Below, piece after piece: positions 1-64,000 of a stretch of DNA of 64,000 nucleotides. The notes under the pieces are model-generated. The model was not told the origin of the DNA. It was given only the letters and a program-made list of their open reading frames with translations, and did no database searches. A program made the position numbers and the translations under genes. Positions within the stretch are counted from its first letter, which is position 1, and every line of letters begins with the position of its first letter. The DNA is from Spirochaetia bacterium. GTDB taxonomy: Bacteria > Spirochaetota > Spirochaetia > UBA9216. The stretch lies in NCBI GenBank assembly GCA_963675665.1, contig OY776510.1, positions 4,960,001-5,024,000 of the forward strand. Direction: 5' to 3'.

Positions 1-70
1 ACTTGTGATAATCAAGTTAATTTTCACGATTTATCTTGTTTTTTATCACTATATGTGGTATTTTTTTCAT

Positions 71-967
71 ATGGATTTCGAATCAGGTATCAGCAGACAG
101 TTAAAACGGCTAAGAAAGCAGAGAAACCTTACTCAGAACGAGCTTGCAGATATAATCGGCATCGGACAGACGGCTATTGCAAACTATGAAAACGGAAAGA
201 GATTTCCTGATGAAAAGAACCTGGTGAAAATTGCAGATTACTTTGAAACCTCGATAGACAGGCTGATCGGCCGTAATTTCAGGCCTTCCGAACCTATCAT
301 CAAAAAACAATCCGGGTTCAACTACACTCCTTCCGGCCTGGAAGAGAAAGCCGGTGAGTATTTAACCAAGTCTCTGCAATCAGGCAGCAAGGGTATCGAT
401 TTGATATTGGAGCTTCTAAACCGGGGATATACTGAAGAGCAGATTATGCTTGATCTTCTTGAGGCATCTCTCCAGAAAACAGGGGACCTATGGGCGGAAG
501 GCCAATATAACGAGGCTATGGAACATCAGATCAGCAGCGCCGTAATTCAATCAATCATGATGTTGCAGACATATTTTAAAACCGGGCCGGGGTCAAGAGG
601 CAGCCTGGTTGCTTTAACGGCAGCCGGCGAACAGCATAATATCGGTTTGAGAATGATAGCCAGATTTCTTGAGATAGACGGCTGGCAAAGCTACTTTTTA
701 GGCTCTTCCGTTCCGGCCAGATCACTTAAGGAGTTCATAAAAACCAATAAAATAAATCTTGTCTTGATATCGGTAACACTCAATGAAAATGCGGATTCCG
801 CGTGCTCGCTTATTAAAGCAGCCAAATCATGCATTAAACCGCCCGTTGTTATAGCAGGCGGAAGCGCCTCGATTCGCAATTCAGAACAACTCCTTGATGC
901 AGGAGCAGATTATCAGGAAATAAATGCCGTTAAAATAGTTGAGTATTCAAGGAATATAAAGACCTGA
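71..967 (+). CDS. XRE-family HTH regulator fused to cobalamin (B12)-binding domains (CarH/AerR-type)
   Basis: N-terminal HTH_3 pattern (LKRLRKQRNLTQNELA...IANYENGKRFP); W-x9-EH (WAEGQYNEAMEH); ExHxxG (EQHNIG); LGxxVP, SVT and GG Rossmann motifs. Start moved to ATG71, which follows a -10 box. Confidence 0.85.
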   Translation: MDFESGISRQLKRLRKQRNLTQNELADIIGIGQTAIANYENGKRFPDEKNLVKIADYFETSIDRLIGRNFRPSEPIIKKQSGFNYTPSGLEEKAGEYLTKSLQSGSKGIDLILELLNRGYTEEQIMLDLLEASLQKTGDLWAEGQYNEAMEHQISSAVIQSIMMLQTYFKTGPGSRGSLVALTAAGEQHNIGLRMIARFLEIDGWQSYFLGSSVPARSLKEFIKTNKINLVLISVTLNENADSACSLIKAAKSCIKPPVVIAGGSASIRNSEQLLDAGADYQEINAVKIVEYSRNIKT

Positions 968-1034
968 TATTGAAATCCTGTAAATAAGTTTCTATGATAT
1001 AAACAGCCATGTTTATTATCAGCGGAGGTCACTG

Positions 1035-2927
1035 TTGGGAGAAAGTTATTTTGGCGGAAATATGCTGAGGATAAAAATATCTGCAGCTGCAGGTCTTATT
1101 CCTCTTGTGCTTTTTACCCTGAATCAGTTTATTCTTCAAATATTCAATACAGCCCATCAGGAACTTTCGTTACGGATAAGTTACGCAGTGCAGCCTACAA
1201 TTTACCTGCTGTATCTTGTTGCGGCCGTGATAATTGTATTTGTTATTATGAGGCAACTTTCCCCGTTGTTCAGTTATTTCAATAATGGGAACGGCTATGA
1301 AAAAGCCAGAAAATCAACACTGAAAATTCCCTGGATTCTTATCCTTGTGAATTCGGGACTGTGGATCATGGCAATAACACTGTTCTACGGACTTCAGGGT
1401 TTTAACTCAAAAGGCGGAGTTCCTTATTTCTGGAGCCTGACGACAAACAGTATCTCGGGAGCGTTAAGCGCGGTGCTCGCAGCGCTTGTTATTAACAGGA
1501 TGCTTATTCCGGCAAAGATCAGGCTTGCAATGACGGATATAAAAGAGGGTGAATATGATCTTTTTATAAGATTAAAAATACCCATTGTGTTTGTAACAGG
1601 TTTTATTTATACGATATTGAGCCTTATTTATGCCGCCAGGTTTTTCAGTTTTGCAGCGGCCGGCCTAATTCCGCCGCTTCCCGTAGGTTTTGACACGGCG
1701 ATAATAATCACAGCCCTTGTCGGAGCCGTTCCGGTCACTCTTAACATGATCCTGGCTGTAACTGAAGACAGGATTCAGCATAAATTTCTGTTGAAAAAGA
1801 TGAAGGTTCTGACCAGCGGCAACGGAGATCTGGGGAACAAGGTCTCGCTCATAAACTTCGATCAAACCGGCGCGCTTGCTGCAATAATCAACTCATTTAT
1901 AGAGAAAATACGAAGCCTGATTGTCAAAGCCGACAATACAGGAAGGCTTATAGTAAGCACTTCAAACGATATCAATAATCTCCTGACGGAACTGAACAAT
2001 GCCGCAAGAATAATGCTTGAGGCCATTAATTCGGTTGACAACAACATGAATGCGCAGGAAGGTGAAATAAACCGGGCCCGGAATTCTCTGTCTGCTTATT
2101 TTAATGCATTGGCAGATCTCACCGATAATATCAATTCCCAGTCGGAATCGGTAGAACAGACATTTAAAGCGACTGAATCTATCGCCGAATCAATTCGCAG
2201 TGAAACAGTCATGGTAAAAACGGTTGAAAAACAGACGGGAGAATTAAACGGAATCACATCAGGCGGTAACGCCCATATCACAGATTTTATCGAGGCGGTT
2301 AAAGCTGTTGAAAGGTCGTCACAGGTTGTAGAAGAGATTCTCGGGCATATGAAATCCCTCAGCGAACAAATCGACATACTCGCCATGAATGCGGCAATCG
2401 AGGCAGCCCATGCCGGGGAAGCAGGAAAAGGTTTTGCAATTGTAGCCGACGAAGTCCGGCGGCTGTCGGAAAACAACTCCGAACAGTCAAATCAGATTGC
2501 GGCCCAGATGAATATAATGCTGTCGGCAATAAAAGAAGGCAACAGTAAAACAGATCTTGCCCGCAATGCATTTCAGGACATCAATAATAACGTAGAGAAA
2601 ACATCAAACCACTTCAAAGCAATGCTTGAAAGCAGTATAAAGGAAGAGAGCGCTGTTGAAGAACTTATGACGACGGTCAGAAACCTTGTTCATATAACGA
2701 AAGCACTTGAGACAATAGCCGATGCACAAAAAAAGCATAATGAAGATATGAAAACGCTGATTGAGCAGGTTTTTAACAGATTCGGAGGGATTAAGCACTC
2801 GATGAATGAGCAGCGTGAACACAGAAACGTGGTAAGTGATAACCTGGAGCAGATGAAATTAATCACTGCAAAAAATCTCACGGCTGTACAGGAACTGAAT
2901 GAGATACTAGCACAATTCACTCTATGA
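1035..2927 (+). CDS. Methyl-accepting chemotaxis protein with multi-TM N-terminal region
   Basis: MCP hairpin tip LAMNAAIEAAHAGEAGKGFAIVADEVRRL; about 6 hydrophobic segments; GGAGG at 1024 before TTG. Confidence 0.93.
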   Translation: MGESYFGGNMLRIKISAAAGLIPLVLFTLNQFILQIFNTAHQELSLRISYAVQPTIYLLYLVAAVIIVFVIMRQLSPLFSYFNNGNGYEKARKSTLKIPWILILVNSGLWIMAITLFYGLQGFNSKGGVPYFWSLTTNSISGALSAVLAALVINRMLIPAKIRLAMTDIKEGEYDLFIRLKIPIVFVTGFIYTILSLIYAARFFSFAAAGLIPPLPVGFDTAIIITALVGAVPVTLNMILAVTEDRIQHKFLLKKMKVLTSGNGDLGNKVSLINFDQTGALAAIINSFIEKIRSLIVKADNTGRLIVSTSNDINNLLTELNNAARIMLEAINSVDNNMNAQEGEINRARNSLSAYFNALADLTDNINSQSESVEQTFKATESIAESIRSETVMVKTVEKQTGELNGITSGGNAHITDFIEAVKAVERSSQVVEEILGHMKSLSEQIDILAMNAAIEAAHAGEAGKGFAIVADEVRRLSENNSEQSNQIAAQMNIMLSAIKEGNSKTDLARNAFQDINNNVEKTSNHFKAMLESSIKEESAVEELMTTVRNLVHITKALETIADAQKKHNEDMKTLIEQVFNRFGGIKHSMNEQREHRNVVSDNLEQMKLITAKNLTAVQELNEILAQFTL

Positions 2928-2939
2928 AGGACAATTTGA

Positions 2940-3560
2940 ATGACGGATGATCAAATAAAAAAGTTGTTCCACGATTTAAAAAACGATCTTGCTGCAATGA
3001 CGGCGCTTCCGAACCTGCACCGGATTTACAAAAACAATATTACATCGGAGGATATGCTTGATCGTCTCACTGAAAGACAACTTGTAATTTCAACAGCATA
3101 TGAAAAACTTTACCAGGGCGGAGATTTTGAATATCTGAATCTTCCTGAATTTATAGACTCTCTTTTATCAAAACAGAACAGATTTTTTTTATCGCATCAT
3201 ACCGGGGTAAAATTGTACAAATCGGTGGCATCTATAAAACTGCCTGTAAAAAAAGCCATAGCGCTCTGCCAGATCCTGACTGAATTGCTGTCCAACTCAT
3301 ACCGTCATGCTTTCGTAAATTCCGAAGGTGAAAAAACCATTAAACTGGATATTTCTTCAGGAAATGACGGAAAACTGAACCTGAAATACAGTGATAACGG
3401 GTGCGGTTTTTCTGAAGATTTTGAACCGGTAAAAGCACGGTCCCTGGGAATGCAGTTTATAATTTCACTGGCAAAACAGCTTGGGGCTAATATAGCGTTC
3501 AACACCGATACACTGACGCAGGGAATTGAGTTTTCTCTGGAATTGGATATGAATAATTGA
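2940..3560 (+). CDS. Sensorless HisKA_2/HATPase_c histidine kinase
   Basis: H-box FHDLKNDL, N-box ELLSNSYRHAF, G1 DNGCGF, G2 SLGM. Confidence 0.8.
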   Translation: MTDDQIKKLFHDLKNDLAAMTALPNLHRIYKNNITSEDMLDRLTERQLVISTAYEKLYQGGDFEYLNLPEFIDSLLSKQNRFFLSHHTGVKLYKSVASIKLPVKKAIALCQILTELLSNSYRHAFVNSEGEKTIKLDISSGNDGKLNLKYSDNGCGFSEDFEPVKARSLGMQFIISLAKQLGANIAFNTDTLTQGIEFSLELDMNN

Positions 3561-3631
3561 TCACGGCGGGATTCGAACCCACGGCCTCCTCCTCCGGAGG
3601 GAGGCGCTCTATCCAGCTGAGCTACGTGACC
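3558..3631 (-). tRNA. tRNA-Arg (CCG), no encoded CCA
   Basis: Minus strand GGTCACGTAGCTCAGCTGGATAGAGCGCCTCCCTCCGGAGGAGGAGGCCGTGGGTTCGAATCCCGCCGTGATCA; canonical D arm, anticodon stem CCTCC/GGAGG with CCG, T-loop GTTCGAATC. Confidence 0.97.
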
Positions 3632-3649
3632 AAACAGAATAGTTTATAA

Positions 3650-3678
3650 AACATACTCCCGCAAAACAAAGTTGTCAA
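3650..3678 (-). promoter_or_regulatory. Sigma70 promoter of tRNA-Arg
   Basis: TTGACA(3678-3673)-N17-TATGTT(3655-3650) about 20 nt upstream of the tRNA. Confidence 0.7.
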
Positions 3679-3709
3679 CAGGTGCCGCAACAGAACCGGC
3701 AGGCTCTGC

Positions 3710-3932
3710 GTTTCCATAATTTTCACAGTCATAATTCGGAATGAAACCGGTAAGGATCTCTTATAAACCGGGCAAGTGTGCAGCCCATGTTATGACTGAT
3801 AACATATGGCGCTGCCGGGGGCCCTGACGGCGGCGAAAAACATCTGTGTCTTCACAGCAGTTTTTCGCCGACATCGGGGTCAGCGGGTACTGTGTTTCCA
3901 TAATTTTCACAGTCATAATTCGGAATGGAAAC
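3710..3932. repeat. Two 34-bp exact direct repeats enclosing two stem-loops
   Basis: GTTTCCATAATTTTCACAGTCATAATTCGGAATG at 3710-3743 and 3894-3927; hairpins at 3781-3814 and 3831-3870. Confidence 0.85.
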
Positions 3933-3953
3933 AAATCTGCCGATATTAATGAC

Positions 3954-4514
3954 ATGAAAATTAAATACAACGCACCATTATCACTAACCTTTGCAATAAT
4001 AGCTTCTCTTCTTGTGCTTATAGATCAAATCAGCGGGGCACACCTGATTCCGACTTACTTTATGGTTCCGGGACGGGGAATGTTCAATACAGGAGATCCT
4101 CTCGACTGGATGACACTTTTTACCCATACCCTCGGCCACTCCAGTTGGAACCACCTGCTCAGCAATATGGCGCTTCTGTTGCTTCTTGGGCCCATACTCG
4201 AAGAAAAATACGGCTCGGTTACGCTTTTTGTGATGGTCTTTATTACCGCCATAGCAACAGGACTTCTGAACGCTTTTTTATTTCCGACAGCGCTGCTCGG
4301 TGCAAGCGGAATTGTTTTCATGATGATTCTGCTTACATCGTTTACAAACAACCGCAACGGAGAGATTCCGTTAAGCTTCATCATGATTCTGATACTTTAC
4401 CTGGCTGCCGAGATAGTAAATGCTTTCAGCTACGACGATATATCCCAGTTTGCACATATTGCAGGCGGTGTCTGCGGGAGTCTTTTTGGATTTCTGCGCC
4501 CGAGAAAGAGATAG
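3954..4514 (+). CDS. Rhomboid-family intramembrane serine protease
   Basis: H..HLLSN, GASG catalytic Ser motif, HIAGG catalytic His; multiple TM helices; start taken at ATG3954. Confidence 0.9.
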   Translation: MKIKYNAPLSLTFAIIASLLVLIDQISGAHLIPTYFMVPGRGMFNTGDPLDWMTLFTHTLGHSSWNHLLSNMALLLLLGPILEEKYGSVTLFVMVFITAIATGLLNAFLFPTALLGASGIVFMMILLTSFTNNRNGEIPLSFIMILILYLAAEIVNAFSYDDISQFAHIAGGVCGSLFGFLRPRKR

Positions 4515-4559
4515 ATTTGCAAAGTTGAATATCTTGCTCTTTTCTGCTACTCTGTCGAA

Positions 4560-5627
4560 ATGATAGAGAAACTTGAAGAAATAGAAGCACGCTTTAACAA
4601 ACTCGAAACCCTGATAAGCGATCCCGATATAATGAAGGACATGAAACGCTACAAGGAGGTCGCACAGGAGCATTCGCATCTGGTTGATGTTGTAGCCGAA
4701 ATAAGGAATTACAAGAGGATAGCCGCCGAAATTGAAGACGCCAGGCTCATGATTGAAAACGAAACAGATTCAGACATGAAAGAGATGGCGCATGACGAAC
4801 TTAAAGGGCTGGAAAATTCCTTCAGGAAAAGCGAGTCCAACCTTAAAACGCTGCTTATACCAAAAGATCCGATGGACAGTAAAAATATAATCATGGAAAT
4901 CAGGGCGGGTACCGGAGGAGACGAAGCCGCTCTTTTCGCATCGGATCTTTTCCGAATGTACTCCAGGCTGGCCGAAGCCCGGAAATGGAAGGTAGAAATC
5001 ATGTCGAGCAATGAAATCAACCTCGGCGGCTTCAAGGAAATTGCGTTCTCTATCAGCGGTAAAAGTGTTTACGGAGATCTCAAATACGAAAGCGGTGTAC
5101 ATCGTGTGCAGAGAGTTCCGGCAACAGAGTCAGGCGGCAGGGTGCATACCTCGGCAGTAACCGTTGCGGTCCTTCCTGAAGCTGAAGATACCGATATCGA
5201 AATCAAGCAGGAAGAACTGAAAATTGATGTTTACCGATCTTCAGGCCCCGGCGGGCAGAGCGTTAACACAACCGATTCGGCAGTGCGGATAACACACATC
5301 CCTACCGGAGTTGTTGTAACCTGCCAGGATGAAAAATCCCAGATAAAGAACAAAGCCAAGGCGCTTAGAGTATTGAGAGCAAGGCTGTTTGAGGCTGAAG
5401 AAGCCCGTAAGGCGAAAGAGCGGGCCGATGAACGAAAAAGTCAGGTCGGCTCAGGCGATCGTTCCGAAAGGATACGGACCTATAATTTCCCCCAGAACCG
5501 TCTGACGGACCACCGGATAAACCTTACGCTGTATAAGCTGGAATCGGTTATGGCCGGAAGTCTTGATGAAGTTATCGAAGCTCTGAAACTCAGCGACAGG
5601 GAAGAATACCTTAAGGCCAACCAGTAG
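4560..5627 (+). CDS. prfA: Peptide chain release factor 1
   Basis: GGQ motif (SGPGGQSVN), EIRAGTGG, PAT specificity tripeptide (RVPATE), RTYNFPQ. Confidence 0.98.
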   Translation: MIEKLEEIEARFNKLETLISDPDIMKDMKRYKEVAQEHSHLVDVVAEIRNYKRIAAEIEDARLMIENETDSDMKEMAHDELKGLENSFRKSESNLKTLLIPKDPMDSKNIIMEIRAGTGGDEAALFASDLFRMYSRLAEARKWKVEIMSSNEINLGGFKEIAFSISGKSVYGDLKYESGVHRVQRVPATESGGRVHTSAVTVAVLPEAEDTDIEIKQEELKIDVYRSSGPGGQSVNTTDSAVRITHIPTGVVVTCQDEKSQIKNKAKALRVLRARLFEAEEARKAKERADERKSQVGSGDRSERIRTYNFPQNRLTDHRINLTLYKLESVMAGSLDEVIEALKLSDREEYLKANQ

Positions 5628-5636
5628 AAAACCATA

Positions 5637-6500
5637 ATGACTTACAGACAGGCAATGACTGAGGCTGCAGACAGACTTCGGTCGGCCGAAATAAGATTCT
5701 GCGAAACTCCCCTTCTTGATGCCTCCGTTCTTCTTGCATTTGCAGCAGGAAAAACACGTGAAAATTTATTTGCTTCTTATCCGGATGAAATACCTGCTGA
5801 AATCCTTAAACAATTCAACAGCCTGCTGGCCAAACGGCTTGAGGGCATGCCGGTCTCCTATATCCGTAATATAAAAGAATTCTTTGGACGGGATTTTTAT
5901 GTTGATGAATCAGTACTGGTTCCCAGACCCGACACCGAAATTCTAGTCGAGAAGGCTATTGAACTTATTGACGCAAATAATACCGAAAAGGTTCTCGACC
6001 TGTGCACAGGTAGCGGGTGTATAGCAGTATCGCTCAAGCTCGAACGAAGTATTATTGATATAACCGCATCTGATATTTCAGCAGAAGCGTTGAAAACAGC
6101 AAAACTTAATGCTGAAAATCACGGAGCAGATGTAGAATTTACCCAAAGCGATCTTTTTGAAAAGATAAACGGCCGTTTCGATATGATCGTCACAAATCCT
6201 CCATACCTGACATCTGCCGATACCGCTGAAATGCTCGGAACCGGCTGGCCGGAACCTGCAATTGCACTGAACGGCGGTGACGACGGACTGGATTTTATCA
6301 GGATAATAATCAATTCTTCACTGGATTATCTCAAAAATAATGGCTATCTTTTAATTGAGGCAGGCCCGAATCAGGCCGTGCCCATATCAAAACTTCTTGA
6401 TTCGGAAGGATTCGTTGATATCGGGATAACCAAAGACCTCGCGGGAAGAAACAGGGTAACAAGCGGCAGGATAAGTGGAACATACGATTACGAAATTTGA
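5637..6500 (+). CDS. prmC: Release factor glutamine methyltransferase
   Basis: VLVPRPDTE, DLCTGSGCI, NPPY; directly after prfA. Confidence 0.96.
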   Translation: MTYRQAMTEAADRLRSAEIRFCETPLLDASVLLAFAAGKTRENLFASYPDEIPAEILKQFNSLLAKRLEGMPVSYIRNIKEFFGRDFYVDESVLVPRPDTEILVEKAIELIDANNTEKVLDLCTGSGCIAVSLKLERSIIDITASDISAEALKTAKLNAENHGADVEFTQSDLFEKINGRFDMIVTNPPYLTSADTAEMLGTGWPEPAIALNGGDDGLDFIRIIINSSLDYLKNNGYLLIEAGPNQAVPISKLLDSEGFVDIGITKDLAGRNRVTSGRISGTYDYEI

Positions 6501-8475
6501 AAATAAATTAACCGCATACAGGCCGACCGAGAAAGCCAAAATTATGAAAGCGGCCCTCTGGGCGGAAAATAAACACGGCGATCAGAAACGTGCCAGCGGC
6601 GAACCTTTTTTCATCCACCCCCTCAAGGTTGCCGATTTTCTTGTGGAATTCGGAATGGACCATGAAACAATCATTGCCGCACTGCTTCATGACGTACTTG
6701 AAGATACCGGGACTTCCGAAAATGAAATGCGAAAGGATTTCGGCCGTAACATAGTTGCCCTTGTCGACGGCGTAACAAAAATTTCCATAGTCAAAGCGAA
6801 AAGCAAAAGCATTCAGGAAACTGAAACTATGCGTAAAATGCTTATCGCAATGACGAAAGATATAAGGGTAATAATAATAAAACTGGCCGACAAGCTGCAT
6901 AACATGCAGACGCTTCAGTATCTGCCTGAAAAAAAGCGTAAAAGCATAGCAAACGAATGCCTGGAAATATACGCGCCTCTTGCCGGACGACTTGGAATTT
7001 CGGGACTGAAAACGGATCTGGAAGATCTTGCCCTGAAACATCTTAAACCTGATGTATACAAGCAGCTTTCCGGAACCATACATCTTGCACAGCATGAAAA
7101 TGTCAATTACCTTCGAAAGGTAGAACGCACCATTCTGCGCGAAGCACATAATGAAGGCATACAGATTGAAGTAAGCACCCGGGCAAAGCATATTTATTCA
7201 GTTTACCGAAAAATGAAAAAACGCAAGAAAGCTGTCGATGAAATTAACGACCTTCTGGGCATCAGAATCCTCTGCAACACGCCCACAGAGTGCTATACAA
7301 TACTCGGTGTTGTCCATCGTCTTTGGCCCCCTATTGAAAACAGGTTCAAGGATTACATTGCAATGCCCAAATCGAACCAGTACCAGAGCCTTCACACAAC
7401 GGTAATGTGCTATGAAGGGCGCCGTCTTGAGGTCCAAATCAGGACCTACGCAATGCATTACACCGCGGAATACGGAGTAGCCGCCCACTGGATATATAAA
7501 AACACCCACAAGGGTGAAAAACTGAAACCGGAAGACCTGGCTATTATAAACAAGCTGAAACGTTGGAATGAACAGCATGTTCCCCAGGGCGAATTCTGGG
7601 AAGAAATAAAAAGCGAATTGCTTCGCGATTCAATTTATGTTTTTACCCCCAAGGGTCATATTGTTGAACTGGCAAAAGACTCAACCCCGGTAGACTTTGC
7701 ATATCATATCCACACAGAGATCGGCAACCACTGTATCGGCGCCAAAACAGACGGCTCAATTATTCCGCTGAACACGCCGCTGCGCAATACCCAGGTCGTT
7801 GAAGTAATGACTTCTCCCCGCGGAAAACCCAATATAAACTGGCTGAGGTTTGCAAAAACCTCAAAGGCAAAAAATAAAATCCGGCAGTGGATTAACAAGC
7901 ATAATGAAGACCTTATTATCGAAAAGAACATTATTGCCAAAAACAAGCCGGCGCCTCCTAGGGATCTTCCGGTTGCCGAAAAAAAACCTGCCGGAGATCC
8001 CGGTGAAGTAATTAAAAGGGTTATAGATTCCGCCCGGGTACGTTTCCGCATCGGCGATGAAAAAAACATGATGATCAGCCTTGCCCATTGCTGCAACCCT
8101 GTTACCGGCGACAATATTATCGGCTATGTATCGCGCGGACGCGGAATTATTGTTCACAAAAGAGACTGTCCGAATTTAAAGCATATAGAGGAATTCAAGG
8201 AGCGAAGCATTGAAGTTGAATGGGAGGCCGTATCTCCGACGGCATCACGCCGCTTTGAGGTGACTTCAAAACTGACGAATGATTTATTTTCTGAAATTGA
8301 AGGATCAATCCGCAAATTCGGAGGGCATCTTATTGAAGGAAAACTTGAGGAAACCGACAAGGGAAACCTCAAGGGCAGCTTTACAATGGAAATGAACCGA
8401 ACGATTGATTATAAACAGATTTTAAAGAGTATCCGAATGATTCCTTCAGTTCTCAACATCAGGCCTCTTTCCTGA
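6475..8475 (+). CDS. relA: Bifunctional (p)ppGpp synthetase/hydrolase (Rel/SpoT)
   Basis: HD hydrolase (LLHDVLEDT), RFKD synthetase motif, YQSLHT, TGS domain, CC..H..C zinc finger, ACT-like C-terminus. Confidence 0.95.
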   Translation: MEHTITKFENKLTAYRPTEKAKIMKAALWAENKHGDQKRASGEPFFIHPLKVADFLVEFGMDHETIIAALLHDVLEDTGTSENEMRKDFGRNIVALVDGVTKISIVKAKSKSIQETETMRKMLIAMTKDIRVIIIKLADKLHNMQTLQYLPEKKRKSIANECLEIYAPLAGRLGISGLKTDLEDLALKHLKPDVYKQLSGTIHLAQHENVNYLRKVERTILREAHNEGIQIEVSTRAKHIYSVYRKMKKRKKAVDEINDLLGIRILCNTPTECYTILGVVHRLWPPIENRFKDYIAMPKSNQYQSLHTTVMCYEGRRLEVQIRTYAMHYTAEYGVAAHWIYKNTHKGEKLKPEDLAIINKLKRWNEQHVPQGEFWEEIKSELLRDSIYVFTPKGHIVELAKDSTPVDFAYHIHTEIGNHCIGAKTDGSIIPLNTPLRNTQVVEVMTSPRGKPNINWLRFAKTSKAKNKIRQWINKHNEDLIIEKNIIAKNKPAPPRDLPVAEKKPAGDPGEVIKRVIDSARVRFRIGDEKNMMISLAHCCNPVTGDNIIGYVSRGRGIIVHKRDCPNLKHIEEFKERSIEVEWEAVSPTASRRFEVTSKLTNDLFSEIEGSIRKFGGHLIEGKLEETDKGNLKGSFTMEMNRTIDYKQILKSIRMIPSVLNIRPLS

Positions 8476-8590
8476 ATGGAGGAATGATAAAATTACATCC
8501 GTGTAATTTTATCATTTTGAAGTTTGAAAATTAAACTGCGTCACAGTTTAATTTTCAAACTTCACATCTTCCATCTGCCTTCCATGGCAG
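8476..8590. repeat. Intergenic multi-hairpin (REP/BIME-like) element
   Basis: Perfect 15-bp stem 8483-8516, perfect 21-bp stem 8518-8564, closing ATGGAGGA/TCTTCCAT, plus CTGCC-TTCCAT-GGCAG at 8575-8590. Confidence 0.8.
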
Positions 8591-8611
8591 GAAGTTTTTA
8601 TAGGAGATTTC

Positions 8612-9373
8612 ATGAAAGATTTATCGTTTATAAGAATTGTTCTTGAAAATCCCCAGTCAGGTAAAAACGTCGGTTCGGTTTGCCGTGCCATGAAGAACAT
8701 GGGGCTCAGCCGGCTTTATATTGCCGGAACGACTGAGGTTGATATGAAAAAAGCTTCCGTAACCGCAATTCATGCGGCGGATCTGCTTGAGAATGCTGTT
8801 TTCTGCGGCTCGGTTGAAGAGGCCCTCAAGGACACAACCGTTTCAGCCGCTGTTTCAAGACGCCGCGGGAAAAAGCGCAAGTATTTCAGTATGCTGCCCG
8901 AGGAGTTTGCCCGGCTGGCGCTCAGGTACTCAACCGGGCCCACCGACACCGTAATTCCCGGCAATAATACACACAGTGATGTCGCTGTAGTATTCGGCAA
9001 TGAAGTTTCAGGCCTGAACGACCATGATATGGCACTTTGCAACACAGCGGTGCGCATACCGTCTTCAGATGATTTTCCGTCGCTTAATTTATCACACGCG
9101 GTTCAGATTATAGCCTATGAAATTTACCGGGAAGCCCTGAAGGACGACAAGTATTGCGGTTACCGTCCGATAGGACGTGAAGAAATCGACGGCCTTACAG
9201 AAAATATTGCCGACAATCTCCGCCGGCTGGGCTTTTTTAAACAGGTGGACGATACCGACATGAGAACCTTTTTCCGGGATATATTCTCACGCGCGGCCTT
9301 GTCTGCGGGAGAAGCCAACCGGATAGGAAAAATATTCACAAAAATCAGGGGCCTGGCCTCACGCCGCGGCTGA
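8612..9373 (+). CDS. trmJ: TrmJ/LasT-family SPOUT tRNA methyltransferase
   Basis: NVGSVCRAMKNMG, VFGNEVSGL, SLNLSHAV. Confidence 0.88.
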   Translation: MKDLSFIRIVLENPQSGKNVGSVCRAMKNMGLSRLYIAGTTEVDMKKASVTAIHAADLLENAVFCGSVEEALKDTTVSAAVSRRRGKKRKYFSMLPEEFARLALRYSTGPTDTVIPGNNTHSDVAVVFGNEVSGLNDHDMALCNTAVRIPSSDDFPSLNLSHAVQIIAYEIYREALKDDKYCGYRPIGREEIDGLTENIADNLRRLGFFKQVDDTDMRTFFRDIFSRAALSAGEANRIGKIFTKIRGLASRRG

Positions 9374-9413
9374 GAACTCTTCTACATGGGCCTCATCAGA
9401 ACGCAAATGTTTA

Positions 9414-10808
9414 TTACAGCGAATCCGCAATATTTATCAGTTTGTCTCTGCGCGTAAACGCCATTACCGACGCGGCGCGGGCAATATGTTCTACAATATA
9501 TTCAGGCAGGTTTTGCAGATAAGTCAAGGCAGACATATTTTCATTAAGATAGTCTCTTGAAGCATCAATACACTGCTCTTTCCGATTTTCCTCGATATTG
9601 CAGTAAATGAATAACGACAAAGGTGAGTTCTGCAAATCAAAATCGGAGGAATCTGAACGACCGTATTTAAACAACTGATAGAGTTTCGTATTTTCAATTT
9701 TCCTGATTCGGGGACAATCCTCAATTTCAGGGAGATGATATGTAAGCCTGCACCATTCTTTACCGGGATTTATATCTCCCATAAAAAACGATACCGGGGT
9801 GTCTCCTCCTGAAAGTTCAGCCAGCGCCTGAAGTATTCCTGCGCTGATCATCTTAATTCCAAGATATTGACTGGCTATAGAAAGGTTGATTTTTGTCCTG
9901 CTTATCAGCGATTCATACTCATCCGCGGCAGGATAATCGGCATACTGCTGAAACACCGTTTCGGGTTTTAAAAACGACAGAAAACCTTCCATTTTTCGAA
10001 GCGCCGCTGCATAGCTTCTGATTGTATACAAACCATGAAAAAAAAGCTCCGGATTGGATTCCGGCAGCAGTTTCCAGGTATTATCCAGAAAGTGCGCAGA
10101 ATCCTCCTCCGCGAAATTGTTAATGTCTCTGTTGGATAACGTTACAGCCGAGATAACAGTCTGAATAATATCCTCTTCAACCAGCCCCAACCGGAACAGC
10201 TCATTGGTTTTCTGAATACGCATTTTCAACTGTTCGGCGGGAGACCGGCCTTCAGAATCAGGGGCGCGGAAAGGTATTGTCATTTCTATTCCCGCTGTAG
10301 CAATTAACAAATCCGCGTCCTTCACCGCTCCCACAAGAAGCGAATTCATTACAAGCGCGCTGAGGAACTCATTCAGCCCGGCATAGGGAGATAAAACCTG
10401 CCCGGGCGAAAAACCGAAAACCGATGCTGTACCGTAAAAGGCTCTGTCAGAGGGGTCAATATCATTACGAATTTCTATCCGATCCCCGTCAACAATGAGA
10501 TATGGTATCAATATGGATTCAATATCTTTATGAAAACCGTTGTCTACCTGATAATAAACCAGATCATGAAAAACAGCAGCCAGCGAAAGATGAGGGTCTT
10601 TGCCGTCGGCAAGATCAAAAATATGCTCCGGGGTATGAAAACTTCTGTTCTGCATTCTCATAGCCTGGTAAACAAGAATACCCATATTCTCAATGGTATT
10701 ATCGTCTACTGACGCCTTCAGTTGCTTAAGGGCATTTTGGAGCAAAGAAATAGTGCTGTGTATAGCACCTTCAGGAATTTCGGAGGGATTAAAATCACAT
10801 TTCGCCAT
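9414..10808 (-). CDS. Hypothetical protein with HD-superfamily (COG4339-like) metal-binding motifs
   Basis: RSFHTPEH...AAVFHDLVY...T...RD pattern; 464-aa ORF with AGGTG RBS. Confidence 0.6.
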   Translation of the reverse strand: MAKCDFNPSEIPEGAIHSTISLLQNALKQLKASVDDNTIENMGILVYQAMRMQNRSFHTPEHIFDLADGKDPHLSLAAVFHDLVYYQVDNGFHKDIESILIPYLIVDGDRIEIRNDIDPSDRAFYGTASVFGFSPGQVLSPYAGLNEFLSALVMNSLLVGAVKDADLLIATAGIEMTIPFRAPDSEGRSPAEQLKMRIQKTNELFRLGLVEEDIIQTVISAVTLSNRDINNFAEEDSAHFLDNTWKLLPESNPELFFHGLYTIRSYAAALRKMEGFLSFLKPETVFQQYADYPAADEYESLISRTKINLSIASQYLGIKMISAGILQALAELSGGDTPVSFFMGDINPGKEWCRLTYHLPEIEDCPRIRKIENTKLYQLFKYGRSDSSDFDLQNSPLSLFIYCNIEENRKEQCIDASRDYLNENMSALTYLQNLPEYIVEHIARAASVMAFTRRDKLINIADSL

Positions 10809-11031
10809 ATACAGTCACCTTATAACTTTCATTTTCATATATTATATCAGAAATTGCTTTTATGCGTGACAAAAAAATTAGTAACGACAGCTCCCGTAAC
10901 ATCTCTTATGCTTCAGCTTTTTTTAATACTGAACGAAGGTTCATGCTGCAAAAGACTTGAACAGACGAAAGGATTTAATATAATTAATACATAATATTAT
11001 TTTTGATAAAATAAATTTTAAGGTAATTAAT

Positions 11032-12720
11032 TTGAGCCGTATCAGTATAAAAATAATATGCTCAATAGTACTGAGCGTTTTCATTGTGGCCATTACTATT
11101 GGAGCAATAAGCTCATCGCGGGCCGCAATGATAATACAGGAAGAGACCTACCTGAAATTTCAATATATGGCGACAAGCTACGCAAACAGGTTCAGTCTTC
11201 TTCTGTCAGAAGTAGAAACTGCAATACATACTTTATCATCAACTGTAACCAGTGATTTTAAAACGGATGATTTCAGGAACGATATTAATTACCGCAGTTA
11301 CTATATGAACAAGACAAACGGCATTCTTCTGGATATTATCCTCCAAAACACTTCAATACAGGGAATATATCTTGCGATTAATCCGGAGATAACCGGCAAA
11401 GTATATGAATCCTGGTATATAAACAATGGAAATGAAAATTTCATATACCAGGAGCCCGAAGATATTTCCACATTTTACCCGGAAAACGAAAATATGAAAT
11501 GGTATTATGATCCAATCAGGACGGGAGAAGGTGTCTGGTCCATGCCTTACACAGACGCTACCATTAATATAAAAATGATTTCATATACAAAGGCTATCTA
11601 CGCAGGAAAGCAGCTGATCGGTGTTGCAGGAATAGACCTGTCCTTTAACGATATATTTAAAACTATCTCGGAAATAGTACTGTATGATTCCGGGTACGGG
11701 ATACTTACTGATTCCAGTTATCACGTAATCGTACACCCGGAATTACAGGAAGGTACGGATATAAGCAAACTGCAAAATGAGAACTTTAAATCCGTTATTA
11801 ACTCTCTGAAACAAAATAATACTGATGTACTTTTATACAAATATCGTAATATTGATAAAATAATGGGCTTTTCAAAACTTACCAATGATTGGGTTTTTTT
11901 GGCAGTAGCTGACCTTGCGGACATTAACACTCCTGTAAAAAGACTTCGTCAGGTTATTACGGTAATTGTAATTATAGTTATCCTTTTCGGCGCTGCTGTC
12001 GGACTTTCCATTTCCAAATCCATTACAGGTCAGCTGAATATACTCCATGAAATGACAGACCGGATAGGTAATGGAAATTTCAAACTGCCTTCTGCCCCTG
12101 AAACAAACGACGAAATAGGAAACCTGGCACGAAGCTTCAGGGTAATGAGTCAGAAGCTGGAAGCATCACAAAAGGATCTTCTTGAACTCAACAACAGCAT
12201 GAAGATTTTAGCCTTCCATGATCCGTTAACCAGATTACCAAACAGAAGATACGGAATGGATGCTTTAGAAAAAATGGTAAATAACTATAATGCAGAAAAT
12301 TTTGATATCTGCGGAATCATGTCTATCGATCTTGATAATTTTAAAGACATTAACGACACAAAAGGACACGACGTCGGTGATAAAATTCTGATACAGACTT
12401 CAGAAATGATGAATCACCAAATCAGCAGTCATGACCTCCTGTGCAGGATAGGCGGAGATGAGTTTCTTCTTCTTTTTCGAAAGGTACCGTCAGTATCTCA
12501 TGTAGAGGCGATGGCAAAACGTATCCTTAATGCTGTTAAAGAACCTGTTCTGATAGATTCCTGTGAAATTCATTCCGGCTGCAGTATCGGAATCGCCATT
12601 CTCGATACTGGAAACAACGACATTGATAAAATACTGAAGAATGCTGATTTGGCATTATACTCAGTCAAGAAAAGCGGCCGAAATAATTATTGCCTGTACA
12701 CAGACGATTCAGAAACATAG
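11032..12720 (+). CDS. Diguanylate cyclase (TM-dCache-TM-HAMP-GGDEF)
   Basis: WYY..P..W..PY.D Cache pattern, DEIGNLA HAMP, DPLTRLPNRR, DLDNFKDIND, IGGDEF. Confidence 0.93.
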   Translation: MSRISIKIICSIVLSVFIVAITIGAISSSRAAMIIQEETYLKFQYMATSYANRFSLLLSEVETAIHTLSSTVTSDFKTDDFRNDINYRSYYMNKTNGILLDIILQNTSIQGIYLAINPEITGKVYESWYINNGNENFIYQEPEDISTFYPENENMKWYYDPIRTGEGVWSMPYTDATINIKMISYTKAIYAGKQLIGVAGIDLSFNDIFKTISEIVLYDSGYGILTDSSYHVIVHPELQEGTDISKLQNENFKSVINSLKQNNTDVLLYKYRNIDKIMGFSKLTNDWVFLAVADLADINTPVKRLRQVITVIVIIVILFGAAVGLSISKSITGQLNILHEMTDRIGNGNFKLPSAPETNDEIGNLARSFRVMSQKLEASQKDLLELNNSMKILAFHDPLTRLPNRRYGMDALEKMVNNYNAENFDICGIMSIDLDNFKDINDTKGHDVGDKILIQTSEMMNHQISSHDLLCRIGGDEFLLLFRKVPSVSHVEAMAKRILNAVKEPVLIDSCEIHSGCSIGIAILDTGNNDIDKILKNADLALYSVKKSGRNNYCLYTDDSET

Positions 12721-12724
12721 TTTC

Positions 12725-13525
12725 TTACAAATCATCCAGTTCAAACTCAAGTGTAAACAGGGTTCCGCTGTTATAATCTGTATAGCTGTAATCGGCATTT
12801 ATCTGGGTTGAGAGCGCTTCAATAATGCTCATACCGAAGGTTTCAGAGTTCTCCTTATCCGAATTTTCAAAAAGCCCTGACCCTTCATCACTAATACTTA
12901 CTTTTATTGATTTTAAACTGCCTGAGGCGCGCTCCACTTTAATCACTAGCTCACCCTTGTCATCCGGAAAAGCATGCTTAAAAGAATTTAAAACTACCTC
13001 GTTTATAATTAATGCAAACGCTATACCATTATCAAGAAGAAGGATAATTTCTTCATCCGGAAAATCAAATCTCAGCCTGACATTCGGCTTTCCGGCATAA
13101 GCTCTTAGCTCTATCGCAAGATTCCTGATCATCGCAAGCATGGTTACATCGGTATAATTCTCAGAAAAAATGGAATCCTGATAAACCATAGATACAGTTT
13201 CAACCCTGCGTAAAGATTTATTAAAGTGAGAAAGTTCAATATCGTTTGCATGTAATGATCCCAGTGATAATAAGCTTGTAATCAATTGCAGATTATTCTT
13301 TACCCTGTGATTTAATTCATGTATAAGCCCGTTTTTTTCATTCAGAAGATTTTCCAGTTCGTTTTCCCGTTCCTCGAGGGTTCTTACTGTAGCCATCAGA
13401 AGCTTCTGCTTATCCTCAAGATCCCTGACTTTCTCCTGCAGCTGGGAATAATAGCTTTTTTTAATAGAAGAATCTCCCAGTCCTATTATCTTCTTTCTGA
13501 TGTCGTCATCGGAGGAGTTTTTCAT
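12725..13525 (-). CDS. HisKA_2 histidine kinase with ErcS-like N-terminal peptide
   Basis: KIIGLGDSSIKKSYY N-terminus; ELNHRVKNNLQ H-box; NSFKHAF; DEGSG; overlaps the end of the ADH-like gene. Confidence 0.85.
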   Translation of the reverse strand: MKNSSDDDIRKKIIGLGDSSIKKSYYSQLQEKVRDLEDKQKLLMATVRTLEERENELENLLNEKNGLIHELNHRVKNNLQLITSLLSLGSLHANDIELSHFNKSLRRVETVSMVYQDSIFSENYTDVTMLAMIRNLAIELRAYAGKPNVRLRFDFPDEEIILLLDNGIAFALIINEVVLNSFKHAFPDDKGELVIKVERASGSLKSIKVSISDEGSGLFENSDKENSETFGMSIIEALSTQINADYSYTDYNSGTLFTLEFELDDL

Positions 13526-14675
13526 AGATACTGATTATATCCTTTTCGGTTACCGGCATGGGATTGGTTACTGTACACGCATCCTGGATTGCTTTTTCAG
13601 CCAGTTTTTCAAGAACATTTGGGCTTATATCTTTCGAATCAAGGGAAGTCCTGATACCGATTTCTTTTTTCAAATCTGTTATCGAATCAACCAGTAAGTC
13701 AAGAACTTCATCTGCTCCTGCTTCGGATAAATCTTTGTCGATCATCATTTCTGCCAGTTTTCTGTATCGTTCCGGTTCAGCCTCAAAATTATATTTAACA
13801 ACCGGCTCAAACAGCATACCGTTACAGTAACCGTGGGAAAGATCATAAAAACCACCAAGAGCATGCGACATTGAGTGAATCAACCCAAGGCTTGCATTGG
13901 AAAAAGCCAGTCCGGCATGTAGACTCCCCTGCATCATTCCTGTTCTCGCTTGAATATCATCCGGCGATTCAACAGCGCGTTTGAGATTTTTAATGATGTA
14001 TTCAACTGCTTTTTCGGCATGCAGATCGGTAAGAGAGCTCGTGGCATTGGAAACATAAGCCTCAAAAGCATGAGACAGCGCATCGATTCCCGTTTCAGCA
14101 GTCCGTTCCCTGTCCATCGTAACTGAAAGTAATGGGTCGATTATACTGGCGTCCGAAACTATCCCCTTGCTTACTATTGCCATTTTATATTTTTGGCTTG
14201 TATCAGTGATAATAGCGAATTGTGAAACATCAGCAGAAGTCCCGGCTGTGGTCGGAATCGCAATCAACGGAGGAACCGGCTGCTCAACCTTATCTACGCC
14301 CTCAAAATTCTTAATTGCTTTTTTATTTGAAACTACAATACCTATACCCTTGGAACAATCTATCGGGCTGCCGCCTCCGAGCGCCACCAGCATATCACAG
14401 CCGTTTTCAAGATATACTTCTACCCCTTTATCTATTTCCGTATCCTTCGGATTAGGTGTTACATCATAGAAGGGAACAAAACTGATACCTGCATTGTTAA
14501 GAATATTTTCAAGATGTGATGTCCAGCCGACATTCTCTATTCCGCGATCTGAAACAAGCAAAACCTTCCGACCGCCCGTATTCCTGATATACGAAACACA
14601 TTTTTCAAGAGATCCCTTACCAAAAAGAATTTCCGGTGCGACAAATTTTCTTAATTCATCATACGCTTCACTCAT
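13506..14675 (-). CDS. ercA: Iron-containing ADH-like regulatory protein (ErcA-like)
   Basis: LRKFVAPEI N-terminus, GGGSPID, PTTAGTSAD, DALSH, HSMSH, HG metal ligands; coupled to the kinase. Confidence 0.8.
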   Translation of the reverse strand: MSEAYDELRKFVAPEILFGKGSLEKCVSYIRNTGGRKVLLVSDRGIENVGWTSHLENILNNAGISFVPFYDVTPNPKDTEIDKGVEVYLENGCDMLVALGGGSPIDCSKGIGIVVSNKKAIKNFEGVDKVEQPVPPLIAIPTTAGTSADVSQFAIITDTSQKYKMAIVSKGIVSDASIIDPLLSVTMDRERTAETGIDALSHAFEAYVSNATSSLTDLHAEKAVEYIIKNLKRAVESPDDIQARTGMMQGSLHAGLAFSNASLGLIHSMSHALGGFYDLSHGYCNGMLFEPVVKYNFEAEPERYRKLAEMMIDKDLSEAGADEVLDLLVDSITDLKKEIGIRTSLDSKDISPNVLEKLAEKAIQDACTVTNPMPVTEKDIISIYEKLLR

Positions 14676-14774
14676 ATATAAACTATAAGATATTAAAATT
14701 CATATTTCAAATGATTATCGAATAATATATATTACTTACCTTTATGATTTTCAAATACCCAATGTAAATGCATA

Positions 14775-15752
14775 TCAGCTACTGACAGTTATCCGAACAC
14801 CTTCCTGCAGACTGTATCTTGGTATATAACCGTCGGCCTTTGCCTTTGAAATATCATGATAATAGAAACTTCGGGCAATACCGTCCACAATATCGGTGGT
14901 CAGCTGCGGTTCAAAACGTAAAACCTTCCCGGCCAGCTCAAACAACGATGCAATAAAATATGCAAACCAGTACGGAAGCGGAATAATCCGCCTGTTCTTG
15001 CCGATTTCCTCTCTTAAAATCATTAGAATTTCGCGAAGGGTTACCGGGTCATCATCCGAGATAACATACATATTGATGCCGGAATCATTATTCTCCATGA
15101 GCTTAACCATGGCCCACGCGAGGTTCCCGACAAAGCAGAGCGGAAAGAAGTTCTTCTGGTTCCCGATAATAACCAGGGTCGGAGTTTCCATTTTTTTAAA
15201 AAGTACAGATGCGGCGGTAATCGGATTTGCCCTGGGGCCGAAAAACGGCGGAGGACGGAAAATTATCACCGTTATTTTACCTTCGGCCAGTTCTTTGATT
15301 TTATTCTCCGCCAGGAGTTTTGTTTTCCCGTATAAGGTCCGGGGTTTGCATACCGAGTTTTCCGTAATAGGCTGAGACTCCGACCCGACGGGACCTACAG
15401 CAGCCATGCTGCTTGGAAAAACAAATTTTGAAGCCCCTGCGATTATCGCTGCTTTCAGAACATTCTCAACACCGCCGACATTCAGTCCGTAATACTCTTC
15501 TTCGGTAACAGGCGCTTTGCCGAGATAAGCTGCCAAATGGTAAACAATATCACCCTCTTGCAGAATGGACTGAATGCTTTGCTGATCCAAAACATCGCCG
15601 ACCTGAAAATCCGCACCGAGAGAATCAATGTATTCGTGACGGGCCTCTTTACGGTCAACACATAAAACCGGATACCCCTGCTCAAGCAGCAATTCAATGA
15701 GATGAGATCCAAGAAAACCGGCACCTCCGATTACAACAACCCTGTTTTTCAT
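14775..15752 (-). CDS. NAD-dependent epimerase/dehydratase (extended SDR)
   Basis: GGAGFLG, HLAA, YGKTK. Confidence 0.9.
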   Translation of the reverse strand: MKNRVVVIGGAGFLGSHLIELLLEQGYPVLCVDRKEARHEYIDSLGADFQVGDVLDQQSIQSILQEGDIVYHLAAYLGKAPVTEEEYYGLNVGGVENVLKAAIIAGASKFVFPSSMAAVGPVGSESQPITENSVCKPRTLYGKTKLLAENKIKELAEGKITVIIFRPPPFFGPRANPITAASVLFKKMETPTLVIIGNQKNFFPLCFVGNLAWAMVKLMENNDSGINMYVISDDDPVTLREILMILREEIGKNRRIIPLPYWFAYFIASLFELAGKVLRFEPQLTTDIVDGIARSFYYHDISKAKADGYIPRYSLQEGVRITVSS

Positions 15753-16757
15753 CTATCTACCTGCCTTTTGCCTGTATTCTTTTATAACATCAATAAAAGT
15801 CCCGCTTAACGTATACTGCGGATCAAAACCTATATCGCTTTGTGCTTTCGCTATACTGTAGTAGCGGAATTTAGCGCCCGGGGCAAATACTTCATAAGTC
15901 AGTTTGGGTTCTTTTAAAGAAACAGCCTCCATCATGGAAATAATCCCCGACAGGAATCGTACTGTTTTGAAAGACATAATTTTTTTCGGCGGCTCAACTT
16001 TCAAAAGATTACAAATTGTATGAAAAAAATCTTCATAGGAGATGTTCCAGTTTGTTAAAAGATACTGCTCTCCGATATTCCCGTTTTCAGCAAGCTTTAC
16101 AAGTCCGAGGGCAAGGTCTCTTACATCAAGGGCGGCAAATCCCCCGGGCATTATTGCCGGGACCTTCCCTGTTTCAAGGTTTTTAACCAGTTGAAAAATT
16201 CTTTCGTCTCCGGGCCCGAAAAACGTTGACGGATTTGCAATAACAGCCGGCAAGCCCCGGGCAGTTGCATCTTTTACAAGATTTTCCGCTTCATGCTTGG
16301 TTGTCATGTAAAAACAGTTTCGGGCTTCCGTCCAATCAAATTGTAATGTTTCATCGGCCGGGTTATGTTCATCGTTATTATACCCCAGGGCAGCAGTAGA
16401 ACTGACATAAATCATTTTTTCAACAGAAGCAGTCCGGCATGCTTCGATAACATTTCGGGTTGCATTCACATTAGCCTTGTAAAGCCGATTCCGGTCTTTA
16501 CGCCAGAAAGAAACCATAGCAGCGGTATGGAATACAGTATCGATTTCCTGAAAGTATGGAGCGAAAGACGAATAATCATTCAGGGAAATATCATAGAGAA
16601 TTTCTATTCTCTGGTCCTGTTTAAAATCTTCAAGGAAAAATGGGCGCCGGCTTCTGGCGAGAATACGAATCTGAGCGTCCGGATATGCCTTCCTGAGCTG
16701 AACAACCAGATGCTGACCAAGAAAACCAAGACCGCCTGTTATAACTATTTTTTTCAT
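15753..16757 (-). CDS. NAD-dependent epimerase/dehydratase (HpnA/dihydroflavonol reductase-like)
   Basis: TGGLGFLG, HTAA, YVSSTAA, YMTTK, DVRD. Confidence 0.9.
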   Translation of the reverse strand: MKKIVITGGLGFLGQHLVVQLRKAYPDAQIRILARSRRPFFLEDFKQDQRIEILYDISLNDYSSFAPYFQEIDTVFHTAAMVSFWRKDRNRLYKANVNATRNVIEACRTASVEKMIYVSSTAALGYNNDEHNPADETLQFDWTEARNCFYMTTKHEAENLVKDATARGLPAVIANPSTFFGPGDERIFQLVKNLETGKVPAIMPGGFAALDVRDLALGLVKLAENGNIGEQYLLTNWNISYEDFFHTICNLLKVEPPKKIMSFKTVRFLSGIISMMEAVSLKEPKLTYEVFAPGAKFRYYSIAKAQSDIGFDPQYTLSGTFIDVIKEYRQKAGR

Positions 16758-16979
16758 ATAGTTATTCTAACCCACAGTTAGTAAAAATGAAATTTAAAAA
16801 TATATAAGTGTTACGACTCTGTTATGCTATAATCAGGGGCAGACAACTGACTGAGATACTGCGATGAGCACATTTTTACTGAGCATGCCGATTTTTTTGC
16901 CTGAAAACCGGATAAATTGTAAAAAGCAGGGAATGGATTTCCGGTGCCGGTAATAAATGATTTTGTATAAGGATACCCA

Positions 16980-18158
16980 ATGATGAAAGACAGATCTCTT
17001 TTTATAATTAACTGTTTTCTGATGATTCAGCACTCAATAACTCTTCTTATCCTCGGTCCGATGATCCCGGAAATAATGGAAGAATTCGGAATCGGCGAAG
17101 GTACAGCAGGATTACTCCTTAGCGCCGGGTCGCTGGGTTCGGTAACAGGACCGCTTGTTGCCGGTTTCAGCATTGACCGTGCAGGAATGAAGATAGCATT
17201 AACCGCAGGACTTCTTGCAGAAGTGCTGTTTCTGATACTTTTCGGTCTGACACCGCTGTTCTGGGCTGCTGTTGTATTCAATTTTCTGCTTGTATTTTTT
17301 TCCGGCCCGGCAGAAACTTCGGTAAATATCATACCTGCAATGATCAAAACGACTAATCCCGGCAGAATAATGAACCTGGTGCATCTTTCTTTCAGTATCG
17401 GCGCCTTTATAACCCCTGTTTTAATCGGGTTATGCCTTTCCTCGAACGGTTCCTGGCGCAACATCCTCTTCGCAGCTGCAATTCCTGCGGGAACACTTGC
17501 CGTGATTTTCGCGTTTTCCGGTTTTCCCGCCGGGAAAACCAGGACACAGATCCATGAATTATCAGCCGGTTCTGCCGACGAAAAATCGTTCAGCATATCG
17601 CTGCTTCTGAAAAACCCGACCCTTATGCTCGGAACACTAACACTGTTTCTTTACGTAGGCGGAGAATTGGGATTTTCCGCCTGGAGCGTTAATTATCTTG
17701 AGGCCAAACTCGGTTTTTCAAAAATGCAGGCAAGCTTCGGGTTATCGCTCTTCTGGATTGGTATAATGATCGGCAGGCTGATCAATTCAATTCTAAGCGG
17801 TAGATTCTCGGGAATGCTGTTGATTAGTTTTTCATCATTGCTTGCCGTAGCCGCAGGAATCCCCTTTTTGTTCGCCGCTTCAATACCTGTAGTCTATTTA
17901 CTGATGTTTCTTATAGGCCTGGGGGTAGCCGGCGGATATCCTAATACAATGGTAGAAATAAACCGGCGATTTCCTGACAACATCGGCTCTGCCACAGGGA
18001 TTCTCGCCTTCGGAGCAGGCCTCGGCGCCATGATTTTCCAGTGGTTAATGGGTATAACTGCGGAACAAATCGGAATGACGGCGTCAATGCTTATTCCGTT
18101 TATCCTGTTCACACTAATGGTTCCGGTTTTCAGGGGCGCTGTAGCGGCCCGTTCCTGA
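16980..18158 (+). CDS. MFS transporter (FucP/TsgA-like)
   Basis: About 12 TM helices; G..IDRAG motif A; FLYVGGE. Confidence 0.9.
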   Translation: MMKDRSLFIINCFLMIQHSITLLILGPMIPEIMEEFGIGEGTAGLLLSAGSLGSVTGPLVAGFSIDRAGMKIALTAGLLAEVLFLILFGLTPLFWAAVVFNFLLVFFSGPAETSVNIIPAMIKTTNPGRIMNLVHLSFSIGAFITPVLIGLCLSSNGSWRNILFAAAIPAGTLAVIFAFSGFPAGKTRTQIHELSAGSADEKSFSISLLLKNPTLMLGTLTLFLYVGGELGFSAWSVNYLEAKLGFSKMQASFGLSLFWIGIMIGRLINSILSGRFSGMLLISFSSLLAVAAGIPFLFAASIPVVYLLMFLIGLGVAGGYPNTMVEINRRFPDNIGSATGILAFGAGLGAMIFQWLMGITAEQIGMTASMLIPFILFTLMVPVFRGAVAARS

Positions 18159-18221
18159 GGCCCGTTCCCTGCTGTACGGCGCCCTTTTGACAATACTCTG
18201 ATAATCAAATATTGTTTAATT

Positions 18222-18485
18222 ATGGAATATGTCGTTTGCCCGAACTGCCAGAGCAAATCATGGTACGACCGCGCTGCTCTCGGCGATAACAAACACACAA
18301 TGCGCTTTAAATGCACCCGCTGCGGCAAGCTTATAAAGCTGACCGGATGTTCAAAATGCGGCGCTAATGAATGGATAAGAGAAAACGACCTCTTTGAGAA
18401 AGGTGCAAAAAAACCCGTAGTCCGTTATCGATGCGGGGGTTGCGGCCGCATTGTCGGAATGTATCTTGACCATGATGAAGTCTGA
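18222..18485 (+). CDS. Small tandem zinc-ribbon protein (4 CxxC)
   Basis: CPNC, CTRC, CSKC, CGGC; TTGACA-N17-TATTGT promoter directly upstream. Confidence 0.75.
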   Translation: MEYVVCPNCQSKSWYDRAALGDNKHTMRFKCTRCGKLIKLTGCSKCGANEWIRENDLFEKGAKKPVVRYRCGGCGRIVGMYLDHDEV

Positions 18486-18525
18486 CAGGCTCAGGGTTTA
18501 TAAGGTTTTCTGCCACCCCGGTTTA

Positions 18526-19488
18526 TTATGCAGCCCTGTCCGGGATCTTTGATCTGAGAGCGTCCAGCAGCTCCCGGCCGGACGGCCTTTTTCTAACCCT
18601 TCCCGTAGAATCAAAAACCGTAAGCCCCTTCAGGATGTCCAGGTCCGCCTGCCTCAGGATGATCCATTGCTCACCGATCCCGGAAAACGGACGGCATTCC
18701 CTGACCAGGCTCTGAAAACTGTAACAACCGTCGCTGTGCCCGATTGCCGGGTAGTATTCCCTCCGTATCATACTCAGCCTTGATTCGTTTAATTCCGTTT
18801 TTACTGCGAATGCCCAGCAGTTTTCGCTAACGGCGAGACGGATACCCGGAAAGCCGAGCCTGAACGATAATAATTCAAAATGATTTTTATTTTCCGGGAG
18901 TTTATACGGAGGAAAGAACAGGAACTGATCGCTTTTACTTTTTCTGAAAGAAAGCCTGTCCGAAAGCCAGGGTTCAACTGATTCGGAATTCAATTCAACT
19001 GTATTCCGCCGGTATTCGAAAGCGGAATCGCAGAATTCACGCCAGCTATATTCGGGCTCAAACCGGTTTTTAATCAGACCGTAACGCTGTTCAAACCAAA
19101 TCATCATACCGGTGTCAAAGGGAACAAGAGTACTGTACTCTTCTGTACTGAAAGCTTCGGTATACCAGCATTTGTGTGCATCATATGACTTGCAGACCAG
19201 ACTTTGATAGGAAGATCCGTGGATTGAACATTTTCCCTCTTCAACAAGATGGCTGCAAGTCCTCCCGAGATATATTGCCCATTCACCTGTTTTTTTCAAG
19301 GCCGGGTATATTCCGTCATAACAGGAACTTAGAACAAGATCTGCAAAATTACTCTGCCCGCCAAGCGGCATTGCGGCAAGCGGCAGGTTTTTACAGCAGG
19401 GCGTACCGGAACATACCGAACACGGCGAATCCTTCCAGGGCTCCTGTCTAATGAGCAGGTCTCCCGAAACAGCTATCTTTTCTTTCAA
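18526..19488 (-). CDS. YkgJ/UPF0153-like cysteine-cluster protein
   Basis: CxxCxxxxCC...CxxL...CSIH...CKSY...C; GGAG RBS before TTG. Confidence 0.7.
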   Translation of the reverse strand: MKEKIAVSGDLLIRQEPWKDSPCSVCSGTPCCKNLPLAAMPLGGQSNFADLVLSSCYDGIYPALKKTGEWAIYLGRTCSHLVEEGKCSIHGSSYQSLVCKSYDAHKCWYTEAFSTEEYSTLVPFDTGMMIWFEQRYGLIKNRFEPEYSWREFCDSAFEYRRNTVELNSESVEPWLSDRLSFRKSKSDQFLFFPPYKLPENKNHFELLSFRLGFPGIRLAVSENCWAFAVKTELNESRLSMIRREYYPAIGHSDGCYSFQSLVRECRPFSGIGEQWIILRQADLDILKGLTVFDSTGRVRKRPSGRELLDALRSKIPDRAA

Positions 19489-19630
19489 TCAGAAAATCTC
19501 CAATAGATGACGATAACCGGGAATACGGTTTTTGTAAAGTACATATGGGAGGGGGCTTCGGACACAGTTTCTGTTGTTTTATATTATTACCAACAGTATA
19601 ATTAGATATCAAAACGATTCAGGAGGAATT

Positions 19631-20605
19631 ATGAAAAATCATTTTTATTTTCTGTTCATCATCCTGATCTTTACATCAATTGAACCTCTTTTCGGACAAT
19701 TTCATGATGCAGATATTAAAAAACTTTCAGAATATACCGGCTCACAGGTAAGGCTCCGAACTGAAAGCGGCGCTACTTTTCAGGGTATTTTGTATTCTGA
19801 CGATGCGGAATTTGTTACAATTATCGATCGGGACGGCCAGGCGGTTACAATCCTGAAAGAGAAACTGTCTGAAGCCTGGATAAGTGATCCGGGGCTTGAT
19901 AAAAAATCCTATTTTCAGGATTCTGCCGCTAACAGGCTTCTGGTAATGCCTACAGGTTTCCCGATGGAGCCTGAAGAATTTCATATTGCCGATCAGGAAA
20001 TTGCAGCAGTTACAATGAGCTATGGCGTTAACGATAACATCTCCCTGTGGGGAGGAATCAGCATACCCGGGGCCCTGGTAAGCGCGAGATACATTCTGCA
20101 AATCGGTGAAAAATCAGCAATTTCCGTCGGTTCGTTTGCCGGTCTTTCCTGGCTGGAATTCCTGGGCCTGCTGATACCCTATACTGTTTTTTCAACGGGG
20201 TCGCCGGAAAACAATTTTACAGTCGGGGCGGGAGCTGTCTTCGGTTTTGACGAGGCTTCTTTTGAGTTGAATGCAGCCATACTGGCGATCGGAGGCAAAA
20301 CGGTCCTTTCAGACACAACTGCCATAGTCACCGAAACATGGATTATTTGGGGAGAAATGCGGAATTTCCCTGCCGGTGAATCTACTGAAGATATACCTTA
20401 TACCAGTTCCTGGGATTATCTTCCGATTGCCGCTGTTCCGGGAATTGCCTTTCGCATAGCCGGAGAAAAATTCAGCTGGGACATCGGAGCAGTTCTGCCC
20501 CTTATGGCCGAGAAACAGGAGGGGAAATATCATATTGAAGGAATAGGCGGAGAGACCGGATTTATCCCCATCCCGCTGATATCGCTGACATACAGAATAG
20601 ACTGA
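19631..20605 (+). CDS. Exported hypothetical protein (Sm-like N-domain plus possible beta-barrel)
   Basis: AGGAGG RBS, signal peptide, amphipathic beta-strand pattern ending LISLTYRID. Confidence 0.6.
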   Translation: MKNHFYFLFIILIFTSIEPLFGQFHDADIKKLSEYTGSQVRLRTESGATFQGILYSDDAEFVTIIDRDGQAVTILKEKLSEAWISDPGLDKKSYFQDSAANRLLVMPTGFPMEPEEFHIADQEIAAVTMSYGVNDNISLWGGISIPGALVSARYILQIGEKSAISVGSFAGLSWLEFLGLLIPYTVFSTGSPENNFTVGAGAVFGFDEASFELNAAILAIGGKTVLSDTTAIVTETWIIWGEMRNFPAGESTEDIPYTSSWDYLPIAAVPGIAFRIAGEKFSWDIGAVLPLMAEKQEGKYHIEGIGGETGFIPIPLISLTYRID

Positions 20606-20663
20606 TAGAAAAAGTACGGATTCTGCTGCAAATATTGTATCCAAATATGCTATAATAATGTTC

Positions 20664-21431
20664 ATGAATAGCAAGAAAACAAATATGAAAGACCGTGTAG
20701 TTCTGATTACCGGTGCGGGGCGCGGAATAGGAAGGGCCTGTGCACTCACTTTTGCCGAAGCCGGCTGCGATATAGCACTTGGCTTGAGAGATCAAGAAAA
20801 TGCTCCCGACCTTGTTGAAGAAATAAAATCCAAAGGTGTCAGGGCCTTCCCCGTCCAGATGAATATCAGCCAAATGGATGAAATCTCTGCAGCGGTTGCT
20901 GAAGTAGTCAGCTATTTCGGACGAATTAATATCCTGGTGAACAACGCCGGAATAGGCGCTCCGAACCCTGCTGTTAAGGTAACTGAAAAAGATTTCGATG
21001 AAACAATTAATGTTAATCTGAAGGGAACATTTTTTACTTCCCAGGCTGTAGGGAAACAGATGATAAAACAAGGTACCGGCGGAAGTATAATTAATATGAG
21101 TTCTCAGGCCGGGTTTGTGGCTCTCGATACAGAATCCGTTTATTGCATGACCAAAGCTGGGATTTCACACCTTACCAAGTGTCTTGCGCTGGAATGGGCC
21201 CCTTATAATATCAGGGTCAATGCTGTAGCTCCGACCTTTATAAAAACACCGGGAACAGTAAAATGGCTGAAAAATGAAGAATTCCGCAAATCCGTACTTC
21301 AGCGAATTCCGCTTAACAGGACCGGGATCCCCGAAGATGTTGCCGATCCCGTGTTATTCCTTGCTTCAGACGAAGCTTCAATGATAACCGGTACGACACT
21401 TATGATAGACGGGGGATGGACGATTCAGTAG
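20664..21431 (+). CDS. Short-chain dehydrogenase/reductase
   Basis: TGAGRGIG, NNAG, YCMTK, IDGGW. Confidence 0.93.
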   Translation: MNSKKTNMKDRVVLITGAGRGIGRACALTFAEAGCDIALGLRDQENAPDLVEEIKSKGVRAFPVQMNISQMDEISAAVAEVVSYFGRINILVNNAGIGAPNPAVKVTEKDFDETINVNLKGTFFTSQAVGKQMIKQGTGGSIINMSSQAGFVALDTESVYCMTKAGISHLTKCLALEWAPYNIRVNAVAPTFIKTPGTVKWLKNEEFRKSVLQRIPLNRTGIPEDVADPVLFLASDEASMITGTTLMIDGGWTIQ

Positions 21432-21571
21432 GTAATATCGTTATAGCGACATTTATAACATTACCTGCGCTGGCTCCTTTTAGAAATTTAAATATTAAGG
21501 GAACCTCTGATATGATGTGACCCATGTCAAGTTAAAATATCCAGGTTTTATCTATAAGATCCCCCCCCTGT

Positions 21572-21770
21572 CCAGGACAGGAAGAAAGATAGAACAACGT
21601 TTATGCGGCGATAGACCACTCTGATATTCGCGGATTGGTTACCGCAGGTCAATGGGATCGTCGGGAGCTGCCTCTGTCTAAAACCGAGGATCAATATTAT
21701 TATTGCCTCATAGAGGTGCCGAGGGTTCTCCTTTATCACTGTTGTTGTTCTATCCATCCTTCTGTCCTGG
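21572..21770 (-). ncRNA. Putative bridge/seek RNA of the IS110-family element
   Basis: 27-nt closing stem (21744-21770 with 21572-21598) enclosing two hairpins whose flanks match the target (TCTAAAA, TAGAGGT) and the donor junction (TCTGATAT, CAAT). Confidence 0.75.
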
Positions 21771-21794
21771 TAGCTTATTAACCAACTATCGAAG

Positions 21795-22898
21795 TCATGC
21801 GACTTCTGTTCTACCTACCATCATTCCCCAAATAAATCCTGATAATTCTCTGGCAACTGCCGTAACAGTTTTCTGAGGGCATACCCCTCTACGAATCATC
21901 CTGAAATATTTCTTACTCAACCTTCTGCCGGCTTTATCAGCATAAGCTATTGTTTCAGCAGATTGTCCTTTCCTTCTCGCTGTCAGTCGTTTCGATGGCG
22001 AATACCTTTGGTAATGCCAGCTTGATTCCACTAACAGCCGTCGTAGCCTGGAGTTGCCGGCCTTCGTAATCCCGCCAAGCTTCCGGCCCTCTCCGCTTGA
22101 GTATTCTGACGGCACAAGTCCAAGATACGCCATGAAGGATTCCGCTTTTTTAAATCTTCTGAAATCTCCTATCTCGCATACAAATGTTAATGCTGTTAAT
22201 GTCTCTATACCTTTGAAACATCGAAGCCGGGATACCCTTTCTTTATATCTGTCTTCAGCAGCAATCTCTTCTATTTTTTCCTGCAACCGTTCAATCTTTT
22301 CCTCTAATTCCACAATCGCAAGATAATATTCTTTTAAAACTTCTTTATGCATTACCTGTTCAAACTGCAAGTTTTTCAACCAGGTTCGATGCGCCCCTGT
22401 CCAGTACTTTTTCCCAATATCATATTTCTTCCCGTTCCTTAGCAGAAACTGTAAGAGCCTCTGTTTCTGTTTCCTCAAATCAATTTTCATATCGTTACAC
22501 ATCCTCATGTAATCACGAACTGATTCATCTGTGCGTGTCGGTATATTCACCGGTGTTATTTCCTGATTCCTTAATGCTCTGGCTAATTTGACTGCATCCC
22601 TCTTGTCTGTCTTTATTCGGTCTCCGGGTTTCCTCGGCAATAATGATGGTGCTGCTACGTAACAGATAATTCCCATATCTTCAAGTAATCTATAAAGTGT
22701 AAATCCTGTAGGGCCTGCTTCGTAACAACACAGAATATTTTCTCCATTCTCTTTAAGTCGCTTGAAGAATCTTTTAATATTTCCGGGTTCGTTCCTGAGC
22801 TCTCTTTCAAACTCAGGATTCTGATAATTATCTCTGAATACCGCTACTGCGATTGATTCCTTGTGGACATCCATCCCTACATAAATTACACTATTCAT
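21795..22898 (-). CDS. IS110-family DEDD transposase/recombinase
   Basis: VGMDVHK, YEAGPTG, KTDKRDA (RuvC-like DEDD), YLGLVPSEYSSG with catalytic Ser; GGAGG RBS before ATG22898. Confidence 0.95.
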   Translation of the reverse strand: MNSVIYVGMDVHKESIAVAVFRDNYQNPEFERELRNEPGNIKRFFKRLKENGENILCCYEAGPTGFTLYRLLEDMGIICYVAAPSLLPRKPGDRIKTDKRDAVKLARALRNQEITPVNIPTRTDESVRDYMRMCNDMKIDLRKQKQRLLQFLLRNGKKYDIGKKYWTGAHRTWLKNLQFEQVMHKEVLKEYYLAIVELEEKIERLQEKIEEIAAEDRYKERVSRLRCFKGIETLTALTFVCEIGDFRRFKKAESFMAYLGLVPSEYSSGEGRKLGGITKAGNSRLRRLLVESSWHYQRYSPSKRLTARRKGQSAETIAYADKAGRRLSKKYFRMIRRGVCPQKTVTAVARELSGFIWGMMVGRTEVA

Positions 22899-23187
22899 AG
22901 TGGCCTCCGTTCCTTTGTATGTGGCGTGTCTGCGCTTTGCCATTAGCCATTGTGTAGGCTAATCCACGATTTTGCAAACACGGCGGTCACTTCATATTGT
23001 CTAATAATCCTAAATTGGGCTTATCAGAGTTTTGAAACACTCTGTGTTTCCGGGAGTTTATTTATTTCCTTATCAGTCAATAAATAAACATCCAATACAT
23101 CTAAGGAAGACTTCGAAAACTAAAGTTTTATAAAACTGCAGTTTTTAGAAGTCCCCTTAACTCAAACTATTAATATGCATCAGATTT

Positions 23188-24003
23188 TCATTCAAAAACA
23201 TAATGAATCCTTGATTTTATCTGATTGTACATTGACCCCGGCATGCCAATTGTCATATCCTCGGGATTAAATCCTCCCCACCCAACAGCACCAGGGTCAG
23301 ATAACATCACATTTGCTTTCCCATTCCTGTAAGGATATGCTGTTGTGGATAGACACATGCCCATTGCAGCTGTATGATTCAGACATATATAATTCATCAG
23401 TCTCTGCATCCACTTTCGTTTCATCGTTGATGTAACAAGTGCCAGCACAGGAACTGATTGTACAAATCCGGATGCAAAAACTTTATTGAATGCAAGTATA
23501 TTTTTTTGACGCTTATCATTTTTATCTGAATCCTTGTCTGCTGAGGTTCCCGGAATAAATCTGTCATTTATTGAAAAAGCAATTTGCCCAAGGAATTCAT
23601 CGTCAAGATTCTCAGGTCCGAGCGTGACAACAATATCTTCCATTACAGATTTTGGTACTGTTATGGAAACAACATCAGGGTTACAAATGTCTGTAATTAA
23701 TGGATGCCGGGTCATATTCATATCAGCATTAAAAATGAAAATAGCACGGTTCTTCTTCTCATATCTTATGGAAACCACACTATCAATATCGTTTTGAGGA
23801 TCACGCAATCCGAGCGCAACAAATCCCCATGCACACACTTTCAGAGATTCCTCGGTAATTAGAAGGCCTTCATTATATCTTCCTGCAAGCAATAGCCCGA
23901 GAGCTTCGCAATAGGAGCGAACTTCAGGTGTCGGCAAATCAGTTTTCGGTATTTCCTGATAAAATTTAATTCCTATCGGAATACGATTATGTTTTGTTTC
24001 CAC
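23188..24003 (-). CDS. DUF169-like protein
   Basis: PIGIKF, YCEA, CAWGFVALG, PDVV, MC, D...G..PEDM.IGMP pattern of DUF169. Confidence 0.6.
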   Translation of the reverse strand: METKHNRIPIGIKFYQEIPKTDLPTPEVRSYCEALGLLLAGRYNEGLLITEESLKVCAWGFVALGLRDPQNDIDSVVSIRYEKKNRAIFIFNADMNMTRHPLITDICNPDVVSITVPKSVMEDIVVTLGPENLDDEFLGQIAFSINDRFIPGTSADKDSDKNDKRQKNILAFNKVFASGFVQSVPVLALVTSTMKRKWMQRLMNYICLNHTAAMGMCLSTTAYPYRNGKANVMLSDPGAVGWGGFNPEDMTIGMPGSMYNQIKSRIHYVFE

Positions 24004-24067
24004 TTTTTAATCCTTCCGACCGCAAGTGCAATTCGGACAGGTAAGTATTGGCCGCTTTTTTCTTTTT

Positions 24068-24096
24068 ATAATAGAACCTGAAAAACACGCTGTCAA
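24068..24096 (-). promoter_or_regulatory. Sigma70 promoter of the DUF169-like gene
   Basis: TTGACA-N17-TATTAT. Confidence 0.65.
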
Positions 24097-24357
24097 GTTT
24101 ACTGTTCCCTTGAAACAGCAGTTAAGAACGCATTGTTGAAAATTTTAATGGCAAGAGCGAAATTTACACAGTTTACCAAGTTTCTTTAAATTACTTTATT
24201 TGATTTATCAAATCAACCGGCAGGGGAGGTCATAACCCGGAGACAGTGTATCCTGATTCTTTATTTCCTTATACCGGAGAAATGAGTACTCCCGGTGTAT
24301 AAGCAGGAATGCCGGTAAAAACCGGCTTTCCTGTGTAAATAATATTTTTATGCAGCC

Positions 24358-25242
24358 CTAAAGGCCAATCATGAACATTCTGTTTCTCATAAACTCGATA
24401 GACTTTTTCATCATTTCGTCCAGCTGTTCCTGAGTTGCGCCGTTTGATAAATCCCGCCAAAGTGAAACCGCATCGGCAATTCCGCCTCCGAAAAGTACAA
24501 ACGGTTCATAACTGATAGTTCCTTTATAACCTGTCTGCTTAAGAGCCTTAAGCATGGCATCCCAATCGGCGGAGCCGAATCCCGGCAGTTTCCTGTTATT
24601 TTCACCGACATGCAGATGTCCCAGCTTGTCGCCGGCTATATACAGAGCTTCGATCATGTCATTTTCTTCGATGTTCATATGAAAGGTATCAAGGTTGATT
24701 TTTGCGTTAGGACTGCCCACTTCATTGACAAAATCAACAGCTTCCTGCGCAGTATTAATCATAAACGATTCGAACCGGTTTACAGATTCAATACAGTATA
24801 AAATACCGTTGTCTTCCGCATATTTTATGGCTTCCTTAACGCTTTTAAGCGCAATATCGCGGCGGATATACTTTTCGTCAATGGTTTTGATTTTCGAACT
24901 CCAGGCTGAGTGAGTCAGCCCGCCCCACACACGCCCGTTTAAATAACTGACGATTTCAAGAGTTTTCCTTACGTGTGCCAACCCATTTTGACGAATTGAT
25001 TCGTCAGCAGAAGATAAATCCTGGTCTTCTCCGAGCCCTGTAGAAAACTGAAGTTCAATACCCAGATCACCGGAAATAGATTTGTACTCATCTATTTTTT
25101 CCCTGGGATGATTTACCAGATAAGCAGTAAACAGTTCAATTGCGTCAAACCCCAGGCTTGCCGCTTTTTTAATCAGGGGCGAAAAATCATTTTCCGGCCA
25201 CTCTTTTACTAAAGAAATTGAGTTAATTCCAATCTTATTCAT
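24358..25242 (-). CDS. D-psicose/D-tagatose 3-epimerase family (ketose 3-epimerase)
   Basis: ESVNRFE, DTFHMNIEE, HLHVGENNR, EPF metal and catalytic residues. Confidence 0.9.
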   Translation of the reverse strand: MNKIGINSISLVKEWPENDFSPLIKKAASLGFDAIELFTAYLVNHPREKIDEYKSISGDLGIELQFSTGLGEDQDLSSADESIRQNGLAHVRKTLEIVSYLNGRVWGGLTHSAWSSKIKTIDEKYIRRDIALKSVKEAIKYAEDNGILYCIESVNRFESFMINTAQEAVDFVNEVGSPNAKINLDTFHMNIEENDMIEALYIAGDKLGHLHVGENNRKLPGFGSADWDAMLKALKQTGYKGTISYEPFVLFGGGIADAVSLWRDLSNGATQEQLDEMMKKSIEFMRNRMFMIGL

Positions 25243-25340
25243 AAAATCTCTCTATCCTCCGTATCTTTTCAAATAACCCTTAGGTTTTATTAACAGTAAT
25301 ATACTTCAATTTTTAAATGTACAATTCATGGTTATTAAAA

Positions 25341-26330
25341 TTATTTACCCTCGAAGATCTTGTACTTCGTTGCATCAATTAGTACAGCAATGATAATCAT
25401 CGCACCCCGTAACGAATCAATCCAATACGGTGATACATCTACCAGATTCAGGCTTGTACTGATTGTGCTTAACAACAATACACCACCGAGAGAATTCAGA
25501 ATGCTGCCCTTGCCGCCGAATAGGCTTACACCGCCTAAAATGGTAGCTGCAACCGCCTCCATTGAATACCCTGAAGTCATGTTTATCAGAACTGAATTCA
25601 ATTTGCCCGCAATCAGTAATCCGGCAAGCGATGATAACATGCCGCTTAATATATATGCTGTTGTTATAATTTTGCCGGTTTTCACACCGGCAACTCTCGC
25701 CGCAACCGGATTTGCTCCTGTTGCCTTCAGTTTCTTTCCGTATGCGGTTTTGGATACAAATATATGAAATATTGTATAGCAGACCAGTAATACAACAACT
25801 CCGACAGGAACAAGTCCTGCAATTCGCTGAGAACCTAGAAAGGTAAAACCTTTCGGCATTACGAAAAAGTTTTCACCTTCCGATATGAGGAGGGCAATTC
25901 CGCCGAAGCCCAGCATCATACTTAGTGTATATATCATCGCGTCCAGTTTCATAACTACAACAAAGAAACTGTTGATCGCACCGACAAGAGCCCCTACAGC
26001 AAGCAGCGCTATAATACCGATTACAAAATTCAAGCCCAATCCGCTGCCCATTCCGATTGCATACGGCGCAATAAGCTTCGCGGCAACAACAGTCGACAGG
26101 ATCATTGTTGATTCTGCCGTCAGATCCAGCTTGCCTGACATCATACACAACGCCTGACCGATAACAAGCACGCCCAGCAATACAGATTTATCAAGAATAT
26201 TGATGAAGATATTGTATGACCGGAATCCCGGTAAGGATATTGTACATATGATCAGCATGATCAACAATAAAAACCATATTAAATTGTCGCTGATAATCCT
26301 GGTAAGGACTCTGTTATTTATGCTTCTCAT
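25341..26330 (-). CDS. Sugar ABC transporter permease (RbsC-like)
   Basis: G.LDL, G.N..AARVAG, AATILGGVSLFGGKG. Confidence 0.92.
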   Translation of the reverse strand: MRSINNRVLTRIISDNLIWFLLLIMLIICTISLPGFRSYNIFINILDKSVLLGVLVIGQALCMMSGKLDLTAESTMILSTVVAAKLIAPYAIGMGSGLGLNFVIGIIALLAVGALVGAINSFFVVVMKLDAMIYTLSMMLGFGGIALLISEGENFFVMPKGFTFLGSQRIAGLVPVGVVVLLVCYTIFHIFVSKTAYGKKLKATGANPVAARVAGVKTGKIITTAYILSGMLSSLAGLLIAGKLNSVLINMTSGYSMEAVAATILGGVSLFGGKGSILNSLGGVLLLSTISTSLNLVDVSPYWIDSLRGAMIIIAVLIDATKYKIFEGK

Positions 26331-27819
26331 TGTCAGTTCCTCCTTCAAATGCCATCAACAACTCATTTATTGTAAGCCCCTCATTTTTATATTCGCAGAC
26401 AAGTTCACCATCCCTTAGAATAAAAACCCTGTTGCTTAGACTCAGTATTTCATCCATTTCAGATGAGATCAGGATAATACTCTTCCCTTGTTCGCAAAGT
26501 TGTCTCATAAGTTTATAGATCTCATCTTTCGCCCCGACATCTATTGCTTTTGTCGGTTCATCCATAATCAAAATCTGGGGGCATAGTTCGAGTAATTTTC
26601 CTACAACAACTTTCTGCTGGTTGCCTCCGCTGAGGTTTTCCGCAAGTTGCTCAATGCCGGATAGTTTAATATTCAGATTTGCAACGCTTTTTTGTGTTAT
26701 CTCCCGTGCATTACGCTCGTTGTAAAAGCCTAATCCGGTTTTAAGCTTATCGATACTCGGTAAAGCTACATTTTCTTTTACGCTGAAAGGCATTATCAAC
26801 CCTTCACCTCTTCTGTCTTCAGTCATGTAGACTATGCCCAGATCTATTGCCTTTTTGGGAGAGTCTATGACAACTTCTTTACCGTTCAGCATTATCATTC
26901 CTGATTCAATCTTATCAAGACCTGAGATCGCTCTTGCTATCTCGGTTCTTCCAGAACCCGTCAACCCGGCCAAACTGATAATCTCGCCTTTTTTCAAATT
27001 AAAACTTATCTTGTTCAGTTTCTCAAGGGTGGTCAGGTTCCTTGCCGACAGCACAACTTCATCTGAAGGAACAGGCAATTCAGATACTGTACTTAAATAG
27101 TCGCCTACCATTAATTTTGTTATTTCTTTTTTATTGAGACCAGAGACCTCTCTAGTCTCAACGTTTTTACCGTCCCGAAGAATAGTAACTTTGTCACAAA
27201 GATCGAATATCTCCTGCAGGTAGTGTGATATATAAATAATTGCTACATCCTGTTGCTTAAGTTTGCGGACAAAGCCGAACAATATCTCAATTTCATGTTG
27301 AGACAGTGCAGGTGTAGGCTCATCAAGAACAATTATCTTAGGTGATGCGAAAAGAGCACTTGCAATACCAAGCATCTGCACTTCACCGACACTCAAATTT
27401 TTAATCTTTTCTGTCGGGGCAAAATGCAATTCGACCCTTTGCAAAATATCCTTTGATGTTTTGCACGCTTCTTTCCAGTTGATTGCGCCGCTTATTTTTA
27501 GTGGCATTTTTCCCATCAACAGATTTTCAGCAACAGACAGCTCCTCAACAAACTCTATATGCTGCGATACAACTTCTATACCGCAAGCTTTACTCTCTCT
27601 TATGCTGTCAAAATCTACATCTTCACCGTCAAGAATGATTGCGCCTGAATCTTTTTTATACAGGCCGCACAATATTTTCATCAATGTCGATTTACCAGCG
27701 CCGTTGCTTCCGACAACCGCATGAATTTCACCCTTTTTGGCTGAAAGGCAAACATCTTCGAGCACTTTGACACCGGAAAACGATTTACATATATTTTTCA
27801 TCTCAAGAATTTTGCTCAT
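26314..27819 (-). CDS. Sugar ABC transporter ATP-binding protein (RbsA-like, two NBDs)
   Basis: GSNGAGKST, LDEPT, LSGGNQQK, DEPT..IDVGAK. Confidence 0.95.
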   Translation of the reverse strand: MSKILEMKNICKSFSGVKVLEDVCLSAKKGEIHAVVGSNGAGKSTLMKILCGLYKKDSGAIILDGEDVDFDSIRESKACGIEVVSQHIEFVEELSVAENLLMGKMPLKISGAINWKEACKTSKDILQRVELHFAPTEKIKNLSVGEVQMLGIASALFASPKIIVLDEPTPALSQHEIEILFGFVRKLKQQDVAIIYISHYLQEIFDLCDKVTILRDGKNVETREVSGLNKKEITKLMVGDYLSTVSELPVPSDEVVLSARNLTTLEKLNKISFNLKKGEIISLAGLTGSGRTEIARAISGLDKIESGMIMLNGKEVVIDSPKKAIDLGIVYMTEDRRGEGLIMPFSVKENVALPSIDKLKTGLGFYNERNAREITQKSVANLNIKLSGIEQLAENLSGGNQQKVVVGKLLELCPQILIMDEPTKAIDVGAKDEIYKLMRQLCEQGKSIILISSEMDEILSLSNRVFILRDGELVCEYKNEGLTINELLMAFEGGTDNEKHK

Positions 27820-27820
27820 A

Positions 27821-28870
27821 TTATTCGCCTTCTCTATCAACAATTTCCGATTGCCTGTAAAGCTTCTTGATGCGCATTTCCGCTTTATGAATAATCGAGT
27901 ATTTAATACTGTCTATATTTATTGCAAACAGGATCAGCAGACCGCTAATCGTCTGCATCCAGAATGCTGAAACATTCATTAGCTTCAATCCGTTGTCAAT
28001 GACTCCCAGCAGTAATACACCGCCAAGCACTCCCAGAAAATTACCGACGCCACCTCTCAAGCTTACACCGCCGATAACGCATGCAGCGAAAATCATGAAT
28101 GTCATTCCAGTGCCCATGGACGCATTAACGCTGTTATACTGACCGGCCATCATAATTCCTCCAAGGGCAGCGAGAATACCGCTGAATACATAAGCAATAA
28201 TGATTACCCGCTCATGCTTGATTCCGGATTCAATTGCAGCCTTGATATTACCGCCGACGATGAGAACATTTCTTCCGAAGGATCTGTGCCTCAAAATATA
28301 TTCCGCCAATATAAATAATCCGATAAATAAAAAAACCATCAGAGGAATTTGCCAAACTTTATACTGCCCCAAAAATGTATAAAACCTGGGCAGCCCTGAA
28401 ATTGTCTTTCCGCTGGTCAATATTATCGCTATACCGCGTAATGTAATTGACATGGCAAATGTAGTAATTAATGGATTCATTCTCACTTTCACAATGAAAA
28501 ATCCATTTATCAAACCAATTAACCCGCCGGACAGCAACGCAATGATAATCGCAATCATGGGATGCACAAGTTCACCAAGTAGTTCTTCGGATATAAAACA
28601 TGTACCCAGTATGACAGCAAATGCTAAAGTCGCCTCTTGTGACAAATCCAGCTTCCCGGTCATCAGACAAAAACTTTGGCCTATTGCAAGAACTCCCAAA
28701 ATAGCACTATAAAACAATACATTGACAAGATTTCTGGGTGTAAAGAAGAATTTATTTGATAGTATCATTATTAAAAATATCACAATAAAAATTTCCCATA
28801 TGAAATTGTTAAATATGGAAATAACAAGCTGATTTTTCTTTTTTATAAGATTTATTTGCTGCTTGTCCAT
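27821..28870 (-). CDS. Sugar ABC transporter permease (RbsC-like)
   Basis: GKLDLS, GGN..AA, AACVIGGVSLRGGVG; AAGGAG RBS. Confidence 0.92.
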   Translation of the reverse strand: MDKQQINLIKKKNQLVISIFNNFIWEIFIVIFLIMILSNKFFFTPRNLVNVLFYSAILGVLAIGQSFCLMTGKLDLSQEATLAFAVILGTCFISEELLGELVHPMIAIIIALLSGGLIGLINGFFIVKVRMNPLITTFAMSITLRGIAIILTSGKTISGLPRFYTFLGQYKVWQIPLMVFLFIGLFILAEYILRHRSFGRNVLIVGGNIKAAIESGIKHERVIIIAYVFSGILAALGGIMMAGQYNSVNASMGTGMTFMIFAACVIGGVSLRGGVGNFLGVLGGVLLLGVIDNGLKLMNVSAFWMQTISGLLILFAINIDSIKYSIIHKAEMRIKKLYRQSEIVDREGE

Positions 28871-29064
28871 TAGAACGCTCCTTGCATATGAATTCCCAAC
28901 ACTTATATATGGACAAAATCGACTCACTGATATTTTATCGATTAGGAAAATTATAGCTGCCTGAATACGTCTGTTTTCTATTGATGAATATAAAGCAGCT
29001 CATTACCAACTCTAAAAGGGATTTCAATCACCTTTTTTGGTCAACTATCATTACAAAAATAAAA

Positions 29065-29099
29065 AATATGTTGCCGAAAAAATGCTTCGGCAACATATT
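29065..29099 (-). terminator. Stem-loop/terminator after the substrate-binding protein gene
   Basis: 14-bp stem AATATGTTGCCGAA/TTCGGCAACATATT followed by a T-run on the minus strand. Confidence 0.7.
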
Positions 29100-29107
29100 A
29101 CTCTATG

Positions 29108-30151
29108 TTACCTTGAAACCTGATTCGCCCAATAAGCTGGATTATCAACATTTGAAGCATCTACCGGAATAGTGCTCAGTAACAGGTTCAAACCGTACTC
29201 ACTGTCTTCTATAACAGCCGGGCTCCAGAATGCATCCGATTCGATTGTGTCGCCGGCTTTATATTCTTTGCCCTCAACAATCTGCTCGTAAGCAATCTGG
29301 ACGATTAGACCGAAGTCTGTAAGCGGCTGGTTAACTGTAGAAGCAACTTTCTTTTCTCTTATATAGTTGAACATAATTGTCGTCCCATCAATCCCACATG
29401 TATAGATATGACCCGCTGTATCAACTTTTTTCATATTGCCTGTAGATTCTATAACCGGAATTACGCCAGCACCGGTATAGTCGCTTGCATAATAAATTGC
29501 ATCGATATCTTCAGAAGAAAGAACATCCTGGGTAACTTCGCCTGCTGTAACCGGATCCCATTTGGTCGGTTTTTCAATCACTGTGATATTCGGATACTGG
29601 TCAACTGTAGAATGAAACCCATTTCTTCGCTCATGGGCTATGTCGGCTGTCATGTCTCCAAGCAGCTCAAGGATAGTTCCTTTCGGCTCGTTATAAATCT
29701 TTTTAAGGCCTTTTACCAGTTCTTCACCAGCCTGAGCGCCCGCCATGAAATTATCAGACATAACTGTAAACTGGATAGGCCCCTCAATACCTCTGTCTAC
29801 AGAATAGCACGGGATACCTGCAGCATCAGCCTTTTTAACTACTTCACCAACAGCTTTGCTGTCTGCCGGTACGATGATTATCGCATCCACATTCTGAGTT
29901 ATGTAGTTATCAATAACTCCGATCTGCTTCTGGGTATCTTCGTCACAATAATTCACTAAAAGCTTGATTCCAAGCTTCTCGGCATAATTCTTCATACCGA
30001 TTTCGATTGCCAGATGACTCTCCGCTTTAGGTGTCCAGCCGGCAAAGCCGAATGTGAGACCATCATCTGCACTGACTTCCTGTTTCCCTCCTGCAAACAA
30101 CGCAAAAGGAATAACAGCCAACACTAAAACAAGAACAACAATCTTTCTCAT
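29108..30151 (-). CDS. Sugar ABC transporter substrate-binding protein (RbsB-like)
   Basis: Signal ..FAGGKQE; DAIIIVP, VDR, DN, R..GF, GIDG, Q; GGAG RBS. Confidence 0.92.
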   Translation of the reverse strand: MRKIVVLVLVLAVIPFALFAGGKQEVSADDGLTFGFAGWTPKAESHLAIEIGMKNYAEKLGIKLLVNYCDEDTQKQIGVIDNYITQNVDAIIIVPADSKAVGEVVKKADAAGIPCYSVDRGIEGPIQFTVMSDNFMAGAQAGEELVKGLKKIYNEPKGTILELLGDMTADIAHERRNGFHSTVDQYPNITVIEKPTKWDPVTAGEVTQDVLSSEDIDAIYYASDYTGAGVIPVIESTGNMKKVDTAGHIYTCGIDGTTIMFNYIREKKVASTVNQPLTDFGLIVQIAYEQIVEGKEYKAGDTIESDAFWSPAVIEDSEYGLNLLLSTIPVDASNVDNPAYWANQVSR

Positions 30152-30202
30152 CTTAATTTTCTCCTTCAACCATAGTAAGTTGCTGTAATAGATTTAAAAA
30201 AT

Positions 30203-30249
30203 ATTATAATATTAATTTCTATTTTGTCAAATAAAATAATATTTTATTT
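30203..30249 (-). promoter_or_regulatory. Promoter of the sugar operon with adjacent palindrome
   Basis: TTGACA(30230-30225)-N16-TATAAT(30208-30203); AAATAAAAT-AAT-ATTTTATTT at 30229-30249 abuts the -35. Confidence 0.6.
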
Positions 30250-30383
30250 TATTCAGAAACAGGAAACAACGTGTAATAACATTAAATTTCGTTTTAAATT
30301 ATTAAAAAATACGAAAAATTGAAAAAAAAGGCTGTTCTATTATGTATAACAAAACAGCCCCGATTCAGTTTGATTTTAATATT

Positions 30384-30956
30384 TTATCTCTTTACTGCGT
30401 CAAGTTCACCATTAACAGTAAGAATGCTACCGCTTAAAGCCGCTTTTAGATTTCCTTTCCAGTAAAACATGGCTGATGGATCAGCAACATCTGCCTCGGT
30501 TTTTCCGTCGGTAACCTTCTGGAAAGTGCCATCGGTAAGACTGATATTTCCGTTTCGATCGGTTACTATCTTGTAAAGTGAACCCCGATGAGAATATTCA
30601 ATGGTAATAACGCCGTTTGAAGCCTTTGTTGCCTTGAGACCGTCATTCTTTGCCTGATCAGCTCCTGCAACTCCAAACAGGAAAAGACCTCTCAGGCCAT
30701 CCGGAAATACTTTCTTTCCTTCCACATCATTTCTGTAAGGCTGAAAAAGATGTGTTGAGCCTTTTAATGAAGCTGCAGAAACACCATCGTAATGGTCCTG
30801 CTCTACCGCCATATAGCGAATGGGACCGGTAAAAGTGAAGTAACTGCTCCTTGTTGCACCTGAGATATCTACCTTGAAATCAATTTTCAAATCCTGTGCA
30901 AAGGATCCGGCTGCCACAGCTATAATAAAGATAAGAATAAATACTAATTTACGCAT
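30384..30956 (-). CDS. Exported hypothetical protein
   Basis: GGGG RBS, signal peptide ending SFA|Q, downstream hairpin with T-run (~30325-30360). Confidence 0.7.
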   Translation of the reverse strand: MRKLVFILIFIIAVAAGSFAQDLKIDFKVDISGATRSSYFTFTGPIRYMAVEQDHYDGVSAASLKGSTHLFQPYRNDVEGKKVFPDGLRGLFLFGVAGADQAKNDGLKATKASNGVITIEYSHRGSLYKIVTDRNGNISLTDGTFQKVTDGKTEADVADPSAMFYWKGNLKAALSGSILTVNGELDAVKR

Positions 30957-31139
30957 ATTTTCCCCTTAATAATAGTATAGTAATATTATCAGGTATTATC
31001 GTTATTTAGTCAAATTAATATTGATAGAATGGTTAAACAATTACCAGACAACCCGGGAAATGAACTATTCCTTCCCGATACCGGGAAATTACAGTTATAA
31101 AATTTATATCCTTTGCATTCTATCTGTTATCCCAGTACT

Positions 31140-32300
31140 TTACCCTTTAAAATAATATTCGATTCTGTCGAAAGCCTTGTTTATCATTTCTTCGGGTACG
31201 CAGAACGACATTCTGATATGCCCCTCGCCCGTCGGGCCGAAAGCAACGCCAGGGGTTGTGGACACCCGGACCTTATCCAGAAGCTTTCTGCAGAATTCGA
31301 AAGAGTTCTTTCCCTCTTCTCCGAGGACCTTCGGAAACATCAGGTACGAGCCCTCGGGTTTTACATATTCGAAACGGGAGCTCAGCCGATCAAGCCTTTC
31401 GCACATCAGGTCCCTGGATTCCTGATAATGGAGCCTGAACTCTTCAACACATTCCTGGCTGCCCTGAAGCGCCGCAATTGCCGCGTATTGGGAAGCAACC
31501 GGTGCGCAGATTGAGAAAGGAATATGGGCCTTTTTAATCTGAGTGATATTCTGAGCCGCCGAATGAAGATACCCTACTCGCCATCCCGTCATAGCGTACG
31601 TTTTAGTGAAGGTATAATTCGTGACTACATGGTCTTTCATCCCGGGAATTGACGCAATACTGAAATGTTTTTTACCGTCGAAGGTAAAATATTCATACGC
31701 CTCGTCGGTAATGATGGTCAGATTATTTTTCAACGCTATTTCAGCCAGTTCCCGAAGTTCGGCTTCAGAGAAAACGGTGCCCGTCGGATTACTCGGCGTG
31801 CAGAACATTACGGCCTTTGTTTTACTTGTGATTGCCTTTTTGATTGCATCAAAATCCAGTTTGTAATTATTCTTTTCCTGCAGCGGAACAAGCACCGGAG
31901 TTCCCGATGCAAGCCTTACCTGCGTGATGTGCGTCGAATAGGTCGGCGTAGGCAGGATAACCTCATCGCCCGGATCGATCACGGCCATGACCGACGCCAT
32001 CAGGCCTTCGACCGCCCCAACGGTAACAAGCAGTTCATCCGGGGCCGCTGAAATACTGTTATCGCGTTTAAGTTTTTTAACTATTTCGGCTCTCAATTCA
32101 GGCAAACCGTCGCTTTGCGAGTACCCGCCCGTAAGGCCCTTTTCTATAGCCTCAATTACCCCGTCGTTAATGTGTTTCGGGGTGCCTGATGTAGGTTTCG
32201 CCCATGAAAGAAACGCCACATCTTCATATTGTTTTGATAGTCTTGTCATCTCGTGGATTGCCGACTTGGAAATTTGTTCAACACGGTTTGAAATATTCAT
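31140..32300 (-). CDS. PLP-dependent class I/II aminotransferase
   Basis: PSNPTG, DEAY, TKTYAMTGWRVG, R(MS)F. Confidence 0.93.
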   Translation of the reverse strand: MNISNRVEQISKSAIHEMTRLSKQYEDVAFLSWAKPTSGTPKHINDGVIEAIEKGLTGGYSQSDGLPELRAEIVKKLKRDNSISAAPDELLVTVGAVEGLMASVMAVIDPGDEVILPTPTYSTHITQVRLASGTPVLVPLQEKNNYKLDFDAIKKAITSKTKAVMFCTPSNPTGTVFSEAELRELAEIALKNNLTIITDEAYEYFTFDGKKHFSIASIPGMKDHVVTNYTFTKTYAMTGWRVGYLHSAAQNITQIKKAHIPFSICAPVASQYAAIAALQGSQECVEEFRLHYQESRDLMCERLDRLSSRFEYVKPEGSYLMFPKVLGEEGKNSFEFCRKLLDKVRVSTTPGVAFGPTGEGHIRMSFCVPEEMINKAFDRIEYYFKG

Positions 32301-32387
32301 AATACCAAAGTTTAACATAAAAGGGTAAATTTAGCGACACCAAAACAAGTAAGGAAAGGCTTATTCAACAGCAACAACAGCAGTAAA

Positions 32388-32417
32388 CAAAAAGACCGGG
32401 GGAAGTATCCCCGGCCC
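32388..32417 (-). terminator. Rho-independent terminator of the lipoprotein gene
   Basis: CCGGGG-loop-CCCCGG stem followed by TTTTT on the minus strand. Confidence 0.7.
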
Positions 32418-32422
32418 TATTT

Positions 32423-33733
32423 TTATTGTGCCGGCGGCGGCGGGAATTCATCCATATCGTCGTAAGATATATCGAGAGTTTCGCTTGCGTCGACGGACAG
32501 GTCAACCGGATATGAAGCGGCATGCCTGGGCGCCGGGGTTGCCGGCGGATCATTGGTCTCCGGATCGTTGTCACCGTCGACGTTGCCGTCGATATAGATG
32601 TACAGATCATAACCTGTTCCGCCCGTGCCTATCCACTCTGTGCCGTTTCCGAACCAGGTACTTCCATCGGATTCTTCCAGAGTAAAAGACGCGGTCCCGC
32701 CGCTTATTTCAATCTGGTTGGTTGCAATAAGCAATGCCGGATTGTCGAAAACAGTCTCGCCATCTGCAAAGAGAAACGCATACAGTCCCTGCGTGTCCGC
32801 CGCGGAAGCCCCGGTAAGGCTTACGGTTATCTTTCCGTCATGCGGGCCGGCGGTATATTCGACCATATCGCTATAGGCCAGGGCTATTGAGTTGATATCA
32901 TCAATTTCAACAACCATAGGGTACGTACTCGTTTTCATCGGCATGGGGACACCGGATGAAGTCTCAGGATCGTAATCGCCGTCGTCGTTGCCGTCGGTAT
33001 AGATATACAGATCATAGTTTGTGCCGCCTGTGCCGACCCAGTCGGTGCCGTTTCCGAACCAGGCGCCGTCGGATTCTTCGAGGGTAAAAGACGCTGTACC
33101 GCCGCTTATTGTGACCTGGTTTGTGGCGATAAGCTTGTCGGGATTGTTAAGATCAGTTTCATCTTCTGCATAAAGATAAGCGTAAAATACCTGTGTATCC
33201 GCTGCTGAAGCGCCGCTTAACGACATAGTAAGGGTTCCATCGGAAAAACCGTAATCATAATCAACCATATCGGAATAAGCCACGGCAACCGTCTGCGCGT
33301 CCGCGATTGTTACAACCACGGGGTAAGGACTCGTCATTTTGGGGACGGGAGAGCCGGAATGCGTATCGGGCTCATTATCGCCGTCGGCATTTGCGTCGGT
33401 GTAAATGTAAACGTCATAGCTGATGCCGGCCGTGCCGAGCCAGTCGGTACCGTTTCCCTGCCAGGCGCCATTTGTTACCTGAAGCACAAAGGCGGCCGCT
33501 CCTCCGCTGATTGTCGCTTTGTTGGTTGCGAGAAGTTTGGCGGGATTTCCCAAATCGGTTTCGCCATTTGCGTAAAGGTAAGCATAAAGCGACTGGGAGT
33601 CCGCTGAGGATGCGCCGGTCAGAACAACAGAAACAGTGCCGTCCGCGGGAGTTTCATCGCAGCCGAAATAGAACACGGTAAAAAGAACAGTAAAGACAAC
33701 AGATAAAACTCCGACAAGAATCTTTTTTTTCAT
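32423..33733 (-). CDS. Acidic lipoprotein with three ~130-aa tandem repeats
   Basis: AAGGAG RBS, lipobox FYFG|C; each repeat reads DG..SLTGASAAD.Q..YAYL...GNGTDW.GT.G..YD.YIY.D.N.DGD..P. Confidence 0.85.
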   Translation of the reverse strand: MKKKILVGVLSVVFTVLFTVFYFGCDETPADGTVSVVLTGASSADSQSLYAYLYANGETDLGNPAKLLATNKATISGGAAAFVLQVTNGAWQGNGTDWLGTAGISYDVYIYTDANADGDNEPDTHSGSPVPKMTSPYPVVVTIADAQTVAVAYSDMVDYDYGFSDGTLTMSLSGASAADTQVFYAYLYAEDETDLNNPDKLIATNQVTISGGTASFTLEESDGAWFGNGTDWVGTGGTNYDLYIYTDGNDDGDYDPETSSGVPMPMKTSTYPMVVEIDDINSIALAYSDMVEYTAGPHDGKITVSLTGASAADTQGLYAFLFADGETVFDNPALLIATNQIEISGGTASFTLEESDGSTWFGNGTEWIGTGGTGYDLYIYIDGNVDGDNDPETNDPPATPAPRHAASYPVDLSVDASETLDISYDDMDEFPPPPAQ

Positions 33734-33754
33734 AAAAATCTCCTTATGGAATTT

Positions 33755-33903
33755 GGGAACCTCTAATAACCCTAAATTGGGCTTATTTGAGGTTTGAAAC
33801 ACTTTGTGTTTCCGGGAGTTTACTTATTTCCTTATCAGGAAATAAGTAAACATCCACTAAATCTAAGGTCGGCTTCTAAAAACTGCAGTTTTTAGAAGTC
33901 CCC
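33755..33903. mobile_element. MITE-like element copy B (intact, empty IS target)
   Basis: Imperfect 16-bp TIRs GGGAACCTCTAATAAC / GTTTTTAGAAGTCCCC (13/16); body aligns with 23003-23156; no ORF of its own. Confidence 0.85.
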
Positions 33904-33923
33904 TTATATCAATACTCACGGAA

Positions 33924-36434
33924 TCACTTCAGGAGTTCCCACCAGTAAACATCTCCGGAGTAATAAATTCCGCCGATTGCGTCCGTAGTGCCGTCGCCGT
34001 CGACATCCTCTGCGGCCACTCCCCAGGGCTGATCATAGGATGAGCCGCTGGCGAAGGTCCTCCTGGTCCATGACGGATTCAAGCCGCCCTCATTGGCCCA
34101 CCACGCAATGTAATCGCTGTCGTTGGAAGAACAGATGACATCCATGTCGCCGTCGAAGTCCAGGTCAGCCGCGCATCCACCTTTGGGATCGTTTACGGAA
34201 TCTATTAGACGCTGAGTAAAAGTCCCCGAACCGTTGTTGTCGCACCATGTAAAGTTGTCGTCGTTCTCATAAGCCGTAAGAACATCAATGTCCCCGTCGC
34301 CGTTTATATCCCCGGCAAACACGAAATTCGGCGCGTCGCCTGTTGCAATACCCTGACGCGCCCCGAAGCTTCCGCTGCCGTTGTTGGCCCACCATGATAC
34401 GATATCCCCGCCCCAGGCGCAGGCGATGATATCGGGATATGTGTCCCCGTTCACGTCGCCGGTGCAGACGTCCCGGGCATAGCTGAAACTGCCGTCGATA
34501 ATCACCTCGGAACCGAAGGTCCCGTTTCCGTTATTAAGCCAGAGAGATACCTTGTTGTCGGTCTGGGAGGTGCCCATGATATCGGGACAGCTGTCCCCGT
34601 TCACGTCCGCCGCATGCACCGAGGTGCCCATCTGGAAAGTAGTGAATGACAGGGTCGTAGCGGTCCATGATGTACCGGCGCCGTTGCTGTTTATGTAGTA
34701 CCTTATGGTATTGGCGCTTCCATAGACACCGGCTGCGTCCATATCTCCGTCCTGGTCGAAGTCGGCGGCGCAGATGTCGTTCGCGCCGCTGCCGGTTCCT
34801 ATCTGGTGTTCCGACCAGGAGGTCCCGGCCCCGTTAACATTCTCAAACCAGCTTACCTTGTTATAGTTTGTAGCCGCCGCAAGGATATCCGTGTTCCCGT
34901 CGCCGTCCATATCCGCAGCGGCCACGCCTTTAGCGCCGGAAAATCCCAGCGGGTTCACCTGGTGCGCCGCAGGCGCGGGAAAATCAGTGGAAATATATGA
35001 GTACTTAGTCTCCGTATCGGTTCCGCCGTCGCCGGAAACTGTAAGTCCGACACTGTAGGTGCCGGGGGTCCCGAAAACCCAGGCCGGGCTTTGTTCGGTG
35101 GAATCCGTTGTGCCGTCGTCGTCGAAATCCCATTCCCAAGTATCAATGGTGCCCGTAGACTGGTCGGTAAAATTAACCGAAAGACGGGCTTCGCCTGAGG
35201 TAACATCTGCTGTAAAACCCGCTACGGCCGGTTCGTAAACGTCAATGTAGCCGGTCTTAACCAGTTCATCGCTTCCGTAACTGTTTGTAACCGCGAGGCT
35301 GACGGTGTAGGAACCTTCCGCTGAGAAATCATGCTCGAAGCCCTGGGCCGTACCCTCGATTGTTCCGTCGTCACCGATATCCCAGGCCCAGGCGGTGATG
35401 CCCGCCCCGGACGAATCGTCGGTAAAGGTTACATGCAGGTCAGGATTCGCCAGACCTGATGTAACATCGGCATGAAAAGCGGCCACAGGGGTACCGATGA
35501 CTACATAATCCGTTTTAATAATCTCATCGATCCCCGAAGAACCCGAAACCTTAAGCCGTACATCGTAGATGCCCGCGGTATTGTAGGGCCAATTATGCGG
35601 GCCTATACCTGTAACATCAATATTATCATCATTGTCGAAATCCCATTCCCAGGTCGTAATATTGCCGGTTGACAGATTGGTAAACGCGACGGTAGTCCCT
35701 ACAGGGCCTTCCGTGATATCTGCGGAAAAATTGGCCACAGGCACGTCTACGGCTATATACTGGGTTTTAACTTCCTCGTCGACCCCTCCCGGGCCGGAAA
35801 CTCTTAACCTGACGGTATAAAGTCCGGAGGTAGTATAGTTATACGAAGGGTTCTGCTCATAGGAATCAACGGCCGCGTTATTGTCGAAGTCCCACTCCCA
35901 GGTTGTAATATCGCCGGTGGACTGATCAGTAAACTGAACGATCAGCGGCGAAGTCCCCCCGGTTTTATCGGAGGTAAAAGCGGCAACCGGGACCTGGGAT
36001 TCGGCTGTAACAGTAATCTCCGTTGAAAACAGGGATTCGCCGTTTTCGTTATAGGCGCTTATCCGGTAATAGTATTGCGTACCGGGCGATATGTCCGTAT
36101 CGATGTAAGACAGATCGTTAAGATCTGTTATCGCGGCAAGAAGCTCCCATTCTCCCGTTTCCCCAACTTTTTTGTAGATATTGAAACCCTCTGCATAAAG
36201 GGCCTTGTTTACCCACTCGAGTTTTACCGATTCATGGGTAACAACCGCAGCTTCAAGGTTTACAGGCAGGACAGGCACAGCCGTTTCGACATTATTGGGA
36301 TCAGTTTCCGCTTCATAATCAGGGTCTGTGGGGTTCCAGCGGCCGATAGGCTCAAGAACGCCGTCACAGGCGAAAAAAATTAAAAAAACCAATACAACTG
36401 CTATTCCCGGAAGAAACTGTTTTTGCTTCATCAT
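33924..36434 (-). CDS. Surface lipoprotein: FN3 + four PKD domains + FG-GAP/VCBS repeats
   Basis: Lipobox FFA|C; YYYRISAYN FN3; repeated FTD.STG.I..W.WDFD PKD; repeated D.DGDG..D calcium blades. Confidence 0.9.
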   Translation of the reverse strand: MMKQKQFLPGIAVVLVFLIFFACDGVLEPIGRWNPTDPDYEAETDPNNVETAVPVLPVNLEAAVVTHESVKLEWVNKALYAEGFNIYKKVGETGEWELLAAITDLNDLSYIDTDISPGTQYYYRISAYNENGESLFSTEITVTAESQVPVAAFTSDKTGGTSPLIVQFTDQSTGDITTWEWDFDNNAAVDSYEQNPSYNYTTSGLYTVRLRVSGPGGVDEEVKTQYIAVDVPVANFSADITEGPVGTTVAFTNLSTGNITTWEWDFDNDDNIDVTGIGPHNWPYNTAGIYDVRLKVSGSSGIDEIIKTDYVVIGTPVAAFHADVTSGLANPDLHVTFTDDSSGAGITAWAWDIGDDGTIEGTAQGFEHDFSAEGSYTVSLAVTNSYGSDELVKTGYIDVYEPAVAGFTADVTSGEARLSVNFTDQSTGTIDTWEWDFDDDGTTDSTEQSPAWVFGTPGTYSVGLTVSGDGGTDTETKYSYISTDFPAPAAHQVNPLGFSGAKGVAAADMDGDGNTDILAAATNYNKVSWFENVNGAGTSWSEHQIGTGSGANDICAADFDQDGDMDAAGVYGSANTIRYYINSNGAGTSWTATTLSFTTFQMGTSVHAADVNGDSCPDIMGTSQTDNKVSLWLNNGNGTFGSEVIIDGSFSYARDVCTGDVNGDTYPDIIACAWGGDIVSWWANNGSGSFGARQGIATGDAPNFVFAGDINGDGDIDVLTAYENDDNFTWCDNNGSGTFTQRLIDSVNDPKGGCAADLDFDGDMDVICSSNDSDYIAWWANEGGLNPSWTRRTFASGSSYDQPWGVAAEDVDGDGTTDAIGGIYYSGDVYWWELLK

Positions 36435-37306
36435 CTTCCCCCCTGGTAATTGACATGCACCGCTATCCGGGCGGCGCCCGGCGCCGGCAGCACGGAAAAA
36501 CTTACCCTGGGAGCTTTCTCTTTTTCAGGCGCCAGAAAGAAAACCGATGCCCCCATGGCTGCTGCCCCTGCTCCTGTAATTATCGCGGCCGTTACCAGCT
36601 TTCCCGTGAATTCCTTCTGCAGGCTGATGTAATCTGAATACAGGGCCTCATGATCGTCGCCCTCCACCGCTGCCAGGTAAGCCGTTTTTGACGACTCTAC
36701 CGTTTCCGAATTAAAAGCAAAGGCCGCATACAGCAGGTATCCGCCTATTCCGGCGGTTACCGCTCCAGCGCCAAGAACGGAATAGCCGATTACTTTCCGG
36801 GATTCCGGTTTTTTCTCCGCCGTTTGAGGTGTATCCGCTACCGGTTCTATCCCTGCAAGCCGGCAGCTGAACGGATAGATATCTCCAAGAAGGCTGTCAA
36901 TATCATTATATATCCCGTCGGCGGACCCGATTCTCCGGGAGGTGGAAGTCTCGAGCATTTTTGCGCTCAAAACGTATTTTGTTCCCACCATTCGAAGACT
37001 GCCTGTAACGATCAACTCGGCGGACAGCAGCTTTCCTACCTCCAGCTGACATGATTCGTCGGTACAGCCTGTAAGGGAAAACTCTATTTCCTTAAGAATG
37101 GTGTCCCTTTCGGCCACGTCGATAACCGTGAAAGAACCTGTCTGAAAAAGAGATGAGGACAATAGAGAGATGACGGACAGCATTTCATTTTCCGACACGC
37201 CGTTGGTTTCGAAGTCCATGACCGTGACAATGGGCTGTCCGGTCTGTGCGGGCAAAGACATTACAACCAGGACTGACATAATCAATGCTAGAAGCGAATA
37301 TTTCAC
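36431..37306 (-). CDS. CsgG/TolB_N-like exported protein with C-terminal TM segments
   Basis: Signal peptide; ER..IL.E..F...GC.DESC...VGKLL.A; overlaps the start of the next gene. Confidence 0.75.
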   Translation of the reverse strand: MKYSLLALIMSVLVVMSLPAQTGQPIVTVMDFETNGVSENEMLSVISLLSSSLFQTGSFTVIDVAERDTILKEIEFSLTGCTDESCQLEVGKLLSAELIVTGSLRMVGTKYVLSAKMLETSTSRRIGSADGIYNDIDSLLGDIYPFSCRLAGIEPVADTPQTAEKKPESRKVIGYSVLGAGAVTAGIGGYLLYAAFAFNSETVESSKTAYLAAVEGDDHEALYSDYISLQKEFTGKLVTAAIITGAGAAAMGASVFFLAPEKEKAPRVSFSVLPAPGAARIAVHVNYQGGR

Positions 37307-37461
37307 TTTTAACTCCCGTGTTGTTATATATCCAGTATGCCACACCCGCTATGTTTTTTCCAGTTTTTCTTTACAGGTGCAATAACCCCGTATTGTTAAA
37401 GCTCCGATTAATATTAACAGCATTCAATATATAAATTTGACAGCACCTGTAAAACATAAAT

Positions 37462-38232
37462 CTATTGCATGCACCTTGCTTCTTCAATTTCGATACACAA
37501 ATCCTCTACAAACCTTGCTGCGGGAGCTCCGTCGACAATGTCATGATCAAACGAAACCGTTAAATGCAGTTTTCCTGCGCCCTGACCTGTTTTTTCAGTA
37601 CTTGTTGTTCCAACTGAAAGTAAAATGGTCGCGCTGCCATGAGGCAAAATCCACATGGGCCTTGTTGCAAACATTCCAACAGACGTTATTGCAAGTTTTC
37701 CGTATCTTATTCCCATTCCGATATTCTGATCAGCCATTCTGACGAATGTTTTAAGCAGCCGGCCGGGAATAAATTTAAAATACCACGCATTACTTAGATC
37801 ACCCAAAGACCTTCCATTATTACTTTTGTCTTTTGCAATTCTGATTTCATCGGCAATCTCCAACGGCGACTTCCGATCAACATTGTGCATCACCATAGGT
37901 TCCGGGACGGATACTCCGTCTATATTTCTTTCCATAAGGATACTGACGGCAATATCATCAAGAAAAATCTGTTTTCCGTGTGCAATAAATGAGTTCATCC
38001 ATTTATGTTTTTCAACAGTTGATGCAAATGATTTTGTTAGGTAAGTCGTCATTGAAACATGACGCCCGTCTCTTTTAAGAGTCTCCATCTTCCCGACTGC
38101 ATTTGTAATATCAACTTCGGTCATGAAATGAATTGTATTTTTATTCCCTGAAACTGTGGCGGAAGCATTTACCGCCTTTCTCAGAAAACTTAAAGGAACA
38201 ATTTTGACTTTTTTATTATGCGAGGAAAACAT
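37462..38232 (-). CDS. Stand-alone 2-oxoacid dehydrogenase acyltransferase catalytic-domain protein
   Basis: EVDIT, FDHDIVDGAPAARF (HxxxDG); no lipoyl domain. Confidence 0.85.
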   Translation of the reverse strand: MFSSHNKKVKIVPLSFLRKAVNASATVSGNKNTIHFMTEVDITNAVGKMETLKRDGRHVSMTTYLTKSFASTVEKHKWMNSFIAHGKQIFLDDIAVSILMERNIDGVSVPEPMVMHNVDRKSPLEIADEIRIAKDKSNNGRSLGDLSNAWYFKFIPGRLLKTFVRMADQNIGMGIRYGKLAITSVGMFATRPMWILPHGSATILLSVGTTSTEKTGQGAGKLHLTVSFDHDIVDGAPAARFVEDLCIEIEEARCMQ

Positions 38233-38341
38233 ATTCACTCCTTCCAAATAAAGCGGACCGCAAATTGCCCTCCCGCCGAATGCCCGTAAAGGCTGATCCG
38301 CTCATTGACGGCAGCCGGCATTCAATGCAGAAAAATAAATA

Positions 38342-38776
38342 TTACACTTTGTCGAAAGGCTTCCTGATAATCATCATTGTAGCGCTGCTGCGTGAAATTT
38401 TCCTGCCGTCCTTATCGCTGACAACGGTATCCACTATAATAAGCTGCCTGCCTTTTTTAAAAACAGTAGCCTCCGCGACAAGTTTTCCTTCCGCCGCCAT
38501 TGACAGAAAATTATTTTTAAGCTCAATAGTCGTAACACTTTCGCCCGGTTTAAGCAAAGTCATTGCGGCATGCGCGGCAACCTCGCTGGAGAAGGCTATT
38601 GAAAGTCCTCCCTGCATTATTCCGGCACCCTGAAGAAATTCCGGACGGATATCCAGACTGAAAGAAGCATAACCTTCTCCCAACTCTTCCAGCTGCATTC
38701 CAAGAAAATACAGAAAAGGGTTATCAACTTTTTCTCCCGACTCAAGCTTCTTTAAATATTCCGTAAAATCAGCCAT
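38342..38776 (-). CDS. PaaI-family thioesterase
   Basis: G.MQGG, TIELK.NFL hotdog-fold motifs. Confidence 0.88.
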   Translation of the reverse strand: MADFTEYLKKLESGEKVDNPFLYFLGMQLEELGEGYASFSLDIRPEFLQGAGIMQGGLSIAFSSEVAAHAAMTLLKPGESVTTIELKNNFLSMAAEGKLVAEATVFKKGRQLIIVDTVVSDKDGRKISRSSATMMIIRKPFDKV

Positions 38777-38801
38777 TTAATAACCCCTATATTTTAAATT
38801 A

Positions 38802-39389
38802 TCACAGTCCCAGGACTTCATAGAGGTGAGATTCAAAACGCTTGCGGTCAATATCGCCGTTCAGATAAAGAGACAGAAGCTTACGAACCTGCTCCGGGAA
38901 GGATCTCCAGTACTTGTCTTTCCAGCCGGGAATTTCATTCTCCATCTGCACCTGCTCGGCAGGACTCATGGCGCCCTCGCTGTACTCCACAAACTGCTGA
39001 ACCATTTGAATTATCATGCCTGCCGGAAGACTGTCCCCTGATGCCGCACTGTTCTTACGGCCGCGGCCCACCCTGCCTCCGGCCGACTCGGGCATGAATT
39101 CTGAAAGAAGTTCCCGGACCTGCGCATCGGAAAGCTCAGGCGCATTCTGTCTTATAATGTCAGCGGCAAAACCGGCCGCCATCCGGGAAATCATTTTCTT
39201 TGAACCTTCAAGCTGATCGGTTATATTGTCCGAAGATTGTGCCGCAAGTTTTGCAGGGTTAAGCCCCATCACTGGAGCATTCCGTTTATCCGAATAACGT
39301 TTTTCAAGCGCCGACTTTATTACTTCAAGATCATCGTAATCGGCAATATTAAGAATATATTCGACTATGCTGTACAGCCGTTTATCCAA
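38802..39389 (-). CDS. Hypothetical helical protein
   Basis: Long ORF; probable TTG start overlapping the MFS stop codon (translational coupling). Confidence 0.65.
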   Translation of the reverse strand: MDKRLYSIVEYILNIADYDDLEVIKSALEKRYSDKRNAPVMGLNPAKLAAQSSDNITDQLEGSKKMISRMAAGFAADIIRQNAPELSDAQVRELLSEFMPESAGGRVGRGRKNSAASGDSLPAGMIIQMVQQFVEYSEGAMSPAEQVQMENEIPGWKDKYWRSFPEQVRKLLSLYLNGDIDRKRFESHLYEVLGL

Positions 39390-40635
39390 CTTTCCGTTTC
39401 TCCGTAAAATATAATACAGCAAGGCCCGCCGCGGCGGCAAGCGCAAAAACTCCGCAAAGGGGCCAAACCTGGCGTACTGAATTATGCTCAATAAATTTAC
39501 CCATCAGGTACGGAGAAATTGCGTGACCGGCCCCGATAATTATCGGCACAATCGAGTTTACCCTGCCCCGGTGCGACATCGGCGTATGGTTTGCAATATA
39601 CACATCAATATTGGTTGCGCCCAGGATCTCGCCGATGGTCCAGATCAAGGCCGTAATTATAATAATGTAATAAACATAACCGAAATAAATACCTCCGAAA
39701 CCAAAGGCATACAGTATTGCAGCCAGGAGGGTGGCAAGAATAGGCTTCATATTTTTTGTCAGACCTATAATAAAGGTTGTACCCATGATTACAACAAGAG
39801 CATTAAAGGTCATTGTTGTTCCGTACATGACAGCTCCCTCCGCCCCGAACACTTCATTGAGGAAAAGGGGCAAGGAGAATGTCATCTGCGCATAAACAAA
39901 ATTCAGGACCATCACAAGCAGAATAAAAATAAAGAGTCCGGGCCGGCGTCTGAGAACCGAGATAACTGAACCCGTTTCAGCCTTTTCGGGATTTTTTCCT
40001 TCAGCGGCTGAACTCAGACTTTCCTTAATGCTTTCATGGGAGGGCTTTGTTTCCGTAACGAACAGCACTACAAGGATAATTGACAAGAAAGTTGTAAGAG
40101 CATCACCGCTGAACAGCCAGTAAGGCCTGCTGTTGTACATAAGCCCCGCAAGCAGCGGACCAACGGCAAAACCAAGATTGTGCCCAAGGTACAGAAGCGA
40201 AAAAGCAGCTTTCCGGTTTTCAGGTCTGCTCAGATCGGTAATCATAGCTGTTGATGTCGGGTGCACTATACCCATAAAAAACTCAGCCGAAACAATGAAA
40301 ATCGGAATAATCTGTTTGTCGGGAACAATCGCACACAGCAGAAAACTGCCGGCCGCAAGAAATTGGGCTGCTACAAGAATACGTTTTCTACCAAAAGCAT
40401 CCGAGATCTTTCCGCCTATAAGCGAACCCGGAACAAAACTGATACTGACAAGCATCAGGATAAGCCCTGCGTCTCCGGCGGAATAATCAAGCTTGTCGGT
40501 TAAAAACAGCGTAAGAAACGGATATACAAAACTTCCGACACTGTTGATAATACGGGCAAAAAAGAGTACATAGATACTTCTTTCAAGCCCCCGATAGATT
40601 CCGAAAGATGATTTGAATACATCAACTATTTTCAT
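39382..40635 (-). CDS. MFS transporter (MdtH/MDR-like)
   Basis: GGKISDAFGRK motif A; about 12 TM helices. Confidence 0.92.
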   Translation of the reverse strand: MKIVDVFKSSFGIYRGLERSIYVLFFARIINSVGSFVYPFLTLFLTDKLDYSAGDAGLILMLVSISFVPGSLIGGKISDAFGRKRILVAAQFLAAGSFLLCAIVPDKQIIPIFIVSAEFFMGIVHPTSTAMITDLSRPENRKAAFSLLYLGHNLGFAVGPLLAGLMYNSRPYWLFSGDALTTFLSIILVVLFVTETKPSHESIKESLSSAAEGKNPEKAETGSVISVLRRRPGLFIFILLVMVLNFVYAQMTFSLPLFLNEVFGAEGAVMYGTTMTFNALVVIMGTTFIIGLTKNMKPILATLLAAILYAFGFGGIYFGYVYYIIIITALIWTIGEILGATNIDVYIANHTPMSHRGRVNSIVPIIIGAGHAISPYLMGKFIEHNSVRQVWPLCGVFALAAAAGLAVLYFTEKRKVG

Positions 40636-41723
40636 TTGCCGGTTATATCCCGTTTAAGAAGTTCAAAACGCTCAAGAATAGGAAGATGCTGTGTACAGGC
40701 CGCTTCACATTTACCGCATTTTGTACATCGCCCGAGCTCGTCTATCGTCATTGCCCAGTGCCATTTCAGTCTTTCGGCGGCCTTGTATTTGCTGTTAATC
40801 ATCGTGTGGTTGTAGGTTTCCATAAAAGCCCATACGGGTATATCAACCGGGCAAACATTACAATATCCGCAGGTTGTGCACATCGACTGAAAATCATCCT
40901 GGATCCTGGCTTTCAAAGCGGAGATCTCTTTCTCATTGTAGGGCTTGAAGTTCTCAACAGCCGACTCAGCATCATCAATATGGGCCTTGTTTCCAAAACC
41001 TACAAGAGCGGAGCTGATCCCGGGATTTGAAAGCAGAAAATGAAGCGATGCATCTACAATCGACTGTTTATCATGCATCCTGATAAAAGAAAATTCATCG
41101 GGATTATCAACAATCATACCTCCGCCGAGCGGGTTCATAATTACAAGACCCATTTTCTTTTCAACAGCAGCCTTTACCCCTTCTTCACGAAACGGGAAAT
41201 TTATTGCCGAATAACCCAGAGTAATGCCTTCAAATTCTTCAGTTTCGAGAAGGTTTCTTATCTCAATACCGCTCATGTGAGTTGAAATTGATATGTGTTT
41301 GACAAGACCCTCGTCCTTCAGTTTTCTAAACTCGTCAATAACTCCGGCAGCCTTTCTCTCTGCATAATCCCCCGGTGTAAGCACACACCAGAGATGATAA
41401 AAATCAATACAGTCCGTTTTCATTCTCACAAGAGAATGTTCAATATCCTTTCGAACCCCGGCAGGATCTTTTGCCATTGATTTTGTCGAGTAATAGAAGT
41501 CCTTTCCGGTTCTTTCCAGTTCCTTTCGGGCATGCCCAAATATTTCTTCTGATTTTCCTTTGAAGTAAAAAGTTGCAGTGTCAAAATAGTTTATACCGTG
41601 TTCAAGAGCATATACCAGAAGCTCAGCCGATTCATCATAATCATGCGGCTTCTCAAATCTCATACCGCCGAAACCAATTGAGGATATTCTTTTGCCGGTT
41701 TTTCCATATTCCCTGTAAATCAA
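40632..41723 (-). CDS. Aldo/keto reductase with C-terminal 4Fe-4S dicluster
   Basis: GFGGMR, YFDTA..Y, CTTCGYCNVCP and CTKCGKCEAAC. Confidence 0.92.
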   Translation of the reverse strand: MIYREYGKTGKRISSIGFGGMRFEKPHDYDESAELLVYALEHGINYFDTATFYFKGKSEEIFGHARKELERTGKDFYYSTKSMAKDPAGVRKDIEHSLVRMKTDCIDFYHLWCVLTPGDYAERKAAGVIDEFRKLKDEGLVKHISISTHMSGIEIRNLLETEEFEGITLGYSAINFPFREEGVKAAVEKKMGLVIMNPLGGGMIVDNPDEFSFIRMHDKQSIVDASLHFLLSNPGISSALVGFGNKAHIDDAESAVENFKPYNEKEISALKARIQDDFQSMCTTCGYCNVCPVDIPVWAFMETYNHTMINSKYKAAERLKWHWAMTIDELGRCTKCGKCEAACTQHLPILERFELLKRDITGK

Positions 41724-41747
41724 TTTTTAACTCCAAAACGAACAAGG

Positions 41748-41920
41748 CTGAATGTTTAATGTGCGCAACCGGTTGGCTAAACAGCTTGCCCTTTCACACC
41801 AAAAATAAAAGTCAAAATATAAATTTTGACTTTTTCTACCGGTTATATCCTGGACGTTTATTTACGAAGTAAATAAACTCCTGAATGTTTAATGTGCGCA
41901 ACCAGCGCACATTAAACATT
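41748..41920. repeat. Mosaic hairpin element with a 23-bp direct repeat
   Basis: CTGAATGTTTAATGTGCGCAACC at 41748-41770 and 41881-41903; 16-bp stem 41884-41920; further hairpins AAAAGTCAAAAT/ATTTTGACTTTT and GTTTATTTAC/GTAAATAAAC. Confidence 0.8.
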
Positions 41921-43021
41921 AAACTTAAAATGCATCACATCGCCATCTTTTACAATGTAGTTCTTTCCTTCCTGCCTCAGTTTCCCGGCTTTCCTGATTG
42001 CGTCTTCGGAACCGTATTCAAACAAATCATCACAATGATAAACCTCAGCCTTGATGAAGCCTTTCTGAAAGTCGGTATGAATAACGCCCGCGGCTTCAGG
42101 AGCAAAGGCTCCGCTTCGGAAAGTCCATGCCCGGTTTTCATCGGCGCCTGCGGTAAAGAAGGTGCGCAGCCCCAGTGCGCTATAAGTCTTATGAATCAGC
42201 CTGGATAACCCGGACTCTTCAAGTCCGGCTTCTTCCAGAAACTCTTTCTTTTCCTCTTCCGTTTCAAGAGCAGCTATATCTGCTTCAAGTGCTCCGCATA
42301 TTACTACTGTCTCGGCGTCTTCCGTATCAGCAATGGCTTTTACCTTTTCAACATACGAATTCCCGCTCTCAAGTCCGGCTTCATCGACATTACAGACAAA
42401 CATCTGCTTCTTCATTGTAATCAGCTGCAGTTCACGGATATCTTCAAGCTGTTCATCGGTGAACTCAAGAGTGCGGGCCGCCCGGCCTTCAGACAGGTTC
42501 TCTTTAAGCAGCTCCAGCACAGGCATCATCGCATTCGCTTTCTTTGAAATGTCCTTGTCCGGAGAACGGAGCTGCTTGGCCGATTTTTCAATCCGTTTTT
42601 CCACGGTTCCAAGGTCGGCAAGAGCAAGCTCGATGTTTATTATCTCAATATCCGAATCGGGATCTATCCGGCCGCCTACATGCGTAATGTCATCATTATC
42701 AAAACAGCGGACTACATGAACAATCATGCCCACCTGCCTGATATGAGAAAGAAACTGGTTGCCCAGACCTTCTCCTTTAGAGGCGCCCTTTACAAGGCCG
42801 GCAATATCAACAAATTCCACTATTGCAGGTATTTCCTTTGCCGGAACAATTATTTCCGAGATTTTCTTAAGACGTTCATCAGGGACATTTACTATTCCGA
42901 CATTGGGATCTATTGTGCAAAAAGGATAATTCGCAGCCTCAGCGGGCGCGGATGTAAGCGCAGAAAAAATTGTCGATTTCCCGACATTGGGAAGCCCGAC
43001 AATTCCGCAGTTTAAAGCCAT
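41912..43021 (-). CDS. ychF: Ribosome-binding ATPase YchF
   Basis: [30 protein letters not shown]-terminus [11 protein letters not shown]. Confidence 0.97.
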
Positions 43022-43034
43022 TGTGTCCTCCGGG

Positions 43035-43478
43035 TTAAAGATATATTACAAGTGAAACTATCAGTCCAAGAACCGCGCCGAAAAAAACCTGGGGAAGCGT
43101 ATGTCCCAGAAGCGTCTTCAGTTTCTGCGGCTCAAAGCCGTCCCTGAAGGCGTCATCCCAGACCTGAATAAGTTCATTCAGGATTTCCGCATGTCTTCCT
43201 GCAGCACGCCTGATACCGCATGCATCATACATTACTATAAATGCAAGAACGAGAGATATGGTAAATTCAGTGCTTGCAAAACCTTCGGTAAATCCTACCG
43301 ATACTGCCAGCGCTGTAACTGACGAAGAATGAGAAGACGGCATACCGCCGGTCCCTCTCAGCCGCTGGGCATCGAGCTTGCCTTCCGTGATCAGAACTGT
43401 TAAAACTTTAAGAATCTGCGCTGCAATAAGAGAGATTATTACAGACCATAAAATCCTGTTTCCAAAAATTTCTTGCAA
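43035..43478 (-). CDS. Divergent PAP2 family protein (DUF212)
   Basis: GGMPSSHS, VMYDA.G.RR, GHT..QV..G. Confidence 0.92.
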   Translation of the reverse strand: MQEIFGNRILWSVIISLIAAQILKVLTVLITEGKLDAQRLRGTGGMPSSHSSSVTALAVSVGFTEGFASTEFTISLVLAFIVMYDACGIRRAAGRHAEILNELIQVWDDAFRDGFEPQKLKTLLGHTLPQVFFGAVLGLIVSLVIYL

Positions 43479-43542
43479 TTCATTCTCCGTAAATTCTCGA
43501 GTTTATAGATTATAAAGCTTAAAATCCATCGTGAAAAGCCTC

Positions 43543-43734
43543 TTAATCTCTGATTCGCGGAGATTTGATGAATGAAGGGCAATGCTTTCCTGTGGCTTTA
43601 AAAACAGAAATGGACGGCAGTTCACGTCCTTTAACCCCGAACATCACGCATCCCCGCGGAAACCTGCGGTCCCAGGTAACCTTGTAGTATTTGCATTTCA
43701 GACAATCAGGAGCCTTTAAAGGGTTTTCTGCCAT
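43543..43734 (-). CDS. Small Cys-rich conserved protein
   Basis: CLKCKYYKVTWD..FP.GC..FG.K...PS..V...TG..C pattern. Confidence 0.75.
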   Translation of the reverse strand: MAENPLKAPDCLKCKYYKVTWDRRFPRGCVMFGVKGRELPSISVFKATGKHCPSFIKSPRIRD

Positions 43735-43770
43735 ATATTAAATATCGTAAAGATATTGTATATTATTAAT

Positions 43771-44490
43771 ATGAAAAACGAACGATATCAAAGACAGCTT
43801 CTTCTTGAAAAAGATTACGGGTTCAATCAGAACAAACTTGCTTCCTCAACGGTATTTATTGCAGGAACAGGCGGATTGGGCAGCCCGGCGGCATTTTACC
43901 TGGCAGCCGCCGGCATTGGAAGAATAATCATCTGCGATAACGACGAAGTTGATTTGTCCAACCTTAACAGACAGATTCTGCACACCTCCAGCCGGTTAGG
44001 CATGCGCAAAACACAATCAGCAGCGATTCAGCTTTCAGACCTGAATCCTGAAATTATTATTGAACAGCGCGATTCACTGATTGACGGCGATCTGTCCGAA
44101 CTTGCCGATGGAGCCGATATTATTATCGACTGTCTCGATAATATCAAAGCACGCTATGTATTAAACGATTATTCAATCAGGACAGGAACCCCTGTCGTTC
44201 ACGGCGGTATAAACGGTTACGCCGGACAGATCAGTTTTATTTCGCCGCCTGAAACTGCATGTATAAGATGCATATTTCCCGAACCCTATAAGAGCAATAG
44301 TCCGATTCCCGTTCTCGGCGCTGTTGCCGGCATGATAGGCTCGATGCAGGCTATGGAAGCGATAAAATACCTGACAGGCCGCGGCAATCTGTTAAAAAAC
44401 AGCCTTTATATTATGGACGGCTTTACAAACGAGTCGGAAATTCTCCGTCTTGAAAAAAACCCGTCCTGCCCGGCCTGCGGAAAGAAATGA
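43771..44490 (+). CDS. HesA/MoeB/ThiF-family adenylyltransferase
   Basis: RYQRQ, GTGGLG, SNLNRQ, DCLDN, CxxC pairs. Confidence 0.92.
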   Translation: MKNERYQRQLLLEKDYGFNQNKLASSTVFIAGTGGLGSPAAFYLAAAGIGRIIICDNDEVDLSNLNRQILHTSSRLGMRKTQSAAIQLSDLNPEIIIEQRDSLIDGDLSELADGADIIIDCLDNIKARYVLNDYSIRTGTPVVHGGINGYAGQISFISPPETACIRCIFPEPYKSNSPIPVLGAVAGMIGSMQAMEAIKYLTGRGNLLKNSLYIMDGFTNESEILRLEKNPSCPACGKK

Positions 44491-44515
44491 AACCCCGACA
44501 GCCGTCCGTCCTGTT

Positions 44516-47365
44516 TTATTGTGCCTGGTGTTCGGGGTTTAACCGCACCCTGATGTAACTGTCGGTATCAAGATATTCACGAACAGTCCGCACAACCGAC
44601 TCTTTACTGATCTTTTCATTAAACAATTCGGGCGTCAGGATTTCCTCCGGATCATCACCGTAACCGAATGATTCTTCAAGATGATTGAGCCAGAAAACAT
44701 TTTCTTCAACAGACTTTTCATACCCGCGGCGATATTGCTGCTCTTCCCTGACAATATACTGCTCTTCAAGTTCTCCCGCCGAAACAGCCGTAATAACATC
44801 AATGACCTTCCGTGAAAGCTCATCGGAACGGTCCGGATCACAGCCGAACTCTATATGAACTGATGCAGACGGCCAGGGCTCGCGCATAACAGAAGGATTA
44901 ACCGCAATATGATATGTTCCGCCAAGCTCTTCTCTCAAAGTCTCGCGCATCAGGGTTTCAAGTACCTGTGCTGTTATTTCAATCTGAAGCTCGATATCAG
45001 GAGACCATTCTTTCAGTTCATTTGTAAACGACATTCTGACCCTGCCCTGCTGTTCGATTCCGCGATAAACTGTTTCATCTACCGGACCGGCAGGAGGTCT
45101 GACGCCCAGATCTGCCGGTTCTTCATGGTGAACACCGGAAGGAAGCGATGCAACCCACACCTGAACAGCTTCTTCGAGCGCGGTCTTATCCACATTTCCG
45201 GTAAAAACAAAGATGAAATCGTCCGCACCGCCGAAACGGGTTTCATATACTTCACGCGCCAACCCGGGCTCAAGCATGGCCAGCCTTTCCTGATCGAGAG
45301 GACGGCTTCTGAAGCTGTCCCGGGTCAGGATTTCGGCAATTCTGTCGTAATAATCATTCATCGGATCCGCACTGCGATTTTCAATCAGGCTCTCAAGACG
45401 GGTAACAAGGTTTCCGGCTGCGGATTCATCAAAATCGGGGGCGGTAAAATACAGATATACAAGCTGCATAAACGGGGTAATCTCTTCGGGTGAAAAACTG
45501 CCGGAAATCCCTTCGAAATAATTGCCTATATATGGAGAAAGCCTGATACTCAGTCCCGCAAGTTTCTTTTCAAGCTGAACAGCGTTAAATTCCCCGAGGC
45601 CGCTTAAAGACAGCAATAGCGGAGCATAACGGCCTGAAATAAACTGTTCGTCCGGATGAAGCGATAATCCCCCGCGGCTGAAAGCGGAAAACAGAATTTC
45701 ATCATCACGAAAATCGGTCTTTCGGATAATAACATCAGCTCCGTTTGAAAGATGCCAGAGTTCAGTATCAATCGATTCATAATAACTGCGTTCATCAACA
45801 GCACCCGCTTCCGGAATATTTTCCACCAGATCTCTTTCAAGCGAATCATCAAAATATTTATCCAGCGTCATACTGCTTCCGGATTCAGCTATCCTGATAA
45901 TTTCTTCTTCATCGGGAACTTCCGCCCCTTCAGGATATATTATAGTCACGGTCCGACCGGCGCCGGGAAGCATTCCGACAGCATATTCATTTATCTCGTC
46001 CAGGCTGATTGACGGTATAAAGCGTTTATATAATTCATACTCCGCCTGTATGCCCGGCATGAATACATCATTCAGGTAATATTCGGTAAGCTCTTCTGCA
46101 AAACCTGACGAAGGAATATTTTCCCTTTCGCGGTAATATTCCTCGATCGATTTGAGATATTCAGCGCGCTTGCGTTCCAGTTCGGCTTCGGAGAATCCGT
46201 ACCTGGCCGCTCTTTCAAGCTCGGCAACAAGCGAAGTAAGCGCTTCTTCAACCATGTCGGTATCTACCGAAGCATAACAGCTGATGTTTCCGGCGGATCT
46301 GACAATTCGTCCTGTTCCGCCGCCGGCGCCTATAAAAGGAGGTTCGGGTTTTCTGGCAATTTCATCAAGCCGGTTGTTAAACATCGACCAGGTCATGGAC
46401 TCGGCAAGCATGCTTCGGTAATCACTCTCGGTTCGGCGGTCCGGCTTTTCGGTTTTCACGGAAATTTCTATTGAAGAATAGGTCAGCTCCGGGTCTTCTA
46501 TTATGCACAGTTCGGTCTCCGTCCCGACTGCAACCGGGATTTCCGGACGTACCGCAGGTTCTTCCGGCGCCGGATACGAGAAATAATTCTCAATCAGGGT
46601 ACGGGCTTTGTCCGGTTCAATATCTCCGGCGACTATAACCGCCATCAGTGACGGGCGATACCATTTCTTATAGAAATCACGAAGTCTCTGAGGGGGGGCG
46701 TTCATTACTACATCCATCTTGCCTATAGGAAGCCGCTCCGCATACAGCGAGTCTTTGAATAAAACGGGAACCATCTTGTCCAGGATTCTTCCGGAAGCGC
46801 CTCTTCCCAGCCGCCATTCCTCCTGTATGACTCCGCGCTCCTTTTCAACCTCTTCATCCTCATAGCTGACAAGATGCGCCCAGTCTTCAAGTACCTGAAA
46901 TGCATTATTAATAATTTCATCATCATCCGTCGGAATCTCAAGCATATAGACGGTTTCATCAAAACCGGTATAAGCATTAATCTCGGGGCCGAATGCCATT
47001 CCTATCGACTCAAGATAGTCAACCAGTTCCATTTTCGCGAAATGTTCGGTTCCGTTGAATGCCATATGTTCGCAGAAATGGGCAAGCCCCTGCTGGTCAT
47101 CCTCTTCAAGCACCGAACCGGCGTTTACAACAAGCCGCAGAGATGCGCGCCCGGCGGGCTCCCGGTTCGGTCTTATATACCAGTGAAGACCGTTCTCCAG
47201 TACGCCGGATTTAACCAGCGGATCAAGAGCAATGGCCTGCTCTTCCTGAGACTGTAATTCTTCCGGTCCGGCCGGCTGGTTTACCGAGCTGCAGGTGGTA
47301 ATCAGCAATAACGATAGAACTGCAGAAATTAATACCAAGAATCTTTTAAAAAAACGGATGTACAT
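44516..47365 (-). CDS. M16B zinc protease lipoprotein (PqqL-like)
   Basis: HFCEH inverted zinc motif, NAYT, KERGVIQEE; lipobox ITT|C; GGAGG RBS. Confidence 0.92.
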   Translation of the reverse strand: MYIRFFKRFLVLISAVLSLLLITTCSSVNQPAGPEELQSQEEQAIALDPLVKSGVLENGLHWYIRPNREPAGRASLRLVVNAGSVLEEDDQQGLAHFCEHMAFNGTEHFAKMELVDYLESIGMAFGPEINAYTGFDETVYMLEIPTDDDEIINNAFQVLEDWAHLVSYEDEEVEKERGVIQEEWRLGRGASGRILDKMVPVLFKDSLYAERLPIGKMDVVMNAPPQRLRDFYKKWYRPSLMAVIVAGDIEPDKARTLIENYFSYPAPEEPAVRPEIPVAVGTETELCIIEDPELTYSSIEISVKTEKPDRRTESDYRSMLAESMTWSMFNNRLDEIARKPEPPFIGAGGGTGRIVRSAGNISCYASVDTDMVEEALTSLVAELERAARYGFSEAELERKRAEYLKSIEEYYRERENIPSSGFAEELTEYYLNDVFMPGIQAEYELYKRFIPSISLDEINEYAVGMLPGAGRTVTIIYPEGAEVPDEEEIIRIAESGSSMTLDKYFDDSLERDLVENIPEAGAVDERSYYESIDTELWHLSNGADVIIRKTDFRDDEILFSAFSRGGLSLHPDEQFISGRYAPLLLSLSGLGEFNAVQLEKKLAGLSIRLSPYIGNYFEGISGSFSPEEITPFMQLVYLYFTAPDFDESAAGNLVTRLESLIENRSADPMNDYYDRIAEILTRDSFRSRPLDQERLAMLEPGLAREVYETRFGGADDFIFVFTGNVDKTALEEAVQVWVASLPSGVHHEEPADLGVRPPAGPVDETVYRGIEQQGRVRMSFTNELKEWSPDIELQIEITAQVLETLMRETLREELGGTYHIAVNPSVMREPWPSASVHIEFGCDPDRSDELSRKVIDVITAVSAGELEEQYIVREEQQYRRGYEKSVEENVFWLNHLEESFGYGDDPEEILTPELFNEKISKESVVRTVREYLDTDSYIRVRLNPEHQAQ

Positions 47366-47398
47366 GACTTCCTCCCGATTTACTGATATAATACTATT

Positions 47399-49540
47399 GT
47401 GTTTCAGCAAATCGATCAACTAAATAAGGATTCCTGGGATAACACCGGCAATAATCCTGTTGAAGCTCTCGGCAAAGCCGAACAGGCGTTGCAGATGTCC
47501 CGCTCAGGGAAGTACCCTCTCGGCATTGCTGAAAGTTTACTCAATATAGGCAGATGTTGTACCGCTACAGCCGGATATGATAAAGCCCTTGAAGTTTTAA
47601 ACCAGGCTGTTGAACAGTTCAGGGTACAAAGCGGCGATCAGGCAGAACTCGGAGAAATGAGAAGTCTGAATGCGCTTGGGGAGGCCTCCTTTGAACTGCA
47701 GGATTATGAAAGCGCACTGAATTATTATTTTATGACGCTGACGCAGGCTGAAATGTCCGGCAATGATGAAATCAAAATTCTGGCGCTGAACAATATCGGA
47801 GAAATTCACAACCTGATAAATAATTCCGAAGAGGCTCTCAGTTATGTTTATCAGGCCTTCCAGATAGCCAGGCAGATCAATGACGAGCCGGGCATGGCGA
47901 TATCAAGAATCAATCTGGGCGAACTCTATCTCAAACTGAACGACCTGGCTGAAGCTGAAGAATATTTCAGTAAGGCACTTATATTTTCCGAAGACAATAA
48001 TAATACCCAGGCTATAGCAGATTCATGCTTCGGTCTGGGAAGAATTCAGCTGGCGCGGGAAGAGTATTTCGGAGCTGAAGACAAACTGACCAGGGCTTGT
48101 GAGCTTTATACCAAAATAGGCGACATATCCTCGGTTGCCGAATGCAACTACCAGTTCAGCCTGATAGGGCTTAATAATAAAAAGTACACCGAAGCAAAAA
48201 GATATCTGGAAGACGCCCGGGAAACAGCGGAAAAGCTTAACGCTACAGGATTGTTAAGCAGGTGCATGCAAAAACTTTCGGAAATTTACAAAGCCGAGGA
48301 AGACTTCAGGAAAGCGCTTGATTTTTTTGAAGTTTTTCACAAACTTGAAGAAGATCTGCGTAACGACAATCTGAAAAACAGGCTTAAAAAGATAACAATA
48401 CTTTATGAAACCGAACAGACCGAAACCGAAAAAGAGGCTTACCGGATGCAGTCTCTTCAACTTGAAAAATCAAACAAGGAAATTGAATTTATCAATCAGA
48501 TAGGCAGGGAAATCACATCGTCACTGCATATGGATGACATAATACATAATACCTGCAGCAGGATGTCCGAGATACTTAATATCACCGGATTCGGCATTGC
48601 GCTTTACGATGCAGACAACAAGAATATTGAATACAATTTTATAGTAGAAAACAGTGAACGGAGTACACCTGTTTCAGTTCCGGCGGACAGTGAAACAAGC
48701 CTGACGGTCTGGTGTATAAAAAACAGAAAATCAGTTCTGGTCAACAAGCGCAGCGAGGCTCAAAAATACATTAAAGTATGGAGTTCAAATTCAGACGATC
48801 CTCCGAATTCTGCGATATTCGTTCCGATGATGCATGGAAACAAGCTGGTCGGCTGTGTCACTGTACAGCATACAGATGAAAACGCTTATACCGAAAATGA
48901 TGTTGATCTCGTACAGGCGGTTTCAACATTTCTGGCGATAGCTATAGATAATTCAAAAGTTCATCAGGAACTCAATAAACTGAATGAAATCATCACTTCG
49001 GAAAAAAGAGGTCTTGAGGTTGCCTATCGCAAGATCGCCCATATGGCAAACCATGATACACTGACGGATCTTCCCAACCGCAATCTCCTGAACGAGCTGC
49101 TTAAACGGGGAATCAGAATTTCAGCAAGAGAAAAACAGAAGCTTGCCGTCTTTTATATGGATCTGGATAAGTTTAAACCCATAAACGACACCCTCGGGCA
49201 TGAGAGCGGAGACCAGGTACTTGGAATCGTAGCGGAACGATTGAATGAAACCCTGAGGACCTCGGATACTGTGGCAAGAATAGGCGGGGATGAATTTGTC
49301 GCCGTGCTCTATAACATTGAATCGGAAGAAGGCGTGATGTCGGCTGCCGGTAAAATTATACAGTCTCTCGGAGAAGAGATCGTACTGAAAGGACGCACTT
49401 TCACCATAGGCGTCAGCATCGGCATTTCCATTTATCCCGATAACGGGACAGACATAGACAGCCTGCTGCTGAAAGCGGACAAGGCCATGTACCAGGCAAA
49501 ACAGGCCGGACGCAACAGGGCACTGTTCTACGGAAAATAA
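47399..49540 (+). CDS. TPR-GAF-GGDEF diguanylate cyclase
   Basis: TPR repeats, GAF region, DTLTDLPNR, RTSD I-site, IGGDEF. Confidence 0.93.
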   Translation: MFQQIDQLNKDSWDNTGNNPVEALGKAEQALQMSRSGKYPLGIAESLLNIGRCCTATAGYDKALEVLNQAVEQFRVQSGDQAELGEMRSLNALGEASFELQDYESALNYYFMTLTQAEMSGNDEIKILALNNIGEIHNLINNSEEALSYVYQAFQIARQINDEPGMAISRINLGELYLKLNDLAEAEEYFSKALIFSEDNNNTQAIADSCFGLGRIQLAREEYFGAEDKLTRACELYTKIGDISSVAECNYQFSLIGLNNKKYTEAKRYLEDARETAEKLNATGLLSRCMQKLSEIYKAEEDFRKALDFFEVFHKLEEDLRNDNLKNRLKKITILYETEQTETEKEAYRMQSLQLEKSNKEIEFINQIGREITSSLHMDDIIHNTCSRMSEILNITGFGIALYDADNKNIEYNFIVENSERSTPVSVPADSETSLTVWCIKNRKSVLVNKRSEAQKYIKVWSSNSDDPPNSAIFVPMMHGNKLVGCVTVQHTDENAYTENDVDLVQAVSTFLAIAIDNSKVHQELNKLNEIITSEKRGLEVAYRKIAHMANHDTLTDLPNRNLLNELLKRGIRISAREKQKLAVFYMDLDKFKPINDTLGHESGDQVLGIVAERLNETLRTSDTVARIGGDEFVAVLYNIESEEGVMSAAGKIIQSLGEEIVLKGRTFTIGVSIGISIYPDNGTDIDSLLLKADKAMYQAKQAGRNRALFYGK

Positions 49541-49593
49541 AAAAAGGAGCAATTTAAAGTTAACTGCCCCTTTTAGAGTATACTTATCAGATA

Positions 49594-51276
49594 TTACCGG
49601 GTCAGACGCCTGTATTTGATTCTGTGAGGCTGTTCAGCACTGATACCGAGGCGCTTTTTACGGTTTTCATCATATTCGGTGTAATTCCCTTCAAAGAAAA
49701 ACACCTGGCTGTCGCCTTCAAACGCAATAATATGCGTTGCTATCCTGTCGAGAAACCACCGGTCATGACTTATTACAACAGCACAGCCGGCATAACCTGT
49801 AATAGCCTCTTCGAGCGCACGTATCGTATTAACATCAAGATCATTTGTAGGTTCGTCGAGCAGCAGAACGTTCGACCCCTCTTTGAGCATAAGCGCAAGC
49901 TGAACACGGTTGCGCTCGCCGCCGGAAAGCACACCGATTTTCTTCTGCTGGTCCGCCCCGGTAAAATTAAACTGTGCGCAATAAGCCCTTGAATTAACTT
50001 CCCGGCTGCCGACCTTTAACGTATCCTGGCCGTCCGAAATCTGCTGCCAGATGGATTTATCCGGATCAAGTACTTCGCGCATCTGATCAACATGGGCAAG
50101 TTTAACGGTCTGTCCAATCCTGAGTTCTCCCTCATCCGGTTTTTCCGCTCCTGTAATCATCCTGAACAGGGTTGTCTTTCCGGCGCCGTTAGGGCCTATT
50201 ATCCCGATAATCGCTCCGGGAGGCATACTGAAACTCATATTTTCAACCAGAATACGGTCTTCAAATGATTTTTTGATACCTTCAGCCTCTATAACCAAAT
50301 CGCCGAGACGCGGTCCGGGCGGGATATAAATCTGAAGCTTTGATACCCGTTCGGAGGTTTCCTGATTAAGCAGCTGTTCATAAGAATTTATCCTGGCTTT
50401 AGCTTTTGCGTGCCTGCCCTTCGGGCTCATGTGAATCCAGTCAAGCTCCCGCTGAAGGGTACGCTGCCTGTCGCTTTCCTGCTTTTCTTCCTGCGCCAGC
50501 CGCTGCTGTTTCTGCTCAAGCCAGGAAGAATAATTTCCCTTCCAGGGTATACCCTGCCCCCTGTCAAGTTCCAGAATCCAGCCGGCCACATTATCAAGGA
50601 AATAGCGGTCGTGGGTTACTGCGATAACGGTCCCCTCATATTTCTGCAGATGCTGCTCTAACCAGCCTACTGTTTCGGCATCAAGATGGTTGGTCGGTTC
50701 ATCAAGCAGCAGAATATCCGGTTTTTGAAGGAGCAGCCGGCACAATGCCACACGTCTTTTCTCCCCCCCGGACAACACGCCAATCTTCATCTCTTCCGGC
50801 GGACAGCGCAGGGCATCCATTGCCATTTCAAGCCTGGAATCAATTTCCCACGCACCAAGCTGATCCAGCTTTTCCTGAACAGCTCCCTGCCGGTCAAGAA
50901 GCTTTGTCATCTCGTCATCATCCATGGGCTCTGCGAATTTCTCGTTTATCTGATCATATTCCGCCAGCAGCTCCATAGTTTCGTGAACACCTTCCTGAAC
51001 AATTTCCTTTACGGTTTTTTCAGGATCAATACGGGGTTCCTGTTCCAGAAACCCGATGGTAAAACCTTCGGACAATATTGTTTCACCGTTAAAATCCCGG
51101 TCCACACCGGCAAGAATTTTCAGCAGGGTCGATTTTCCCGAACCGTTCAGACCCAGAACTCCAATCTTTGCCCCGTAAAAATACGACAGATAGATATCTT
51201 TAAGAATCACCTTCTGATTTATTGTTTTGCTTACTCCGACCATGGAATATATTATTTTTTCAGCTTCATTTGCCAT
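49594..51276 (-). CDS. ettA: Energy-dependent translational throttle protein (ABC-F)
   Basis: [39 protein letters not shown] linker, C-terminal PHRIKYRRL. Confidence 0.96.
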
Positions 51277-51305
51277 TTAAAATCTCCCTTTCTATTATAC
51301 GATAT

Positions 51306-52685
51306 TCAGCTGCTTTCAGGAACTGATTTAACCTGAGAACCCAGCAGTTTTCCAAGATGTTTCATTTCAATCAATGCCATGGGAACGGTGACCAGCAGCG
51401 TTAAGACATCGGCTGTAACCTGCGAAAAAAGAATCCCGTTTAACCCGAAAAGGCGCGGCAGAATAAGCACAACGGGAATGAAAAACAGTCCCTGCCTTGC
51501 AACCGCAAGAACACCCGCCTGTATTCCTTTTCCAAGCGCCTGGAAAAGCGCCGCGTAGACGTTCATTATTCCTACGAGAAGAAGTGCCGAAGACATATAC
51601 CGGATAGCCTTTACCCCTATATCTATAACTTCGTAATCCCGGGTAAACATCGATACTATCTGCTGCGTAAAAGCCCAGAAAAGTATCGTCATCACAGCAG
51701 TAAAGACTACGCTCCATATTATGGCCTTGTTTGTAGAAAGGATTACACGGTCATACCGGCGCGCGCCGTAATTATACCCGGCAAGGGGCTGAAGGCCCTG
51801 CCCTATTCCGAAAATTACCATCATTACAAGCGAGAGGACCCGCAGTGAAATCCCGATAGCCGCAACTGCAGCATCGCCGTATATACCGGCTGCATTATTC
51901 AGCATTCCCATTGATATACTGACCAGAACCTGCCGGGCGAATGTCGGCAGCCCGATAATCATAATGTCGCGGTAAGTGCCCGGGGCCGGGTGAAAGTCGG
52001 AAATTTTAATTCTGAGCACGCCTTTTTTCATAAGAAAGAACCGAAGCAGATAGACTGTGCTTATCAGCTGCGCGGTAATGGTGGCCACTGCCGCACCGGC
52101 AAGCCCCATTTTAAAAACAAACATAAAAACCGGATCGAGAATTATATTCAGAATACCGCCCATCATCAGCGCTCTTCCGCTGTAAGCTGAGGCGCCTTCA
52201 GATCTCAGCATATTGTTCATGCACATGTTGAGAACCTGGAAAACCGAACCGCCGATTATAATCCTGCCGTAAATAACAGCCCTGGAAAGAATTGTATCAG
52301 TTGCTCCGAAAACCCGTAAAACAGGTTCGATAAAAATATTGCCGCATACTGCAAAAGCAATTCCCGCAATCATGCATGTGTAGAATGCAGTTGATGCGGA
52401 ACGTTTTGCATCCCCGGGTTTATTTTCTCCGAGTTTTCTTGAAATGACCGATGCGGCGCCGATTCCGAAAGTCAGGCCGATGGCGCCCACAAGCATGAAT
52501 ATCGGGAAAAGTACGGCTGACGCGCCGATGGAAGCTGTATCATGTAAAAGCCCTATAAAGGCGGTATCGACTACATTATAAATCGCGTTCACAAGCATTG
52601 CTATAACTGCCGGAACAACAAGGATCCGCAGGGTTTTACCGATGTTACCGCGTCGCAGCATTTCAGTTCTGTCGTTTGTGTCCAT
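51306..52685 (-). CDS. MATE family efflux transporter
   Basis: YNVVDT.FI, NIILDP.F, GYNYGA. Confidence 0.93.
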   Translation of the reverse strand: MDTNDRTEMLRRGNIGKTLRILVVPAVIAMLVNAIYNVVDTAFIGLLHDTASIGASAVLFPIFMLVGAIGLTFGIGAASVISRKLGENKPGDAKRSASTAFYTCMIAGIAFAVCGNIFIEPVLRVFGATDTILSRAVIYGRIIIGGSVFQVLNMCMNNMLRSEGASAYSGRALMMGGILNIILDPVFMFVFKMGLAGAAVATITAQLISTVYLLRFFLMKKGVLRIKISDFHPAPGTYRDIMIIGLPTFARQVLVSISMGMLNNAAGIYGDAAVAAIGISLRVLSLVMMVIFGIGQGLQPLAGYNYGARRYDRVILSTNKAIIWSVVFTAVMTILFWAFTQQIVSMFTRDYEVIDIGVKAIRYMSSALLLVGIMNVYAALFQALGKGIQAGVLAVARQGLFFIPVVLILPRLFGLNGILFSQVTADVLTLLVTVPMALIEMKHLGKLLGSQVKSVPESS

Positions 52686-52756
52686 TACATCAAACTAACG
52701 GCTATTTCAGATATTTACAAGCTATCCGGCATAGAGTTTTCATGGTATATTCAGTT

Positions 52757-53254
52757 ATGAAGATTACAAACGAAACAACAGTAACAATAAATTATAAGGT
52801 CAGCGAAAAGAACGGTACTGTGCTTGAGCAGACAGAACAGGATAATCCCGTCGTATACCTGCAGGGGCTTGAAATGATGCTTCCTGCAGTCGAGGAAGCT
52901 CTTGAAGGCAAGATTCCCGGCGACAAGGTGAAGCTTGAACTGAAAGCAGCCGATGCTTTCGGTGAAAGAGTTGATGATCTCGTCACTACTATCCCATCCT
53001 CCGACTTTGAGGAACCGGAAAGCCTCAATACAGGTGAAGACATAATTGTCGGTAACGGTGAGGAAGAAGTAATAATGACAGTGATTGATATTTCCGACAA
53101 AAACATAACCCTTGACGGCAATCATCCTTTTGCCGGAAAAGATATCGTATTTGAGATTGAGGTTATTGATGTACATAAAACCACCGATGAGGATTTGAAA
53201 GCCTTTGAACATCATCATGAGCATGGAGAGGAGTGCGACCATGAACACCATTGA
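52757..53254 (+). CDS. slyD: FKBP-type PPIase SlyD with His-rich tail
   Basis: DGNHPFAGK; tail HHHEHGEECDHEHH. Confidence 0.92.
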   Translation: MKITNETTVTINYKVSEKNGTVLEQTEQDNPVVYLQGLEMMLPAVEEALEGKIPGDKVKLELKAADAFGERVDDLVTTIPSSDFEEPESLNTGEDIIVGNGEEEVIMTVIDISDKNITLDGNHPFAGKDIVFEIEVIDVHKTTDEDLKAFEHHHEHGEECDHEHH

Positions 53255-53588
53255 GAAATTCCTCCAACTTCCTGACGACCCGGCCGAAGAAATTATCAAT
53301 AATACGGCCCATGAACTTGAAATGCTTAATTTTTCTCCCATTCTTCTCATACCTGCACCCCGTTTTCTGTATCTTACAAAGAATGAGTTGATTTCCGAAG
53401 TTGAACGTATCACAGATTTGGCAGATGACGCCCTGCCGGAATACGATAAAAGCAGCATAAACAGCCCTGCTGAATTCAGACAAAAACATATTGAAATGCT
53501 TTATTTCAATTATGAACTGCTGACCAGGCTGCGTGCTGAAAACCCTGAAGCATGGGATTACGTTCATGAACTGTATGAAGACGATTAA
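53241..53588 (+). CDS. Hypothetical protein
   Basis: GGAG RBS, overlaps the end of slyD, ends AWD.V.ELYEDD. Confidence 0.65.
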   Translation: MNTIEKFLQLPDDPAEEIINNTAHELEMLNFSPILLIPAPRFLYLTKNELISEVERITDLADDALPEYDKSSINSPAEFRQKHIEMLYFNYELLTRLRAENPEAWDYVHELYEDD

Positions 53589-53633
53589 TTACTTTTCTTG
53601 ACAAAAAGCAGGTTCTGAAACATTATTAGCAGA

Positions 53634-54083
53634 ATGAAAGAGAAAGCGGAAAAACTGATCAGACTTTTTTCGGAATTACTGGAGAACAGCAACCGTGATG
53701 AGAAAACAGCCTGCGCAGATACTCCGCTTTGTACACTGAGTACTAATGATCTGAAGGTACTTCTTTCCCTGTGCGACAGGGAACATCCCAGTATCAAGGA
53801 AATATCCGAAGAGCTGCAGCTCCCGATGAGTACCCTTACCGGCATTTTTAACAAGCTTGTCGACAGAAAATTTGTTAAACGCTACCGATGCGTAACCGAC
53901 AGAAGGGTTGTCCGCGTTCACCTGACAAAAAAAGGCTGCGACGCCGCTGCCATTAAAAGAGAAAACTCGGAACGGTTCGCTTCCGCTGTGCTGAACATAC
54001 TTGCAGAAAATGAACAAAATCAGCTTCTTTTTCTGCTTGAAAAGATAATATCCGGTCTGCCGGGTGATTGTCCCCCGGCCTAA
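53634..54083 (+). CDS. MarR family transcriptional regulator (six Cys)
   Basis: wHTH PMSTLTGIFNKL..R...DRR...L. Confidence 0.9.
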   Translation: MKEKAEKLIRLFSELLENSNRDEKTACADTPLCTLSTNDLKVLLSLCDREHPSIKEISEELQLPMSTLTGIFNKLVDRKFVKRYRCVTDRRVVRVHLTKKGCDAAAIKRENSERFASAVLNILAENEQNQLLFLLEKIISGLPGDCPPA

Positions 54084-54088
54084 ATCGC

Positions 54089-54131
54089 TTGCCGATACAG
54101 TTTTTCAGCATTATATTACGAGTATCGAAAT
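54089..54131 (+). promoter_or_regulatory. lon promoter with overlapping inverted repeat (candidate MarR operator)
   Basis: TTGCCG-N17-TATATT; ATTACGA-GTA-TCGAAAT (6/7 IR) at 54115-54131. Confidence 0.55.
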
Positions 54132-54152
54132 ATTCGAACAAGGAAGTAATAT

Positions 54153-56543
54153 ATGCCGAATGAAATTAATATTGCAAAAACCCCGTTGCTTCCCCTTGAA
54201 AATACAATTCTTCTTCACGAAGGCAAGGCGGAAATAAAGATAAACCAGCCGATGGCCGGCATGATAAAAAACTGGGCCGATATGGGTCATTCCGAAATAC
54301 TTGCATCCGGTCTGAAGAATGAAAAATACAGCCGTGAAATAACCGAAGAGGATATTTACCATACCGGCGTTCTGATAAAAATAATTTCAACACATTCGGA
54401 CGGAGACGGAATACTGCTCAAAGCCGATGTTGCCGAACGCGTTGAAATCAAAAACATCTTTATTGAAAACGGTGAACTTCACGCGGAATACACGCCGGCT
54501 CCCGATATCACTGATATAACAGTTCAGGAACAGGAAGATCTTCTCAACTACCTGAAAAGCCTCATCCGTGAAATAGCCGGCCAGTTTAAAGGGGCGCGTT
54601 CAATTATCTCCCTGATAGAAAGGCAATCCACAATCACACAGCTGATAGGGTTTTCAGCGCCGTATATGAATATCAGCAGGCAGGATAAACAGGAACTGCT
54701 TGAAACACGTTCGGTTCACCAGCGGGGGATCCGTTTTCTGGACTTCCTGCTGAAGCAGAAAGAATCGCTTAAACTTCAGATTGAGATGGCTAACAAATTC
54801 GCTGAAAGCACGAATAAACAGTACCGGAAACAAATGCTGCGGCAACAGCTTAAAGAAATCCAGAAAGAGCTTGAGGCTGAAGAACCGGGCTCAACCCGCA
54901 AGGAGAAAAAAGATTACAGGCAACTGATTGATGAAGCCGATCTTCCCGATTATGCCCGGGAGGCAGCGCTGGAGGAAGTAGACAAACTTGAAGCACAGGG
55001 CGCAAACGGTCACGAAGAGGGAATGATTAAAACATACCTGGACCTGATACTTGCTCTTCCATGGAATGAAAAAAGCAGCGGCGATATTGATCTGCAGCGG
55101 GCGAGAGAGGTTCTCGACAGAGACCATTACGGCCTGAAAGAAGTGAAGAACAGGATAGTTCAGCATCTTGCCGTTATGAAGCTGACCGAAAAAAAGCGCG
55201 GAACCATTCTGCTCTTCGAAGGACCTCCGGGAACAGGAAAAACCAGCCTCGGCAAAAGCATTGCCGAAGCGCTCGGCAGGAAATACGTCAGGGTAAGTCT
55301 CGGGGGAATCAGGGATGAAGCTGAAATACGCGGCCACCGGAGAACTTATATAGGAGCCCTTCCGGGACGGATAATCAGCGAGATGAAAAAAGCCGGACAG
55401 AAGGACCCGGTATTCGTCCTCGATGAAGTGGACAAGCTTATGACGGCTTATAACGGGGACCCAGCAAGCGCATTGCTTGAGGTTCTCGATCCCGAACAAA
55501 ACGACAGCTTTTCCGACCGGTATCTCGACATACCCTTTGACCTCTCCGAAGTGTTTTTCATCGCAACTGCAAATACCGTAAGTTCAATTCCCGGACCACT
55601 TCTGGACAGAATGGAAGTGATCAATATAACGAGCTATACAAACAGCGAAAAGTTTCATATCGGTAAAGATCATCTTGTTCCCGCAGTACTGAATGAACAC
55701 GGGCTTGATACGCAGAAACTGCAGATCACCGACGATTCGCTCAGACTGGTTATAGAGAAATATACCCGTGAGGCAGGAGTCCGCGGACTGAAAAAACAGA
55801 TAGCGAAAATTGCACGTGTTTCCTCGGAAAAAATAGTCGGAGGCGAAGCTGAACTTCCGATTGTTATCCGGCAGGACGACATGGAAGACATTCTCGGACA
55901 CGAAAGAGTCCGTCTTGAAGACGCTCTTAAAGAGAACTTTCCGGGTGTGGTAACAGGACTTGCATGGACACCGGTAGGAGGAGATATTCTTTTTATCGAA
56001 AGCACTTTTATGGCGGGAAAAGGCGAACTTGTCCTGACCGGCCAGCTCGGTGACGTAATGAAGGAATCGGCTCGAATTTCGTTAAGTCTGATTCGGTCGC
56101 GGCTTGCAAACCAGATAACCCATTTTGATTTTGCCGGCAACGACATTCATATCCATGTTCCTGCAGGAAGCACCCCTAAAGACGGTCCGTCGGCCGGCAT
56201 CACGCTTTTCACCTCGCTTGCTTCACTTCTTACGGGCAGAACGGTTGATACAAAAACTGCAATGACCGGAGAAATAACGCTTAGGGGAACCGTACTGCCT
56301 GTCGGAGGAATCAAGGAAAAAGTCCTTGCCGCCCATCGCGCCGGTATTAAAAGGATTATAATGTCGGCAGAGAATGAAAGCGACATCAGGGATATTCCGG
56401 ACGATGTGGCATCCGAGACAGAATTTATGTTTGTTGAACGTATCGAGGATGTTATAAAACTTGCGCTTGATATTGAGCTCCCCGGAGCCGTCGTTGTAAA
56501 TATGGATTACCCATCGGGCAACCTTAGATCATCATCCGATTAA
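54153..56543 (+). CDS. lon: ATP-dependent Lon protease
   Basis: GPPGTGKT, RGHRRTYIGALPG, LDEVDK, PKDGPSAG catalytic Ser, GGIKEK. Confidence 0.97.
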   Translation: MPNEINIAKTPLLPLENTILLHEGKAEIKINQPMAGMIKNWADMGHSEILASGLKNEKYSREITEEDIYHTGVLIKIISTHSDGDGILLKADVAERVEIKNIFIENGELHAEYTPAPDITDITVQEQEDLLNYLKSLIREIAGQFKGARSIISLIERQSTITQLIGFSAPYMNISRQDKQELLETRSVHQRGIRFLDFLLKQKESLKLQIEMANKFAESTNKQYRKQMLRQQLKEIQKELEAEEPGSTRKEKKDYRQLIDEADLPDYAREAALEEVDKLEAQGANGHEEGMIKTYLDLILALPWNEKSSGDIDLQRAREVLDRDHYGLKEVKNRIVQHLAVMKLTEKKRGTILLFEGPPGTGKTSLGKSIAEALGRKYVRVSLGGIRDEAEIRGHRRTYIGALPGRIISEMKKAGQKDPVFVLDEVDKLMTAYNGDPASALLEVLDPEQNDSFSDRYLDIPFDLSEVFFIATANTVSSIPGPLLDRMEVINITSYTNSEKFHIGKDHLVPAVLNEHGLDTQKLQITDDSLRLVIEKYTREAGVRGLKKQIAKIARVSSEKIVGGEAELPIVIRQDDMEDILGHERVRLEDALKENFPGVVTGLAWTPVGGDILFIESTFMAGKGELVLTGQLGDVMKESARISLSLIRSRLANQITHFDFAGNDIHIHVPAGSTPKDGPSAGITLFTSLASLLTGRTVDTKTAMTGEITLRGTVLPVGGIKEKVLAAHRAGIKRIIMSAENESDIRDIPDDVASETEFMFVERIEDVIKLALDIELPGAVVVNMDYPSGNLRSSSD

Positions 56544-56591
56544 TTGTACAGACCTTTCCGCTGTGATATTATATTCTGCAGAGAGGTCACA

Positions 56592-59039
56592 ATGAACATT
56601 GAGAAACTCACGCTTAAAGAAAAAGCAAGCCTGCTTTCAGGAAGGGGCAACTGGTTCTTCAGGGGGCTGCCTGAACACGGACTTCAGGAAATAATAGTTG
56701 CCGACGGTCCGCACGGGCTGAGAAAGAAGGTTGAACCGGGCGCCCAGTCCGAATATAAAGACAGCATTCCGGCTACATGTTTTCCGACGGCCTGCGCCAT
56801 TGCCTCCTCCTGGGACCGCGCATTAATCGGGACAGTCGGGGACGCAATTGCAAAAGAAGCCTCAGCCGGACAGGTCTCGATAGTTCTTGGGCCAGGCGCA
56901 AACATAAAGAGGAGTCCTCTCTGCGGCCGTAATTTTGAATATTTCTCCGAGGATCCTTTTCTGTCCGGCGAGCTCGCCGCTGCGATGATTAAATCGATCC
57001 AGACGCATAAAATAGGCTGTTCCCTGAAGCATTTTGCGGTAAACAACCAGGAAAAACTCAGGATGACAATAGATGCCGTGGTGGATGAAAGAACACTGCA
57101 TGAGATATATCTCGCCGGTTTTGAAAACGCGGTAAAACAGTCGAAACCATGGACGGTGATGTGCGCCTACAACAGGGTAAACGGCAAATATGCAAGCGAA
57201 AACCATTACCTTCTTACCAGGAAACTGCGGGACGAATGGGGATTCGACGGTATTGTTATTTCCGACTGGGGGGCATGCAACAACAGAGTCGAAGGACTTA
57301 AGGCCGGACTTGAAATAGAAATGCCCTATTCCGGCAAACACAACCCTGAATCGGTTGTTCAGGCCGTAGAATCAGGACAGCTGCCTGAAGCAATTCTTGA
57401 TACTGCAGTCGAGAGGATTTATGATGTCATGTCACGGACAGCACCTGACCCTTCTGTTCAAATCGATATGGAAGAGCATCACCTTATCGCCCGCGAAGCC
57501 GCCGCCGATTCCATTGTGCTTCTCAAAAACGAATCCGGCGTTCTGCCGCTAAAACCGGGCGACAGGATTGCCGTCATCGGCGAATTCGCCGTTAATCCCA
57601 GATACCAGGGCGCCGGCAGTTCGCGCATAAATCCGACCTCGATAGATAATTTTCTTGAACAGATCAGAGCAGATTTCCCCGGCGCGCCCTTCGCTGCAGG
57701 ATTTAGCCTTGACAGGAACAATAAAAATGAAAAGCATCTTGCTGCCGAGGCAGCTACACTGGCAGATGCGGCCGACAAGATAATCATTCTTGCCGGACTT
57801 CCGGACGATTATGAATCGGAAGGTTTCGACCGCGCCGATATGAAACTGCCGGCGGAACAGGACCGTCTTATTCAGATGCTCTGCGATACAGGGAAACCGG
57901 TAATCGTCTGCCTCAGCAACGGGTCGCCGGTTGAGATGCCCTGGAATAACGATGCGTCAGCCGTAGTAGAATGCTATCTCGGCGGCCAGGCCGGGGCCGG
58001 GGCTCTTGCCGATATTGTTACAGGCAGGGTAAACCCTTCCGGCAAACTGGCTGAAAGCTTTCCCGTCAAACTCGAGGACAACCCTTCATTTAAATGGTTC
58101 CCGGGCGGACCGCTCCGGGTTGAATACCGTGAGGGCATCTACGTCGGCTACAGATATTATGACACCGCCGGTGTTCCGGTGCTGTATCCTTTCGGGCACG
58201 GACTTTCCTATACCGGTTTTGAATACAGCGGCATCAAGCTCACCCGCAACGGCTGGGAAATTGAAGTAAGCCTGAATGTAAAAAACACCGGCAGCCGAAG
58301 AGGAAAAGAGGTAGTTCAGCTGTATATTACCCCTCCTGAAGATGACGGGAAGAATAAGGGCAGCCTGCATCGTCCGGTAAAGGAACTCAAGGGCTTCGTT
58401 AAAACAGAAATTGCCGCAGGTGAAGAAGCTGCAGTATCAATCAAACTCGGGTTCCGTTCATTTGCCTGTTATGACCCGCAGCAGAAACTGTGGGTTGCCG
58501 AACCCGGAATATACACAATTCATGCCGGAGCATCATCCGCCGATATCAGGCAATCCGCTGAAATTCGTATTGAGAGCGGCAAAAAAAATAATACACCTCT
58601 ATTATCTTCCGAAAAAGCAGCAGACGAAAGCGACTATATAAAATTACGTACAAATTCCGAAATTATTCATGTAATCTCCGATAAAAGCTTTGAGGGGGAA
58701 CTGGGAAGAAAGCCACCGGTAAACCTGCTTCCTGAAACCTACGGCAGAACGACAACCCTGTCTGACTTTCAACAGACCTTTACAGGTAAAATACTTATGA
58801 GAATAGCAATGCGGGCCGCCCGTGAACAAAGCAAAGGGATAGAGAATTCAGCAGGAATGTTCGAGGCAATGGCAAAGGAAATGCCGCTCAGGGCCATGCC
58901 GCAGTTTAATCCTGAAATGGTTAATATCGAGATGGTCGACGCGCTACTGCTTACCGGAAACGGTCATTTTTTGCAGGGGCTTTTTGCCCTCCTCCGCGCG
59001 GTAAAGAAACTGAAAACTGATTTAAAGGAAGAACTCTGA
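56592..59039 (+). CDS. GH3 beta-glucosidase
   Basis: DGPHG, GRNFEYFSEDP, KHF, SDW nucleophile, YPFGHGLSY. Confidence 0.95.
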   Translation: MNIEKLTLKEKASLLSGRGNWFFRGLPEHGLQEIIVADGPHGLRKKVEPGAQSEYKDSIPATCFPTACAIASSWDRALIGTVGDAIAKEASAGQVSIVLGPGANIKRSPLCGRNFEYFSEDPFLSGELAAAMIKSIQTHKIGCSLKHFAVNNQEKLRMTIDAVVDERTLHEIYLAGFENAVKQSKPWTVMCAYNRVNGKYASENHYLLTRKLRDEWGFDGIVISDWGACNNRVEGLKAGLEIEMPYSGKHNPESVVQAVESGQLPEAILDTAVERIYDVMSRTAPDPSVQIDMEEHHLIAREAAADSIVLLKNESGVLPLKPGDRIAVIGEFAVNPRYQGAGSSRINPTSIDNFLEQIRADFPGAPFAAGFSLDRNNKNEKHLAAEAATLADAADKIIILAGLPDDYESEGFDRADMKLPAEQDRLIQMLCDTGKPVIVCLSNGSPVEMPWNNDASAVVECYLGGQAGAGALADIVTGRVNPSGKLAESFPVKLEDNPSFKWFPGGPLRVEYREGIYVGYRYYDTAGVPVLYPFGHGLSYTGFEYSGIKLTRNGWEIEVSLNVKNTGSRRGKEVVQLYITPPEDDGKNKGSLHRPVKELKGFVKTEIAAGEEAAVSIKLGFRSFACYDPQQKLWVAEPGIYTIHAGASSADIRQSAEIRIESGKKNNTPLLSSEKAADESDYIKLRTNSEIIHVISDKSFEGELGRKPPVNLLPETYGRTTTLSDFQQTFTGKILMRIAMRAAREQSKGIENSAGMFEAMAKEMPLRAMPQFNPEMVNIEMVDALLLTGNGHFLQGLFALLRAVKKLKTDLKEEL

Positions 59040-59040
59040 A

Positions 59041-59667
59041 ATGCGAAAATTAATTCTGCTCCTGGTACTGACAATTCTGCCGGCGGCTGTATTGACAGCT
59101 CATCCTCATATGTTTATTGACATGCAATTGACACCGGTTTATTCGGAGGACAGCTTTAAAGGCGTTAAGGTAAACTGGCTTTTCGATATGGTATTTACCG
59201 GTTCGGTCCTGATGGACAACGACATCGGATGGAAGGATAAATTTTCCGCCGACGAAATTAAAATAATCAGGGACACATCATTTATTAACTTGATAAATTA
59301 CAACTATTTCACATATTTCAATTCAGCAGGCAGAATATACAAGGCGTCAAGCTTCAGCGATTTCTCGGCTTACATGTCGGGTACCCGTATGGGTTATACT
59401 TTCTTTCTGCCTTTTGAGGGGGGAAATGCAGCTGCCCGTGAAATTCGAATCGCTGTTTACGATGAAACTTTTTTCTGTGATATAGCGTTTACAGAAGACA
59501 AACCCGTCAAGATAGAAGCTCCGGATAAAACCGACATCAACTGGCAGCTTTCAGAAAAACAGGATGCCCCTATTTTCTATGATAATACAGCACAGATGGT
59601 TTCGCGCGACGGCGCCGAATATACCGGACAGGCGTTCCCCGTAGAACTGGTTCTGACCAGAAAATAA
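59041..59667 (+). CDS. DUF1007 family exported metal-binding protein
   Basis: Signal peptide followed by AHPHMFID; YDETFF. Confidence 0.85.
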   Translation: MRKLILLLVLTILPAAVLTAHPHMFIDMQLTPVYSEDSFKGVKVNWLFDMVFTGSVLMDNDIGWKDKFSADEIKIIRDTSFINLINYNYFTYFNSAGRIYKASSFSDFSAYMSGTRMGYTFFLPFEGGNAAAREIRIAVYDETFFCDIAFTEDKPVKIEAPDKTDINWQLSEKQDAPIFYDNTAQMVSRDGAEYTGQAFPVELVLTRK

Positions 59668-60611
59668 TGTTTAGACGAATACCCGGGGTTTTGGGGTTTA
59701 TTGCTGTAATGGTTTTCTTCAGCACAGGTTCGATATCGGCACAGCAGAATCCTTTCTTATCCTCCGGTCCGGCAGAAACAGGCTCATCCGTACAGAAAGC
59801 ATCGGACATAGACAGCTCAGCTTCCGCCGGAACCGGCCCATTTTTTAATTCAGCGCTGATGAGAAAATCAAGAAGCATCCAGAAATCCATACAGGCAAAG
59901 ATCTCCGATTATATTTCCGATTACCGGGAAAACGGAAATATCAGGACGCTTATTGTTTTTCTTCAATTTTCATTTTTATACGGCCTGCTGCATGTTCTCG
60001 GCCCGGGACACAGGAAAGTGTTTTTATTTACATATTTCATTTCACGCCCGTCCCGCTGGAAAGCGGGAATGTTTGCCGGTTTCATGACGGCTGTGCTTCA
60101 TGCCGTATCAGCGGTAGTCCTGATCGGCGGACTGTTCCTGGTCACAAGCCGCGCTCTGCTCACGCGCTTTAATAATGTAACACCCGTCATTGAGACTACA
60201 AGCTACGGTGCCATAGTAGTGATCGGATTGTACCTTTTGGTTCGACAGATAATATCAGCAGCAAGCAGTCATTCAAATAGTAGAGATTCAGACAGTCTAA
60301 ACGGAAGGAATCCGGATACAGCCGTGTTCATTATCGTCTCGGGACTTGTTCCATGCCCCGGAGCCGCAATGATAATGATTTTTTCAATTGCGGTCGGAGA
60401 ACCCGTCGTAGGTATCTATGCAGTGACTGCAATGTCGCTGGGAATGGCTGCCGTACTGACTCTTGTTCCGCCGGCTGCCATTTTTCTGAAAAACAGACTG
60501 GAACCGCTGCTGATTAAATGGACCCCTGAAACAGGCGAACGCATCCATAACGGTATTTCGATAGCCGGCGCTGTAGTAATGGTACTGTTCGGGCTTCTCT
60601 TTTTAATCTGA
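59667..60611 (+). CDS. Nickel/cobalt transporter (RcnA/NicO-like)
   Basis: YGLLHVLGPGHRK, GLVPCPGA. Confidence 0.88.
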   Translation: MFRRIPGVLGFIAVMVFFSTGSISAQQNPFLSSGPAETGSSVQKASDIDSSASAGTGPFFNSALMRKSRSIQKSIQAKISDYISDYRENGNIRTLIVFLQFSFLYGLLHVLGPGHRKVFLFTYFISRPSRWKAGMFAGFMTAVLHAVSAVVLIGGLFLVTSRALLTRFNNVTPVIETTSYGAIVVIGLYLLVRQIISAASSHSNSRDSDSLNGRNPDTAVFIIVSGLVPCPGAAMIMIFSIAVGEPVVGIYAVTAMSLGMAAVLTLVPPAAIFLKNRLEPLLIKWTPETGERIHNGISIAGAVVMVLFGLLFLI

Positions 60612-60639
60612 AACCGAAAATATAAGAATATGGTTTGTT

Positions 60640-61419
60640 TTATTTGAGCTTCCAGTTCGGGCTGCGTTTTTCGAAAAAGGCGCTTACTCCTTCCTTCGCA
60701 TCTTCCGTCGTACATAAACGGGCAAATGCTTCATTCATATAAGCAAACTGCCTCTCATAATCCATATCCTCTGAATTGTAAAATCCTGTTTTAGCAATCT
60801 GCAGGGCTATCGGGCTTTTTTCAGCAAATGACGCAGCCCAGGCAAATGCTTCGTTTTCAAGTTCAGCTTCCGGGACAACCCTGTTGACCAGACCCATTTC
60901 CATAGCTTCTGCGGCATTGATAATACGGCCTGAGAACAGCAGTTCCAGCGCCCGCTTTCGTCCTGTGCAGCGCGCAACCGGAATAACCGGGCCGACACAG
61001 TTCAGGCCCACATTGATTGCAGTCAGGCCCATCCGCGCTGTATCCGCCGATATGACCAGATCCGATGAAGCAACAAGACCCATCCCGTTCGCAACCGCAA
61101 CGCCGTGGTGGACAGCAATGACCACCTTTTTCATCCTGGAGATTGTTGACAGCGGCCGCTCCATTCTTTCAATCCATTCCCGGTATTCGAGCGCTGTTTT
61201 TCCTTCCAGTTCCCCGACGTCAATTCCCGCGCAAAACGCTTTTCCTGCAGCTTTCAGCAGTATCACCCTAACATTTTCATCTTTATCCGCAGCAACTAAC
61301 GCATCATAAAGGTCTTCAGCAAGCCGGGTATTGAATGTATTCATTGCCTCAGGCCTGTTCAAAGTTATTGCGGCAATATGGTTTTCAGTTGTTTCCAATG
61401 TTACGGTTTTATAGTTCAT
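60640..61419 (-). CDS. Enoyl-CoA hydratase/isomerase family protein
   Basis: LNRPE.MN, AFCAGID, GLVNRVVP, EGVSAFFEKR.P. Confidence 0.92.
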   Translation of the reverse strand: MNYKTVTLETTENHIAAITLNRPEAMNTFNTRLAEDLYDALVAADKDENVRVILLKAAGKAFCAGIDVGELEGKTALEYREWIERMERPLSTISRMKKVVIAVHHGVAVANGMGLVASSDLVISADTARMGLTAINVGLNCVGPVIPVARCTGRKRALELLFSGRIINAAEAMEMGLVNRVVPEAELENEAFAWAASFAEKSPIALQIAKTGFYNSEDMDYERQFAYMNEAFARLCTTEDAKEGVSAFFEKRSPNWKLK

Positions 61420-61539
61420 TAATGTTTCTCCAGTTTGACAGATATAAATATATGGTATAATATTACCATGCAGTTGGGAAATTTAAAACATTTATTTCTC
61501 ATTGCGTTACTTTAGCCAAATAATTAACAGGAAATTGAC

Positions 61540-63021
61540 ATGAAACAGGACAATATTAAATGCGTGGGCTTCGACTGCGGAAACTCATCTATCAGAACAG
61601 TTATCGGTTTTTATGACGGAGAATCAGTCAGTTCCGAGGTTATTATGCAGGTCCCCAACCGGGCCATAACGGTTAACGGCGTTGACTTCTGGGATATTCT
61701 GAATATATTTGATTCAATGCAGCGAGGACTTAAAACCGCCGAAACAAAATACGGGAAAATTGATTCTGCGGGAATCACAACCTGGGGTATCGATTTCGGC
61801 ATGCTGGGAAAATCCGGACAGCTGATAGGCAACCCTCTCTGCTACAGGAATAAATTCGGGGTAAAAGGCCTTGAATCGGTTGACGAACAGACCAAAAAAA
61901 AGCTCTTTGATCTCAGCGGCATACAGAACCACCCGATGAATTCAATGTACCAGCTGATCGGAATCAGGGAAATGCTGCCCGAATACTACAGTACTGCTGA
62001 AGATATTCTTTTCATTCCCGATCTGCTTAATTTCATGTTCACCGGCGAAAAGGGAACCGAGAACACAATTGCCAGTACTTCACAGCTGCTTGACATGAGA
62101 ACGCGTGATTACTGCGGAGAGATTTTCCAGATAACCGGCCTTGAACGCAGCATGTTTCATCCAGTCATTCCGCATGGAAAGGAACGGGGCAGAATGCTTA
62201 ACTCTATTGCAAATTATCTCGAGATTGATTCCCCGATGCCGTTTATTTCGGTTCCTTCGCATGATACTGCTTCGGCTGTGGTTTCCGTGCCGGCTACTGA
62301 AGAGAATTTTATCTTTATCAGCTCGGGAACATGGTCGCTGATAGGCACGGAACTTGACGAACCTGTCATCAACGACAGAGTGTACGACCTGAGCTTTGCG
62401 AATGAGGGCGGCGCCGCAAATACGATTACACTGCTGAAAAACTCCGCCGGCATGCATATTCTGCAGAACGTTAAAAATGAACTTGAACAGCTTAAAGCCA
62501 GGCCTTATGAATGGCCGGAACTTATAAGCATGGCACAGGGCGCCGGATTCAAAGCAGCGCTTTATGATCCCAATCACCAGTCTCTGTACAATCCGGAGAA
62601 AATGACTGACGCCATTACCGCTCTTACCGGCGAAACTGAAATCGAAAGAATCCTTGCATCGTCTTTTCTCTCGCTTGCCTGCAGTTACCGTGAAGCAATT
62701 ACCGATCTTGAAGAGATCTGTAAACAGGATTTTAATGCGGTCCACATTATCGGAGGAGGAGCCAGAAACGCGTATCTTAACCAGCTTTCCGCGGATATAG
62801 CCGGGAAAACGGTAATCGCAGGTCCGGAAGAGGCTACCTCGCAGGGTGTAATAGCAGCTCAGTTGCTGTATCATGTTCCTGGCGCTGATCTAAAATCCAT
62901 AAGGGCAACAGCCGCCAAAGGTATTGATACCGCGACCTTCACACCCTCGGCGAATTTCCCGCGAGAAGAAACCTACAAAAAATATATCGAAGGGAAAGAC
63001 CGAAGCCAGTCGTTCAGCTGA
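61540..63021 (+). CDS. rhaB: Rhamnulokinase-like FGGY sugar kinase
   Basis: DCGNSSIR, TWGIDF, HDTASA, SSGTWSL, GGG, GP.EAT. Confidence 0.8.
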   Translation: MKQDNIKCVGFDCGNSSIRTVIGFYDGESVSSEVIMQVPNRAITVNGVDFWDILNIFDSMQRGLKTAETKYGKIDSAGITTWGIDFGMLGKSGQLIGNPLCYRNKFGVKGLESVDEQTKKKLFDLSGIQNHPMNSMYQLIGIREMLPEYYSTAEDILFIPDLLNFMFTGEKGTENTIASTSQLLDMRTRDYCGEIFQITGLERSMFHPVIPHGKERGRMLNSIANYLEIDSPMPFISVPSHDTASAVVSVPATEENFIFISSGTWSLIGTELDEPVINDRVYDLSFANEGGAANTITLLKNSAGMHILQNVKNELEQLKARPYEWPELISMAQGAGFKAALYDPNHQSLYNPEKMTDAITALTGETEIERILASSFLSLACSYREAITDLEEICKQDFNAVHIIGGGARNAYLNQLSADIAGKTVIAGPEEATSQGVIAAQLLYHVPGADLKSIRATAAKGIDTATFTPSANFPREETYKKYIEGKDRSQSFS

Positions 63022-63084
63022 GATCCTTTACCGTTACACGCTGTGCTTATTGATCACCCGGACTTTCCGGTGTAAGCTTTAGCC

Positions 63085-63648
63085 ATGAAAGCACTGCTTG
63101 TGGTTGATATACAGAATGACTTCTGTCCCGGAGGAACACTTGCCGTAAACGGCGGAGATGATATTGTCGAACCTGTAAACAGGCTTATTGAATCCTTCGC
63201 AGATTCCGGACTGCCCATAGTATACACTCGTGACTGGCACCCGCCCTGCCACAGCTCGTTTAAGGAATTCGGCGGAATCTGGCCGGCACATTGCGTTGCC
63301 GGGACCCCTGGGGCCGACTTTCATCCGAATCTGCTGATAGCAAAGAATGCCGTCGTTATATCGAAAGCCTGCAAGGTCGAAGCAGATGCTTATTCAGGCT
63401 TTGAAGGAACAAATCTTGATTCGGAACTGAAAGCGCGAGGCGTTGACAAGGTGATTGTTACCGGACTTGCAACCGATTACTGTGTTAAAAACACCGTCCT
63501 GGACGCCCTGGAGCTGGGCTACGGCGTCTTTGTCGCCGACGAATGTATCAAGGCGGTGAATGTTCATCCCGGAGACGGATCTTCAGCTGTCGCAGAGATG
63601 AAACAGGCCGGCGCCGTTGTAGGCCCGCTGATAGACCTGCCTGATTGA
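63085..63648 (+). CDS. pncA: Nicotinamidase/pyrazinamidase
   Basis: VDIQNDFCPGG, DWHP..H, WPAHCV, YSGF, GLATDYCV. Confidence 0.95.
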   Translation: MKALLVVDIQNDFCPGGTLAVNGGDDIVEPVNRLIESFADSGLPIVYTRDWHPPCHSSFKEFGGIWPAHCVAGTPGADFHPNLLIAKNAVVISKACKVEADAYSGFEGTNLDSELKARGVDKVIVTGLATDYCVKNTVLDALELGYGVFVADECIKAVNVHPGDGSSAVAEMKQAGAVVGPLIDLPD

Positions 63649-64000
63649 TGCTCGGCCAGTTATTCGCGCTGCTCACCGCTGTCTGCTGGGCCCAGAATTC
63701 AGTTTCATACAGTATCGCCGGCAAAAGGGTAACCTCGCGGACGGTCACCCATATTCGATTATGGATTGCCCTGCCTGCCGTTTTCGCGGTTCATTATTTT
63801 TTTCTGGGAACAATTCTGCCGCCGGTAACGTTCAATTACCAGTTCCTGATGCTTGCCGCATCCGGCTTTATCGGTTTTTTTATCGCGGACGTGTTCATTT
63901 TCCACGGTTTCGTGTTGATCGGCCCCGGACGCACCCTGCTGGTCCTTACCCTGTCTCCAATCATCAGCGCTATTATTTCATTTCTGACTCTCGGAGAAAG
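63648..64000 (+). CDS. DMT/EamA family transporter (runs off the window end)
   Basis: ATG63648 overlaps the pncA stop; my translation MLGQLFALLTAVCWAQNS...LSPIISAIISFLTLGE is hydrophobic and EamA-like; absent from the ORF track because it is truncated. Confidence 0.8.
   Translation, partial: MLGQLFALLTAVCWAQNSVSYSIAGKRVTSRTVTHIRLWIALPAVFAVHYFFLGTILPPVTFNYQFLMLAASGFIGFFIADVFIFHGFVLIGPGRTLLVLTLSPIISAIISFLTLGE

Follow-up and report, generated by a model that had tools for sequence, protein, structure and literature searches.

In the genome of a Spirochaetia bacterium, we very probably deal with an active or recently active insertion sequence (IS) of IS1111 layout whose bridge RNA reads the target and most of whose copies split the terminal repeat of a MITE. 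One such copy lies in the window, the whole stretch of 64,000 nt that was analysed. Its DEDD transposase gene is preceded by a short left end and followed by 286 nt of 3' non-coding region, and its subterminal inverted repeats are 13 bp long. In the proposed mechanism, a bridge RNA (seekRNA) encoded in the non-coding region would carry two internal loops, of which the first would read the target, with its 5' arm GGCACCUCUA pairing with one strand of ..ACCT-CT and its 3' arm GUUUUAG pairing with the opposite strand, CT-AA(A/T)A; the second loop would read the joined ends of the IS itself. Recombination would then take place at the CT core, with no target duplication. The motif specified by the guide, ACCT-CT-AA, of ~8 to 10 bp, would by chance lie 8 bp inside the left terminal repeat of an older MITE family; most IS copies would thus have landed there and split the repeat, and the interrupted MITEs would presumably be immobilised.

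The position of the IS and its core in the window are as follows.

21509 to 23000, minus strand: insertion sequence of IS1111-type layout, 7 copies in the genome, ends taken from family-wide conservation.
23001 to 23002, plus strand: second copy of the CT core (first copy at 21507-21508); CT/AG is conserved in both target-loop arms.

On the plus strand, the first junction reads TTAA GGGAACCT CT, followed by GATATGATGTGACC from 21509, and at the second junction GGTCACTTCATATTGT ends at 23000 and is followed by CT AATAATCCTAAATTGGGCTTAT. Excision of 21509-23002 (1494 bp) in silico gave GGGAACCTCTAATAATCC, which has one difference from the uninterrupted copy at 33755 (GGGAACCTCTAATAACC). An earlier sequence-only reading had claimed that this removal restores the empty site, and the match bears it out. 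The IS itself is 1492 bp long (window 21509-23000) without the second CT core copy. A search with a 1491-bp IS query listed seven copies at 100% identity in the single 5.15-Mb contig, together with one further relative of 68% identity at genome 4456574-4458047. One of the seven copies scored 5 bits below the others. The junctions of all seven read [AC]ACCTCT / IS / TCTAA[AT]A, which shows that the insertion pattern is not due to chance; the same reading had named copies at unrelated sequences as evidence against it, and 7/7 copies were found at the same motif.

The 3-bp TCT core of that reading, however, did not hold. The core common to both junctions is CT (AG on the transposase strand), with no target duplication beyond it. 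The third base of the apparent TCT is a coincidence, as the IS end starts with ACAATATG and the right half of the target is AGGTTC. In further family members, as in the 68% relative, only AG is shared, and the core is therefore CT, not TCT. The IS ends conserved across the family are AG-ACAATATG.. and ..CATATC-AG. In contigs of one sequencing run, the depth of the IS was ~114 compared to ~11.5 in the flanks, as expected for a collapsed repeat. A search for sequencing runs gave 14 entries, all in contig form and none recorded as RNA. Among the contigs of four of these runs, none joined 21508 to 23003 (the empty allele) and none held a circle junction, which is uninformative on excision or expression either way. 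The strand bias of the IS showed no relation to replication direction.

The coding part of the IS and its inverted repeats were assigned as follows.

21795 to 22898, minus strand: transposase gene, 367 amino acids plus stop, start MNSVIYVGMDVHK, GGAGG 7 nt upstream.
22985 to 22997, minus strand: left-end subterminal inverted repeat, ATATGAAGTGACC in transposase orientation, 3 nt from the tip.
21510 to 21522, minus strand: right-end subterminal inverted repeat, GGTCACATCATAT in transposase orientation, 1 nt from the tip; 12/13 positions pair with 22985-22997.

The only long frame in the IS runs from 22943 to 21795 on the minus strand. Translation likely starts at the ATG at 22898, giving 367 amino acids; GGAGG precedes this ATG by 7 nt, and the alignment of relatives begins at the same methionine. 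The longer frame of 382 amino acids from 22943 is probably not used. The protein matched the Pfam domains PF01548 (E 2.7e-13) and PF02371 (E 3.5e-22), the N-terminal DEDD/RuvC-like and the C-terminal domain, respectively, and scored 240 bits against the NCBIfam model NF033542, "IS110 family RNA-guided transposase" (cut-off 140). D10, E60, D98, D101, S268 and G269 (the last two within GLVPSEYSSG) were invariant in five relatives and aligned with their IS621 counterparts in a phmmer alignment; we take them to be the catalytic D-E-D-D and S-G residues. Among solved structures, matches were limited to the recombinases of IS621 (E 2e-10) and ISCro4 (E 3e-8) and fell mainly on residues 195-290, and the 37.5% identity to IS4321/IS5075 covers residues 198-293 only, in the C-terminal domain. 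The closest annotated relative found, at 47% identity, is encoded on a plasmid of Leptospira interrogans and named "IS110 family transposase". Judged by these domains and residues, the transposase is a DEDD protein of the IS110 family.

The layout of the IS comprises 102 nt upstream of the gene, 286 nt of non-coding DNA downstream and the 13-bp subterminal inverted repeats ATATGAAGTGACC and ATATGATGTGACC, which lie 3 and 1 nt from the tips and are complementary at 12/13 positions. In passages of PMC11208160 and PMC11187229, a 3' non-coding region and subterminal inverted repeats set the IS1111 group apart from the IS110 group, and PMC11208160 defines the IS1111 group by short terminal extensions beyond subterminal inverted repeats 7-17 bp in length. 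The earlier assignment to IS110/IS1111 is thus upheld by PF01548, PF02371 and NF033542, together with a 3' non-coding region and 13-bp subterminal repeats in IS1111-type layout. The layout supports an IS1111-type element, whereas the transposase, at 367 amino acids, exceeds the 330-350 amino acids given for the IS1111 family in a passage of PMC11187229. Because of this length, and because the alignment with IS4321/IS5075 is limited to the C-terminal domain, placement in the IS1111 subgroup is tentative.

The 3' non-coding region contains the following predicted RNA features.

21572 to 21770, minus strand: predicted bridge RNA/seekRNA domain with a closing stem of ~30 bp.
21664 to 21731, minus strand: predicted target-binding stem-loop with an internal loop, its helices supported by compensatory changes.
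21711 to 21720, minus strand: target-loop 5' arm GGCACCUCUA, predicted to pair with the strand TAGAGGTGCC (right half of the target plus core).
21675 to 21684, minus strand: target-loop 3' arm GUUUUAGACA, equal to TT(T/A)TT-AG (left half of the target plus core) and then the start of the IS left end.
21606 to 21663, minus strand: putative donor-binding stem-loop, highly conserved, with closing and inner stems 91-100% paired.
21621 to 21627, minus strand: donor-loop 3' arm AUAUCAG, the same sequence as the final 5 nt at the right end of the IS followed by the core.

On the transposase strand, this region was predicted to fold into a long closing stem around two stem-loops, and the arms complementary to the target fall in the predicted internal loop. 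The 5' arm GGCACCUCUA is identical to the target plus strand GG[A/C]ACCTCTA, and the first eight bases of the 3' arm GUUUUAGACA match TT(T/A)TT-AG on the other strand. For comparison, we collected six loci from genome contigs and the best 80 of 469 confirmed metagenome-contig hits. A profile of the non-coding region matched 76 of 88 related sequences (the best 80 of the 469 metagenome hits included), always downstream of the transposase gene, and it also matched downstream of the Leptospira interrogans transposase (E 3e-24). In the alignment, the stems were constant, one arm carried CTA and the other TAG, and the positions between were hypervariable. The helices had 93.7% of cells paired, compared to 35-48% with partners slid; the donor-loop stems were set by hand for this test. 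Compensatory change was observed in 15 pairs, a level reached in 0/500 shuffles, and the G-U pairs were consistent with the transposase strand. RNAalifold did not recover the donor loop, and a scan of 21400-23200 on both strands against Rfam 15 gave no match at E up to 1. The fold and the helix support point to a two-loop bridge RNA/seekRNA encoded in the 3' region, which would presumably be made and bound.

The targets of the relatives allowed the guide to be compared directly with the DNA flanking each insertion. The covariation set comprised non-redundant loci with a standard core and no alignment gaps, giving n = 23 for the right side and n = 34 for the left side; loci whose end was not found by fuzzy patterns (33/76 for the right end, more for the left) were excluded. 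The reverse complement of the 5' arm agreed with positions 1-5 of the right flank in 23, 23, 23, 22 and 15 of the 23 loci (shuffle expectation 6-8), and positions 6-8 were at background level. Agreement between the 3' arm and the left flank at -1 to -4 was found in 34, 30, 20 and 13 of the 34 loci, where 25, 9.6, 9.6 and 8.7 were expected; the left-side guide is thus short, with only -1 to -3 clearly exceeding expectation. Neither match total was reached in 5000 shuffles. The right-side guides included 20 distinct 5-mers among the 23. A one-base "skip" in the left-side pairing, considered for a few loci, was dropped, as the plain ungapped register explains the data. The 68% relative has the target GTAAAAAAG-CT / IS / CT-ACGGGAC, which differs from that of the main IS; at the positions aligned with the arms it carries GTAAAAAGCUG and GUCCGUAG (also given as GTAAAAAGCTG and GTCCGTAG), and the stems around them are conserved.

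The donor-loop 3' arm was compared with the IS right end. Its 7-mer (AUAUCAG in the main IS) equalled the right end plus core in 37 of 41 non-redundant loci, and the arm and the right end had both changed in eight loci of three classes, ATAACAG, ATACCAG and ATATAAG. The four mismatches were L013, L016, L017 and the 68% relative in the same genome, whose transposase gene is frameshifted and which is probably decayed. Comparison by eye of the donor-loop 5' arm with the IS left end gave partial matches only and no clear register. According to a passage of PMC11187229, seekRNAs of IS1111 type carry the top-strand match 5' of the bottom-strand match, the two overlapping at the core, and the guide segments in the main IS follow the same order.

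For this clade of bridge RNAs, a guide of ~2-3 nt on the left, CT and 4-5 nt on the right would be unusually short and asymmetric, and it could be argued that this is too little to account for the placement of every copy in a palindromic repeat, so that a second target cue, e.g. hairpin or cruciform extrusion, would be needed. We consider such a structure-assisted reading of the target unlikely. If true, the element would be a structure-assisted RNA-guided recombinase specialised in parasitising the ends of other transposons.

The repeat that holds the IS in the window, and its uninterrupted counterpart, consist of the following parts.

21495 to 21498, plus strand: left target-site duplication of the MITE, TTAA, identical at 23157-23160.
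21499 to 21508, plus strand: tip of the left terminal inverted repeat of the MITE (outer 10 bp), GGGAACCT and the CT core, matching 33755-33764; read on the transposase strand, it forms the right half of the IS target.
23003 to 23156, plus strand: remaining MITE, with the rest of hairpin 1, hairpin 2, and hairpin 3 bearing the right repeat ..TTAGAAGTCCCC.
23157 to 23160, plus strand: right target-site duplication of the MITE, TTAA, pairing with 21495-21498.
33755 to 33903, plus strand: uninterrupted MITE in which the target GGGAACCT-CT-AATAA is intact; the flanking ATTT and TTAT do not form a perfect duplication.

The MITE has imperfect terminal inverted repeats, GGG[AC]ACCTCTAA / GGGGACTTCTAA, a size of 43-165 bp and no ORF, and occurs in ~7 composite copies as well as in shortened and hairpin-only forms. 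The IS splits the left terminal repeat 8 bp from its tip. Copy-specific 4-bp duplications were found exactly outside the terminal repeats in 7/10 MITE elements:

Genome 386392 to 386524: MITE with a TTAT duplication.
Genome 553736 to 555272: MITE with an ATAT duplication, a 43-bp hairpin-only form with the IS.
Genome 2046235 to 2047863: MITE with a TATA duplication.
Genome 2935002 to 2935165: MITE with a CAAT duplication.
Genome 3725149 to 3726790: MITE with an ATCC duplication.
Genome 4218164 to 4218327: MITE with a TTTA duplication.
Window 21499 to 23156: MITE with a TTAA duplication.

The remaining 3/10, including 33755-33903, had no perfect duplication, and two of them matched at 3/4 bases. 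As judged from terminal inverted repeats, differing 4-bp duplications in 7/10 and the lack of an ORF, the host repeat is a real MITE, as the sequence-only reading had proposed. Its further claims of an IS nested in the MITE terminal repeat and of an empty target in the same window agree with the repeat split 8 bp from the tip and with the uninterrupted copy at 33755-33903, and the outer coordinates it gave, 21495 and 23160, coincide with the 4-bp TTAA repeat around the whole MITE plus IS.

The modular make-up of the repeat allows another view of the host. A 161-bp MITE query resolved into three hairpin modules that each also occur separately, singly and in other combinations, and no autonomous element bearing these terminal repeats was seen in the genome; a search for an autonomous partner returned no repeat pair at IS-like spacing with a duplication, except the IS-holding MITEs. 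The repeat could therefore be a REP/BIME-like mosaic of palindromic units, and the insertion a classic case of an IS110-family element in REP. However, copy-specific 4-bp repeats exactly at the outer ends of 7/10 elements are a transposition footprint unexpected of REPs, and by arithmetic a chance 4-bp match would arise at ~0.004 per element at this base composition. We thus regard a REP-like host as quite unlikely and retain the MITE.

Of ten other genomes from the same family, six carried the MITE. The exact IS was found only in this genome, with a 66% relative in just 1/5 genus mates. This makes the MITE the older of the two and the IS a newcomer, and the identity of the seven IS copies fits such an arrival.

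With the seven IS copies removed, the genome has 45 ACCTCTAA sites, of which 7 are filled. Six of the seven copies sit in the MITE family, in composite, shortened or hairpin-only forms. The seventh, at genome 2621209, sits in a different small repeat carrying ACCTCTAAAG; the sister copies of that repeat read ACTTCTAAAG and are never filled, and only the 2621209 copy reads ACCTCTAAAG. The right end of the MITE (ACTTCTAA) held no IS insertion in any copy. The seventh copy elsewhere and the unfilled ACTTCTAAAG and ACTTCTAA repeats indicate that the motif is recognised rather than the MITE as such. The claim that the IS uses the MITE as its target therefore stands for 6/7 copies, and for the seventh it gives way to a different repeat with the same motif. 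The MITE may serve the IS as a safe harbour, and the insertion may disable the left TIR, as that reading also proposed. Suitable empty sites persist, e.g. at genome 2935162, where the right-side guide match is 10/10; genome 386521 and window 33755 are empty as well.

Filled sites were enriched in palindromes: a palindromic partner (TTAGAGGT, with at most one mismatch) lay within 62 nt of 5/7 filled sites compared to 8/38 unfilled ACCTCTAA sites (Fisher p 0.015). Together with a guide covering just ~8-10 bp, this would favour recognition of palindromic repeats as a DNA hairpin or cruciform, by protein-DNA contacts or by structure, with guide complementarity being secondary. The filled sites, however, also lay outside long open frames in 7/7 cases compared to 19/38 unfilled sites (p 0.016), and at non-genic sites only, the hairpin occurred in 5/7 filled and 7/19 unfilled cases. 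Loss of genic insertions by selection explains the hairpin bias equally, and a structural preference is inseparable from it. Furthermore, sister repeats reading ACTTCTAA form equally good hairpins but are never filled, and the arms covary with the flanks over ~20 different targets. Recognition of the hairpin in place of the guide is accordingly improbable, and targeting by the bridge RNA is the reading we keep.

The seven insertions might also be non-independent, with MITE and IS copied as a unit by a MITE transposase or segmental duplication, and three copies (genome 2046245, genome 3725159 and the window) do lie in full composite MITEs with their own 4-bp duplications, but this is highly improbable, as it is contradicted by divergent flanks around an identical IS: the IS copies are 100% identical, the surrounding MITEs are just 72-83% identical to the empty window copy, and the architectures vary from a 43-bp hairpin and a ~75-bp shortened form to 135-165-bp composites and an unrelated repeat.

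In the IS110 family, a promoter is formed across the circle junction, also in IS621. The IS in the window has a candidate element of such a promoter near its right end.

21525 to 21530, minus strand: TTGACA (-35 box) pointing outward, just within the right end.

TTGACA was found 14-32 nt before the right end in 37/43 related loci with the right end found. In the computed circle junction, 17 nt separate it from GACAAT, a sequence spanning core and left end, and the two boxes agree with the consensus at 10/12 positions. In a promoter scan of the integrated copy, the DNA upstream of the transposase gene had no sigma-70-like site on the minus strand; the scan gave two sites, both on the plus strand, compared to 4.5 expected in shuffles. 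The IS would thus pass through a circular intermediate, at whose junction a promoter would arise.

Several known systems resemble the one described here. REP sequences are the target of several IS110-family members. IS621 has CT as its core dinucleotide and reportedly targets REP sequences. IS4321 and IS5075, which are said to target the terminal repeats of Tn21-family transposons, are of the IS1111 family and insert into the terminal inverted repeat of another transposon at a single position; their host is a large autonomous transposon, whereas here it is a MITE, and the 37.5% identity is confined to the C-terminal domain. IS621 shares the DEDD recombinase and a two-loop guide RNA (Durrant et al. 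2024, PMC11208160; structures 8wt6 and related entries). However, passages of PMC11208160 place IS621 in the IS110 group with the RNA in the 5' end and subterminal repeats of 2-3 bp, and only residues 195-290 of the present transposase align with it significantly. ISEc11, ISPa11, ISKpn4 and ISPst6, as described in part of Siddiquee et al. 2024 (PMC11187229), are alike in the downstream non-coding region and the subterminal repeats with short extensions. The same passages of PMC11187229 give, for IS1111-family seekRNA elements, the motif GL-P----SG, which reads GLVPSEYSSG here, and a guide whose top-strand match lies 5' of the bottom-strand match with overlap at the crossover, as here; the proteins differ in length (330-350 compared to 367 amino acids), and the present RNA is predicted from sequence. 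In Pseudomonas putida, seven copies of the IS110-family element ISPpu9 are located in REP sequences, according to a passage of PMC12288879; the repeat is REP there and a MITE here.

The closest parallel in behaviour is in Coxiella burnetii RSA 493, where 20/21 IS1111 copies are described in the palindrome of QMITE2 (in part of Wachter et al. 2018, PMC5896051). Passages of that paper also report empty and filled IS1111 alleles of QMITE2 between strains, used as timing markers. In both cases, IS1111-type copies occupy a fixed palindrome place near one end of a ~150-190 bp MITE; the phylum, the MITE and the target are different, and the duplications are 7-11 nt there compared to 4 bp here (PMC5896051, in part). 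That a 3' seekRNA or bridge RNA provides the guidance has been in print since 2024, as passages of PMC11187229 and PMC11208160 set out. Our survey of literature on IS110/IS1111 insertion into MITEs or terminal inverted repeats gave no conflicting account, and PMC3184786 and PMC3189936 name IS110 just in a reference and a table. As far as the cited passages of PMC5896051 go, IS1111-in-MITE behaviour is already published for Coxiella, and the present case is clean but ordinary.

The finding adds a natural case resolved in detail, in which one genome holds both filled and empty sites, and a clade of relatives, from genome contigs, metagenome contigs and a plasmid of Leptospira, whose guide arms and targets are directly readable. 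It leaves the knowledge of the IS110/IS1111 family unchanged; its main added value lies in the natural guide-target pairs, of which the clade yields ~20 distinct ones for an IS1111-type bridge RNA. They suggest an effective target of ~8-10 bp with an asymmetric split, which may help those who mine or engineer these recombinases.

The seven copies of the insertion sequence (IS) and a 68% identical relative in the same genome shared one absolute orientation (8/8 transposase genes on the minus strand), for which the two-sided chance was 0.008. GC skew indicated a replication origin near 0.85 Mb and a terminus near 3.55 Mb, and therefore the eight copies were split 3 versus 5 between the replichores. 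Having considered position by GC-skew replichore, we found no explanation for the common orientation. The features concerned, in genome coordinates, were as follows.

553746, 2046245, 2621209, 2818569, 3725159, 4981509 (window 21509) and 5030463, transposase on the minus strand: the seven IS copies
4456574-4458047 (L008:1501-2974 in our locus numbering), transposase on the minus strand: the 68% identical relative
2620989-2622922, with sister copies near 1148523, 2884864, 4787872, 4212142 and 2973058: second small repeat family, ~130 bp
From about 2622800 on, with other copies, e.g., at 1349689, 1822027, 2765108 and 3775126: high-copy repeat
241322-241357, 1885873-1885908, 4557416-4557451 and 202543-202578: 36-bp mini-hairpins, GGGAATCTCTAA..TTAGAGATTCCC

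The target of the 68% relative, GTAAAAAAG-CT-ACGGGAC, differed from that of the IS, and the target-loop arms of the relative matched its own target. Its transposase gene was frameshifted by a 10-nt gap, and its donor-loop arm showed a one-base mismatch to its own end. The relative is probably a decayed older copy.

The seventh IS copy was hosted by one member of the ~130-bp repeat family. This family began with TAGGAGGAATGATAAAATAA, which reads as a putative ribosome-binding site followed by a 3-codon mini-ORF, contained hairpins and terminated in ..TTATAGGAGGA, immediately 5' of gene starts. Downstream of the seventh copy, after about 100 bp, the high-copy repeat began with ..AGGAGGAATGATAAAAAGTCTTCATGAGC; it was present in at least 15 copies that were 99-100% identical and probably represents a different insertion sequence that is more abundant than the IS. 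The 36-bp mini-hairpins were related to the MITE ends; perfect 4-bp duplications were absent around the four genome copies, and none of the four carried an IS insertion.

Comparison of window 21300-23300 with contigs of sequencing runs X1, X3, X4 and X7 showed that the X4 contigs, from a second marine-metagenome study, contained the IS at ≥99% and also covered the flank of genome copy 2818569. The same or a very close strain with the same insertion is therefore present there. A 47% identical IS110-family transposase was found on a Leptospira interrogans plasmid (NZ_CP136246.1 51329-54808; locus L117). The ends of this locus did not match the fuzzy end patterns used for the IS relatives. The same non-coding RNA profile matched 3' of the plasmid transposase (E 3e-24), and the IS clade therefore extends to cultured spirochaetes.

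What the first reader, a model, noticed from the sequence alone, without database searches (positions are those of the whole stretch)
21572..21770. Readable bridge/seek RNA with target- and donor-matching loops in the IS right end
Seen: on the transposase (minus) strand, a 27-nt stem (23/27 Watson-Crick plus 2 G-U) encloses two hairpins. Hairpin 1 (GAGGCAAUA..UAUUG..CCUC) is flanked by ACCUCUA (plus 21711-21717) and UUUUAGA (plus 21677-21683). These match opposite strands of the target TT[A/T]TTAGAGGT: one mismatch to the site used here, and an exact match to TTTTAGA in the MITE's other TIR. Hairpin 2 (GCGG..CCGC) is flanked by AUUG (21650-21653) and AUAUCAGA (21620-21627), matching the reconstructed circle junction ATATC-AGA-CAAT. 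Known: IS110/IS1111 elements use such bispecific RNAs, encoded in the long right end in the IS1111 group. Inferred: a natural programmable recombinase with an AGA/TCT core and guides aimed at a host repeat. Caveat: CCUCU could instead pair with the nearby AGAGG as part of a stem.
Basis: partly seen in the sequence, partly recalled or inferred. Interest (0 to 1): 0.85.

Follow-up and report, generated by a model that had tools for sequence, protein, structure and literature searches.

The report
Bridge RNA of an IS1111-type element
The right end of a multi-copy insertion sequence encodes a folded guide RNA whose loops spell out both its insertion site and its own ends, an ordinary but very clear example of the RNA-guided recombinases described in 2024.

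Summary
Window 21507-23000 (minus strand) is a 1,494-bp IS1111-type insertion sequence. It is present in 7 near-identical copies, each with an intact IS110-family transposase gene.

Its long right end folds into the described structure at 21572-21770: a 25-pair outer stem enclosing two internal-loop/hairpin modules. [quoted passage not shown] In that set, 27 of 31 modelled pairs show compensatory changes.

Across 38 non-redundant relatives:
- The 5' side of loop 1 is complementary to the core plus right-flank positions +1 to +5 (74-97% agreement, about 25% for mismatched pairings).
- The 3' side repeats left-flank positions -1 to -4 plus the core.
- None of 20,000 permutations reaches the observed agreement.
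- The 3' side of loop 2 repeats the right-end tip plus core. Its 5' side pairs more weakly with the left-end tip.

Six of the 7 copies sit in a palindromic host repeat. No RNA data exist. This is a new member of a known kind, the bridge/seek RNAs of IS1111 elements.

The parts
21507..23000 (-). Whole insertion sequence: 1,492 bp plus one copy of the AG core (21508-21507). It reads ACAATATG...CATCATATC-AG.
   Evidence: Alignment of the 7 genome copies with flanks. All 7 are 1,494 bp with the same ends. Uninterrupted paralogous repeat copies give the empty site ..TTATTAG-AGGT...
21795..22943 (-). Transposase gene, 382-aa ORF. The likely true start is the ATG at 22898, giving 367 aa; it has GGAGG 7 nt upstream.
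   Evidence: Pfam PF01548 and PF02371. NCBIfam NF033542 'IS110 family RNA-guided transposase' scores 239.9 bits against a cut-off of 140. PDB hits to the IS621 and ISCro4 transposases. Relatives align from residue 12-21 onward.
21572..21770 (-). Bridge/seek RNA, long form: outer stem plus two loop modules.
   Evidence: Folds. The covariance-model hit covers the inner part, 21606-21731. The 199 nt are identical in all 7 copies.
21710..21720 (-). Loop 1, 5' side: GGCACCUCUAU. This is the right-target guide. CU (21713-21712) pairs with the AG core on the top strand, and CACCU (21718-21714) pairs with right flank +1..+5 (AGGTG).
   Evidence: Own-versus-other agreement at +1..+5 is 0.97/0.89/0.95/0.92/0.74 against about 0.25. 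In this genome +1..+4 match in 7 of 7 sites and +5 in 1 of 7.
21686..21709 (-). Hairpin 1, which caps loop 1.
   Evidence: Compensatory changes in 9 of its 10 modelled pairs, helices 3 and 4.
21675..21685 (-). Loop 1, 3' side: GGUUUUAGACA. This is the left-target guide. UUUU (21683-21680) has the same letters as left flank -4..-1, and AG (21679-21678) is the core. The following ACA equals the first 3 nt of the left end.
   Evidence: Own-versus-other agreement at -1..-4 is 0.92/0.89/0.68/0.45 against 0.59/0.25/0.25/0.25. In this genome -1 and -2 match in 7 of 7 sites, -3 in 4 of 7 and -4 in 3 of 7.
21648..21653 (-). Loop 2, 5' side: AUUGAC. It is complementary to the top strand G(core)-ACAAT of the left end, with one A-A mismatch.
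   Evidence: Left-end positions 3-5 agree 0.64-0.67 in own pairings against 0.35-0.47 in others. This is weaker evidence, and relatedness is a confounder.
21630..21645 (-). Hairpin 2 (GCGGUAACCAAUCCGC), which caps loop 2.
   Evidence: Helix 8 is 95.1% paired, and one pair switches C-G to U-A in 20 sequences.
21621..21627 (-). Loop 2, 3' side: AUAUC-AG. It has the same letters as the right-end tip plus core.
   Evidence: The right-end junction was located independently, through the loop-1 guide. On that basis 44 of 52 loci match at 5 or more of 6 positions. The variants CATAAC, CATACC and CATAAG covary with the guide.
22985..22997 (-). Left subterminal inverted repeat: ATATGAAGTGACC.
   Evidence: 12 of 13 positions are complementary to the right repeat.
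21510..21522 (-). Right subterminal inverted repeat: GGTCACATCATAT.
21525..21530 (-). TTGACA, the inferred -35 box of a promoter completed only when the ends are joined in a circle (TTGACA-17 nt-GACAAT).
   Evidence: 21 of 36 relatives have TTGACA at the same place, with CATAAT, GACAAT or CATTAT 17-18 nt on across the junction. No sigma-70-like site was found on this strand in the linear element. This is inference only.
23001..23156 (-). Host MITE-like repeat whose terminal palindrome carries the target. Its last 8 nt (AGGTTCCC) continue at 21506-21499.
   Evidence: Repeat copies elsewhere in the genome. Solo copies with an uninterrupted end. The reconstructed site folds as a hairpin, z -5.1.

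Best explanation
This is an active-looking IS1111-type insertion sequence whose right end encodes a bispecific guide RNA (bridge RNA / seekRNA).

The RNA is read from the transposase strand. It is most likely part of a transcript driven by a promoter that forms only when the excised element is circular.

Loop 1 holds the target. Its 5' side pairs with the top strand (AG core plus 5 nt to the right). Its 3' side pairs with the bottom strand (about 4 nt to the left plus the core).

Loop 2 holds the joined ends of the element. [quoted passage not shown]

The DEDD transposase then exchanges strands at the AG core. This inserts the circle into TTTT-AG-AGGTG-like sites, which in this genome lie mostly in the 3' arm of a palindromic repeat.

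Shown here: the conserved structure, the guide-flank and guide-end covariation, and the site specificity. Inferred from the family: the transcript, transposase binding, the circle and the strand exchange.
For: Protein family: Pfam PF01548 and PF02371, and NF033542 'IS110 family RNA-guided transposase' at 239.9 bits.

Copies: 7 copies of 1,494 bp with intact ORFs differing by 0-1 aa, and identical RNA.

Structure: reproduced in 7 relatives with 17 of 58 compensatory pairs. In 78 hits, 27 of 31 pairs covary; 89.7% of cells pair, against 34-44% when partners are slid. Conserved U-G pairs fix the strand as the transposase strand.

The RNA is found downstream of the transposase gene, on the same strand, in 78 of 88 sources. 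Seven of the 10 misses are contigs that end within 130 nt of the gene or inside it.

Guide-target covariation in 38 loci reaches 0 of 20,000 permutations on each of four measures.

Natural retargeting within this genome: the diverged copy at C1:4456572-4458048 has the same ends and nearly the same loop 2. Its loop 1 reads AAAAAGCU / CCGUAG, and its flanks read CCCGTAG | AG-CTTTTTT.

The 3' side of loop 2 equals the right-end tip in 44 of 52 independently located junctions.

The order of segments, top-strand complement 5' of bottom-strand complement, is the order reported for IS1111 seekRNAs (PMC11187229, abstract and section 9). Bridge RNAs were predicted in the right end of 93% of IS1111 elements (PMC11208160, passage in section 12).
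Against: There is no transcript evidence. No RNA run holds the sequence.

No promoter-like site was found on this strand in the integrated element. Expression therefore rests on an inferred junction promoter or on read-through.

The left-end guide (AUUGAC) is short, carries a mismatch, and covaries only modestly.

The single-sequence fold is only z -2.44.

The guides are not perfectly matched to the sites used. Position +5 matches in 1 of 7 sites and position -3 in 4 of 7.

The alignment used for the pair counts was fitted to the model, which favours the structure.

The junctions were located with the help of loop 2. This is independent of loop 1 but not of the RNA as a whole.
Confidence: 0.9

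Rival explanations
1. The structure is a conserved 3' untranslated element of the transposase mRNA, acting in stability, processing or termination, with no guide role. On this view the loop matches are coincidence.
For: It lies directly after the stop codon, and its stems are conserved. There is no independent promoter.
Against: It cannot explain why the loop letters track the flanking DNA of each relative at +1..+5 and -1..-4, with 0 of 20,000 permutations reaching the observed agreement. It also cannot explain why loop 2 tracks the right-end tip variants. No T-rich tail follows the stem.
Confidence: 0.04
2. The guide acts as single-stranded DNA rather than RNA. Folded subterminal DNA would pair with the target, as in IS200/IS605 elements.
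For: Sequence covariation alone cannot tell RNA from single-stranded DNA of the same strand. G-T pairs are also tolerated in DNA.
Against: The transposase is a DEDD IS110-family enzyme, not a HUH enzyme. For this family the RNA has been purified with the protein and shown to be required (PMC11187229, abstract; PMC11208160, passages read). The structure lies 65 nt or more inside the end, not at the cleavage site.
Confidence: 0.03
3. The region encodes the 69-aa ORF at 21548-21757(-), and the conservation is protein-coding.
For: The frame is open in this element and in the closest relatives.
Against: Only 29 of 78 relatives are stop-free in that frame. The hairpin segment lengths fall 42/23/13 over the three residues modulo 3. 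Changes are compensatory for pairing rather than synonymous.
Confidence: 0.01

Closest known systems
seekRNAs of IS1111-family elements (ISEc11, ISPa11, ISKpn4, ISPst6; Siddiquee et al. 2024, PMC11187229: abstract, sections 6, 9 and 13, and passages read)
   Same: The RNA is encoded in the long non-coding region downstream of the transposase gene. The segment complementary to the top strand lies 5' of the one complementary to the bottom strand, and the two overlap in the target. The elements have subterminal inverted repeats of 11-13 bp with 7-nt and 3-nt terminal extensions. Natural retargeting occurs by replacement of the target-matching letters between related elements.
   Different: The transposase is longer, at 367-382 aa against the 330-350 aa quoted for IS1111 transposases. 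The RNA described here is the long form (199 nt, with an outer 25-pair stem). Whether a short 80-100-nt form is produced is unknown. The target is different. No experiment was done.
IS621 bridge RNA (Durrant et al. 2024, PMC11208160, passages read; structures 8wt6 etc.)
   Same: There are two internal loops, one for the target and one for the donor. Each loop has one guide per DNA strand, and the guides overlap at a core dinucleotide. The core CT of IS621 is the complement of AG here. The pairing to one donor side is short. The -35 box lies in the right end.
   Different: The IS621 RNA is in the left end, upstream of the gene, with the left guide 5' of the right guide; here the location and the order are reversed. 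The protein match covers only the C-terminal domain (E = 2e-10, residues 210-305). The subterminal repeats here are long.
ISPpu9 / ISPpu10 of Pseudomonas putida, which insert in repetitive extragenic palindromes (PMC12288879, search-listing abstract only; bioRxiv 10.64898/2026.03.19.712850, abstract only)
   Same: These are multi-copy IS110-family elements aimed at a host palindromic repeat. An RNA gene lies downstream of the transposase gene (ISPpu9), and a stem-loop lies 5' of the insertion point (ISPpu10).
   Different: Here no solo copies of the RNA exist in the genome. A hairpin at the target is not a general trait of this clade: only 3 of 36 relatives' sites fold better than z -2.

Membership tests
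IS1111 group of the IS110 family | DEDD (RuvC-like) N-terminal domain plus the PF02371 C-terminal domain | tested here: met
   PF01548 at E = 2.7e-13 and PF02371 at E = 3.5e-22. NF033542 scores 239.9 bits against a cut-off of 140. The motif GLVPSEYSSG fits GL-P----SG as quoted in PMC11187229 section 6.
IS1111 group of the IS110 family | Subterminal inverted repeats, usually 11-13 bp, with asymmetric terminal extensions of 7 nt (left) and 3 nt (right) | tested here: met
   ATATGAAGTGACC pairs with GGTCACATCATAT at 12 of 13 positions. Counted from ATG/CAT, the extensions are AGACAAT (7, including the core) and ATC (3). The criteria come from the PMC11187229 introduction passage.
IS1111 group of the IS110 family | Long non-coding region downstream of the transposase gene and a short one upstream | tested here: met
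   There are 288 nt after the stop (21507-21794), against 57 nt (or 102 nt from the ATG at 22898) before the start.
IS1111 group of the IS110 family | Site-specific insertion without a duplication other than the core | tested here: met
   All 7 sites read ..TTAG | AG-AGGT... Uninterrupted paralogous repeats carry a single AG.
IS1111 group of the IS110 family | Transposase of 330-350 aa that falls in the IS1111 clade | tested here: inconclusive
   The length of 367-382 aa is outside the quoted range (PMC11187229 section 6). No tree with named IS1111 and IS110 transposases was built.
IS1111 group of the IS110 family | Circular intermediate with abutted ends and a junction promoter | not testable with these tools
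   Only the sequence potential is seen: TTGACA-17-GACAAT across the joined ends. Contigs of 4 DNA runs showed no end-to-end joint.
Bridge RNA / seekRNA | Conserved structured RNA gene in the long non-coding end, on the transposase strand | tested here: met
   The match count is 78 of 88 sources, and 27 of 31 pairs carry compensatory changes.
Bridge RNA / seekRNA | A target loop with one guide for each DNA strand, the two overlapping at the core and covarying with the target | tested here: met
   38 loci, 0 of 20,000 permutations; two IS species in one genome.
Bridge RNA / seekRNA | A donor loop with guides for the right-end and left-end tips | tested here: met
   Right end: 44 of 52 junctions match at 5 or more of 6 positions, with covarying variants. 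Left end: a 6-nt register with modest covariation.
Bridge RNA / seekRNA | The RNA is transcribed, binds the transposase and is required for transposition | not testable with these tools
   No RNA run holds the sequence.
Rfam families | A match to a curated covariance model | tested here: not met
   0 matches at E up to 10 over 21000-23600.

The most novel reading that the evidence does not exclude
This clade may show something beyond a routine bridge RNA. The second core letter may not need to agree between donor and target, or strand exchange may occur inside the dinucleotide.

In four relatives (L077, L081, L097, L078) the left junction reads TAG and the right junction reads C-AA. There, the 5' target guide carries UU at the core while the 3' target guide and the donor loop carry AG.

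In another subgroup (the diverged copy in this genome, plus L028, L029 and L071), the 5' guide is complementary to the last right-end base plus core. That is, it matches the product junction rather than the naive target.

Together with the 8-of-8 same-strand orientation of the copies in this genome, this could mean that the guides also read recombination products or intermediates, or a strand-specific state of the target.
Probability: 0.12. Interest if true: 0.55.

Novelty: new member of a known kind. Interest (0 to 1): 0.35.

Why it matters
The finding adds a well-resolved natural example of an RNA-guided recombinase. It gives a clade with hundreds of metagenomic relatives, a readable target code of about 4 + AG + 5 nt, and a natural pair of elements in one genome with the same ends but different targets.

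It also shows how much mismatch is tolerated in nature: positions +5 and -3/-4 are often unmatched at the sites actually used. The covariance model and the guide-flank table could be used to annotate such elements and to predict their targets.

It does not change the picture drawn in 2024 for IS1111 elements.

Tried and rejected
- Rfam: no match at E up to 10.
- RNA evidence: no RNA holder listed for the element.
- Contigs of 4 DNA runs (one study) laid on 21200-23300 showed neither an end-to-end (circle) joint nor an empty site. They showed only loose ends at the element's borders and about 10-fold depth over the element.
- Empty site in relatives: 20 related genomes searched with the locus gave no orthologous flanks, only relatives of the IS and copies of the repeat. 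Paralogous repeat copies were used instead.
- Earlier notes of this scan: nothing near this place.
- Is the target abundant? It is not: TTTTAGAGGT occurs 9 times, against 9.8 expected from length alone.
- Is a target hairpin a clade-wide requirement? Only 3 of 36 relatives' reconstructed sites fold with z below -2.
- Coding reading of the 69-aa ORF: rejected.
- The first automatic search for inverted repeats picked spurious repeats in about a third of loci. It was replaced by a search anchored on loop 2 plus fixed geometry.
- Three relatives with 900 nt or more downstream of the gene (L039, L063, L092) gave no model hit at E up to 1.
- L024, L054, L072, L087 and L088 show poor right-guide agreement, with runs of 0-2. 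In some of these the guide's core letters differ, so the register may be wrong.

Full report
**What is there**

On the minus strand, window 21795-22943 is a 382-aa ORF with the two domains of IS110-family transposases: PF01548 and PF02371. It also matches NCBIfam NF033542, 'IS110 family RNA-guided transposase', at 239.9 bits against a cut-off of 140. Its only solved relatives by sequence are the IS621 and ISCro4 transposases, and the match covers the C-terminal domain only.

The whole genome is one contig of 5.15 Mb. It holds 7 copies at 97-100% DNA identity and one diverged copy at 68-74%. Aligning the copies with their flanks fixes the ends. The element reads ACAATATGAAGTGACC ... GGGTCACATCATATC-AG, and the flanks read ..TT[A/T]TTAG before it and AGGT[T/G].. 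after it.

All 7 copies are 1,494 bp with an intact ORF differing by 0-1 residues. In window coordinates the element is 21507-23000.

It has subterminal inverted repeats (ATATGAAGTGACC / GGTCACATCATAT, 12 of 13 positions). It has 57-102 nt before the gene and 288 nt after it. That is the IS1111 layout described in PMC11187229 (introduction passage and section 6) and in PMC11208160 (section 12 passage).

**The observation**

The fold of 21509-21794(-) gives a 25-pair outer stem from 21770 to 21573. The stem encloses an 11+11-nt internal loop capped by hairpin 1, followed by a second loop module capped by hairpin 2. The free energy is -84.3 kcal/mol, z is -2.44, and 2 of 200 shuffles fold as well.

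Rfam has no matching family.

**Is the structure real?**

Relatives of the transposase were fetched: 6 loci from species genomes and 80 from metagenomes.

Seven close relatives align over the whole right end. Their consensus fold is the same structure, spans exactly 21572-21770 in the window, and has compensatory changes in 17 of 58 pairs.

A covariance model of the inner 126 nt was built with the loops left unpaired. It hits 78 of 88 sources, always on the transposase strand just downstream of the gene. Of the 10 misses, 7 are contigs that end within 130 nt of the gene or inside it, and 3 have sequence there but no hit.

On the 78 hits, 89.7% of cells pair, against 34-44% when partners are slid. 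27 of 31 pairs carry double changes, and no shuffle out of 500 reaches this. That alignment was fitted to the model, which favours it. Conserved U-G pairs show that the folded strand is the transposase strand.

In the own genome the model finds only the 8 copies inside the elements and no solo copies.

**Do the loops read the target?**

The diverged copy in this genome (C1:4456572-4458048) is the first test. It has the same ends and an almost identical loop 2, but the two sides of loop 1 differ. They read GUAAAAAGCUG and GUCCGUAGACA, against GGCACCUCUAU and GGUUUUAGACA in the window copy. Its flanks are ..GTCCCGTAG before it and AG-CTTTTTTAC after it. Both loop sides have changed together with the target.

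For a wider test I located the junctions without using loop 1. The right junction came from the 3' side of loop 2, allowing up to 2 mismatches. The left junction came from the inverted repeat plus a fixed 2-nt offset.

- Of the 78 hits, 62 gave a candidate junction.
- 39 of those had 12 or more of 17 repeat matches and enough flank.
- 38 were non-redundant.
- In 36 of the 38 the left flank ends in AG, although this was not imposed.

The reverse complement of the 5' loop side agrees with the locus's own right flank at positions +1 to +5 in 97, 89, 95, 92 and 74% of loci. From +6 on it agrees no more than mismatched pairings do, which run at about 25%.

The 3' loop side agrees with the locus's own left flank at -1 to -4 in 92, 89, 68 and 45% of loci. 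Mismatched pairings give 59, 25, 25 and 25%.

None of 20,000 permutations of guides among loci reaches the observed value on any of four measures.

Exceptions with poor right-side agreement are L024, L054, L072, L087 and L088.

The target code is therefore about 4 nt + AG + 5 nt.

**Do the loops read the element's own ends?**

Here I located the right junction through the loop-1 guide instead, which makes it independent of loop 2. A unique 6-mer hit was found in 52 of 78 loci. In 44 of those 52, the 6 nt before the core match the 3' side of loop 2 at 5 or 6 positions. The low scorers are register or spurious hits.

End variants are mirrored in the RNA: CATAAC with AAUAAC, CATACC with AAUACC, and CATAAG with AAUAAG.

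The 5' side of loop 2 is complementary to the core G plus the first 5 nt of the left end. In the window copy, AUUGAC lies opposite G-ACAAT with one A-A mismatch. Covariation is modest (own 0.64-0.67 against 0.35-0.47 at left-end positions 3-5) and is confounded by relatedness.

A short right-donor pairing is also reported for IS621, where 7 bp of the left donor and 2 bp of the right donor were varied (PMC11208160, section 10 passage).

**The core**

In the window copy the letter after AG is A on both sides, so AGA looked duplicated. In the diverged copy and in the relatives, the right flank after AG is any letter, while the left end begins with A in 34 of 36 loci. The core is therefore AG, the complement of the CT of IS621.

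**The target in this genome**

Six of the 7 copies lie in the 3' arm of a palindrome of the form AACCTCTAA[A/T]AA-CCC..GGG-TT[A/T]TTAG|AGGTT. Three of these palindromes form the end of a MITE-like repeat of about 160 bp. One copy, at 2.62 Mb, lies outside any palindrome.

Solo repeat copies carry the uninterrupted site with a single AG. One of them is inside the window near 33762-33912.

The guides do not fit the used sites perfectly:
- +1 to +4 match in 7 of 7 sites.
- +5 matches in 1 of 7.
- -1 and -2 match in 7 of 7.
- -3 matches in 4 of 7.
- -4 matches in 3 of 7.

The bare 10-mer TTTTAGAGGT is not over-represented, with 9 occurrences against 9.8 expected.

A hairpin at the target is strong here (z -5.1) but is not a clade trait: only 3 of 36 sites fall below z -2.

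**Expression**

No sigma-70-like site lies on the element's strand in its integrated form. TTGACA sits 16 nt from the right tip (21530-21525). Joined to the left end it would give TTGACA-17-GACAAT. In relatives, 21 of 36 have TTGACA there, with CATAAT, GACAAT or CATTAT across the junction.

This fits the junction promoter known for the family (PMC11187229, introduction passage) but is inference. No RNA run holds the sequence, so no transcript has been seen.

**Rivals**

A coding reading of the overlapping 69-aa ORF fails. Only 29 of 78 relatives are open in that frame, and the hairpin lengths show no multiple-of-three rule.

A plain 3' UTR element does not explain the guide-flank agreement.

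A DNA-level guide cannot be excluded from sequence alone. However, it does not fit a DEDD enzyme whose relatives have been shown to use RNA.

**Verdict**

Bridge RNAs in the right end of IS1111 elements were predicted for 93% of catalogued members (PMC11208160), and seekRNAs were shown experimentally for four (PMC11187229). This is therefore a new member of a known kind.

I read the abstracts and named sections or passages of these two papers, and only the abstract of the ISPpu10 preprint. No supplementary files were read. Their lists of predicted bridge RNAs might already include close relatives of this clade.

Noticed in passing
window 23001-23156 plus 21499-21506; solo copy at window ~33762-33912: A MITE-like repeat of about 160 bp with similar 15-nt ends (GGGGACTTCTAAAAA / TTATTAGAGGTTCCC). 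There are at least a dozen copies or fragments in this genome, and copies also occur in same-genus genomes G001, G004 and G005. The solo copy in the window keeps an unoccupied target.
   Followed up: partly
own genome C1: 0.55, 2.05, 2.62, 2.82, 3.73, 4.46, 4.98 and 5.03 Mb: All 7 copies and the diverged copy lie on the minus strand. Yet the cumulative GC skew has its minimum near 0.8 Mb and its maximum near 3.5 Mb, so the copies sit in both replichores. Eight of 8 in one orientation is unexplained and could be chance at about 1%.
   Followed up: partly
own genome C1:4456572-4458048 (locus L008): A second IS species with the same ends, 1,477 bp, single copy. Its transposase ORF is cut to 330 aa by a 10-nt deletion near the 3' end (69% identity to the window's). 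It has one change in the donor loop (AUAUCAG to AUACCAG). It is probably decaying.
   Followed up: partly
loci L077, L081, L097, L078: A subgroup in which the right junction reads ATC-AA-flank, not AG. The 5' target guide has UU at the core, while the 3' target guide and the donor loop keep AG. The left junction, seen for L077, L081 and L078, reads TAG|ACA. The second core letter is therefore discordant.
   Followed up: no
L008, L028, L029, L071: A subgroup whose 5' target guide ends in CUG. It is complementary to CAG, the last base of the right end plus the core. It therefore matches the right product junction over 9-10 nt in L008, L028 and L071, rather than the target's own -1 base. L029 has the CUG ending but matched over only 6 nt, and not at the junction.
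   Followed up: no
window 21548-21757 (-): A 69-aa ORF overlaps the RNA almost exactly. It is open in close relatives but not conserved as a frame across the family.
   Followed up: yes
window 22898 (-): The transposase probably starts at the second ATG, giving 367 aa. GGAGG lies 7 nt upstream and is conserved in relatives, whose alignments begin at residue 12-21.
   Followed up: partly
window 21531-21600: Contigs in 3 of 4 DNA runs join 21530 to 21601, skipping 70 nt of the right end between the RNA and the tip. This may be a variant copy or may come from a related element.
   Followed up: no
window 21572-21606 and 21731-21770: Relatives with about 40% transposase identity keep the inner 126 nt of the RNA, while the hairpin caps vary from a few nt to about 60 nt. 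The outer 25-pair stem was checked only in the 7 closest relatives.
   Followed up: partly
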